DNA from: Paraspadella gotoi
Lineage: Eukaryota > Animalia > Chaetognatha
Direction of reading: 5' to 3'
DNA length: 64,000 nucleotides
Assembly (NCBI GenBank): GCA_051294375.1
Contig: CM119268.1
Span: 14,151,240 to 14,215,239 of the forward strand
Made by a program: the position numbers and the translations under genes. Shown one piece after another: positions 1-64,000 of this stretch. Positions within the stretch are counted from its first letter, which is position 1. Every line of letters starts with the position of its first letter. The notes under the pieces were generated by a model. The model made no database searches. It saw nothing but the letters and a program-made list of their open reading frames with translations, and had not been told where the DNA came from.

Positions 1-1790
1 GTCTCTTAGGGAAAATTTTGATCCGATAAGATTCCCCCCCCTCAATCCCCCCCCCCGACTTTTCCTCTCTCGGGTTTTACATCCACCCCCCCCCTTTCGA
101 CGTCCCCGCTTTTCCGCTCTCCTCGCGACACTTTTCTTGAACCGCGTTTTATGTTCCACGTAAAAAACAAAAAAGCTTCCGTGTTCCGCCGACTGATGTC
201 AGCGCCAGTCGTCTCCTCGAACCGAGAACGAAATAAAAACAAAAGGGGCGAGAAGAGCGGGGAGTGAGGAAAGACGTTTACGAGCGATAATCGCCAGCGC
301 CATCTATCTTCTTCTTTTTATGTTTTTTTTTTTCTCTTTCTCTTTCTCCTTTGGAGATGGTGTCTGTGTTTTTCCGCGAGGCGCGCCGCGTCCGGGGATG
401 TCGATGGGCCGCGTGGCGAGATGGTGAGGATGGGGCAATCTGAGTGAGAAGATGGTGAGCGGGTTGGACCGAAAGATGGCGTCTTTCAGGAAGGAGACTG
501 ATATTTTGTAAGTAAAACAGAGGAATATATATTATATATTACTATATGGGCTGTTGGTTTATGTTGTACTATTAATTTTTAATGGAAAATTTGAAACTAA
601 CTAAAGTTGTTCGTTACTTCAAGGATAAACGTACGCTTGAAAATGGTTTTTTTTCGGTCACAAATTTCTATGAAAAATATATAATGTTTTATTTTCGTTC
701 TTGTATATCGCGTATTATCGTGACGCGGTATACGGTAACGTCAGCACTCTCCTATTAACTTCTTGTTACAAACAAAAAATAACTTTATTTAAAAAGAGGA
801 ACCGTTTATTTTCCGACAGTCAATCAATGGCAATGCAGTTCATGAAGCATTAGTAAACAAACGTTAAATCAGCATTCAACAACGATGTTACGTTGAGGCA
901 CCAAAACTACGTTAAGAAACAGAAAAACAAATTTTGAAGTCAGCGCTCGCGACGAATGAATCGCAAAAGTGAACGGCAGTGACGCGACTGACGCCGGCAA
1001 TGACGGAATCGAAAGATGGCGCCAGGGAAGAAACCAATGCAAACGACATCATTTTCCCGGCGCCAACGAAGGACGCCGACGTCCGCCGGCGCCACCGACG
1101 ATGCCAAAGGCGAGGATTCTCCGCCGGCGTCACCGCCTGTCATCTCTTCGACTCAACTCTTCCTCCATGAGGCGGAACGAGGGCCTCTTGTGAGAATCTT
1201 TTCGTTCCAACATCGAAGAAGAAGAGCGTAGATGTCGCGCGCCTATCGACTCCGGACGTGGAAAGACGATAACCTGAAAGAGAATCCTGCCTCGGTTACG
1301 TATAATTCTTTCTTTGATGTGGGTCTTTATTTAAGCTTCACACGCTCACTCTATCTCACTCTCTGACGGGGCGATGTGAAAATGTATGTACTATACCCCG
1401 CTTTGTAATGCTAATCGAAACGTATTGTAATGCTAAATACGTCTTTCTTTCGTCAGTTAAATTTATTGCGTGAAAGAAAGTTGAGTTGAAAAAAAAAAAA
1501 ATTATAAAACCACAAAAGAATTTTTATATCGACGTTTCTCCACCCCACATATAAAAGCGAAGCAGAATTGGGGAATTTTCCATCAGCCCTGAACACCAAC
1601 TTCCTTATCACGTTCTGTCCTATCATCTCCCCCTATTTCTCAAACGCCTCCTCTTTTTAATCTCTTTCCCCCCCTCCCCTCCCCTCACCCCCGAAATAAG
1701 TAAACCAAAAGTGACTCGGAACAAAATAGATTCGCGTAGAATCAGAATATCCCGGCAATTATTATCAACAACATTCTTTCACCGTTTTCT

Positions 1791-1860
<70 letters not shown>

Positions 1861-2110
1861 CCTCTCTCTCTCTCTCTCTCGCCTGTTTGGAGGAGAGCGA
1901 GAATTCGGAATTTCTTTTCCGAAATAGGGCGTGTCCCCGCGCGTTGTAGATCTCGTAACACGTGATCCCGAAACTCCATACGTCGCTTTTGATGCTGCCA
2001 ACGAGTTTGTAAACAAACCATGTTTAAGATAACGTTAATCAGGTTCATTTGTTTTACATGACCGTATTTAACTTTTTAATATTTTAGTTTTCCAGTTATT
2101 GTCATTGTTA
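1..2110 (+). repeat. Near-identical copy of 8430-~10542 (segmental duplication or redundant haplotype)
   Basis: Colinear with 8430-10542 from base 1 (gtctcttagggaaaattttgatcc). Differences are mostly 1-nt indels, plus a short deletion (aaaggcgaggatt vs aaaggcgtcttcctcgacgaggatt) and a few substitutions. Confidence 0.95.
1130..1994 (-). pseudogene. Frameshifted duplicate of the last two exons of the tyrosine kinase gene
   Basis: 1883-1994 copies kinase exon 12 (SIKSDVWSFGITCYEIY..) and 1130-1273 copies exon 13 (GYRL..CW..KRPSF). Both carry several 1-nt indels and no upstream kinase exons are attached. Confidence 0.8.
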
Positions 2111-2120
2111 TCTCTCTCTT

Positions 2121-3061
2121 AAAAAAAAACTTATTAGTGAGGAGCAGAGCTTTACTAAAAGGAAAAGTCTTTGGTTACGATGTTACTGTCAGCGTCACTC
2201 TCGGTATTTTTCTCATTGATTCAAAAAAAGAAAAAGAGAATCAGCGAAAAAGGAGCAAAACAGTTGATCGACTTATCGGCTGAACTGGTTACAAACGCAG
2301 ACCCTCATAATTTTAATTCCTCTCAGTGAATCGCGCTATTCGGACAGTATCACGTTAGGATATTGATTAATTGCGAAATAAACTATTCAATCACTATTTA
2401 CGAAAGATAAACATTTTATTTACTATCAAGAATGTTGAGCTTTGAAAAATAAATTAAATAATATTTTACAATCGTTAAAAAGACAATAGCGCTTTAACTT
2501 TTATGAGCAATATGCTGAAAAAAATTTAATAAAAAAGTCAAATATTGTAAAAGAAAGTGGAACCTTTTAAAAGGAAGAAGAGAAAATACGTAATAACGCC
2601 CTGCGGAATTCAAGACATCTTCACGTTTCTTCGGCCCGCGAAGAGTCTCTTAGGGAAAATTTTGATCCGATAAGATNNNNNNNNNNNNNNNNNNNNNNNN
2701 NNNNNNNNNNNNNNNNNNNNNNNNNNNNNNNNNNNNNNNNNNNNNNNNNNNNNNNNNNNNNNNNNNNNNNNNNNNNNNNNNNNNNNNNNNNNNNNNNNNN
2801 NNNNNNNNNNNNNNNNNNNNNNNNNNNNNNNNNNNNNNNNNNNNNNNNNNNNNNNNNNNNNTTTTTCTTGAACCGCGTTTTATGTTCCACGTAAAAAACA
2901 AAAAGCTTCCGTGTTCCGCCGACTGATGTCAGCGCCAGTCGTCTCCTCGAACCGAGAACGAAATAAAAACAAAAGGGGCGAGAAGAGCGGGGGAGTGAGG
3001 AAAGACGTTTACGAGCGGATAATCGCCAGCGCCATCAATCTTCTTCTTTTATGTTTTTTTT
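2121..3061 (+). repeat. Copy of ~7902-8760; start of a second ~2.64-kb tandem unit, cut by N gaps
   Basis: aaaaaaaacttattagtgaggagcagagc.. matches 7902 onward; gtctcttagggaaaat recurs at 1, 2645 and 8430. Confidence 0.9.
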
Positions 3062-5832
3062 NNNNNNNNNNNNNNNNNNNNNNNNNGAGAGAGAGAGAGA
3101 GCGAGAGAGAGAAGAGAGAGACAATGGTTTGGATGGGGGTGGAAGACTCAGAAGGATAAAACGGTGGGGGCCGGAAGAAAGCAAGGTGGAAATGATATCG
3201 CGTGTTGTTGTTGTCCGTTCGTTGACGTCGTCTTCGCCGGTGGTAGTCCGTCCGTCGACCGCTAATGCGTTGGAGAGAATCGAGCGGGTGACGCCTTCCT
3301 TAAATTCCCTTTAATGTAAATCGGTTGTTCGTCGTCGCTCGCGTTGTTATTTGTTTGGTGAAACGTCGTTGCGGCTAAGATGCAAGGGAAGTCAACCCTC
3401 GTTAACTTTATCGATGTGTTCGTGTCTGACGAGAGAGTAGTCAATTCAGCCTACGATGCGTTGTTGTCGGATTTCAGTTTTCCCCTTTTTTAAATGTATT
3501 TTGTATTTATGTACGATACATATTTAAAAAAATGGAGAAGGACAATTTTTTGTTTCCGACAACTATTCGGCTAATTTGCACTGAAAATTGAAACAAGGAG
3601 AAGAGAGAGAAGAGAGAGAGAGAAGATGAAGAGAGAGAGAGAGAGAGAGAGGGGAGAGAGAGAGAGAGAGAGGGATGAGATAGGTGTGGTGTGAGACAGA
3701 GAGTAAAGATAGTAAGGTCAAAAATTAAATAAATGTTAAAAATTTAATTTTTCTAATATATCTAGGAATATATAGAGCCACATTGTTGTTTGTTTTAAAT
3801 TTTTTAAGTATCCATATCACGTATATTGTAATTTGGAATTAAACCAATTTGATCATCATCTTCCTCATTCTCTCACTCGTGGCGGAATTCGACGCCTATC
3901 GTTTCGCCTTGGGAGGAACGTCTTTGGAACTCGTTTGCGTGATATCTCGACAAAAGGTTCGTTTTAACCGACGCCAGTAGTCCCGACACACGATCTTGAA
4001 GACGACGTCGAACGCTTCTTCGTCGTCATGGCGACAAGTGTGTTCTTTCGTCTGATCCGTGTTCCGTGGGGTTTCACGCAAAAAACTTTTGGCCATTTAT
4101 AAAACTAATATTTCTTATTATTTAGTTTTCACGAATATTTAAAAAATGAGTCGGAGTAGACAAGCAACGATTAAACAATCATAACGTGTAATGAAAAAAT
4201 TGGCCAGAGAGCTTTTTGTGCGAGGAATGAACTTTCTTAAAGTCATGAAAACCAAAAATGATCGAAATGGAGATTAAAATTTTTTTCAAACACAACTCAA
4301 ATTACTTCGATAAGAAGTAATTCGTCTTTGAGAGGAATTAGATAAATCAAGCAATCTTAATCGCCCTTACTTTTCTTTAATTCTTATATTTCGATCGATT
4401 GTCTTCTCGAGATTAAGTCGGACGTAGAATCTTCAATTGGATTCCGATTTTTGGCAGGATAGGATGAGGCGAGTAGTTCGACAACCAAATTTACGAAACG
4501 CCCGTTTAATAACTCGCTGCTCAACTAATAAAATCTTTGAGTGACAAGTATATACCGTTACAAGGTATAATATTTTTTTCACTTCAGAAAGTCGAACCTT
4601 TTTCTTCGAAGAAAATATTTTAAAGCTAACTTTTTCTTATTTTATACAGCGATCTAGACCTAAAGCTATCGAAAGTTCAGAATCCTGAGTCCAGCCTTTA
4701 AAAAACAATAGATAATCCATATTTAAATCCATCCGATTTCAGATATAATTATACTGTCAATATTCAACATTACAAATCCGACATGGCCTTTCTTCGTCGT
4801 GTCGCCTCCGGTTCTTTTGGAACGACGCCAAAAAGGTGGAAAACAACATAGGCCGTCCTTTTCAAACCGCCAAGGCGAATCGTTTCCCCTTCGTTGAATT
4901 TCTTCGTTCACGTGCTTCAAGAGAGACCCTATGCGACGTCCAGAAGCATTTTTCGAAACTAGAAATTGAGGATATAAATGGTTAGTTGGCAACAAAATAG
5001 CAATGATAGCCAAACATTATTAAAACGCTGTCGCTGACTATATAAACATTAAAATATCTGTTTCGATTTGGGAAAAAAATTAGTTAATGAAATATTGCCA
5101 TAAATTGAATCATGAATCTAAAAAAAATTACAGATAGATATTTTCTGTGGTGTCTTGAATGACGGAGAAAGGTGCAACCTGAATAATCCCAAACTACAAT
5201 GGCGATCGCATTTGAGCAGAATAAAGAGATTGGGGGAGAGAGCGTCGAGAAAAATCTGGACATAGCCAGAAGAATTGCGCTCTTCTGAAACGAAGTGCGC
5301 CACGACGTCAGGGAAAGTGGCTGAAGAATAATAAATTAAAAATGAAATGAATTGATAATAATGATAATAATTGATAATAATTCCAGTAAGAGGAAAATCG
5401 TTTGCATTGCCAAACATTCCAAAACCTCTAAAGCTTAACTCGCACAGCAAAGAGCGGAGAGAAGCATGAACGAGGGACGTGGATTTCTTTGAGTCGGTCC
5501 TCGAACCCGCCCACTCTTCTTCACGTTGGCCTCCGCATCCGCTGCTGCAGCGCCATCCTTGATTCGTCACCATCATCGCAGACGTACCTCACATCGTCAA
5601 ACAGCAGACGGCGTAAGGCCGCCGAGAATTGATGAACCTGAATGGATTTGACGTTCAAAATGACAAAACGTTGCCAATTTTCCATGATCTTCTCCGCAAT
5701 CACAAAATTCGTATTCGACTGGCTTCATTTTGCTTGAATTTATTATTGAGAATTATCGATTATTGTAGGTTTAATTCTGTGACTATGTGAAATACACCAT
5801 CACATCTACATTTTTTGAATTATTATACCACC

Positions 5833-6021
5833 TCATTGATAGGGAAGCCAGATTCTCTGGGGTGAATAAACGTGACTGTGCGAGAGTCTTGATTGAAAGC
5901 TTACAGGGACCTGCTATGTCATTTATCTTTTAAGAGTGATGGGGCCTTAAACCACCAAAGCCAGTCCGAAGTCAGGGGCAAGATCCCTTATTTATTATTG
6001 AATGGTTTGTACCAATTTCAT
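5833..6021 (-). mobile_element. Dispersed ~190-bp repeat, inverted copy of 27401-27592
   Basis: cattgatagggaagccag..gattgaaagcttacagggacctgctatgtcat..aaaccaccaaagcc..gtcaggggcaagat..gtaccaatttcat is the reverse complement of 27401-27592. Confidence 0.85.
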
Positions 6022-6619
6022 GTCACAACAACGTCGACAACAACTCCAAACGCTCTCGTCTCACGATTCGTCGGCGCGGTTGAAGACGTGATCCACATGA
6101 CGGTGACGTAAGTGGCGGGGAGAAGGATCCCGCAGAAGAAGGATTCAACGACGATGCACTTGACCGGCTTAATCTGATCCGCACAGGGCGAAGTTCAAGT
6201 CGTTCATGGAGAGGGCGCGCACCTTTTTGGGTAATGGCGGTGAGTTAAGACAACAGGGAGAATCGTGAGCTTTTTATAGTTATTAGAGAAAATATCGTGA
6301 ATAAGGAGCTAGAAGTTGGCTGAAATGACTTTCCTGACGCCATGAAAAGGGCCATCGTTTGATAACCAAGCTTGGATCATTATGTTGATATGCTTTCGTC
6401 AACGAGACACTGGGGTCACTAACTGGAGATACAGTCTATTATTGACCGGGTGAACTGGACAATATAATAAAATGAAACTGAAACTGGGGATTTTTTATTT
6501 TTTTTTTTCCTCACGATTCCGATGTAGACGACGAAGTTGAGCGTCGTGCATTTCGTCAAGAACCAATCGAGACACACGATTTTGGACGCTCTCGCAATCC
6601 CCTGCGATTGGAGAAAATA

Positions 6620-6899
6620 TCAATCAATCGATCAATAAATTAATCAATAAATCAGTCAACCAATAAAATAAAGATTGAAAAAAAAAATCAATCAAATGAA
6701 AAATGAAACAATTAATCAATAAAAATCAATAAAAATCAATACAAATTAAAATCAAAAAAATAAATTCAACCATTCAATCATTCAATCAATCAATCAAATC
6801 AATCACTCAAATCAATCAATCAAATAAAAATGATTAAATCAAATCATCAAATCAATCAATGAATCAATCAAATTAATCAATCAGTCATCAATCAATCAT

Positions 6900-6941
<42 letters not shown>

Positions 6942-6972
6942 TCAATCAATCAATCAATCAAATCAATCATCA
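6620..6972. repeat. Degenerate (ATCA)n microsatellite in a GPCR intron
   Basis: Runs of aatcaatcaatc. Confidence 0.9.
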
Positions 6973-7230
6973 ATTCCTGCTCGATCTTACCTTAATCATC
7001 GCAGAGCGCAAATCCCTCTATCAAAGTGAGTGTCGTTGCTGATGTTCCTCACTCTCTCGTCCCTGATGGATTTGCTCTCCACGTCGAAAGTTGGCGCGAT
7101 ACCCGTCCGCCCCGAAAATCTTGACCAGGGCGAGAGAATGTCGAGGCCTGAAACGAGAGTCTGGAATTATTTTTTAAAACTTATTTCTGGAAAAAAATAC
7201 AAAATGAATGCTTTAAATCTATCTCTGATT

Positions 7231-7323
<93 letters not shown>

Positions 7324-9563
7324 AACGGCGTACTCACAGGCGAGAATGACGAGTCTGACCGATTGAGCCGTCAGGCGCCGCCTCCTCGTCAGCGCGTGAA
7401 TGATGAGAGAGTTACAGGCGACGGAGAAGAGAGCGAGAACGAGCTCGGGGATCATGAGCAGGCGGAAGCGGTTGGTCGTATAGGCCCATGACGAAAACAG
7501 GGGGGGGATGGCAGGAGGAGGTGAGTTTAGGATCGAGAGATAGAAAAGGGATGGGGAAAAGTAAAGGAAGGTGGAATAGCTTAAAGAGAGAGAGAGAGGG
7601 TTAAGGATATAAAAAAAGAAAGAAAGAATAGGAAAAGGTTAGGAGAAATAAAAAAAAATTAAAGGAGTTTCCGAACGGAAATTTTTTTTTTTTATTTTGA
7701 AGCGAGGCGGATTTTCTTATGGCTTTTCGATGGCAACGCAATAATCTTTGCCAACTTAGTTTTAGCCGAGGGGAAATTCCGGGTGGATTTTTTTCTGGGG
7801 GGGGGGGAATGTCCCGTGTGAATGAGTCGAGAAAAAAAAAGATCGTCAACGGCCGGGTTTTCTTTTTCAATTAGTCATCGAAATAGTTTATTGTTTACCA
7901 AAAAAAAAAACTTATTAGTGAGGAGCAGAGCTTTACTAAAAGGAAAAGTCTTTGGTTACGATGTACTGTCAGCGTCACCTCCTCGGGTATTTTTCTCATT
8001 GATTCAAAAAAAGAAAAGAGAATCAGCGAAAAAGGAGCAAAACAGTTGATCGACTTATCGCTGAACTGGTTACAAACGCAGACCCTCATAATTTTAATTC
8101 CTCTCAGTGAATCGCGCTATTCGGACAGTATTCACGTTAGGATATTGATTATTGCGAAATAAACTAATTCAATCACTATTTACGAAAGATAAACATTTTA
8201 TTACTATCAAGAATGTTGTGGCTTTGAAAAATAAATTAAAAATAATATTTACAATCGTTAAAAAGACAATAGCGCCTTTAACTTTTATGAGCAATATTGT
8301 GAAAAAAATTTAATAAAAAAAGTCAAATATTGTAAAGAAAGTGGAACCTTTTAAAAGGAAGAAGAGAAAATACGTAATAACGCCCTGCGGAATTCAAGAC
8401 ATCTTCACGTTTCTTTCGGCCCGCGAAGAGTCTCTTAGGGAAAATTTTGATCCGATAAGATTCCCCCCCCTCAATCCCCCCCCCCGACTTTTCCTCTCTC
8501 GGGTTTTACATCCACCCCCCCCCTTTCGACGTCCCCGCTTTTCCGCTCTCCTCGCGACACTTTTCTTGAACCGCGTTTTATGTTCCACGTAAAAAACAAA
8601 AAAGCTTCCGTGTTCCGCCGACTGATGTCAGCGCCAGTCGTCTCCTCGAACCGAGAACGAAATAAAAACAAAAGGGGCGAGAAGAGCGGGGAGTGAGGAA
8701 AGACGTTTACGAGCGATAATCGCCAGCGCCATCATCTTCTTCTTTTTATGTTTTTTTTTTTCTCTTTCTCTTTCTCCTTTGGAGATGGTGTCTGTGTTTT
8801 TCCGCGAGGCGCGCCGCGTCCGGGGATGTCGATGGGCCGCGTGGCGAGATGGTGAGGATGGGGCAATCTGAGTGAGAAGATGGTGAGCGGGTTGGACCGA
8901 AAGATGGCGTCTTTCAGGAAGGAGACTGATATTTTGTAAGTAAAACAGAGGAATATATATTATATATTACTATATGGGCTGTTGGTTTATGTTGTACTAT
9001 TAATTTTTAATGGAAAATTTGAAACTAACTAAAGTTGTTCGTTACTTCAAGGATAAACGTACGCTTGAAAATGGTTTTTTTTTCGGTCACAAATTTCTAT
9101 GAAAAATATATAATGTTTTATTTTCGTTCGTGTATCGCGTAGTATCGTGACGCGGTATACGGTACGTCAGCACTCTCCTATTAACTTCTTGTTACAACAA
9201 AAAATAACTTTATTTAAAAAGAGGAACCGTTTATGTTTCCGACAGTCAATCAATGGCAATGCAGTTCATGAAGCATTAGTAAACAAACGTTAAATCAGCA
9301 TTCAACAACGATGTTACGTGAGGCACCAAAACTACGTTAAGAAACAGAAAAACAAATTTTGAAGTCAGCGCTCGCGACGAATGAATCGCAAAAGTGAACG
9401 GCAGTGACGCGACTGACGCCGGCAATGACGGAATCGAAGATGGCGCCAGGGAAGAAACCAATGCAAACGACATCATCGTCCCGGCGCCAACGAGGACGCC
9501 GACGTCCGCGGCGCCACCGACGATGCCAAAGGCGTCTTCCTCGACGAGGATTCTCCGCCGGCG

Positions 9564-13266
<3,703 letters not shown>

Positions 13267-13909
13267 CTTTAAGCAATATTTTTTTTGGTCATGAATATAT
13301 TATCTAAGATTCAGTCCATTAGCGAAAAAAAAACAAACTTGTAAACAATATTCAATCCAGTTTCTTCTCAATCAAAGGCAAAGTTCAAAAAATGTTGGTT
13401 GTTCCCAGTTTTGGTCTTCCACCCTTGAAAGTCACGTCGGTTTCAATTCTTTTCAATTGATAAATGTTTTTTTGGAGAAGAATCAGGTCTTTTTCATATA
13501 CCAATTTATGACTGTGTCATGTTTGGAATTAGATAGTACAGCGTTTTAATCATTCTTAGAACCTAAATGGGCTAGTTAAAAAAAATCTTCCGTTAATAGA
13601 ATCATAATTAGAGCCATAATCATACGGAAATATAAATCGTGATTCGCTTTTCTGCCAATCGTTCTAATTTTTTTCCCGATTATCTCCCGAGAGTGTCTGA
13701 AGAGAGCAAGGAAACTGAAAAACAGGTTTTTTATGTTTTGTCGGTAAATCGAGACTAAGCGAGGAAGCAAGGACTCGATTCTTGTCGGTGATTCACCGAC
13801 ATCTACTTTTAATATAATATATGATTATAAATTAGAATTTATTACATTTTTGTTAGAGAAAAGGTTTGAATAATGAGTTTTAACAACGATTTTTATTTTT
13901 CAAAGTAAA

Positions 13910-13951
13910 AACGGACTTGTTTCGGATTACATTTAAGCCTTCATCAGCGTT
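13910..13951 (-). ncRNA. Minimal type-I hammerhead ribozyme motif (Penelope-like element type)
   Basis: Minus strand: AACG CUGAUGA aggcuuaaauguaaucc GAAA CAA GUC CGUU. Stem I AACG/CGUU, intact core, very short stem III, GUC cleavage triplet; stem II is weak. Confidence 0.65.
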
Positions 13952-13985
13952 AAATTTGCTTTTAAATTTAACGCTGATGAAGGCT
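13936..13985. repeat. Perfect 22-bp inverted repeat with 6-nt spacer
   Basis: agccttcatcagcgttaaattt-gctttt-aaatttaacgctgatgaaggct; overlaps the hammerhead 5' half. Confidence 0.95.
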
Positions 13986-14407
13986 AATTAATAATTAGTA
14001 ATTATTATATAATATTATATAATATTATATAATTAGTAATTAATAATTAGTAATTATACCACACAACGAAAAGAAAGTTTGTAACATAATGTCTACATTT
14101 TTATTATATGAAATTTTATTAATCTTATGAATCTTATGAATTTCGAATTTTCCTATTAGTTTGAAACCGCACTCGTACAAAAAGTTTTCTTTTTTTTTTT
14201 CACATAAACTCGTTTTTTTGATCAAAAATACGTCAAAAAATCATTCGTTTGAATAGAATGCTTAGTTTCTCGGTCGGCTAAATAAATGGCTCAGTTTGAC
14301 AAAGTGTTCTTTATTGGAATATAAAAATGCATTGCTCAAAGAATCCAAAAAACTCTGAAATCGAGCCTGAACCTCCTGCGCCACCTACATTGTTGACCCG
14401 AAACAGT

Positions 14408-17400
14408 TTAACGTAACTTCGTTTCTTGACAAAGTTTTGCGATCAGACAGACATTCTGGGCGAGTTGACCAGGAGATTGGGAAGGCGGACAGATATTCGA
14501 TCCGAGACCCAAAACGCGATGTTCTTTTGTTGGTCGAAAAAATAGAGTTAATAATGTAATAAATGATAAAAATAAAAAAGTAAAAAAATAAATCAATAAG
14601 TTTAGATGATATAAATTACAACAGTAACAACAAAATAAATAACTGCTACTTCAGCCTATTTGTAAAAGGAAGGAACTACAACAACAACCACAACGACGAC
14701 GACAACCTCCTCGTAGTAGGAACTTTCGTTGATGAAGATGGGATACGTGGATCTGGATCCTTTGAAGGGAATCACTTCTCCGTCGGCCCTGAGGAAAGCC
14801 GGCTGACCTGGGTCCAACTTGCAGAAATCTCGGTCCTGCATCCGGACAAATAATTATTTAAAAGCTTGTTAAAAATTAATAATAATTATTGGCGGAGACA
14901 GAAAGAGACATTTATCCACCACAAAACGTGAAATTTTCACGTTAGTTTTTTAATAAAAATCTTTCTCTTCTGGATTTTTTTATATAAATATTTTTATCTT
15001 TATTTTTATATTTTTATTTTGTAATCCAGTTAATCTTTATCTCGGACAAAAAACGTTAAAAACGTTTCACCTGCAATTCCGGATGAATCATGACGTCTTT
15101 ATCCCAAGCGTCAATCAACCGACTCTTCTTGATCGGATATGGGATCTTCATCGAGGGCAAGAAGACCTTGACGAGGTCCCCCGCCGACCGCTCCACGTCG
15201 TTGAGACTCTCCAAGAAATCTAGCGACATCTTGACGGCGAGTCTGAGACGCTCGACGACGTCTGCTCTGACGACGCCGTGGGGCTCGGAGCCGACGTCGA
15301 CCGAGAGACCGAAGTTGTTCGGCATGACGATGTGGTGCGGCTCTTCCGAAGACTCGAAGGCGACCACGCGAAGAGGAAGAGGAGGGGAACACTTTTGGAC
15401 GGAATCCTGAGAGGGAATTGGGGAAATTGTGGCAGCACTTGTTGAATGTTGAATGTCCTCAGCCTCGTCTCAATGGCTGAGCAGGCTAAATCATCTCGTT
15501 ACAACCGTGAGTCCCGGGTTCAAATCCCTTGGTATCCCGGTTCTGGCTTAAATGTGACGGAGCCAGTGACAGGAGGAGGTCACTGAGGGTCCACAGCCCC
15601 TACGCCAGTTGGTGAGATACCCCGCGCCCCGGGAATCACAGGCATTCCTCCCGTAGCCATAAAATGGGCTTTACCTTTTTCTGCTGATCAATCCGTCTCT
15701 TTATCTTTTGTCTGTCTGTTTGTTTTCTGTCTCATAGGCTCTATGCCTGTTTTTTGTCTCTCTGTCTATTAGTTTTTTATCCCTATCTGTCCGACTGTCC
15801 ATCAGACTGCCACTCTATCTCTGTCACTCTATGACTGTATCTCATATCTGTGTCTCAGTCACCCGCAAATGCTGCGCAACGTGAAAGGCGAGCCAGCATT
15901 TTCGATTTCTTCTCAACCAATTCTCCACGTCTTCCGAGTTTCGTCGAGTGTAGAACCTGAGAAAATGACTCAACTCTTTCGGAAATGTCACATCTGGGCC
16001 GGAGACAAACCGATAGTCACAGGGAGTCACGTAATGAAAGAACTTCTAAAAGTTTAAGTTTAAGAAATAATACAGATCAAGCTTTAAACTCAAGTTGACC
16101 CTGCCAACAGGCTTTACTAATTTTCATCTCCTCGATCAAATCAAATTAAATCAAATCTGTTTAAAGAATCGGCCAATGTCGAAGCTAATTGTCAAGCCCA
16201 CTCCTTTCCACCCCCCCGCCCCTCGACTCTGGCTCAACGACTGACATGATGACGACGACGATTCCAACGTTCGACGTCGTCGAGTGAAGATCGATGAGGA
16301 AGTCCGTGTTTCCGTTTCCGTACTTTTGGTGAATCTCCGACGCGCGCTGCCTCTCGTACGAATGCGGACCGGACTCTAGACGTTGGACAAAGACGCTCAC
16401 CGTTCATTGTGGTCTGTGGACGATTTTAAAAGGCTACGGGCTTACAGCAGATTCCGGCTCGATAATTCACTTTGTCGATAATCATATAAATAAAATATAT
16501 AAATAAATAATAATACAAATAATCAAATAATTCTTTAATCAATTAATCAATTAATTATTCAATCTAACCATCAATTAATTATTCCATCAATTAATCGATC
16601 AATTAATCGTTGTCGGTGTTTTCGTCGTCGTGGCCATTATCGTCGTCTTTTGCTTTTGTCGTGGTCAGTGATGGAAAAAAAAAAACCAAGTTTGAGCAAG
16701 CAATGTCGGATCTTATTAAAAAAATTAATTAATTAAATCGCTAATGAGCGTGGGCGGATCCGGAATTTTTTTGCACAAACATGTTTTTGGAGCTTCTGGA
16801 CACAAAGCCAAATCTACCCAAAAATGGCACGAAGAAAACGGGATCGAGGTGCTCAAAGGTTGGCCCAAAAAACTTGCCAAACAGCATCAAAAAAGTCTGG
16901 TCAACGACGAAGAGGGAGATTTTGCAGTACAACGCCAGTCGACGAAATAAAGAGAATCGTAAAACGCGTTTATATTTGCGCAGGCTCTACGACTCTCTCC
17001 CTTTTCCTATGGAATCAGTGCTGGAAGGAAGCAAATGGTGGGCCGACAAAGTATTAAGCACTGAGTTTCATAAATGTTTTGGTTTCCTTCAAAAAGTGAA
17101 ATAAAATGCTTTTATCATAACTATTAAACTTTTTTTGTACACATGGATACGATGATTCGTCGTTTCATGCAGAATTACGTCATAATCGGTAAATATCCTG
17201 ATATTTAAAATAATTAATCAATCAAATTATATTTGACTCGTAACAGACGCGAACACAGTTTGAAAGCTTCATCATAACTGACCTTCCCGCTTACTCACCC
17301 GACAATGGTTGAGGGTCTTTCTGAAAAGCTCGATTGAGGTCATCGTCGATGAGACGGCGACACGTTTGGACGGCCTTGGGATTACCGATCTCCACGAAGA

Positions 17401-17557
17401 CGTCGAGAGTTCGACGCTGCAGCTCCAACGCCCCTTCAGGCGTCGACCAGTAGCGTGTTAAAAAGACGCCGCTCAGTTCGTTGCCGTGGATGCCTCCCAT
17501 GATGAGGACGCGCTTAACGGGCTGAATGTCCACGCTCTCTTCAGAGTTCTCGGACAT
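14408..17557 (-). CDS. Aspartoacylase / aminoacylase-3 family (M14-like Zn hydrolase), 331 aa
   Basis: 6 phase-consistent GT-AG exons: 17299-17557, 16246-16375, 15863-15956, 15071-15406, 14707-14835, 14408-14455 (996 nt). Motifs GGIHGNELSG, GNPKAV..RRLIDDDLNRAF, DFLIDLHSTTSN, VDVGSEPHGVVRAD, IHPELQDRDF, YPIFINESSYYE match ASPA/ACY3. Confidence 0.95.
15456..15665 (+). mobile_element. tRNA-head + degenerate twister element (family copy 1), antisense in aspartoacylase intron 3
   Basis: A-box TGGCTGAGCAGG 15474-15485 and B-box GGTTCAAATCC 15517-15527. Then TGG-cttaaatg-TGA-cgga-GC, P3 cagtgac/gtcactg, P4 AGG-GT-CCA-CAGC-C-CCT (15586-15601). Confidence 0.75.
16744..17057 (+). mobile_element. Tc1/mariner transposase C-terminal remnant (frameshifted) in aspartoacylase intron 1
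   Basis: Across three frames: GASGHKAKSTQKWHEENGIEVLKGWP / NSIKKVWSTTKREI..LRRLYDSLP / EANGGPTKY*. This matches the Tc1 DDE-domain end (H.A....W......vl.WP..SPDLNPIE.lW..lK....lv.Smp.R...v..a.Gg.TkY). Confidence 0.8.
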
Positions 17558-18164
17558 CTCGGGGCGTTGGTGTGGAATGGATTGACCGTGACCGGAGCGG
17601 ATTCGCGACTGAAGACTGGAGTGGCTTGGCCAAGACTGGAGCGGAATTGTGACTGGAGTGGCAGATCAGATCTGTTCTGATAGGTTGGGTCAAATACGGT
17701 CGTCTTAAATCTTTATTAATCCTCTCTTTTTCTTCTGATTTTTGTTCGAAGACAGAGTAGAGAGATGAAATAAGGCGTTGAAGCTCAATTAAGAATTCAA
17801 TTTTAAAAAAAAAGTTAAATACCCAGTATAACCTTTGTTTATCATTGATCTGTATTTCTCATTTTCTGCAAATTAAACCTTTTATTCACTTGGTTTGCTC
17901 TAAATTCCCAGTTAATCTTGCATTGGAAACGAAACTAAAGAATTTTAAGAACCTACCTTTCAAAACCTAGAAAATCTTCGTCTTCAACTACAAGTTCGCT
18001 TTATATTACTAATTTTATCTATTGTTCTACGATTCACTTTGCCGGTCCGACGGTCCCACCCCAAAATCTTGTCGGTAAGTCACTTAGATGATGTCAGAAC
18101 ATCGAATTATGATAAATTATACCCAAAAAATCGATGTCCGTCCGTCTGTCTGTCCGTCCATCAT

Positions 18165-18375
18165 CAGGGGTCACTCTTTGAGTGGTGAGACCACTTGGAG
18201 GGATGTGTAGAGACTACCCAGTGTATACGACCGTAACTTTCATCAGCGGCGTAATAGTCCACTGGGCTAACAATTCATCTCTTGAACCGAATGGTCCCAG
18301 ATTCTAGCCCTGGTCGGAACTGTCCTTCCAAAAGAGTGACGGGATGGTTAAATCACCGACAGCAAGCGGGGCGTG
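18165..18375 (+). mobile_element. tRNA-head + 5' half of twister element (family copy 2), truncated by N gap
   Basis: Degenerate A-box (taatagtccactggg) and T-arm-like ggtcccagattctagccctgg. Then gagt-GA-CGG-gatggt-TAA-atc..ggggcgtg, in the same order and with the same ggggcgtg word as the 29.0-kb copy. Confidence 0.55.
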
Positions 18376-20738
18376 NNNNNNNNNNNNNNNNNNNNNNNNN
18401 NNNNNNNNNNNNNNNNNNNNNNNNNNNNNNNNNNNNNNNNNNNNNNNNNNNNNNNNNNNNNNNNNNNNNNNNNNNNNNNNNNNNNNNNNNNNNNNNNNNN
18501 NNNNNNNNNNNNNNNNNNNNNNNNNNNNNNNNNNNNNNNNNNNNNNNNNNNNNNNNNNNNNNNNNNNNNNNNNNNNNNNNNNNNNNNNNNNNNNNNNNNN
18601 NNNNNNNNNNNNNNNNNNNNNNNNNNNNNNNNNNNNNNNNNNNNGGGTGGAGAAAAGGGGAGGAACCACGGGAGACAGATTTTGAGAAAGGGTAAGGCGA
18701 GCAATTTGATTAGGGAGGAAGTGCTAATAAAAGTGAATTCAAAAGTTTCTTACGCATTTAAAACAGTTTAAAAAAAAATCACAAAGTAAAATATTTAATA
18801 ATAAATTAATATTTCCGCTTTTTTTTTCTTCGTTTGATTTATTTCTAAGGGATATTCACAACGAGGAAGCTACTTTATATGACAAAAAAGACAATGGAGA
18901 AAAAAAAAACCCGCTCAATAGAGTAAGTGTTAGATTCAATAAGCGGAAAAGATGGTGAAGAATTCCGAGAAAAGATAAAAAAATATTCCCGCGTGAAACT
19001 CATTCCATTCTCCGAGAGAGACAGGCAAAAAAAAAAAAAAAAAAAAAAAATTGGTGACGACCGGCGTCCCTACAAAACAAAAAAAAAAAGAAAAAAAAAG
19101 ACTTCCTTCAGTTCACGAGTCTAGGTTTATGAAAGACGGACCATCGACAGAGATCGTGTCTGGGCATCGATGCCTCGCCTTTCTCTTCTTTTTTTCTCTT
19201 TCTCTCCTTTTTTTTTACTTTCCTATCTTCTCTTACATTGAGCCTTCTTCCTTTTCTTCTCCATTCTCTTTTCTGTCTTCTTCTTCTTTTTTTCGTTTTC
19301 TTCTCTTCTTCTAGAAGCAAACTTTCCGCCCCGCTTGCTGCATTCATTCATAGCGACTCTTCTCACTACAAATTTTTTTCTGCGATGGCGAAAGCCTCAT
19401 TTGCATACGCGAGTGGAGACATGGATGAATGATTGGGCGTGGGGGGGGGAGGGAGTGAGGTGGGTGGAATGCAGGGGGTGGAGGGGGGAGAGACGAAATC
19501 CTTGGGTGTTAAACATCGTTTTTCCAGAGGATTATGAGCGGGTGGACTGAATAAATTAGAATTAAATGGTTCATATATATAATATATATATATGTAGCGA
19601 CCCAAATGACGAAGACGACGACAAAGACGACGACAAACCAACGACGGTGACCTTACCATTCACCACTAGTGAATCTCACCACTCAACCATTTAGTGGATG
19701 AAAGTTTCTCACCCACGTAACCGTTTATCTACTGTTGAGCGTTACAAACGCTAATTCTATAATTATTTGTTATTGTTGTTATTGTTATATTTCCTTGGTT
19801 ATGATTTTTACTTTAATTGTTTGCCATGGTATATAGACCACATATAGACCACATATAGACCTTTCCCCGGTATGTATCCCTATCAGAAAATACAATTCTA
19901 CATGGTAGTCTTATCCCTATTGGTAAAAAAAATCATATATAACTTTGGTCACCCCTCAAAAAATTATCCATTCCCACCCCTTTCTGTTCAGCCTCTTAGA
20001 TATTATGATTTTTCATTAATGACTTTCTAACAGAAATGATGTGTGATATCTATTAGAAAACTAGGACAGATAGTAATCTAACCTTGTGTTGTATAGATGC
20101 TCCCTCTATTTCCAGTAGACAACACTGACTTCCCCTTCCCAAATTGAATTATTAGATAAATAAAACATTTTTAAGAAAGAAAGCAATATATATTTGATTA
20201 AATAATAAGATTAAATACTAAATCCTTCATAAAATATAAAAATAGAAAATAGTGAAACAAGTAATTTGCAAATTTTCATATATATTGTCGGAGCCAAAGT
20301 TTTCTTCTTTTCTTTTCGGCGGCGTTGTAGTTGTAGACAATGAAAACAAAAAATCGGGCGCTCAGGGTGCCGATATATAGACTTGAAACTGAAAAATCGC
20401 ATAAACAATTTTTGAAAACGGTCGTGATTAGAATAAAAAAGATTAAAGAAAGATAAAGAACTACGAAAAAGTATTAATCAAAATAGAAAGAGTCCAATAG
20501 AATTGGAATAATAAGATAGATTTTGAGAAGTCCTCATAAAAAATCGGCCCACAAACATTATTTCAAAATCTAAAATTTTCGACAGTCGAGTCCATCGGTA
20601 TTATTCCTTAATTGTTATCGTTAAAGATTTTCTCAGATGCGATTCAATTCCTCCTTTTATGAATTGGCGGATTTTCATGACTTCGATTCAGAAATTCAAT
20701 TACTTCGGGCGCCAATCATTTTGGTTTAGAAAGCGATG

Positions 20739-20790
<52 letters not shown>

Positions 20791-21252
20791 TTCCCTAAAT
20801 CGTTCTCTCGACTCTGGTTTCTCTCTCTACGGTCGATCAGGTTTCTCTCCTTTTTTCTTTGCTTTTCTTTCCGTCCTTCCCTTTTTTTCGTCGTTGAATT
20901 AAATTTATTTATTGTCATATATTACTAAAATTTCTTCGCCACATTCTTTGATTTTTCTCTTCATTTTCTCCCTCTTCCCCTTTCCTCCCCTTTCCTCCAT
21001 TTTCCTCCACCCTCCTCCGCTTTCCTCCCTTTTCTCAGACCATCTCATCCTCCACAAGTCTACTTTCTTTTGACTCAGAGACTTCGATTCTATTTTTTTT
21101 CCTGCTTCAGACTCTTTACCTTTTCGGAGGTAACCGATCCGGAGCCCAAACTCTTTCCTTTCCTTCATGTTTTTTTTTTCCTTTCGGTTTCTCGTGTTTT
21201 GAATTCTGACGCCTCCGTCGTCTCGCCTTCATTCTCTCCCATCCTTCACGCC

Positions 21253-21320
<68 letters not shown>

Positions 21321-21814
21321 TTTCTTTCTTTCTTTCTTTTCTTCTTTCTTTTTTTTAAAGGAAAAATACATCATCTCTTTTTCCACTCGCCTTTACTATT
21401 TTTAGTCAACAAAAATACTTTACATCCCATTTGTATATAATTATTCTCGCTGTTTTCGACGTAGCCTACGTCGTAGGGCAACTCAAGAGAACTTAATGTT
21501 AAAATCGGGAGTTTTGAAATTCCTACACTTTCAAATTCTATTGTCTATTGTCCCTGTTTACCTTCCTTCCATTGGTTCCTTCTTCAATGCCACGGCTCTC
21601 TATTTCCTTTCCTTTCCTTCCTTCCTTTCTTCCTTTCTTCCTTTCTTCCTTCCTTCCTCCCTCCCTTATCTCCTTATTTCCGATTTCCCTTCAGTCTATC
21701 AAGTCTTTCTCTCCCCTTCGATGACTCCTAAAGAACTCATGCTTCCTTATTTACTCGATTTCTTTTTCCTTCTCGGCTTCTCTTTTCCCTCAAGTCACAT
21801 TTTTCCTCCATGAC

Positions 21815-21872
<58 letters not shown>

Positions 21873-21991
21873 TAGAGAGAGAGAGAGAGGTAGAGAGAGA
21901 GAGAAAGAGAGAGACTGCCACAGAAAAAGAAAACTGCATTTCTTACCGGTCGGTTAAACCCGTTGGAAAAAAAGTGGCGTTGGGAACACTC

Positions 21992-22060
<69 letters not shown>

Positions 22061-22233
22061 TTCTCCCGCGCGTCCAGAGTCAGGGATCGCGGCAGCGTCG
22101 GAGATGGCCCCCAATTAAAACACAATCGGCGTCGAGGTGCCAGCCTCGTTGTCAAATCACCATGGTGATCAAAACGCCGGTCGACAGCCGACGGCTCTTA
22201 CGGAGGGAGAACGATGCGCTTTTGTTGGAGGAG

Positions 22234-22289
<56 letters not shown>

Positions 22290-22299
<10 letters not shown>

Positions 22300-22660
22300 G
22301 AGATGAATCATGAAGGAAGTGTTGCTTTAGCGCGTGTTTAAATTTCAAAAGGTGATTATTATTATTAGCCATCTGAGACGCTTCCCCGTTTTATCATTGC
22401 TCTCAAAAAAAGCACCGAAATGAATAAGAATCTCGTTCTGTTTTATCTCGTTGGATCTCATCTCGTTTTNNNNNNNNNNNNNNNNNNNNNNNNNGAGAGA
22501 GAGAGAGATGAATCATGAAGGAAGTGTTGCTTTAGCGCGTGTTTAAATTTCAAAGGTGATTATTATTATTAGCCATCTGAGACGCTTCCCCGTTTTATCA
22601 TTGCTCTCAAAAAAAGCACCGAAATGAATAAGAATTCTCGTTCGTTTTTTATCTCGTTGC
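22290..22660 (+). repeat. ~160-bp direct duplication across a short N gap
   Basis: gatgaatcatgaaggaagtgttgctttagcgcgtg..gaataagaatctcgttc occurs on both sides of the gap at 22470-22493; typical contig-overlap artefact. Confidence 0.85.
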
Positions 22661-23028
22661 CAAAGTGAAATAACTCTAGAGTCTAGAGGGCCCTTCATTT
22701 CTTTCAGTTTATCATCAAGTGCGGGGTTCATAGAATTGGGTTCTTCTCGATAAAGTCAATTCGAAAATGGCTTATGGAAACTGCCCTCGCTCTGGGAATC
22801 AATTGATAAAACAGAAAGACGATCAAAATTTAAAAAAAAAATAAAAAAAAGTAACTTAATGAATATTTTTAAATCGTTAAGCCTTATTTTTATTTATTTA
22901 TTTTTTTAATCAAAAACAATTATTAGCGTACACTTTAACAGGGTCACTCGGTACCGAACTCGATGATTCTTCGAGAACTAGCGAAGAGCCATGAAAATCT
23001 CCTTTACTGTGGCCACCGTCGATAAACG

Positions 23029-28157
<5,129 letters not shown>

Positions 28158-28522
28158 ATGTTTGATAAGGAAATTTCGTCCGATGAAATTACATAAAATT
28201 CTGGTTAATAGTTACGTCGATCCCAGAACAAAGATACTTCATTGAAGAATTGAGAAATAACGAATGGTTACATTAATTTTTCGTACAAAACCAAACGAAA
28301 AAAAACAACATTAAAATGTAATGTCGCTCCTTCAATTCGTGTTTTTCTCTTTCGTCTTTTTTCCTTTCGAATCCCAAGAAATTTATTTTTTTTCCTAAGA
28401 AAACAAGTTTTTTCTCACTTTTTGGATTTTTTTTTATATAAAGAAAAACTCCGTGTTTTTTCTCCCTTTTTTTTTTGCTGAAGAGGTTTTTTATTCCAGC
28501 GATTTGACTTGGAAGAGAGACT

Positions 28523-28580
<58 letters not shown>

Positions 28581-28749
28581 TAAGACCAAAGAAAGAAATA
28601 AAAAGAAAGAAAAAAAATATAAAAAAGGGGATAGAAGCCCCGGTTTCTTCGATTCCATTTTCAAAATCCCCTTTGATTCTATTTTAACACCAAAGAAAAA
28701 CATTTGATTGACTTCGTCGTTTTGAATTAAAGGATCTCAAGATTTTTTC

Positions 28750-29330
28750 GGAGTCGTGGCGCGGGTTACTCGTTCCGCCACTCGAGGTCGCGGCCCTAAA
28801 GGGGATGACGTTACCGATTATGTCGCCATCGGCGCAATCGCGCTGGTTTCCAGCTTTGGGCCTTAGGGCGTCCTTGACTTGTAGTCGGGCATTGCCTAGG
28901 TTCACCCCGCCTCTAAGCATGACACCTTCAGTCCCGGTGGCTCATTGAGTAAAGCCATCAGCTCATGACCACTAGGTACCGGGTTCAATCCCAACCCGGT
29001 ACCTACCCTGTGGGAAGCGTGAGGACGGCCGTAAGTCGCCTTGGGGGCGTGGCAACCCCTCAAGCCTGGTTCCAAGCCCAGGACCCGTTCCATGGCTACT
29101 AAAGGGGGTTATAGAAGTTACGGATAGTCATCTTCAGCCCACTTAGCGCCTTATCCACAGACTAAGTGAACGGAATCCTTCACGTAGGGATGGCACTGTG
29201 TGGTGCTGGGCTACCAGTTTTACTAGATGAAGTAGGTGGTCAACTGTCAAAATCGCACAACCACCCTTCCTTGACTCCACCCTCTCGGCCCATATTGCCT
29301 CACCCTCCCACTCGCCAACACTCACCTTCC
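28750..29330 (+). mobile_element. tRNA-head/twister element plus an upstream partial tandem unit (best-preserved family locus)
   Basis: A-box-like TGGCTCATTGA 28938-48, B-box GGTTCAATCCC 28982-92, twister 29008-29095. Spacer words ctaaagggg..gttac.gat..gtc (28796 / 29099) and tccttgact..attgcct..caccttc (28871 / 29268) each occur twice. Confidence 0.75.
29008..29095 (+). ncRNA. Twister ribozyme, type P5 permutation with palindromic mini-P1
   Basis: P5 ctgtggga/ttccatgg; GA-GGA (29021-25); P1 CGGCCG; UAA (29032-34; predicted cut U^A); gtc; GC; P3 cttggggg/ccctcaag; P4 cctg/cagg around L4 GU-UCC-AAGC-C. T1 UCC:GGA. Confidence 0.8.
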
Positions 29331-29558
29331 ATCACAGATGTCGACGAGATTCTCAGGCGAAGAAAAGATAAAAATTCACAACCGAAAAAAAAAAACAGAG
29401 TCTTAAAAATTGAAGAAAAAAAAGGAGAAGAAGTGAAAAGAGATTCTCATCAAAAATTCAGGTCATTAATCCAAGTCACATAAATATTTTCTCTTTCTCT
29501 CTCTCCCCAGACTACTTTTTTTTCTCTTGTATTTTATCTTATAAGTGTTACGAGATGA

Positions 29559-29593
<35 letters not shown>

Positions 29594-30801
29594 NNNNNNN
29601 NNNNNNNNNNNNNNNNNNNNNNNNNNNNNNNNNNNNNNNNNNNNNNNNNNNNNNNNNNNNNNNNNNNNNNNNNNNNNNNNNNNNNNNNNNNNNNNNNNNN
29701 NNNNNNNNNNNNNNNNNNNNNNNNNNNNNNNNNNNNNNNNNNNNCTCTCTCTCTCTCTCTCTCCCTCACTCTCGTCACCTCCTTTTTTCCGAACCGCAAA
29801 TAGAGAAGCTAATTAGCTAAATGTTCAAAAAGGTTAAAAAACGTTTAAGGACAAAGCGTGGGGGATTACCGATCGTTGAACTGGAGAGGTGTGGCGTCGC
29901 TTACGTTAAAAAAAGGTTCGACAGCCTAGGCGATGAAAAAAAATACAAATTGAATGATATGATTTAGTAATCAATGTTAATCTTATTAGTTCGTGTAAAT
30001 TAAATAGTTAAGTTTAGGGACAATTTAATGATGATTAAAGTTGCTGTCTCAATTGTCGTTTGGCAATGAAATAAGGAAAATCGTTAAATATGGTAAAAAT
30101 ATATGTAGAAAATAGTATATTGCACCAAAAAAAAAAAAAAGTTCAAAATCGTTCAAAATCGTAGAAAAAAAAAATTGTTGAAAAATGTGAAAATTTTTTT
30201 GGGCAGACGACTACTCATCAATCATCCTTCCACGGACCGAGTTTTGGAAGGTTTGGAACCAAAACCCAGAGTCAACCGGTGCGCCGAGACAATAGTCTCA
30301 TTATGATNNNNNNNNNNNNNNNNNNNNNNNNNNNNNNNNNNNNNNNNNNNNNNNNNNNNNNNNNNNNNNNNNNNNNNNNNNNNNNNNNNNNNNNNNNNNN
30401 NNNNNNNNNNNNNNNNNNNNNNNNNNNNNNNNNNNNNNNNNNNNNNNNNNNNNNNNNNNNNNNNNNNNNNNNNNNNNNNNNNNNNNNNNNNNNNNNNNNN
30501 NNNNNNNNNNNNNNNNNNNNNNNNNNNNNNNNNNNNNNNNNNNNNNNNNNNNNNNNNNNNNNNNNNNNNNNNNNNNNNNNAGAGAGAGAGAGAGCGATAG
30601 CGAGCGCACCGGCGCTTCAAAGTATTGCGCGCCAGGGCAAAGAATAAAGAGAGGCTATGTATGATTTTTGGTCTGATGCTTTGCTTGAGAAATATAAATA
30701 GCTTGCCTGGTGCTTGGCAAGTGCAGAGAGTCAGCGAGAAAAACAAAGGAGGGAGGGGAAGAGAGAAAAACCTTAGAGAAAACTCAGAAGAGAGAGGAAG
30801 C

Positions 30802-30885
<84 letters not shown>

Positions 30886-32118
30886 AAGGGATCGGGACAC
30901 TGGAATATTCCTATAATACCTCCGGGAATAATGAACTTCAAAGCTCAAGGTAAGAAATGTCAGCTTCGGTTCGTCTTTCCAATTTTTAAACTTCTAAATG
31001 ATATGAATTCATGTAAAGAGTCTTGAAAGAACAATATAAAACCTACTATATCGAAAGAAAATGATCGTTATGATTGACAGGAACGACGTAAACCTCAGGT
31101 CGAAGTAGTAAAAGAGACTTGGGCCTCAAGATGTAGGTTCGAACCCGAAGGTTGCGGAGGAAAAAATATTAGGGTTTAACCATGTTAAAGGATTTGTCAT
31201 GCTCGTGCGTGTTAAAAAATATTTTTTGGGTTGTATAATTTATATAATTTATATAATTTATATCAAATAGGATGGAAGTTGAGAGATGAGTCCTCTTGTT
31301 TCTTGTTCGAGTCGTGCCCTTCGATCGACCTTGGAAGCCGCGATTCAGTTTTTACACGAAAAATTACTGAAAGCGAAAAAGAGGAAAGGAGAGGGAAGAG
31401 AAGAGAGGAGAGACGAGACGACGCAGGAGAGAGAGAGAGAGAGAGAGAGATTCTACATTTGAATCAAAATTAAGGATTTATTCGTAGCGATTTCGAGTTG
31501 TTATCTTTCATGTACAGAAACGCGGCACCACCTCCCTTGAAAGAGGAGGAAGAAGAAAAGTCAGGGAGTGAACAAACTGAGTGAATTTGAGTGAAGGAGA
31601 AAGAGAAGAGGGAAGAATGTGTTTTAAAGGTAGAGCGAGAGAAGGGGAGAGGGGCTATTGGAGAATAAGTGACATGAGGATTTTAATTTGAGATTCAGAA
31701 AAAACTTATGAAATTGGTACAACCAATATAAAAATTATCCATTCATTTAATAAACAAGCTATCTCTATATTAAATGATAATATGTAAGAGAAATCAAACA
31801 AGGAGTGAGAGAGCAAAAAAATTGAAATATATATCTAAAAAAGGGGGATACCAGAGAAAATAGGAAATAAACGGTTTCTTAACAAGTCGAAAGGAGAAAG
31901 TGGATATGAATGAGGACGGTAAGACGGGTAAGGCGGGTAAGGCGAGGCAGTGAAGGGGGTCGGAAAGCGGGGGTAAGGACACAGGAGACCGAGCGACTGG
32001 AAGGAATTCGCGTATATATTTGCGAAGGACAAGTTTTTATGTAGTAGACATTGAATAAGTTTTGCATATGGAATTTAAGACTTTCTTTTGTATAGAGGAC
32101 TGACGCCAGTGGATGAAG

Positions 32119-32232
<114 letters not shown>

Positions 32233-32289
32233 TGAGAGGCAAGAGCCAAGATTGAATGGAGTGCGAGGGTAGGAGTGGGCGAAGAGAAA

Positions 32290-32460
32290 GTGAAAGAAGG
32301 AAAGAGGAAAAGAAAAGGGAGGAAAGAGAGGAAAGGGAGAAAAGAGAGGAAAGAGAGGAAAGGGAGCAAAGAGAGGAAAGGGAGAAAAGAGAGGGAAGAG
32401 AGGAAAGGGAGAAAAGAGAGGAAAGGGAGAAAAGGGAGAAAAGAGAGGAAAGAGAGGTTG
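32290..32460. repeat. ~18-bp purine minisatellite (gagaggaaagggagaaaa)
   Basis: Direct repeats are visible in the sequence. Confidence 0.8.
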
Positions 32461-32794
32461 GCAGGAACTAATTGGCCCAAAACTTCGGTGCTGGGATGAA
32501 AAATTTGAGAAAGAAGTGATACATGGTTATTTTTCGAAAGGTGAAAATGTTTTGTTCCTATTTTGTTCGTGGTGCGGGATTGGATCAAGTTATAACTAAG
32601 ATCGTCAGTTGTTAAGCTAATTAGCTTCACTTGGTCAATCAACTCTCTCTCTCTCTCTCTNNNNNNNNNNNNNNNNNNNNNNNNNCTCTCTCTCTCTCTC
32701 TCAAGAGTAAAAATATGCAGGAATAAAAGCGTTGATTAAAATATCGAGGGCGTTTCTCGATATTTTATTCTCAATCAAAATGAATATTCATCGC

Positions 32795-34055
32795 AAAAAA
32801 AAAAAAAAAAAAAACAAAATTCCCCTTTAAAATTCTAGAATTTGTCTGAATCAGAACAGAATTTCTCTTCATTAATCTCGGAACTGTTAATTAAGTTCTC
32901 TCAGAAGGGTAGGGAAGAGAAAAAGAGAGAGAAAACACGATAAATACGTGTAGAGAAAGGGAGAGAGCTATAAATTAAATCCTATATAAATAACGAACAT
33001 GCGTATTAGGGTTCAGAAGCCTGAAGCGCGCACATTGCAGAATTAGCGCTTAATTTTTCCTCTTCGTCCTCTCCGAAGCATGCCGCAAAGCGTCTCGAAG
33101 TAAACTGAAGGGGACTGTGTCATTTTTGGGGTCGCAGAATATGAAAGTGGGCCTAAACTTCGTGAATGAACTCCTCTGACCTTTGGATCATCTTTGACAG
33201 AAGTCACGTATCTCTCCTCTATCTTTTTCAAAACAACGCAAAAATTTATATTCAGGCTAAAACCACTTTACAAACACACATTGCATTGCCTAAGCAATAG
33301 TGGCTGGTGCTAAAGCCAGAATGACGGAGGAAATGAACGAGCCATAATGATCAAGTTTAAAGCTTAAAAAATAACGCTTACAGTATTTTCCGCTAAGAAA
33401 TGTTTATAGTAAAAGAAAAATTAATAGCTTTACAGGATGAATGCGGAACTGGCGATTGACTCTGAAAAGTTTCAATCCTTTTATGGCTTTTTGATAACTA
33501 TTGATTACTATTGATTGCCAAAGTAATTACCTCTATTGATTAATAAAACCAATGGCTGTTTGGCATCATGATAGATCAGTCTGGTCATCTTGGTCAGTAT
33601 GTTTTGTTTGTCAGTCTGTCCCACTTATATCATCAAACATTAAAAAAAGAGGGAGTCACGCTTAGAGCGAGAGAGAGAGAGAAGAGAGAAAGAGAAAGAA
33701 ATGTAAAAAAGGAGGGCTATGAATGCGGATAAGAGAAGAAAAAGAGAGAGAAAAAAAAAAAAAAAAAAAAAAATTTCCCAGTTAAAATTCTAATGAATTT
33801 GTCTGAAATCAGAACAGAATTTTCTTCAGTTTATCTCGGAACTGTTAATTAAGTTTCTCAGAAAGGTAGGGAAGAGAAAAAGAGAGAGAAAACGATAAAT
33901 ACGTGGAGAGAAAGGGAGAGAGCTTAAATTAAATCCTATATAAATAACGAACATCGTTAGGGTTACAACCTGAAGCGCGTCACATTGCAGAATTAAGCGC
34001 TTAATTTTTCCTCTTCGCTCTCCCGCGCATGCGCAAAGCGTCTCGAAGTAACTGA
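32795..34055 (+). repeat. ~300-bp direct duplication (32795-33110 and 33755-34055)
   Basis: tttgtctgaatcagaacagaattt..taaattaaatcctatataaataacgaacat..cacattgcagaatta..gcaaagcgtctcgaagta occurs twice, differing by indels. Confidence 0.85.
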
Positions 34056-35889
34056 ACTCGCAAAGTAATTGATCCGCGCTTGGCGCTAAGTCTCGAAATG
34101 TTCCCGCTTCCCCCCCCCNNNNNNNNNNNNNNNNNNNNNNNNNNNNNNNNNNNNNNNNNNNNNNNNNNNNNNNNNNNNNNNNNNNNNNNNNNNNNNNNNN
34201 NNNNNNNNNNNNNNNNNNNNNNNNNNNNNNNNNNNNNNNNNNNNNNNNNNNNNNNNNNNNNNNNNNNNNNNNNNNNNNNNNNNNNNNNNNNNNNNNNNNN
34301 NNNNNNNNNNNNNNNNNNNNNNNNNNNNNNNNNNNNNNNNNNNNNNNNNNNNNNNNNNNNNNNNNNNNNNNNNNNNNNNNNNNNNNGAGAGAGGAAAAGA
34401 GATGAAGAGGTCACGTGACTGTCTAGTTTGTGTTTGCGAAAATGAGGAAAACAAGAAGGGCAAAAGAGTCCAGAAGGAGGAAGAGGAGGAGAAGGAGGAG
34501 GGAGGGAGGTGGGATTGGATGGTGAGGAAGATAGAAGGAAAGTGGCCCAGACTCGCAGCAACATATAAGAATTAGAAGGTGAGTGAGTCTGGGTGGAGAA
34601 CGAAACTGGCTTAAGATGGATCTGAGTAGATCTTTTGAAAAAAATTGATCGGGTGGTTGAAAATTCGAAAAATGGGGAATTCGGGAAAGNNNNNNNNNNN
34701 NNNNNNNNNNNNNNNNNNNNNNNNNNNNNNNNNNNNNNNNNNNNNNNNNNNNNNNNNNNNNNNNNNNNNNNNNNNNNNNNNNNNNNNNNNNNNNNNNNNN
34801 NNNNNNGCGGGGCGTCTAAAAGAAACCGTTCTCGTGATTAGGTTTTTTTTTCTCCACAGAAGTTTTGAGGTAAACAGAAGGCGACGAAGACGACGAGTAA
34901 GAAAGGCAAAGGTGGGGCCGGTAACTTTGGCTCGAACAACTGTGCAACATTATAAGGCGATAGGTAACGTCACTGTGTTAAAATCTTTCTCGGAGGGTCT
35001 GGGGATTTTTTCTTGCTCGAACATACGCTAACTACATGATACATTTACATTGAACAACGGTTGAGCTGGTGAAAGAAGAGACTCCTCCGAGAAAACCCGG
35101 GGAAAGAATTGTCGAGCCTAAGTTGGAGAGACGCAGACGAAAAAGAAAAAGCCGCGGGGAGTATAATATATTAAGGGGACGTTTAAGGATGCAAATTGTG
35201 TTTTTAAGGGGTAATCAACGTTTCAGCTCTTCCTTCCTCTCCTTCCTCTTCTGTCTTCTGTCTCTGTTTTCTTCTCTTTCTTTCTTTCTTTCTTTTCTTT
35301 CTTTCTTTCTTTCTTTTTTATTCTTTTCCTTTCCTTTTTCTTGGTAGGCGACGGGTTTTTAGGTTTTGCTGGAGCGATTCTTCGCGTAATCACGGCGCCT
35401 TGCCGTCAATGTTTGATTTTGAAAGCGTCGATCGGGCGCGTCTGGAAATACGTCATTGGGCCGATTAAGAGAGATGGAGAGAGAGAGGGTAGAGAGAGAG
35501 GAGAGATAGAGACGTCGGAGAAGGAGAGGGAGAGAGAGAGGAGAGAGAGAAGAGGGAGAGAGACAAAGAACTGATGAGTGAGGACCGTTCAACGAATGCT
35601 TGCATGTGGAGTCCAGAAAGAAGGAAAAAAAAGTTCGCGATTTGGTATGGTAGAAACCCGAAAGAAAATAAGAGAGAGAGAGAGTGAGGAGAGAGAACGA
35701 GGAGACGAGAGAGAGAGAGAAGACGAGAGAGGATGAGAGAGAGAGAGAGAGAGAGGGCCGAAAGGGGATCGTGAGGAGATGGAGAGAGAGAGAAATGAGA
35801 AACAGAGACAGAAGACAGGTAAGGGAGGAGAGAAGAAGAGCTGGAAACGTCGATATCTTCTCTCNNNNNNNNNNNNNNNNNNNNNNNNN

Positions 35890-35924
<35 letters not shown>

Positions 35925-37036
35925 CGAGTGCGAGAGAGAGAGATACAGTCAGATAGAGAGAGAACGGCGAGGCGCCCCCCGGTTTTAGAAAGCAGCGCCC
36001 CCTGTCTTTAAGCAAGCGGGGCGCGCCGCTCGTCTTTCCTCCTTTTCCTTTTCTCCCCAGCTTACCCAAAATCCTCACCCGTCTCTAGTTTTGCCCTCAG
36101 TCTTCTATTAACCCTAATTTCTTTCTCAAGCGCCACTTTCTCGAACCCCCCCTAGTACGCCAAAGAGCAACCCTTCTTCGATTTCAAGCGCCCTCTCTCC
36201 TTTCGTCCTTAAACTACGTCAAGATTTAACTGAGAAAACCCGCGAAGTCAAAAAGCCGCGCGTCCTCGAGAAATTGTTTCCCTTTCAAGCTCCAAGGGCG
36301 GTAATCATCAGTTCTCGCCACTTCCGCTTCTGAATTCCATTGCCGTTAATCATCGCTTCTTGCACTTCCGCTTCTAAATCATCGCTGAAGTCTCAACTCT
36401 CTATGGTCGCAGCTCTGGTCAATAGACTGCATTGATGGCTGAGGTAACAGGTGAGTCTCCGTTGACAATGAATTACTAATAGCGACCATCGGTTGATCAT
36501 TAAGCATTGTAATGGGTAAGTTATGTTATCGTCGACATAACAATTGTTGTCGTCACTTTTGCCGGTTAAACTTTGAAAAATGGGCTTTAGATAGGTTGGC
36601 TTGCTTCCGGCTGAGCGCTTGATTTATGATAAAGTCGACTACCTTTCTTAAATCCACTGAGAATTACGTATGGTTGGCCTAAATTATGGTTTTATTTACA
36701 TTCCGGATTCAGGAACATGAACTATAAAATTTTTTCGGCTGTCCATATATATTTTGACAACCAGATTCATCTTTAATCAGTATTAACTTAATTTCCTCTC
36801 CCCTATTTTGTCACAACCCTCCATTCCCCAATGAAATTAATTCTCCAGCTTTTCCTTACCTTTTCAATCTTATTCTCCGACCCACCCTTTTCCTCATCGA
36901 TTACCCCATCTTCCCTTACCTCTCCCTCTTAATCTCGGCTTCCCTCCCTCTTCCCCTCCCTTCCTCTCTCTTCTCCCCAGATGTAAATTTGTATGGTGAT
37001 GTCGTGAGTGTCTATGGGAAGCGACGGCGTCTCGAG

Positions 37037-37097
<61 letters not shown>

Positions 37098-37751
37098 ACG
37101 AGAGAGGAGAGAGAGAGAGAGAGAGAGATAGACGGGGTCGGTGAATTATGGTGCGGGGGAGTGAGTAAAAAGGGGTGGTTATGGTGCTGGTGGATGGGTC
37201 TGTTGGCGCCGGCTGGGAACGGCGCCCGGGGGCTGAGAGAATAAACCCTGGTAGGAGGTCGAAAGTGGGTCAAGTCTTTGCCGCGCGGTGAACGCCGCGA
37301 ACGCTGGCGCCGAGGCGAGGCGTTTACGGTTTTCTGCGCCGAGGGTAAGGAAGGGGAAAGGGCGAGAGGCGGCGTCGATGAGCCGAGAGAGTGGTTCGAG
37401 TTGAGATGAAGACGTTGAGCGTGAGGGACTTACTCAATACTCAATTACTCATTACTCAATGCTCATATCACAGAATTGCCGAGCTCGCCAATTTCACCGA
37501 TCGACGTTTTGCCTCAAAGCGGGCGACGTACGTACGCGTTCGCACATGGTTTAGTCAATTTAATCAATTGTGCTGGGAATTCGGTGTTCAGTTTTTTTCC
37601 TTCAGAAATTAACTTTGTCAATTAAATCCGAGTCTTTGAACGTCGATTCAACATTATATCTCATGTGGAATGTCGAGCGAAAAATAAGATTACGAAATTT
37701 GCGCATTTGCTAAATTAACGGAACCGAACACACTAACGTTAGTAATTGTTA

Positions 37752-37840
<89 letters not shown>

Positions 37841-38629
37841 ATATATAATAAATGAATTTCTATAAAATAAGATATAAATCCGGTGCAGGTAAAAAAATCA
37901 TTGGTTTGCAAGATTGATATGTGTTAGTGTTTCAGGTAAAAAAAGTTTATAAAATAAATAGAAGTGAGGAGGAAAAAATCCGGAGGGAAGAAGCGAAACC
38001 GAGAGGAGGTGAAGACCGACTAAATACCGACAGAAGACCGACCGGAGACCAATTGAAGACCGACCGAAGACCGACTGAAGACCGTCTAATAATTATAGGT
38101 TAACTTAAAACTAGTTAAGTCTTCTTCACATAGTAATGGGTACTTCTTCCTGTTGCGTCCTATCAGCGACAACCACTTTACTACGTTCAAACAGAGTATA
38201 TTAGCCATTATGTACAACCAAGTAGAAGGAGGAGTAGTTAGTAGAAAATAGTACATTCTTAGGCTTCCCGTAGTCTAAGTGACATAATTTCGCATAAATT
38301 AAAAGAAAAGAAAAAATTAATTTTCAAATCTCGTTCAGCTCCGTCTTCTCGGCACCGCGTCTTCAATCTCTAAGCGCCCGAATCTTTAGCGCCGGTTCGC
38401 TTAATCAGCGTCCCGACACTAAGCGTCCGCCACGCCCAGTGCTGCAGCGGCGCCGTATCGTGCCGTCTTATTTATACAGTCCCCACAATTTGCCCACAAA
38501 TTTTCATTATGGCCACGATGGTCAGCGCTGGCTATTGCACGTCTTGACCGCATCCCCGGTCTTGCATCTGCGTCTACGTCCGCAATTTGTGCTCTCAGCA
38601 TCGCTGATCCATCTGCTGCAATCTCATCC

Positions 38630-38975
38630 TTGGGAAACTGCAACACCTTGTAACGTCGCCATCTGCAGCACCGATGATCGTAACCGTTCGTCGTCTGGCA
38701 ACACCTCGTTAGACAGTCTTCATCTGCAGCACCTCGTAACGTCTTCGTCTGCAGCACCTCGTAACGTTCTTCGGTCTGCAGCACCTCGTAACGTCTTCGT
38801 CTGCGCACCTCATAACGTCTTCGTCTGCAAGCACCTCGTAACGTCTTCGTCGCACACCTCGTTAACTTTGTCGTCTGCAGCACCTCGTAATGTCGTCGTC
38901 TGCGCCCCCCTCATAAATTCGCTCCGTTCGTGCAGCAGCCTCATAACATAATACGCGGTCATCTGCAGCACCTCC
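38630..38975. repeat. ~25-bp tandem repeat (tctgcagcacctcgtaacgtcttcg), roughly 10-12 degenerate copies
   Basis: Direct repeats just inside the left LTR-like repeat. Confidence 0.9.
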
Positions 38976-41707
38976 GAACCGTACCGTGACGTTGCGTCGT
39001 CTTGACGCTCCGGAGAGAGGGAGAAAGAAAACTCCTTCACTCTCTCACACTTGCCTCTTCCACCCTCGTTTGTTTCGCTCGGACGGGCAATAACTCACAT
39101 GGTTTCATCAAGTTTTGAATTAATGAAACTAATTCCAAAAAACGACTAGATAAATATATCAGTTCAACCAACTAATAACATGCGATTCTAAGCAGTTTCT
39201 GTAAATTAAACGGCTCCAAGTAATAAATTTATAAGAAATCATTTCCACGTCATAATGATATATAAATAACATATTCACACAGTCAATAAACCAATAACAG
39301 GTCAACCACAATATACATTCATATTAAAAATTAAAGCCGTAACTTGAAATTCGTAAACTTTCACTGTCTCCATTTCCGTGAATCTTTTCTTTTTTAATAA
39401 GTGACTGGCCGTTAACTTTTCCATTAGCACCCATCAAGTAATTAACATTAAATTCATAATCGCATTTAATTCTTCATGGTTTTAGAGTGACGTCTGTCTT
39501 GTTACTCTTTTTTAAGTCTTGTTTTAAATTTCAACGCTGGCAGCCCGGCCCCCCCGCCTATGACCTACCAGCGGTCCCAAACCTCTATTTTGAATAATTC
39601 ATTTCTTACTTCCCTTCAGCTAACTTTTCCTGAAGCTGAAGGAAGAAAGAGCATGGTCAACGGCGCTCCTTTTGCGCCGCCAAACAACCAACGTTATGGG
39701 GCAAGCTTTCCCCTTTTTATTTCTTTATTGTAATATTGAAAGGGTAGGCATTGATAGGCGCTTCGCCATGAACCTCAAACGTGTTGTGACTTCAGGGGCT
39801 ATGAATCCTTTCCCCCGGAATCCAGCGGACCATCACGCAAATATTTACCTCAACTCCCTTTTGTGAAGATGGATAAAGATCATGGCCACTCTTCTTAGCA
39901 TGACAACTCATTAAATCCGTCAAATTAATGTTATAAGGCAAACATCCAGGTTTCATTTTAAATATAAGTGCTTTCTTGGGCCAAATCTAAATATTTTTTG
40001 CCTTGAACATGCTTGGCAAAGGTTCCAATTCAAGAAAATGTCCACTTTTAAAGGTCATTTCTGTCCAGTATTCACTAACATTTCCAGAGAAGACTTGAAG
40101 ATGGGCAAAAAAGCCATACCTGATTTCCTATTTTCTTCTTGACCGTGTTGACCTGTGTGAAATTTCAAATTGATACGGGCGCCCGGCGGCGGCCGGCATC
40201 CGGGGCATGAGCCCCAACAAATTGGGTGATTATTTCTCCCTTTTTTTTCAAATTTCCTTTTAAAAAAAAATCAGGCAACACGGCGAATCTAAACATTCGA
40301 ATTTTCCCGTTCTTTTTCTTTTTTTCGCGGAAAGAAAGGCAGTAAATTTTTCACAAGCGCTTTAAACTGCGTGCGCTGATGAACTATGATGGCAAGAGGG
40401 CTGTTTTTGACTTTGCCAAAAATTCCTGGACCCGACTTTCTACCACCAGGTTTGAAAAACATCATTTCCAGCTTCGTCTTTCCCGTTCAGCAGCATCATT
40501 CGGATTTGGAGAAAACTCACCATTGGCACATCATCCGATCGGACAGTGGCTTTTCTTGAAATGTGGTCGTCGGCAGCTTCGCTAGTCAGCATTCAGTTTG
40601 CGTTGTTGCATCGGCTGCGTTGTTGCGTTGGTTGTATGTGTTGCCGTCGGCTGCATTTGTGTGAACGTTTGTGGGCCCTACCGGCAACACCTGGCTTCCA
40701 TTCGCGCGTTTCGGCTACCGTCTCCAGTCCGATTCGAAGTCATGTTTCCCTTCTCATCTTCCTCCTCGCCGTCGAAAATGCCTGATTCTCATTCTCTCTT
40801 TCCCTTCTTCCTTAAATCCAACTGCTTTTCCTTGCTTTCTAACTCTCAGCTTCAATCTTTCGATTTCCAACCTGTCTCTCTTTCCGCGGTCTCTTTGCCG
40901 TTCTCGACCATGCGGCGCCGCTTGCGATGCCCGGGAGCTACAGGATCCACCCCGACCATCACCCTGATTCCTACCCCTCTTCGCGACGATGCCGTGAGGG
41001 TCCTGACAATACCACCGTTTGCGTTGGCACAATGGGGTAGTCGTCCGGGCGGTGCCGACTTCTCTGACATCCACCGGTGGAGAAGCTTCTTGTAGGCAAA
41101 TGGAAACTGAGGAAACATGGTGCAAGCGCGGAATGTGGGACTGTGTGGAGAGGCGGACCGACGAGCCGGATATTCATTGTGAACGGCTTCGGTGAGCCCC
41201 GTCCAGAACCATCCTTGGCCCTATCACTTTCCAAGGCTGATTATTCAAATCAACGGTCATGCAGTTGCCCTACCGCTTGATCAACAGCTCTCTCTGTGCT
41301 CCTCCGCAGCAATCGTGTCTGGGTTCGGGTTCATGGCTTTGCCAGTTGTGCGCACTCCTTGAAGTCTTCGAATCCCTTCGCGCCAATGCATGGTAACGTA
41401 ATGTCTCATCCTCTCTGAGTCTGATTGTCAGCATCCCCTGGCGAAATACCCTAACAATAATTCCCATACCGACTGCGCATCCGGCAGAGGACCCAAACCG
41501 TACGCTGACATAAGCGATATAATCAGCGGCAATTCGGCAGGCAATAAATGATTCAGGAGACAATTTGTTTTTTGTATTTTATTTGTGACTGTTGTGAGTG
41601 AACGACGGTTACACAATTTTCTCCGTTTTCTATCTTGCCGCGAGTGATATATACGACCAGCCTGTAAACTGAATGAATCTAAATCTCCAGGTAATAAACG
41701 ATTAGTA

Positions 41708-41890
41708 AGGCTTCAGCTCTTTGGCGCCGCTTCAGCTCTTGTGCCTCTTCGGCTCTTGGACGCCGCTTCAGCCTCCTCCGTATCGCTTACGCGCTTAGGC
41801 GCTCACGTCTTGACGCCGCTTCAGCTCTTGACGCCCGCCTTCAGCTCTTGGACGCCGCTTCAAGCTTCTTGACGCCGCTTCGACTCTTCG
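41708..41890. repeat. ~18-bp tandem repeat (gacgccgcttcagctctt)
   Basis: Direct repeats just inside the right LTR-like repeat. Confidence 0.88.
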
Positions 41891-42458
41891 TGCTGTTGGG
41901 GAGTTAGTTTAGCTCACCTGCGCAGAATGTCGGCGCAACCTCCAACCAACGCGGGCGCCAATCACCCAGCCGATGTATTTAAATATCAAACTTAAGTAAT
42001 GGGACTCTTCCTGTGCGTCCTATTTCAGCGACAACCACTTTACTACGTTCAAACAGAGTATATTAGCCATTATGTACAACAAGTAGAAGGAGGATAGTAG
42101 GTAGAAATAGTTACATCTTAGGCTTCCCGTAGTCTAAGTGACATAATTTTCGCATTAAATTAAAAGAAAAGAAAAATAAATTCAAATCTCGTCAGCTCCG
42201 TCTTCTCGGCCACCGCGTCTCTAATCTTCTAAGCGCCGAACTTAGCGCCGGTTCGCTTAATCAGCGTCCCGACCACTAAGCGTCCGCCACGCCCAGCTGC
42301 ATATGCCAGCGGCGCCGTATTCGTGCCGTCTATTATACATCTTTCGCTTTTTATCTATTTTTAAAAAATAGACAAAAAATGATAGGAAAAAGATTGCGAT
42401 GCTGCTTGATTTTTTTTAGATAAATTCATTGTTACTTTTTAAAGACAGAAAGGAAAGA

Positions 42459-42548
<90 letters not shown>

Positions 42549-42809
42549 AAAGAGAAATCGAGAGAATGAGAGAATAACGATTAAAAAAATTAATCCTCCC
42601 CCTTAAAAAAAGGAAGAGGAGGAAAGAAAAAGAGGAGGAAAGAAAAGAGGGCCTCTCGATTCGAAAACGATTTTTTTCGCTTTTTTACCCTTCGCAGTTC
42701 AATGGAGGAAAAAAAGCAGTTTTCGCTTTTTTTTTTCCGGACGACATTTCTAGGCGCCGGGGCAATGTAATCTTTTCTCTCTCTTCTCTCCTCTCTCTCT
42801 CTCTCTCTC

Positions 42810-42851
<42 letters not shown>

Positions 42852-43012
42852 CTCTACTCTCTTCTTTCTTATCTCTCCAGTTTTTTTTTATACGTTTCTC
42901 ATTTTTTTCTTTCTCCCTTCTCTTCTACTAGCGCGACTCGCCGCATTGAATGTGAAAAGGAATTAGCATCTAAAGAGGTAGAATTCTGTGGCAACGGGGC
43001 ACACACACCACT

Positions 43013-43061
<49 letters not shown>

Positions 43062-44165
43062 GTCCCTTTTCTCCGGGCCTATGCAGGACTCAAAACAAAT
43101 AAACTTTGACATTCGCAGACAGGAGTCGCCCCGAACGCACGCGGAGTAACGTGCACGCAAGACGCATGCGCGCACGCCAAAGGATAAGAGAGGCGGGGCG
43201 CGTGTTGAAGAACCCGGGCGCGCGGATCGAAGACGAGAGATGAAAGAGAAGAAAATTATTAAGAAGAGAGAAAAGGGAATAAGAAAAAAATTGAAGGATT
43301 TAAAAGAGAAGAATATAAAAAGGAAAAAAAAAGGAATGAAAGGAAAATAAATCAGAAGCAAAACAGATGAAAGAAAATATAGAAAGAAGATCGTGAAAAA
43401 AAATCGGTTCTTCTCAATCTTAGGCTCGACATTAAACATATAAACGATAATGTGTACGACAGTTCCGTGACGAAAGTTTAAACAGTTTTCAGTTCAACCT
43501 TTCCAAGAATGTATCCGCTCCTCGCCCACAAGAATGAGTGACGCGATCGCTACCATCGTCCTTTCCGCTTCTGGCGCAACAGTTCGCGATTAAGCTCAAA
43601 TTTGTCAGCTTCGAATGTTAGGGGGCGAAAACAATAAAATCGGAAGACATCATTAAATGATTTCAACTCGTATCGATTGAAATTTTCGAACCGCAAGACT
43701 TAACTCTTACCCACATCCAAGTTCAAACCACCACATCCCAATAACTCACTTTATACCCCTCACCCACGTCCCACATCCCACTTCAAACCACCACAGACCA
43801 CTCTCTCTACACCTCACCCACGTCCCACATCCCACTTCAAACCACCACAGACCACTCTCTCTAAACCACTCCCATATCCATCATCGCTTCCTCTTTCACC
43901 AAGAAAAGCGTCAAAGTCTCACTCGAAACAGATTCCAAAATCCATTCAGATTTTTTTGCCGAATCTTCTTACTTTTTTCGTGACGTTAAATATGTTTTCG
44001 CTCTATTGTCACTTATTTATTAATAAACTTATTTGATTATTTCAAAGGCGATTGTTTTCTACTCTTTAGCAGAGTTCCACCTTTGTTGATAAGGATCAAT
44101 ATTTCGCATTTCTCTCTCGTGGGATTCTTGTTCATGTACAGTATTCACCATCACCACCCCCTCAG

Positions 44166-44251
<86 letters not shown>

Positions 44252-46696
44252 CACATTAGTATTCATCAGTTCAGATGGTTTTTCGTTGTAAGCCAATCAC
44301 GCCAAGAAAATCAGGGACTGTCTTTCATTTCATTTTATTTCAGTCGTTGTCGTCGTCGNNNNNNNNNNCGTCGTCGTCGTCCTGCTGGCTCTTTTTCTCC
44401 TATTTTTTCTTCTTCTTCTTTCTCGAAGGATCTCAAAGAATTAAGGATTAAGGTTTTTAAAACAGGAGATACGATTTAGTATTAATGCCCTTCTTGCCAC
44501 CTCCTCATCCTCCTTAACAGTCCTCTTCCTCTTCATCCTCCTCCTGCTCCTCTTCTCCCTCCCCATCTCCCTCACCTCCTTCGGGGTTTCCATGGCAACC
44601 TATGGCGTCGTCGCCGCAAGACTAAAACTTGATTAGATTGGAAAATTGCCCCATCTGATGACGACGATGGCGACGAAAGGCGACAACGACGATGATGACG
44701 AAGAACCGGGTAAATATGAATAAATTAAATACGGACGTTTTTGTCTTGCTTTTATTTATAAACATTTATATTTCTCTCAAGGAATTGTTTTAATATTTCT
44801 TTTAAGCTCTCTCTCTCTCTGTCTCCCTGTATCTTTCTCTCTCTCTATCTCTCTTTCTCTGTCTGTCTCTCTCTCTTTCCCCCCCTCCCTCCCCCTCTCT
44901 CCCTTTCCCACTCCCAGCTGCGCCGATCTCAAGATTGAAACCGAGCTTTATTCCCAAAAGTCCAGAGAGGAAAAAAAAATTTGCATGAAAATTATGGAAT
45001 TAAAATTCCGTCCGGTCAATTTGTATCGGAGAGAATATTCCAGTCTTGGTCGGGTCCATTCTCGCGGGAGATTTGAACGCAGTTCAATAGCGCGGAATTA
45101 AAAAAAAAAAAGGCTAAGTACTTTGTTTTTAAAAAAAAATAACATTTTTATAGACACCAACAGTTTAAATGGATGCACAAATCTCGCTAGTACTTTCGTT
45201 ATCGGCGAATACGGTGCTAAATTGTGACGGAACCTTGAAACTTTGTCGACCACTTTTTTTTAAAAAATGGAGTAAGAAAAGGGAAAAGGAAAAAAAAATA
45301 GTTTAACTTAAAAAAAAAAAAGGAAAGGAAAAAAAGGGAGAAAAGAAAGTAGAAATAAATTCCCAGACGCGTCTTCATTTCCCTTTCCATGGCCACCGAG
45401 TCTCCTGGTCTCCATCTTTGCGCCGCAAACACCCATTCCACTCCCTCTCTATCGCGCGTCGGCTCGAGTGTTGAGTCTTCGCGAATTCGCCTCCTACTTT
45501 GCCGGAGGATTGAACGTCAAACACTTCTATTAATGTTTTAAAACTACGCGTTGAGTCTTGAAGAAATTGCGTTAAAAAAGGAGATCCGATTTGAAGCATC
45601 TTTGAGTTGGAATACAAATTTGAATTGTTTCTTACTGTATTAAATTTACAAAAGAAATATTAAAGTATATATTTTGTATTTTAATTTAAAAAGTTTTTCA
45701 TTCGCAGTATATTTTATAAAAAGTTTACTTAATAGAGAAACTTTTAAACAATTAAATAACAATAAATAGCCATCTAAATCAGAGTATCTTATTTTATAAA
45801 CAAACGAAACTATTAACAAAGATACTTCGGCCTTGGAAATCTTTCATAAGAGCCATTGCCCATTCCATTTCTGTCGGCGTCCCCCATTCACGCTAAACGT
45901 TTTTGAAGTCATCGACAACGACGACTCCGCCCAGACAATTCGACTCATGATGGATGCAATTCAAGAGGGCAGCACTAGTGCGATCATAGAAAGAAATAAA
46001 AACGAAGGTAATCGATTTAAAAAAAAATGGCGGACAGACTAAATACTAAATAGGAACACTAATACAAACAGACAAACCAAAAACAATGTCGTTTTTACTC
46101 AGTTAAATTGAAGGACATTTTTAAATGCTTAATGCTTTAGACAGAATTAATTAGGAATTAATTAATCAGAACAGGGACCTCTGAAAATAAAAAAAAGAAT
46201 AATAAAATAAGTAACATTTGACGCCACATTTTTCCCCCCTCGGAAGATAAAGCGTTGCATAAGTTAATGTAATTTATTTTAAAACAGCAATACATTCTTA
46301 TTAATTAATCAGCGAGAGACGTTTATCCTCCTGGCGGGCGCCATCGTTAATTCCACCCGAGCGCCACCGTTTGACCGTTTAAACCACTCACCCGCAGCAA
46401 GGTAAGATTTCTTTACGCCGATTCGATAGTGAGAACTCAATATATCTATAATGGCCCACCTTTCTCGAGCCAATCTGTTGGTCACAACCACCATCTACGC
46501 TGCGACCACCAATCGGAAACCCACCTCAACCACCTTCCAAGCCCCGGTCGGCTCTCGCGGCCCGGAGTCGCCGCATCCTTTTATCTTTTCTTTTCTTTTT
46601 TTTTACTTTTCTTCCTTTTCACTGAGTAAAATGCATCAATTTGCATCGGAATGTGGCTTCAAAGTCTGAAGTTGGAGAAAGTCAAGGACGCCGCCG

Positions 46697-46839
<143 letters not shown>

Positions 46840-48074
46840 CACCACCGCCACCTCTGTGTCGATTCTTTTTTCTCTCTCTCTCTTTCGCTCACTCTCTCTT
46901 TTTTCTTTTTTTCTCTCTCCCCTAATTAGTATAATTAGCGAAAAATGCTTAAGAAATAATTTCAATCTTTGATCTTTTGCGCGATTACCGTCCGGGTTGC
47001 AGAGAGGAAGGGAAAGGGAGTAGGAAGGATTAATCCGTTACGCGTGACGGCGTTACGCTTATGATTACGCTACAATTTCAAGAACAAAGAATGTTTTTTG
47101 TTTTTTTACTGGTTAAAGTTTCGCCATAGAGTTGAGTTAGTCTGCCGAATGTCTGAATGGAAAACCTTCTTAATTTACTGATAATAATAGTATTATTAAT
47201 GATAAGAATAATAATAATTAGGAATGAGGGTAATTCCAATAATTTGAATCTGGTACATATGCTTTTCTTGCAGCAGTCTAAAAAAAAAAAAAAAAACTTG
47301 ACGAGTTTCTGGAGGAAATGGCCTAGTGTAAATGTTAGGTACCATAATGATAATATTTACTCGTGATTTTCATTGGTATACTTAAAAAAAAATTTAAAAA
47401 AATTCTTAATTTACTGTAAGCGACGAAAGCGCGAATTTTCCAAATTCGTTGAGGCCTCTTCGTCTGTGGCTCGAGCGGTAATAAAAAAAAATGTCCTTAC
47501 CCGGTGGCTCATCGCGACGCACTTACCTGAACGACGATTCAACTTTTATGAAGGAATAGAAAATGGGTTGGAAATTTCACGTAATAAGGAACGAGGCGGA
47601 AAGTGGATGGATAGGAAAGGGGATCCGTTGAAAAGGAAGAGTGTGATACTGATACTATGTGATAGTATGGATTAATTATTGCGAATTTCATTTGGGAGAA
47701 AACCAATCCTAAAACATTAGGAAATAGAATTATGAGCTCGAATGATCTACAATTCTACATAATTCTTAGCAAACTTAAAAAAATAAAAAGCACATGGAAA
47801 TAAAGGAGATATAAACTGCTGCTTGTGAAAGTGTTCAACTTAAAGACCTAAATTTCCAAATAACCGCTACAACCAGAAAAATTAATTGCAGAGGGAAAGT
47901 TCATTGCCTCTTTAACTGCCTTACCTCGTCAGTCGTCACCTCACTTCGCTTCACGCAGCCCCAACCACATTCCGTTCCATATCACCTTTTTTCTTCTCAT
48001 TTCCTTCCTCGTTCGAGGGTGAGTCCCAGGCGCTTAACTTTCCCGGAAATGGCGTCGTCGCCGTCGTCGGTGAG

Positions 48075-48110
<36 letters not shown>

Positions 48111-48348
48111 CACGGTGCCGCTGCTGCCGACGCATTCGTCATTATTACCTTTAATGGGTCTTTCTCGGTCTCGAAGGAAATGTTGACTTAATGTCTTCCG
48201 GGAGAACCTCATTGCATTAAATCTTCGACGTCGTCGTCGTCGTCGTCGTCGTCGTCAGCGGCGTTGTCACGGAATTTTTATAGAAGTCGAAATCGTCATT
48301 GGTCGCGAGATTCGGTCAATGATTTGGATGTAGTTTATGTTTCAGTGG

Positions 48349-49150
48349 AATATTGAGAATATTGAGAATATTGAGAATATTGAGAANNNNNNNNNNNNNN
48401 NNNNNNNNNNNNNNNNNNNNNNNNNNNNNNNNNNNNNNNNNNNNNNNNNNNNNNNNNNNNNNNNNNNNNNNNNNNNNNNNNNNNNNNNNNNNNNNNNNNN
48501 NNNNNNNNNNNNNNNNNNNNNNNNNNNNNNNNNNNNNNNNNNNNNNNNNNNNNNNNNNNNNNNNNNNNNNNNNNNNNNNNNNNNNNNNNNNNNNNNNNNN
48601 NNNNNNNNNNNNNNNNNNNNNNNNNNNNNNNNNNNNNNNNNNNNNNNNNNNNNNNNNNNNNNNNNNNNNNNNNNNNNNNNNNNNNNNNNNNNNNNNNNNN
48701 NNNNNNNNNNNNNNNNNNNNNNNNNNNNNNNNNNNNNNNNNNNNNNNNNNNNNNNNNNNNNNNNNNNNNNNNNNNNNNNNNNNNNNNNNNNNNNNNNNNN
48801 NNNNNNNNNNNNNNNNNNNNNNNNNNNNNNNNNNNNNNNNNNNNNNNNNNNNNNNNNNNNNNNNNNNNNNNNNNNNNNNNNNNNNNNNNNNNNNNAAGGA
48901 ATATGAGAAGATGAGATATTGAGAATATGGAGAATATGAGAATCTTTAGAATATTGGAAATTGAGAATATATTGAGAATATTGAGAATATTGAGAAATTG
49001 AGAATATTGAGAATATTGAGAATATTGAGAATATTGAGAATATTGAGAATATTGAGAATTCAGTTGAGAATATTGAGAATATTGAGAATATGAGAATCTT
49101 TAGAATATTGAGAATATTGAGAATATAGGAATTAGAACTATTGAGAATAA
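48349..49150. repeat. 9-bp satellite (AATATTGAG)n spanning an N gap
   Basis: aatattgagaatattgag on both sides of gap 48387-48895. Confidence 0.95.
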
Positions 49151-50149
49151 TCTCTCTCCAAGCGTGCATATGATGATTTCTTATGCAAAACCGTTTCACT
49201 TTAAAAATAAATCTGGAAGTAAAATAACCTGCGATAGCAAAAACAAAGTAAACCTTGATATATATGTATATTTATATACTTATAGTTTTACTTAACTCTT
49301 GCCAACTTCTGCGAAAAAAATGTTCGCTGTTTGACTCAACAACGAAGGGAATTAGACACAAACGTGAATAAATTATTTCTAATCGATTCGTCTGTTGCAA
49401 AAAAAAAANNNNNNNNNNNNNNNNNNNNNNNNNNNNNNNNNNNNNNNNNNNNNNNNNNNNNNNNNNNNNNNNNNNNNNNNNNNNNNNNNNNNNNNNNNNN
49501 NNNNNNNNNNNNNNNNNNNNNNNNNNNNNNNNNNNNNNNNNNNNNNNNNNNNNNNNNNNNNNNNNNNNNNNNNNNNNNNNNNNNNNNNNNNNNNNNNNNN
49601 NNNNNNNNNNNNNNNNNNNNNNNNNNNNNNNNNNNNNNNNNNNNNNNNNNNGAGAGAGAGAGAGAAGCCTTCAGCCGGGAGAAAAGAGAACAAAAGACAA
49701 CGAGGATAATGGGAGAACAATCGGTAGAATATCTAACAGATTTTTTTTTCTGAGAAGAAAGAAATTGAAAAAAAAATATTTAAGAGTATTTTTTTTAATT
49801 TCTAAGCTAAGTGAATCAAGTCTCACGGAGCCTGAATTGAATAAGGGCGAGCAGTAGCTCAACTGTATTTTCAACCAACTTTTTATCGTGAGAGTTTGCG
49901 TTTCAATTGAGATCGTTTTGAAAATATTTTGGTAAGGATCAAAGAAGCATGTAAAGTAATAGCTAGGAAGAGAGAGAGAGAGAGAGNNNNNNNNNNNNNN
50001 NNNNNNNNNNNNNNNNNNNNNNNNNNNNNNNNNNNNNNNNNNNNNNNNNNNNNNNNNNNNNNNNNNNNNNNNNNNNNNNNNNNNNNNNNNNNNNNNNNNN
50101 NNNNNNNNNNNNNNNNNNNNNNNNCCCGCCATTTGAGGGACACTTGGAT

Positions 50150-50480
50150 CATCATTAGTTTCCCCACGGACATCGGTCGAACTCTAATTGGCCCCTCGCA
50201 TCCTCTCTGCGCGCTCGATCCAGGCCCTACTCGATTCTACCCCAGCCTTTAAATATTCCTCTACAGCCTCTACAATTTTCCTTTTCACCGGAACCACATT
50301 CGTTGATGATATCAGCCAGTGCGATCGCTTTCTTCACCAAGTTTCATCACCCCATTCTGTTCCAGCATCATCACCCAGTTCCACTACAGCCTCATCATTT
50401 ACATTTTTCTCCTTGAGCCTTCGGAGTTTCCACTCCAGCGAAGTCGCTGCTCCTCCTCGCAACCTCGAAGTCTCTCGATG
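50150..50480 (+). mobile_element. Possible highly degraded non-LTR reverse transcriptase fragment
   Basis: In order across frames: GP..L..LDP, FVDDI, SEV..NLE. These resemble RT blocks B', YxDD and GLxxNxxK. Weak. Confidence 0.3.
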
Positions 50481-51659
50481 ACGAAGTCGTCTTCATATCT
50501 TTACACCCACCTCCCCATCCCACCTCCATCCCGTCCCACCACTTCCCCATCTCAACTAACTTCCATTCCTAAAATATCTTGCCCCTGTACCGCCCGGTCT
50601 TTNNNNNNNNNNNNNNNNNNNNNNNNNNNNNNNNNNNNNNNNNNNNNNNNNNNNNNNNNNNNNNNNNNNNNNNNNNNNNNNNNNNNNNNNNNNNNNNNNN
50701 NNNNNNNNNNNNNNNNNNNNNNNNNNNNNNNNNNNNNNNNNNNNNNNNNNNNNNNNNNNNNNNNNNNNNNNNNNNNNNNNNNNNNNNNNNNNNNNNNNCT
50801 CCTCCGCTTCCCCGGGACCGAGGCGTTCGCGCCCGAGGAAGCCCCGATGTTTCCTTTGTCAAGAACTCAAAAGGCCTCACTGTCCAGACCTGGACGTTCC
50901 GAACTCTCGCGCTGCGAATGGCGTTACGATTATTATCGAGTAATCGGCTCTGACAAGATGATCAGCGCGACGTCGGAGAGACTTTGACCAGGAACAAATC
51001 CGAGACTCAATTCATCTCTTCGCTTCGGATGCGAGGAGAGAGAGAAGGATGAGAAGAGACGGTAGACAGAGAGAAGAGGAAGAGATACGAGACGAGGAGC
51101 ACCAGAGCACAATATCCGGCGGCGAGACCGAGGATGCAGAGAGAGAGAGAGAGAGAGAGGTCTTATACGTTCCAAAGTCTGATTCCAAATTTATTTTTAT
51201 TTTTTCAAAAGTGCGAGAAAACACTCGTTTTCGTGCAGTCATAGTTAACGTGTCACTGTTACAGTTTAGATGAAGCGAAAGCAAAAAGAGAAATTTGAGC
51301 AGAGAATGAGAAGAAAAAAAAAGAAGACAAGAGAGACGCAAAGGCGCATCGGCCTTCAGAGATTGTTATTTTAAGATTGACAAGAATTTCGCTTTAAGTT
51401 TAACCCGACGCTTGCTCTAATCAATCGACCTGCAACGCGCGAACTTCTTCAAAAGCGAGTTAAAACGATAAAAATCATTCCAACATCTTCGCTCTTCGAC
51501 GCAACGTTAGCCAATCTCGAAGATCTAGATTAGTAGTTCGATGCCGACATATATTTCAATTTATTTTTTTAATAGTATTTATATTCGTTAAAATTTTTGC
51601 CGCGAAGAAAGTTTACGACAGGATAATTCATCAGGAAATCAAGAGATATCATTTCTACT

Positions 51660-53101
51660 ATGAGAGCGATGGCGGACGAGGGTAACATCCAACGATCGAT
51701 CGACTTAAAAAAAAAAAATCACTTAACTAATCAATTTGATTAATTTAATGATCGATAAATCGATCATTCCCTCAGACGACGAGCGACTTCAAGAAGAGTC
51801 CGAATCCTCGGCGCCTTCGCCAGTCCTCGTCTTCTTCGTCGTCATTCTCGTCATCGCCGCCTTCGTCGCCGCCGTCGTCGGCGTCTTCGTGGGGATGAAC
51901 CGAAGGAAGAAGAAGAATGAGGCGAAGAGAGCGAGGGAGACGCAGCGTAAGGTGATTCGTGAGTCGGAGTGAGTGTGAACCGGGCGTTGAGTCGGTGAAT
52001 GACATCGGATTAAAGTGATGACGGTTCTCGGAAAAGCCAGAATACTTGATCTGTTAATCTTAACGCTCTGACTTTTCTTTTTAATCTGATTAGAAATTAT
52101 TTAATCTAAATTGAAAAAAAATAAAAAGATGGAAAATTATGACGAAATTACGACGTCTAAGTTTAAAAATTGCTTCATCAATTAATCAGTTAATATCAAA
52201 CGTCTAAGTTTAAAAATTACTTCATCAATTAATCAGTTAATATCAGACGTCTAAGTTTAAAAATTACTTCATGAATTAATCAGTTAATATCAAACGTCGA
52301 AGCAAAAAGGACGTTAAATCTGAGTGAAGAATTAAAATTGAATTTCTCGATTAATAATTTAATTAGAAAAAGGACAAAAAGGCCGATTTCGGAATATTAT
52401 ATACATAATTTAAGTGTAGAAAAAAAAGAAAGAATGATATCTGGCCGAAGTCGAAACTCGAATTTACTTTTTATTGGAAGCTGAAGTCGCGTAGTAAAGC
52501 GAAGCCCAAGGCGTTAAACAGCGGTTGGAGTCAACATGGCTTTTTTTGAGAGAAGAGAAAAAAAAAATTCGATGGTCGAAGGGACTTTGGCCATATTTTT
52601 CTTTTTGTTTTACCGGACGCGAGGGTCACAAAATCTTTCATAATGAATCATCCTTTAATTTTAATGTATGAAATTGTCACAATCTCCGTGACAAGGGTTC
52701 GAATCTTATTTTTTCCCGATTCCGATTCCTTTTTAAATTTTCGACGCCTCATTAATAAAAAATAAAAATAATCTTGACTTTCAGTGGGAGGAAAGGGATA
52801 AAGCAGATGCTGAGATGGACAGACAACTGATGCAAGCGCAAATTCCTCTCATGCAAGAGAATCTGGTCAGTTTAAACGGAAAGTGAAACAAATGTTGTCG
52901 TCGGAAAATCGATCAATCGATCGATCGATCAATCGATCGATCTATCAATCAATCGATCAATCAATCGTCAATCAATCGTCAATGAATCTCTGGTCCCGTT
53001 GCAGGAGCACGAGGAGGCGGAGAAGAAAAAAAATTTCGACGAAAAACTGAAGAAAATTCTTGAAAACAAAAACGCGGCTACAATGATTAAAAATAATAAT
53101 A

Positions 53102-53166
<65 letters not shown>

Positions 53167-53256
53167 CATAAGAGTACATTTTTTTTAGTCTCCGGATCAG
53201 TTTCCGCATCGTTTACGGATGGACAGCTCAACGCGAAGCAAAGTGGCGAAGAATAA
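51660..53256 (+). CDS. Small single-pass membrane protein with charged cytoplasmic tail (unknown family)
   Basis: Phase-consistent GT-AG exons 51660-51681, 51776-51951, 52785-52865, 53005-53256: MRAMADEDDERLQEESESSAPSP-VLVFFVVILVIAAFVAAVVGVFVGM-NRRKKKNEAKRARETQRKWEERDKADAEMDRQLMQAQIPLMQENLEHEEAEKKKNFDEKLKKIL.. The 3' exon structure is uncertain around the (AAT)n tract. Confidence 0.7.
52154..52297. repeat. 47-bp tandem repeat x3
   Basis: cgtctaagtttaaaaattacttcatcaattaatcagttaatatcaaa at 52154, 52201 and 52248. Confidence 0.95.
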
Positions 53257-54598
53257 GGAAATGAAAAAAAAACTACTTAACACAAACACATTGAAATGAG
53301 CAATATAAACGATATTAACGGATTGACTCCAATCAATAAAACTATTAGTATCTAAAGACTTATCCACAAGACATACCGAAAGGAAGTAAAAGGCTTTCGG
53401 AAATGTCAGTTATTAAAGTTCGTAAGGCTTGTTCTTCAAGACAACTCGCGTCTCTTAAGAAAAAAAATTTTGGGAAAAAAGATCGCTCAATAACTGAAAA
53501 AAAGCTCGACTTTTCTTTCTTATTTTCTTATTTTCCAGTTTCTACCTTTGAGTTTTTCCTCTTTCCTTTTTAAGCTCTTCTCCTCTTCCTCTCGGCCAAG
53601 GCTGAAGAGAGAGAGANNNNNNNNNNNNNNNNNNNNNNNNNNNNNNNNNNNNNNNNNNNNNNNNNNNNNNNNNNNNNNNNNNNNNNNNNNNNNNNNNNNN
53701 NNNNNNNNNNNNNNNNNNNNNNNNNNNNNNNNNNNNNNNNNNNNNNNNNNNNNNNNNNGAGAGAGAGAGAGAACGCGATCCCCTTGGCTAACGGGACCCG
53801 ATCAAGATGAATGTTCATTTTTGTGTTCGACCAAATAATCATTTAATCTTGGGTCCTTTAACACAACATTGAACCGGGGCCTCCGGCCGTCGACGACGAC
53901 GACGACGACGACTACGAGAACGACGACGACGACGACGACGACGACGACTATGACGGCTGGCGACGGAAAGGGTTTTGCAAATGGAACTAATGACGTCGAT
54001 CACGCAGANNNNNNNNNNNNNNNNNNNNNNNNNNNNNNNNNNNNNNNNNNNNNNNNNNNNNNNNNNNNNNNNNNNNNNNNNNNNNNNNNNNNNNNNNNNN
54101 NNNNNNNNNNNNNNNNNNNNNNNNNNNNNNNNNNNNNNNNNNNNNNNNNNNNNNNNNNNNNNNNNNNNNNNNNNNNNNNNNNNNNNNNNNNNNNNNNNNN
54201 NNNNNNNNNNNNNNNNNNNNNNNNNNNNNNNNNNNNNNNNNNNGGGGAGAAATGAAAGATGAAATTAGTGAAGTATGTAGAATTAGAAAGATGAAAAATA
54301 GAGGAAGGAGGACGTCAACTGGTTAGAAAATAAAGAGCGATAAAAAGAGAGGTGAGAGGAAGAAGAAGAGAAAAGAAGGAATCTGGATGATAAGTAATGG
54401 ATTAGTAATGGATTTTAGAAGATAATCATAATCGAGATAGAAGCAGGGCAAACATTGTAAAATTTAATGCTTAAAACACGAAAAATCTTGAATAAGCATC
54501 AAAATTACCAGGAAACTAAAAGGTGTGAATCACCGAAATGGGTATCATCATCGGGTGGTGACTGAAATAAAAGATTGAGAAATGAAAAGTGAGTGAGT

Positions 54599-54637
<39 letters not shown>

Positions 54638-55267
54638 NNNNNNNNNNNNNNNNNNNNNNNNNNNNNNNNNNNNNNNNNNNNNNNNNNNNNNNNNNNNNNN
54701 NNNNNNNNNNNNNNNNNNNNNNNNNNNNNNNNNNNNNNNNNNNNNNNNNNNNNNNNNNNNNNNNNNNNNNNNNNNNNNNNNNNNNNNNNNNNNNNNNNNT
54801 TTTTTTCTCTCTCTCTTTATAAAATAGCGTCGTTTGCTTTCTCGAGTTTAGCCGCGGCGTGCTCGTTTTAATCAGGGCCTTCACCAACTCACAGTGATCA
54901 TTAGCGGCGGTCGTCGTCGTCGTCGTCGTCGTCGTCGTCTCACTCATCTTTTTTTACGGTTGTCATGCCAACGATGTCTTGTAATTTCTTTCACGTCAAA
55001 AGCGAAAAAAAAAAAAAATAAAACCTTGTGAATCGATACGTGAGTTTAATTCATTCAAAATCAAATAGTTTTGTTTCAGAATAATCTAACTTTAAATAAG
55101 CCAATAAAGGAACTATATCACTATTATACCGTGGTACAATTGTTAAATGCTTAGCATGCTCCTAATTTTTCTTGGTGATGAGAGGAGGGTAAACGCGAAG
55201 ATGACATATCAAGCAGTGTCACTTACGAATCAAGCTGTCGTGCGGTCACGTGACCCACTCGCTCCAC

Positions 55268-55358
55268 AATCATCATCATCATTATCATCATCATTATCAT
55301 AATCGTAGTGGTCATCGCCATCATTATCATCATCATCATCATCATTATCATTATCATT

Positions 55359-55405
<47 letters not shown>

Positions 55406-55406
55406 T

Positions 55407-55445
<39 letters not shown>

Positions 55446-55510
55446 GTCGTCGTCGTCGTCGTCGTCGTCATTATCATCATCATCATCTTCATCGTAATCG
55501 TGTTCGTCAT
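55268..55510. repeat. Compound (ATC)n/(GTC)n trinucleotide microsatellite
   Basis: Direct; it generates the poly-H/D/M/I ORFs in the track. Confidence 0.95.
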
Positions 55511-56176
55511 TCTTTTCCACGTTGGCGGCTAAAAAGCTTCCGAAATGAATTCCATTTGCGCGATATTAGATCTTCAAATTGAGAAAAATTGGTTTTGAGA
55601 CAAAATCCATGAAAATTTTATGCCGAGATCTTTCTCTCTCTCTCTCTCGGGGGGAAAAGAGGGAGGTAGGGAAGGGGAGTGCCGGGTGGGAGAGGGAAAA
55701 AGGCGGAAGATGGTGGTTCACATGGTGGTGGTGTTTCGAAGTGTGGTTAGACGCTGTTTCAACACACCGCAGCCAGTGGCAGGGGCAAAAGAGCTTAATT
55801 ATTAAATAAATGGATAATTTTAATATTGGTTCCCGCTATTTTATAGTGGTTTGTTCTGGTGGCTCCGGTTTTACAACGTCTGTTGACCACTGACCCCTGA
55901 CCACTGACCACTGACCACAATGACCAGTGCCGAAGTCAAAAAAGCCAGAAACAAGGGAAAGAGGGACTGGGTCTCCTTAGAATTGGTTACCGTTACTGTC
56001 TATTTTCTGTAATCTTAGGAGACCCTTTTTGATGGTAGTACGTATGAACCGAAGAAATCTCCTTCGATCTGGAGAGTTGATTTGAGATGAAAATTGTTTA
56101 AGGCGGAAGCATGATTTAATTTTTTATGGGTGATTATTACGTCAAGGACCCTTTTAGTGTTAAAACACCAGCTCTC

Positions 56177-56224
<48 letters not shown>

Positions 56225-56518
56225 TTGCACTCAATGACCCTCACTCTCCCTCGCCGCATCTCGGGCCATCTTTGTTCCATGTTTACAAGTTCTTGCTCCC
56301 TCCATTAATCATATTTTTCTTCACTATTCGCGTCTGACAGGAACAACTCTGATATTTTTTTTCTCACCTGAAACATGTATTCTTTTTCTTCCCTGAAAAA
56401 TACCGAAGGGAAAAAAATCTTTTCTCTTCTCTTTTTTAAAATTAAATTTGGAAGAATCTTTAACTTTTTTTTCTTATCAGGAAACAAAGTGACTGAGGCT
56501 GGTCGAAAATTGTGGGGT

Positions 56519-56519
<1 letters not shown>

Positions 56520-56553
<34 letters not shown>

Positions 56554-57068
56554 TCCTTAAATTTAGCGTGAGCAATCCTCTGGTCTGGCTCGCTACGCAC
56601 GTTCTTTTCGACTCTTGAATCTCTTCATTTCCCTCAAGCGCTCAAATCACACACACAGAATCAGTCCCTTTCTTCCGTCTCTCTCTCTCGTTCTCGCCTC
56701 TTTTCTTCTCTGCGGTGCTTCTCTCCATGGCTCTCCTCATCTCTCTCTCTTGGTCAGACTCTTTAATTTAGAGTGGAGCAACGTCGCGCTCTCTCAGTCA
56801 CTTTCTTTCCCTCTTTGAACTTCATTTCCCTCAGAGCGGCATCCAGAAATCCTCACAACACAGACATCAAGTGCGCTTCTCTCTCTCTGCTCTCTCTCTC
56901 TTTCTCTCTCTCTCTCCTCCTTGCTCTCTCTCTGGTCCTTTAATTTAGAGTGAGCAACTCTTTCTCTCTCGCACTTTCTTTCCCTCTTTGAATCTCTTCA
57001 TTCCCTCAAGCGCTCAAAATCTCAACAGACAGAATCAGTCCTTTCTCCTCTCTCTGCTCTCTCCTCTT

Positions 57069-57101
<33 letters not shown>

Positions 57102-57309
57102 TGGTCCTTTAATTTAGAGTGAGCAACTCTTTCTCTCTCGCACTTTGAATCAGAATCAGTCCTTTTCCTCTCTCTCTCCTCTCTCTCTCCTCTTGTCCTT
57201 TTTAATTTAGAGTGAAGCAACTCTTTCTCCCTCGTCCACTTTCCTTTCCCTCTTTGAATCTCTTCATTTCCCTCAAGCGCGTCAAAATCTCACACACAGA
57301 ATCCAGTCC

Positions 57310-57344
<35 letters not shown>

Positions 57345-57765
57345 TCCTTTAATTTAGAGTGAGCAACTCTTTCTCTCTCGCACTTTTTTTCCCTCTTTGA
57401 ATCTCTTCATTTCCCTCAGCGCTCAAAAATCTCACACACAGAAATCAGTCTCTCCTCTTCTCTCTCTCTCTCCTCTATGGTCCTTTAATTTAGAGTGAGC
57501 AACTCTTTCTCTCTCGCACTTTCTTCTCCTCTTTGAATCTCTTCATTTCCCTCAAGCGCTCAAAATCTCACACACGAGAATCAGTTCTTTCTCTCTCTTC
57601 TTCTCTCCTCTCTCTTTCCTCTCTCTCTCTTCTCTCTCTTGGTCCTTTAATTTAGAGTGAGCAACCTCTTTTCTCTCTCTCGCACTTTCTTTCCCTCTTT
57701 GAATCTCCTTCATTTCCCCAAGCGCCTCAAATCTTCCTCACACACACGAATCAGTCCTTTCTCTT
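56520..57765. repeat. Satellite of ~130-140-bp units with an embedded variable (CT)n tract, ~8 copies
   Basis: tggtcctttaatttagagtgagcaactctttctctctcgcactttctttccctctttgaatctcttcatttccctcaagcgctcaaaatctcacacacagaatcagtc-(ct)n, repeated. Confidence 0.92.
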
Positions 57766-57769
57766 TCCC

Positions 57770-58497
57770 GCTTCTCCTCCCTCCTCTTCTCTCCCTCTCC
57801 TCATCTCGTCTCTTCTCTCTCTCTCCAACTTTCCCTTCTTTCCTTCTTTTCCATTTTTTTCTTCCTCCCTCTCTCCCCCCTCTCTCTCTTGCTCCCTCTC
57901 TCTGCTCTCCTCCCTCTCCCGGCGCGGAATGATAAATGCGGGTTGTTGACTGTTGCCCCAGTTCCGTGGTGACCAGCGAGAGAGGAGGGGGAATCCTAAT
58001 TACCACCCCATCCTTCTTTCTTACTTATCTTCTTTCTTTTATCAGTTTCTCTTCGGTCTTCCTTCTTTTCTTTTTTCTTGTCTTCCTTTCTTTTTTTTTT
58101 TCTTCTTTCCTTTTTTTTTTCTTCTCTTTTTGATTTTTTTTCTTATTATTTTTTTTCTTTATTTTATTCTTTTTTCTTCTCTTTTATTATTTTTCTCTTT
58201 TCTTTTTTTTTTTGCTTTATCTTTTTTTTTCTTTTCTATTTCCTATTCTCTTTTCTCTTCATTTTTTTATTTTCTTTTTTTTCTTTTTTTTTTTCACCCT
58301 CGATCGATTTCTTTTCATTTTTTCCCTCATCTTTTCAATCGAACACAATCGTTTAATGGACATCGAAAAAATAATAAACAATAGAAAAACTAACGGGGAA
58401 GATAAAAAAAAGGACTTTGAAGATGAAGATGAGCCCGTTTAAAAAAAACGGGAACAAAAGAAAAGAAGACATGGAGAAAAGAGAGAGAGAGAGAGAG

Positions 58498-58576
<79 letters not shown>

Positions 58577-60679
58577 AAAGGAAGGCAGAAAAGTAAAGAA
58601 AAGGAAACAAAAGAGGGGAAAGAGAAGAACAGAAGGGGATTGGAGAAGAGGAGACAAGAAAATTGTAAAAATTCACGAAGACGACGGCGAAAAGTGGAGG
58701 AGGAGGAGGAGGAGAAGGAGGAGGAGGAGGAGGATGTGATTGATTGCCTCCAGAGGTGAGGAGCAGCGAGACGAGGAGAATGAAGAAAGAGAGGAAGAGG
58801 GTTGTGAGGGTAGGAGGGAGGAAGGGAGGAAGAACTAGAGGAAAAAGAGATAGGAGGAAGGAAAGGGGATAAAAGTAAGAATAAGGGAAGGGACGAGCGA
58901 GTAAAAAAAGGAGAGCTAAAGTGGGAATATTAAAAGAATGAGCAAATTAAAAAGAGAAAAGGGATAGAGAGATCGAAAAAGAGAAGAATGAAGATCGGGG
59001 GAGGAAGAAGGAAAGAGGGAGGAAAGGAAAACGGAAAACCTGGCGGGATTGACGCGGAAGAGAGAAAAAGAGCGGTAAGAAGGAATAAGAGAGAAAAAGG
59101 AAGAGAATAAAGAGAAGAGAAGAAAAGGAGGCGGTGGGGGCGGAGGGGGGAGGGGGCAGGTGGACGGAGAAAGCGTCGAGGAAAGCAGCGAGGCGGAAAG
59201 AAGAAAGAAAAAAGGCGGGAAGAGTTGAAACTTGAAAGAAAGAAAAAGAAAAAAAAAAGGAAGGAAACAGTGTAAAGATGAAAAGAATAGAGAAACAGCG
59301 CGGGGAACGAAATGTAGGTGGAATTAAGGAGAGAGAAACGATAGGAATTTAAGAACCCCCCCCTTTTTTTTTAAAAGGAAGAGGACGAACGAGGACATTC
59401 CGGACGTTTGGGGTCTGAACGGGAGAAGAACGGAGGTGGGAATTTCGGTTAAGGGATGATGAAGATTTTGGATGTGAAATCTGCGGAAAAAATCTTCGGA
59501 ATTGACTCGATAATTAAGGGGACGTTAGAAGTTAAGGTTTTAGCATTTTGAATAACTTTTGTTTTTAAGGTTTAAGTTTCTGTGAAGGTCTTTATCGCGA
59601 TGTTACATGCCTTGATTACATAATTAAAAGTAGAAGCCACTAAAAATTCTTAAGCATCAAAATTAACACATCCAAAGGCATTCGATTATGGCCTTCGTAT
59701 CAGCAAAAATGCCGTATTTCTATAATACCGAACCAAACCAAAGTCGGAGGCAATTTCATATTGATAAGATTTTAAGCGATTGGTTGACTGGTTGACGGAG
59801 TATAACATCATTTTTTAGGAAATGTACTATTGATAATAATAATCGTTGTATTGGCACTCAATAAACATTTCCTAATATTCACTTAGCAACGAAAAGAGAG
59901 AAAATAATACAACATCATTTTTTATAATTAGAGTTAGTTTTAAAATGCCACGAGTTTTTTTTTAAGATGGCGCGAAAAGGCTTCTCGGCTTTGATCGATG
60001 TTAAGACATGAGCGTAGAAGGGAAACCAAGACGAAAGGACGACAGAAAAGACGAAGTGAGATTATGATTGGAAACGCGGCGTTGGTGGGGGGAGATGGGA
60101 AAAGTGGGGGGGAGGTTGGAGAAGGGAGAGTGGGGGAGAAAAGGGGAGGAGGAAGAGGGGAGGGGGGAGTGGAAGGGAGAAAGTGGGGAAAGAGGAAAAA
60201 AGGGGAGAATGAGAAAGGAGAAAAAAGGAACGAGGGTGGAAAATGGAAGGAAGAGGAAAAGAGGAAAATAGCAGACGAGGAATGAGTAAAGAAGAGGAGG
60301 TAGAAAAGTGAGGGAGGAGATAGAAGATAGAAGATGAGGGAAGATAAAAACATGATAAAGAGAAAGAGGAGATAATAAAGGAAAAAGAGGAGAAGGACTG
60401 CGGAGAGAAAAGGGGAGAGAAGAGATTAGTAGAAGAGGAAAAAGACTAGGAGAAGAGGAAAAGATGGAAGAGAAGAGAAGAAGAAGTGAGAGGAGAAAAG
60501 AAAGAGGAAATGGAATGAGAGGAAAAAGAAGAGGGAGAGAGGATGAGCGTGAAAATCAGTCTGGAAGACGGATGAAGGACGAGTCGAGGGACAACTTACA
60601 TTTTCGAAGGACAAATTCGAGATAGGACATTCTAACGAGAGATCAATGAAAAACACTGAGAGAGAGAGAAGGAGGAGAG

Positions 60680-60728
<49 letters not shown>

Positions 60729-60900
60729 AGGCGAAAGAAAAAAGTTAAAGAGGGAGGAATTAGAAAAAAAAAACTGGAAAGAGGACGAAATCGGATGGGA
60801 CGAAAAGAAAAAGTCGAAAACTGGGGGGGGGCGGAGGAGGAGAACTGGAGGGGGGACAACTTGGAAGGTTTTGATCCTTAAACTTGGTGGATGAATGAGG
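57770..60900. repeat. Extended polypyrimidine then polypurine low-complexity DNA, including (GAAA)n and (GA)n
   Basis: Direct composition; no splice-consistent ORF found. Confidence 0.85.
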
Positions 60901-63248
60901 GCGGGGGGACGGATGAAGAGGGCGGCGGGAGTAGGGAAAGGTGAGTCGGGATGTCGTGATACTAATCGGTTCCGCCTTCAAATGGACCGATTTTCACCTC
61001 GAAATCTCATCGACTCGTTCGAAGCAATTTAATGACTGAACATTTTTAGCGAAGAAAATCATAAGGTGACAAACAAAACTATAAAAATAGAATAAAAAAT
61101 CAAACGAAATGATAGGAAAAATAATCTAAGCTATTTTCCTCTTAGCAAGTTTAAACTATCTTGTTTTTCGTTTTTTTCCTTATTCAAAAAATAGGATTTA
61201 ACACTTTTTCCAGATTTTAAATTTTTCCGCTCTCCGAATTCAAAGCGTCTTTCTTTTTTTTTTAATTTCTCCCCTTAAACTTTTCCCGGGTGAGTCAAAC
61301 CCTTCGACCCGTTGGGTGAGTTTTTCTTTCACGATTGAAACGGAAAAAAGGGTGAGGAGAGAAAAATGGATTCAAATTCGAAATGAGTTTTAAAAAAAGT
61401 CAAACGTAGCACTTCGTAAATTTCATTTAGGACTGTAAATCCTAAAATTTTACACATCGATTTAATATTATTTTTATAAAGTATATAAAGGCCAATATCT
61501 CTTTTGAATCAATAGGCTATTATGAAATTTATACCGACAATTCCCTCCCTCCCACAGATTAAAAAGAAAAAAAAAGAAATCCCGCCGAATTTGCATACTG
61601 AGATCTCGTTAAGAGTTAATCCCACAAAAAGTTCACTACTATTTCATTCGCGCTCTCTCTCTCCGTCTCTCTCACTCGCTCTCTCACTCGGCTTTCTTTT
61701 TTTTTTTGCCCCGTTGGTTTTTACGGCGACAGTAATTCAAACCGTTTTTCTGAATATTTCCGACTTTTACCGGTTTTTAAGGATCTCAAAACTTTTTTCT
61801 TCTTCTTTTCTTTTCCTCGACTTCGAAATTTTCCTTTTCGGTCGTTTGAAAACCCGACTGCGCGAGATATGGTTCGGAAATGGGTGGAAGTACGGACGCC
61901 CCCCCCCCAAAAAGAAAAAAAGATTAACACAATTTCTTTTCTCTCTCGACTTTTCTCAGTTTGTATAAGTTTTTAAATCCGTTTTTTTTCTCTCTCTCGG
62001 TTTTTAGATTTTTAACGTTTTCCCCAATTCCATCCATTCGAAGCTTTTGAGTTGGAAGCCGTAAACGAGGCAACGAGATGTGGCGCCGGTGGCTGACGTT
62101 GATGGTTTTAATATTCCGTCGGTAATTAACAAGTTTTCGTTTTCCAAAAAAAAAAAGAAGGAAAAACTGAAACGAGGCTCTTTCGGTTACGTTTATCGGT
62201 TAAGCAGAACGAAAACATGAAAATAAAAAAACACGGGAGAAAGAAACAATGTAGAACCAATTTGTTTTTGACCCGAAAAAAATTGTTTTAGAATTAATTT
62301 TTCTTTCTTCGTTATACTTATATTTATCCTCCTTCTTCTCCAGTTCTTATTCATATTTCTCCCACTTCTTCTCCGAAAAGATTTAAACTTTAAAATCTAT
62401 ATTCCTTTAGTTTATGTAAGTTAAAGTATAAAGCTTTATTTAACATACCTTTCTATTCATTTCCCCGCAATTTTCAAATTCTTCAATCACCGTTAGTCAT
62501 TGATATTCCTACTTTTTCCCTTCCATTTTTCTTTCCTCGTAACCTATTCTTTCTCTTCTTTTTTCATATTTTCTTTACTTAATAGTTAATACATTTGCAC
62601 CTTAACGCCTTTACACATAGTGAGCTTTTCCAAGTATTTCAACCATAACTTCATACATGCTCCTCCCTCCTCCATCCCCCCACTCCTTCCCCTTCTTCTC
62701 CTCACCGATGTTGCTGAATTAAAAATTAGGTGATAACCTCTGGTTATGCGTCTCCGTCCCTCGGCTCATAACAAGAAACTTCCGGTGGTTTATGGCCGAG
62801 TTTTTCTTGATTAAGCCAAGGACGGGGAAGCAGGAGAGCGCAGCGGGGGGGGGGGAGAGCACTTGAACCGGAAAAACGAGGCGAGTCGGTGAATCGAGCG
62901 AGGGGGGGGAAAACTCCTTCACGTCGCCATCGGTGAACGACATTTCACCGCGTCTCACCGGCTCGTTAATTTGTTGAACAAATTATCTCTGCGTGGCGCC
63001 TCTCGAGAGGTCTGCTTGTCTTGTTAAAGGCTGATTGCATTAACGAACAAAGTGTTCGTTTCGGATTCGTCGGTGAAGCGTGCTGACCAGAAGTGAAAGA
63101 TTAACAACTGGGCTCGTGCAAAACGAATAGAACCAATAGTAGGAAGGGCACTCAGTCGGCTAATAAGAAGTATTCACTGGCCAATGTTCAAAAATCGAAA
63201 AAAAAAATGGGCGTTTTGATTCCATTATTTCAGTATCTGTGTCTATGG

Positions 63249-63439
63249 CAGGGTTGTGGAGCTGGCCATTTTTTCTCCAGCTCCAGCTCCAACTCCAGCT
63301 CCGGCCAAAAAAATTTTTCAGCTCCAGCTCCAACTCCGGCTCCATCCTAAATTTTTTTCCAGCTCCGACTCCAGCTCCAGCTCCACTAAAAATTTTGAGA
63401 CAGCTCCAGCTCCCGCTCCGGCTCCCAGCTCCGACCCTT
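63249..63439. mobile_element. MITE-like non-autonomous DNA element with internal (CTCCAG/CTCCGG)n hexamers
   Basis: Imperfect TIRs cagggttgtggagctgg .. ccagctccgaccct, with a body of gctcca/gctccg hexamers; a GC-rich island in AT-rich flanks. Confidence 0.6.
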
Positions 63440-64000
63440 TAAAGTTTAATGATTAATGTTGCTTATATTTAAATTAGTCCTAATTTTATTAATTTACTAT
63501 TTATAACTTATTTATTTGCTTATATTTAAATAAATAATAATTTAATTAATTCATGTATGAATTCATTTAATAATTCATTTATTAATAATAATTATGTATT
63601 TTTTAATATTTAATGTATGAGAACACGATTTGTACTTAAATGTAGACAAGGAGTATAAGAGAGTATAAGAGAGTAAGAGATAAACATTTACTCCCCACAT
63701 AATTAATAGTTAATTTACTTTATATAAAATAACATTTATCTAAAATTTTACTTTTACATTTTAAAATATTTTGATTATTTATCAGGATTTTACTATATAG
63801 TTTAAGGCTCAGTATTGCATGAGTTATGCTGCATTGAATTCTGTGTCATGTGATCACCTTTTAAGGTGATCATGAAAAGTAGGATACTTATGCACATTAA
63901 AGGTCTTTATCCTAACCTTACCTTACCATCTGACCCACCGACCGAAATAAAAGGCGGCTATAGTTAGAGGAAGGGGAAGGTCTCACTCCCAATGCCAAGG

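What the first reader, a model, noticed from the sequence alone, without database searches (positions are those of the whole stretch)
29008..29095. Twister P1 reduced to a palindrome, suggesting cleavage as a dimer
Seen: the segment between the T1 partner and UAA is only 6-8 nt and self-complementary: CGGCCG (29026-31), tCCTAGGg (26662-69), TAaTACTA (26992-99, one change from TAGTACTA), and degenerate at 15547-54 and 18343-48. The sequences differ but the palindromy recurs. P2 also looks atypical (2 bp + bulge + C-G) here and at 18.3 kb. Known: minimal Penelope/newt hammerheads use a palindromic stem III to cleave as dimers, and twisters tolerate a truncated P1. Inference: these twisters may form P1 in trans between tandem units, so multimers cleave while monomers or circles are protected.
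Basis: partly seen in the sequence, partly recalled or inferred. Interest (0 to 1): 0.8.

Follow-up and report, generated by a model that had tools for sequence, protein, structure and literature searches.

The report
Twister ribozymes with palindromic mini-stem
Several short, many-copy repeats in this animal genome carry a twister-type self-cutting RNA fold whose first stem has shrunk to 5-8 letters, self-complementary in some families but not all, so two RNAs may have to pair up to cut while a lone RNA would stay whole; no cutting has been tested.

Summary
Read data show three many-copy repeat families; two start with a tRNA-like head. In all seven copies P1 is only 5-8 nt, against 20-26 nt in five phage P5 twisters. 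The copies look dispersed, not tandem, and are no more frequent past the predicted cut site, so uncut RNA seems to be the template. Folding models predict a self-blocked 29.0 kb monomer and a favourable strand-swapped dimer. Published work says P1 is dispensable, so dimer cleavage leads only narrowly (0.36) over slow monomer cleavage (0.32) and a dead relic (0.24). I found no dimer-cleaving twister in print. The scan earlier noted variant twisters in other animal repeats, but not this feature.

The parts
28933..29159 (+). SINE-like element: tRNA-like head, P5-order twister, tail; many-copy family
   Evidence: 6354, 6124, 2378 and 484 contigs laid from 4 runs; many pieces begin at 28933; 118, 110, 85 and 21 contigs leave at 29159, one base before the end of the stretch laid, into low-agreement AT-rich letters
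28938..28991 (+). A-box-like (28938-49) and B-box-like (28982-91) Pol III promoter motifs
   Evidence: loose motif scan with many chance hits; ARAGORN calls no tRNA; box consensus recalled
29010..29088 (+). twister core in P5 order: P5 29010-14/29084-88; P2 29017,19,20/29035-37 with bulge 29018; GA 29021-22; T1 29023-25/29071-73; T2 29038-39/29076-77; P3 29040-64; P4 29065-82
   Evidence: sequence; descriptor score 18.25; partial Rfam Twister-P5 match 15.5 bits, E 6.4, below gathering; majority letters at 29011 and 29036 improve P5 and P2
29026..29031 (+). P1 segment CGGCCG, perfect palindrome; predicted cut between U29032 and A29033
   Evidence: self-duplex -10.7 kcal/mol, matched by 7 of 4096 hexamers; other letters at most about 4% of depth; cut site by analogy
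26657..26713 (+). second family: twister-like core with T1 CCG/CGG, segment TCCTAGGG (26662-69), no assignable P2, behind a tRNA-like head
   Evidence: descriptor score 17.0; self-duplex -11.0; no other letter at 35% or more, summed depth 1.14 million at 26660-89
26987..27045 (+). old, broken relative of the 26.6 kb family; segment TAATACTA (26992-99), then AAA; T1 mispaired
   Evidence: z=13 similarity to 26.6 kb; depth near single-copy level; self-duplex +2.0
27400..27617 (-). third many-copy family, no tRNA-like head seen; twister core 27505-27463 with T1 UGG/CCA, T2 AC/GU, segment AGACCT (27496-91)
   Evidence: Rfam Twister-P5 23.6 bits, E 0.053, gathering 37.6; descriptor score 19.25; no other letter at 35% or more in the segment, summed depth 3.4 million; self-duplex +1.0
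5808..6021 (+). older copy of the 27.5 kb family; segment GGCCT (5943-47)
   Evidence: 81.5% identity over 200 nt; full alignment; self-duplex -8.3
15466..15666 (+). broken relative of the 26.6/27.0 kb lineage; segment CTTAAATG (15547-54), then TGA; about 17 nt missing before T1
   Evidence: z=7.6 and 15.7; alignment
18250..18375 (+). broken copy with bulged P2 and segment GATGGT (18343-48); L4 half of T1 missing; N gap follows
   Evidence: sequence; alignment; self-duplex +0.8

Best explanation
These are P5-order twister folds with P1 cut to 5-8 nt inside many-copy repeats, two of which carry tRNA-like heads, and they likely cut poorly as single RNAs but would cut when two RNAs swap strands and pair their self-complementary P1 segments. 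Shown: the fold, covarying pseudoknots, the short segment, palindromes in two of three many-copy families, and copies that keep both sides of the predicted cut site. Predicted by folding without pseudoknots: at 29.0 kb the first half of the palindrome pairs with the P2/T2 strand and hides UAA in a loop. In a swapped dimer the 5' half of each RNA (P5 arm, P2 strand, GA, T1 strand) pairs with the 3' half of the other across a 6-bp P1. Inferred: a lone Pol III transcript keeps its promoter head and is copied whole. Inferred with no test here: the motif came from the end of an autonomous element (Penelope-like is a lead), where two copies share one transcript.
For: T1 differs among intact families and stays paired (GGA/UCC, CCG/CGG, UGG/CCA), T2 is GC/GC or AC/GU, and GA and UAA are kept. 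The segment is 5-8 nt in 7 of 7 copies; the five phage P5 twisters seen have 20-26 nt (L002, L003, L004, L007, L010). CGGCCG is matched by 7 of 4096 hexamers and UCCUAGGG by about 94 of 8000 random octamers; 3 of 41 chance segments reach -8 kcal/mol. Both are family majorities. In the related 8-nt lineage the inner pair 3-6, impossible in a hairpin, is U-A at 15.5 kb and C-G at 26.6 kb (A.C at 27.0 kb). The swapped dimer is 16.3 kcal/mol below two native-like monomers (7 of 4096 hexamers as good; median 4.9); the blocking hairpin has pair probability 0.95-0.98. Depth does not rise past the cut site (X1 1.24 to 1.01 million; X4 1.75 to 1.64 million). Precedent: hammerheads with a 1-bp stem and palindromic tetraloop cleave better as dimers (PMC7229834; PMC6765202).
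Against: P1 is reported dispensable: near wild-type rate without P1 (PMC5408937), and no link between P1 length or stability and cleavage in a large test aligned to the P1-type model (PMC11662667). The 27.5 kb family, with the highest summed depth, has AGACCU as majority; swap gain only 3.7 kcal/mol. 4 of 7 segments form no stable self-duplex. Before pseudoknot energy the native-like dimer is still 7.9 kcal/mol above two blocked monomers, and the monomer misfold gap is not unusual (249 of 4096 hexamers as large). The 26.6 kb family has no assignable P2 and may be dead. No tandem arrays were seen; no RT or endonuclease family among 145 of 192 open frames scanned. The statistics are post hoc and rest on about two lineages.
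Confidence: 0.36

Rival explanations
1. P1 is vestigial: a 1-2 bp hairpin with a 4-nt loop, or unpaired. The RNA cuts in cis as a monomer, slowly or only in part because of misfolding, so enough whole RNA survives to be copied. Palindromes are a by-product of closing pairs, ancestry and chance.
For: P1 dispensable; T-variants with poor P1 reported active (PMC8501958). First and last letters pair in 6 of 6 even-length segments, as a hairpin needs. AGACCU is the majority in a family with an intact core. CGGCCG is partly explained by its cis partner, since GCCG follows UAA in the majority form.
Against: Inner pairs exceed chance (7 of 12 against 13 of 52). Two different palindromic loops occur (GGCC, CUAG). 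Forced mini-hairpins cost +2.7 to +5.8 kcal/mol. No excess of copies starting at the cut site was seen.
Confidence: 0.32
2. The twisters are switched-off relics: each short element took the fold from an autonomous partner and keeps it as a shape that the partner's reverse transcriptase recognises; no cutting occurs in these elements in any form.
For: Cutting would remove the Pol III head (inference). Depth is flat across the cut site. The 26.6 kb family spread without an assignable P2. The 29.0 kb monomer is predicted to fold shut. SINEs with disabled ribozymes were noted in other genomes (unchecked notes).
Against: GA, UAA, T1 and T2 are intact and covary in three families; majority letters improve P2 and P5 rather than break them.
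Confidence: 0.24
3. One reading: source copies lie in tandem arrays; multimeric transcripts cut through neighbouring units and give monomers or circles, as in retrozymes, and the dispersed copies come from these.
For: Precedent in animal retrozymes. Two 'goes back' joints in the 27.5 kb family and a tail fragment 312 nt upstream at 92.5% identity. Part of the 29.0 kb family shares at least 30 nt upstream of the head. Contigs can hide arrays.
Against: Those joints have depth 267-290, about single-copy level (2 of 15 rows shown, 26 not shown). None among 15 rows shown for 29.0 kb (107 not shown), and 3' ends run into unrelated letters. No tandem repeat covers any copy.
Confidence: 0.08

Closest known systems
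Twister ribozyme, type P5 (Rfam RF02684, clan CL00120)
   Same: Strand order, GA-T1, UAA, T2, P4/L4; best Rfam family at 27.5 kb.
   Different: P1 segment 5-8 nt instead of a long hairpin; P2 of 3 bp with a bulge, or unassignable; scores 23.6 and 15.5 bits, below the gathering score 37.6.
Minimal type I hammerheads of Penelope-like elements and amphibian retrozymes (PMC7229834 and PMC6765202, passages; primary paper PMC5785218 not held)
   Same: 1-2 bp stem with a palindromic tetraloop next to the cut site, in retroelements; this is the working model for the dimer.
   Different: Different ribozyme class; twister P1 is reported dispensable; hammerhead units sit in tandem, these copies look dispersed; no dimer test here.
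T-variant twisters of Perere-3 in Schistosoma mansoni (PMC8501958, passages)
   Same: Twister with weak or absent P1 in an animal retroelement.
   Different: Those have open ends in P1 and lie at the element's 5' end, with the target duplication forming P1. Here the order is P5, the site is internal, behind a head, and P1 is a closed loop.
tRNA-headed SINEs, and Schistosoma promoter-plus-hammerhead SINE-like elements (figure legend in PMC6765202)
   Same: A/B-box-like head followed by a ribozyme, about 230 nt, many copies.
   Different: Twister instead of hammerhead; no poly(A) or repeat tail seen; target duplications and partner element not established; the 27.5 kb family shows no tRNA-like head.

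Membership tests
Twister type P5 | Two pseudoknots T1 and T2 | tested here: met
   paired with different letters at 29.0, 26.6 and 27.5 kb; broken in the 15.5, 18.3 and 27.0 kb copies
Twister type P5 | Conserved GA before T1 and U-A cut site | tested here: met
   present in 4 of 7 copies with an otherwise whole core (29.0, 26.6, 27.5, 5.9 kb)
Twister type P5 | Stems P2 and P4, ends in P5 | tested here: inconclusive
   met with a bulged 3-bp P2 at 29.0 kb; P2 not assignable at 26.6 kb; P5 not assigned at 27.5 kb
Twister type P5 | Stem P1 as a hairpin of several pairs | tested here: not met
   at most 1-2 pairs in cis; described here as a variant, not filed as a plain member
Twister type P5 | Rfam gathering score 37.6 | tested here: not met
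   23.6 and 15.5 bits; no twister hit in the whole-window scan
Twister type P5 | Self-cleavage at U-A | not testable with these tools
   only contigs were available
Dimer-cleaving minimal ribozymes (works-like) | Palindromic loop on a 1-2 bp stem | tested here: inconclusive
   2 of 3 many-copy families, 3 of 7 copies
Dimer-cleaving minimal ribozymes (works-like) | Tandem arrangement of units | tested here: not met
   no well-supported head-to-tail joint among the rows shown; contigs can hide arrays
Dimer-cleaving minimal ribozymes (works-like) | Dimer cleaves faster than monomer | not testable with these tools
   folding models only
tRNA-derived SINE | A and B boxes in the head, many dispersed copies | tested here: met
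   29.0 and 26.6 kb families; the box scan is loose
tRNA-derived SINE | Target site duplication and LINE-derived or repeat tail | tested here: inconclusive
   no clear duplication or repeat tail by eye; part of the family shares sequence upstream of the head
Non-autonomous Penelope-like element / retrozyme | 3' end shared with an autonomous PLE; partial tandem or inverted insertions | not testable with these tools
   no genome held; no RT or GIY-YIG family in 145 frames; one tail fragment upstream of the 27.5 kb copy

The most novel reading that the evidence does not exclude
A natural twister that cuts only as a strand-swapped dimer. Penelope-like elements use it where two ends share a transcript, and tRNA-headed parasites that captured one copy escape cutting as monomers, so the palindrome acts as a concentration switch that limits their spread.
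Probability: 0.25. Interest if true: 0.78.

Novelty: new variant of a known kind. Interest (0 to 1): 0.55.

Why it matters
If dimer cleavage holds, a second ribozyme class has reached the same palindromic-loop solution as minimal hammerheads. It would also explain how a short element can carry an intact cutter downstream of its own promoter. Even if it fails, this is a many-copy twister variant below the Rfam threshold, inside SINE-like elements, and a natural test of whether P1 is dispensable when it is a tight closed loop rather than two free ends.

Tried and rejected
Whole genome: none held. Expression: no RNA holder listed; X7 is only guessed to be RNA and was used as one more holder. Outside relatives: the metagenome pattern gave 41 matches, none with T1, T2, P2 and P4 together, so they served as a chance control. 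Three viral scans (8, 9 and 50 loci, two shared) gave ordinary P1-type and long-P1 P5-type twisters and chance matches, and no convincing P3 or P5 twister with a 5-9 nt P1; these exact patterns cover only GGG/GGA-type T1. More copies in the window: profile searches found only the seven used to build them, plus one hit at E 0.45. A tail shared between the 29.0 and 27.0 kb elements, and a tandem repeat of the tail upstream of the 29.0 kb head, were borderline (z 2.3 and 2.5-2.6) and are not claimed. The 94-nt stretch between the 27.5 kb element and its upstream tail fragment is not shared with the 5.9 kb copy, so a 312-nt unit was rejected. Rfam microRNA hits are microsatellites. Summed contig depth is not a copy number; it is used only as 'many copies'. 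Family majorities for the 15.5, 18.3 and 5.9 kb copies were not obtained.

Full report
Setting. The window is animal-like DNA with microsatellites, gaps, and exons of a kinase with an SH3 domain and of an aspartoacylase-like gene. No whole genome is held.

Is the twister real? A whole-window Rfam scan lists no twister. A local scan gives Twister-P5 at 27504-27462 (23.6 bits, E 0.053) and a partial match at 29043-29081 (15.5 bits, E 6.4), both under the gathering score. A descriptor scan ranks 27501 (minus), 29021 and 26657 at 19.25, 18.25 and 17.0, above the best shuffled score of 16.5 in 6 shuffles. T1 is GGA/UCC, CCG/CGG or UGG/CCA, and T2 is GC/GC or AC/GU. BLAST adds a copy at 5808-6021. 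The 15.5, 18.3 and 27.0 kb copies are relatives with broken cores. The 15.5, 26.6 and 27.0 kb copies form one lineage (z 7.6-15.7). The other four share a bulged 3-bp P2 but little other similarity across families.

Families. Public contigs laid at 80% likeness show many-copy families: 6354 contigs from X1 on 261 bases at 29.0 kb and 10042 from X4 on 891 bases at 26.6-27.5 kb. Summed depth is about a million or more against about 60-260 for the single X1 and X4 contigs listed. The tool warns that this is no copy number; thousands of copies is my rough reading. In the 29.0 kb family, majority letters at 29036 (about 99%) and 29011 (83-94%) turn wobbles into G-C pairs in P2 and P5, the bulged 29018 varies, and the segment CGGCCG shows at most about 4% other letters (40 rows shown, 2 not). 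The family is young, so this last point is weak evidence of constraint. At 26.6 and 27.5 kb no segment letter reaches the 35% listing threshold, so TCCTAGGG and AGACCT are majorities; minority forms are not visible. The 27.0 kb copy lies near single-copy depth.

Palindromy. Self-duplex energies are -10.7 (CGGCCG), -11.0 (UCCUAGGG), -8.3 (GGCCU), +1.0 (AGACCU), +2.0, 0.0 and +0.8 kcal/mol. Inner pairs are 7 of 12 against 13 of 52 in chance matches; P is 0.011-0.049 depending on the count, and 0.005 for 5 of 6 inner pairs in the three many-copy families. These tests are post hoc and the lineages are few. The signal is above chance but not universal, and the clearest exception is a family with an intact core. 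Its older relative has GGCC, one deletion from a perfect palindrome, which hints at a palindromic ancestor but is a single copy. Five phage P5 twisters picked up by the patterns have 20-26 nt segments, so the short form is unusual in that sample.

Tandem or dispersed? At 29.0 kb many contigs start at 28933 and leave at 29159 into unrelated AT-rich letters (the stretch laid ended at 29160, which limits this reading). No 'goes back' joint is among 15 rows shown (107 not shown). Depth does not rise past the predicted cut, and no loose-end row at 29033 is among 24 shown (985 not shown). At 27.5 kb two such joints sit at single-copy depth. The adjacent 26.6 and 27.0 kb segments do not pair with each other.

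Folding. Without pseudoknots, the 29.0 kb majority form folds CGGC onto the P2/T2 strand and GAGG onto CCUU, which hides UAA (pair probability 0.86-0.98) and lies 12.1 kcal/mol below the native-like fold. A strand-swapped dimer gains 16.3 kcal/mol over two native-like monomers but remains 7.9 above two blocked monomers (window letters). Pseudoknot and tertiary energy, not modelled, would decide. The pattern fits 'monomer off, dimer on', but the misfold gap is matched by 249 of 4096 hexamers. For 27.5 kb the swap gain is 3.7.

Literature. PMC5408937 (passages): twister without P1 cleaves at almost wild-type rate; one crystal form held dimer artefacts with a disordered site. PMC11662667 (passages and section 32 part 1): P1 and P2 imperfections are tolerated; sequences were aligned to the P1-type model. 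PMC8501958 (passages): P1-poor T-variants lie at the 5' end of Perere-3; 'dimer' occurs 0 times. PMC7229834 and PMC6765202 (passages): palindromic-loop hammerheads cleave as dimers. PMC8557442 (passages): Naiads lack canonical hammerheads; 'twister' occurs 0 times. bioRxiv 10.64898/2026.07.22.740005 (passages): animal retrozymes derive from PLEs; no mention of twister or tRNA. bioRxiv 10.64898/2026.09.16.752053 (passages): nothing on twister dimers. Eight searches (listings only for papers not named above) showed no dimer-cleaving twister and no twister in a tRNA-headed SINE. The library lacks most subscription papers, including PMC5785218 and PMC4715771. I read no supplements; the sequence lists of PMC11662667 could hold such variants. 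Whether the P1-deletion result carries over to a tight closed loop is my open question, not a published result.

Verdict. The best reading is a self-blocked monomer with dimer-assisted cleavage (0.36), close to slow monomer cleavage (0.32) and a dead relic (0.24); the tandem or circle version gets 0.08. It works like a minimal Penelope hammerhead only by analogy. It is a variant of twister type P5, not a plain member. Interest 0.55.

Noticed in passing
window 28750-28932 (+): GC-rich stretch upstream of the tRNA-like head; its last 30 nt or more recur upstream of the head in part of the family. It has hairpins and a borderline likeness to the element's tail (z about 2.5). Unexplained.
   Followed up: partly
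window 27712-27778, 31700-31764, 55780-55831: Lone 3' tail fragments of the 27.5 kb family; depth rises toward the 3' end, as with 5' truncation; the end carries a small hairpin and no poly(A).
   Followed up: partly
window 26713/26714: The 26.6 kb copy has lost the family's P5 arm and most of the tail; other copies continue into sequence like 27050-27105.
   Followed up: partly
L096:103-200: Viral contig with two near-identical P1-type twisters head to tail, 60 nt apart, sharing the junction.
   Followed up: no
L011:151-230: Viral contig where a twister-like motif is flanked by two GAGGA strands, also suggesting adjacent units.
   Followed up: no
window 10819-12998 (-) and 14659-17665 (-): Exons of a kinase with an SH3 domain and of an aspartoacylase-like gene; the 15.5 kb element lies between aspartoacylase-like exons.
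   Followed up: no
window 915-1190 and 9340-9620: Two near-identical stretches seen in the motif scan output, possibly a local duplication.
   Followed up: no
window 56731-57764: Tandem repeat of 136-169 nt units built around CT microsatellites.
   Followed up: no
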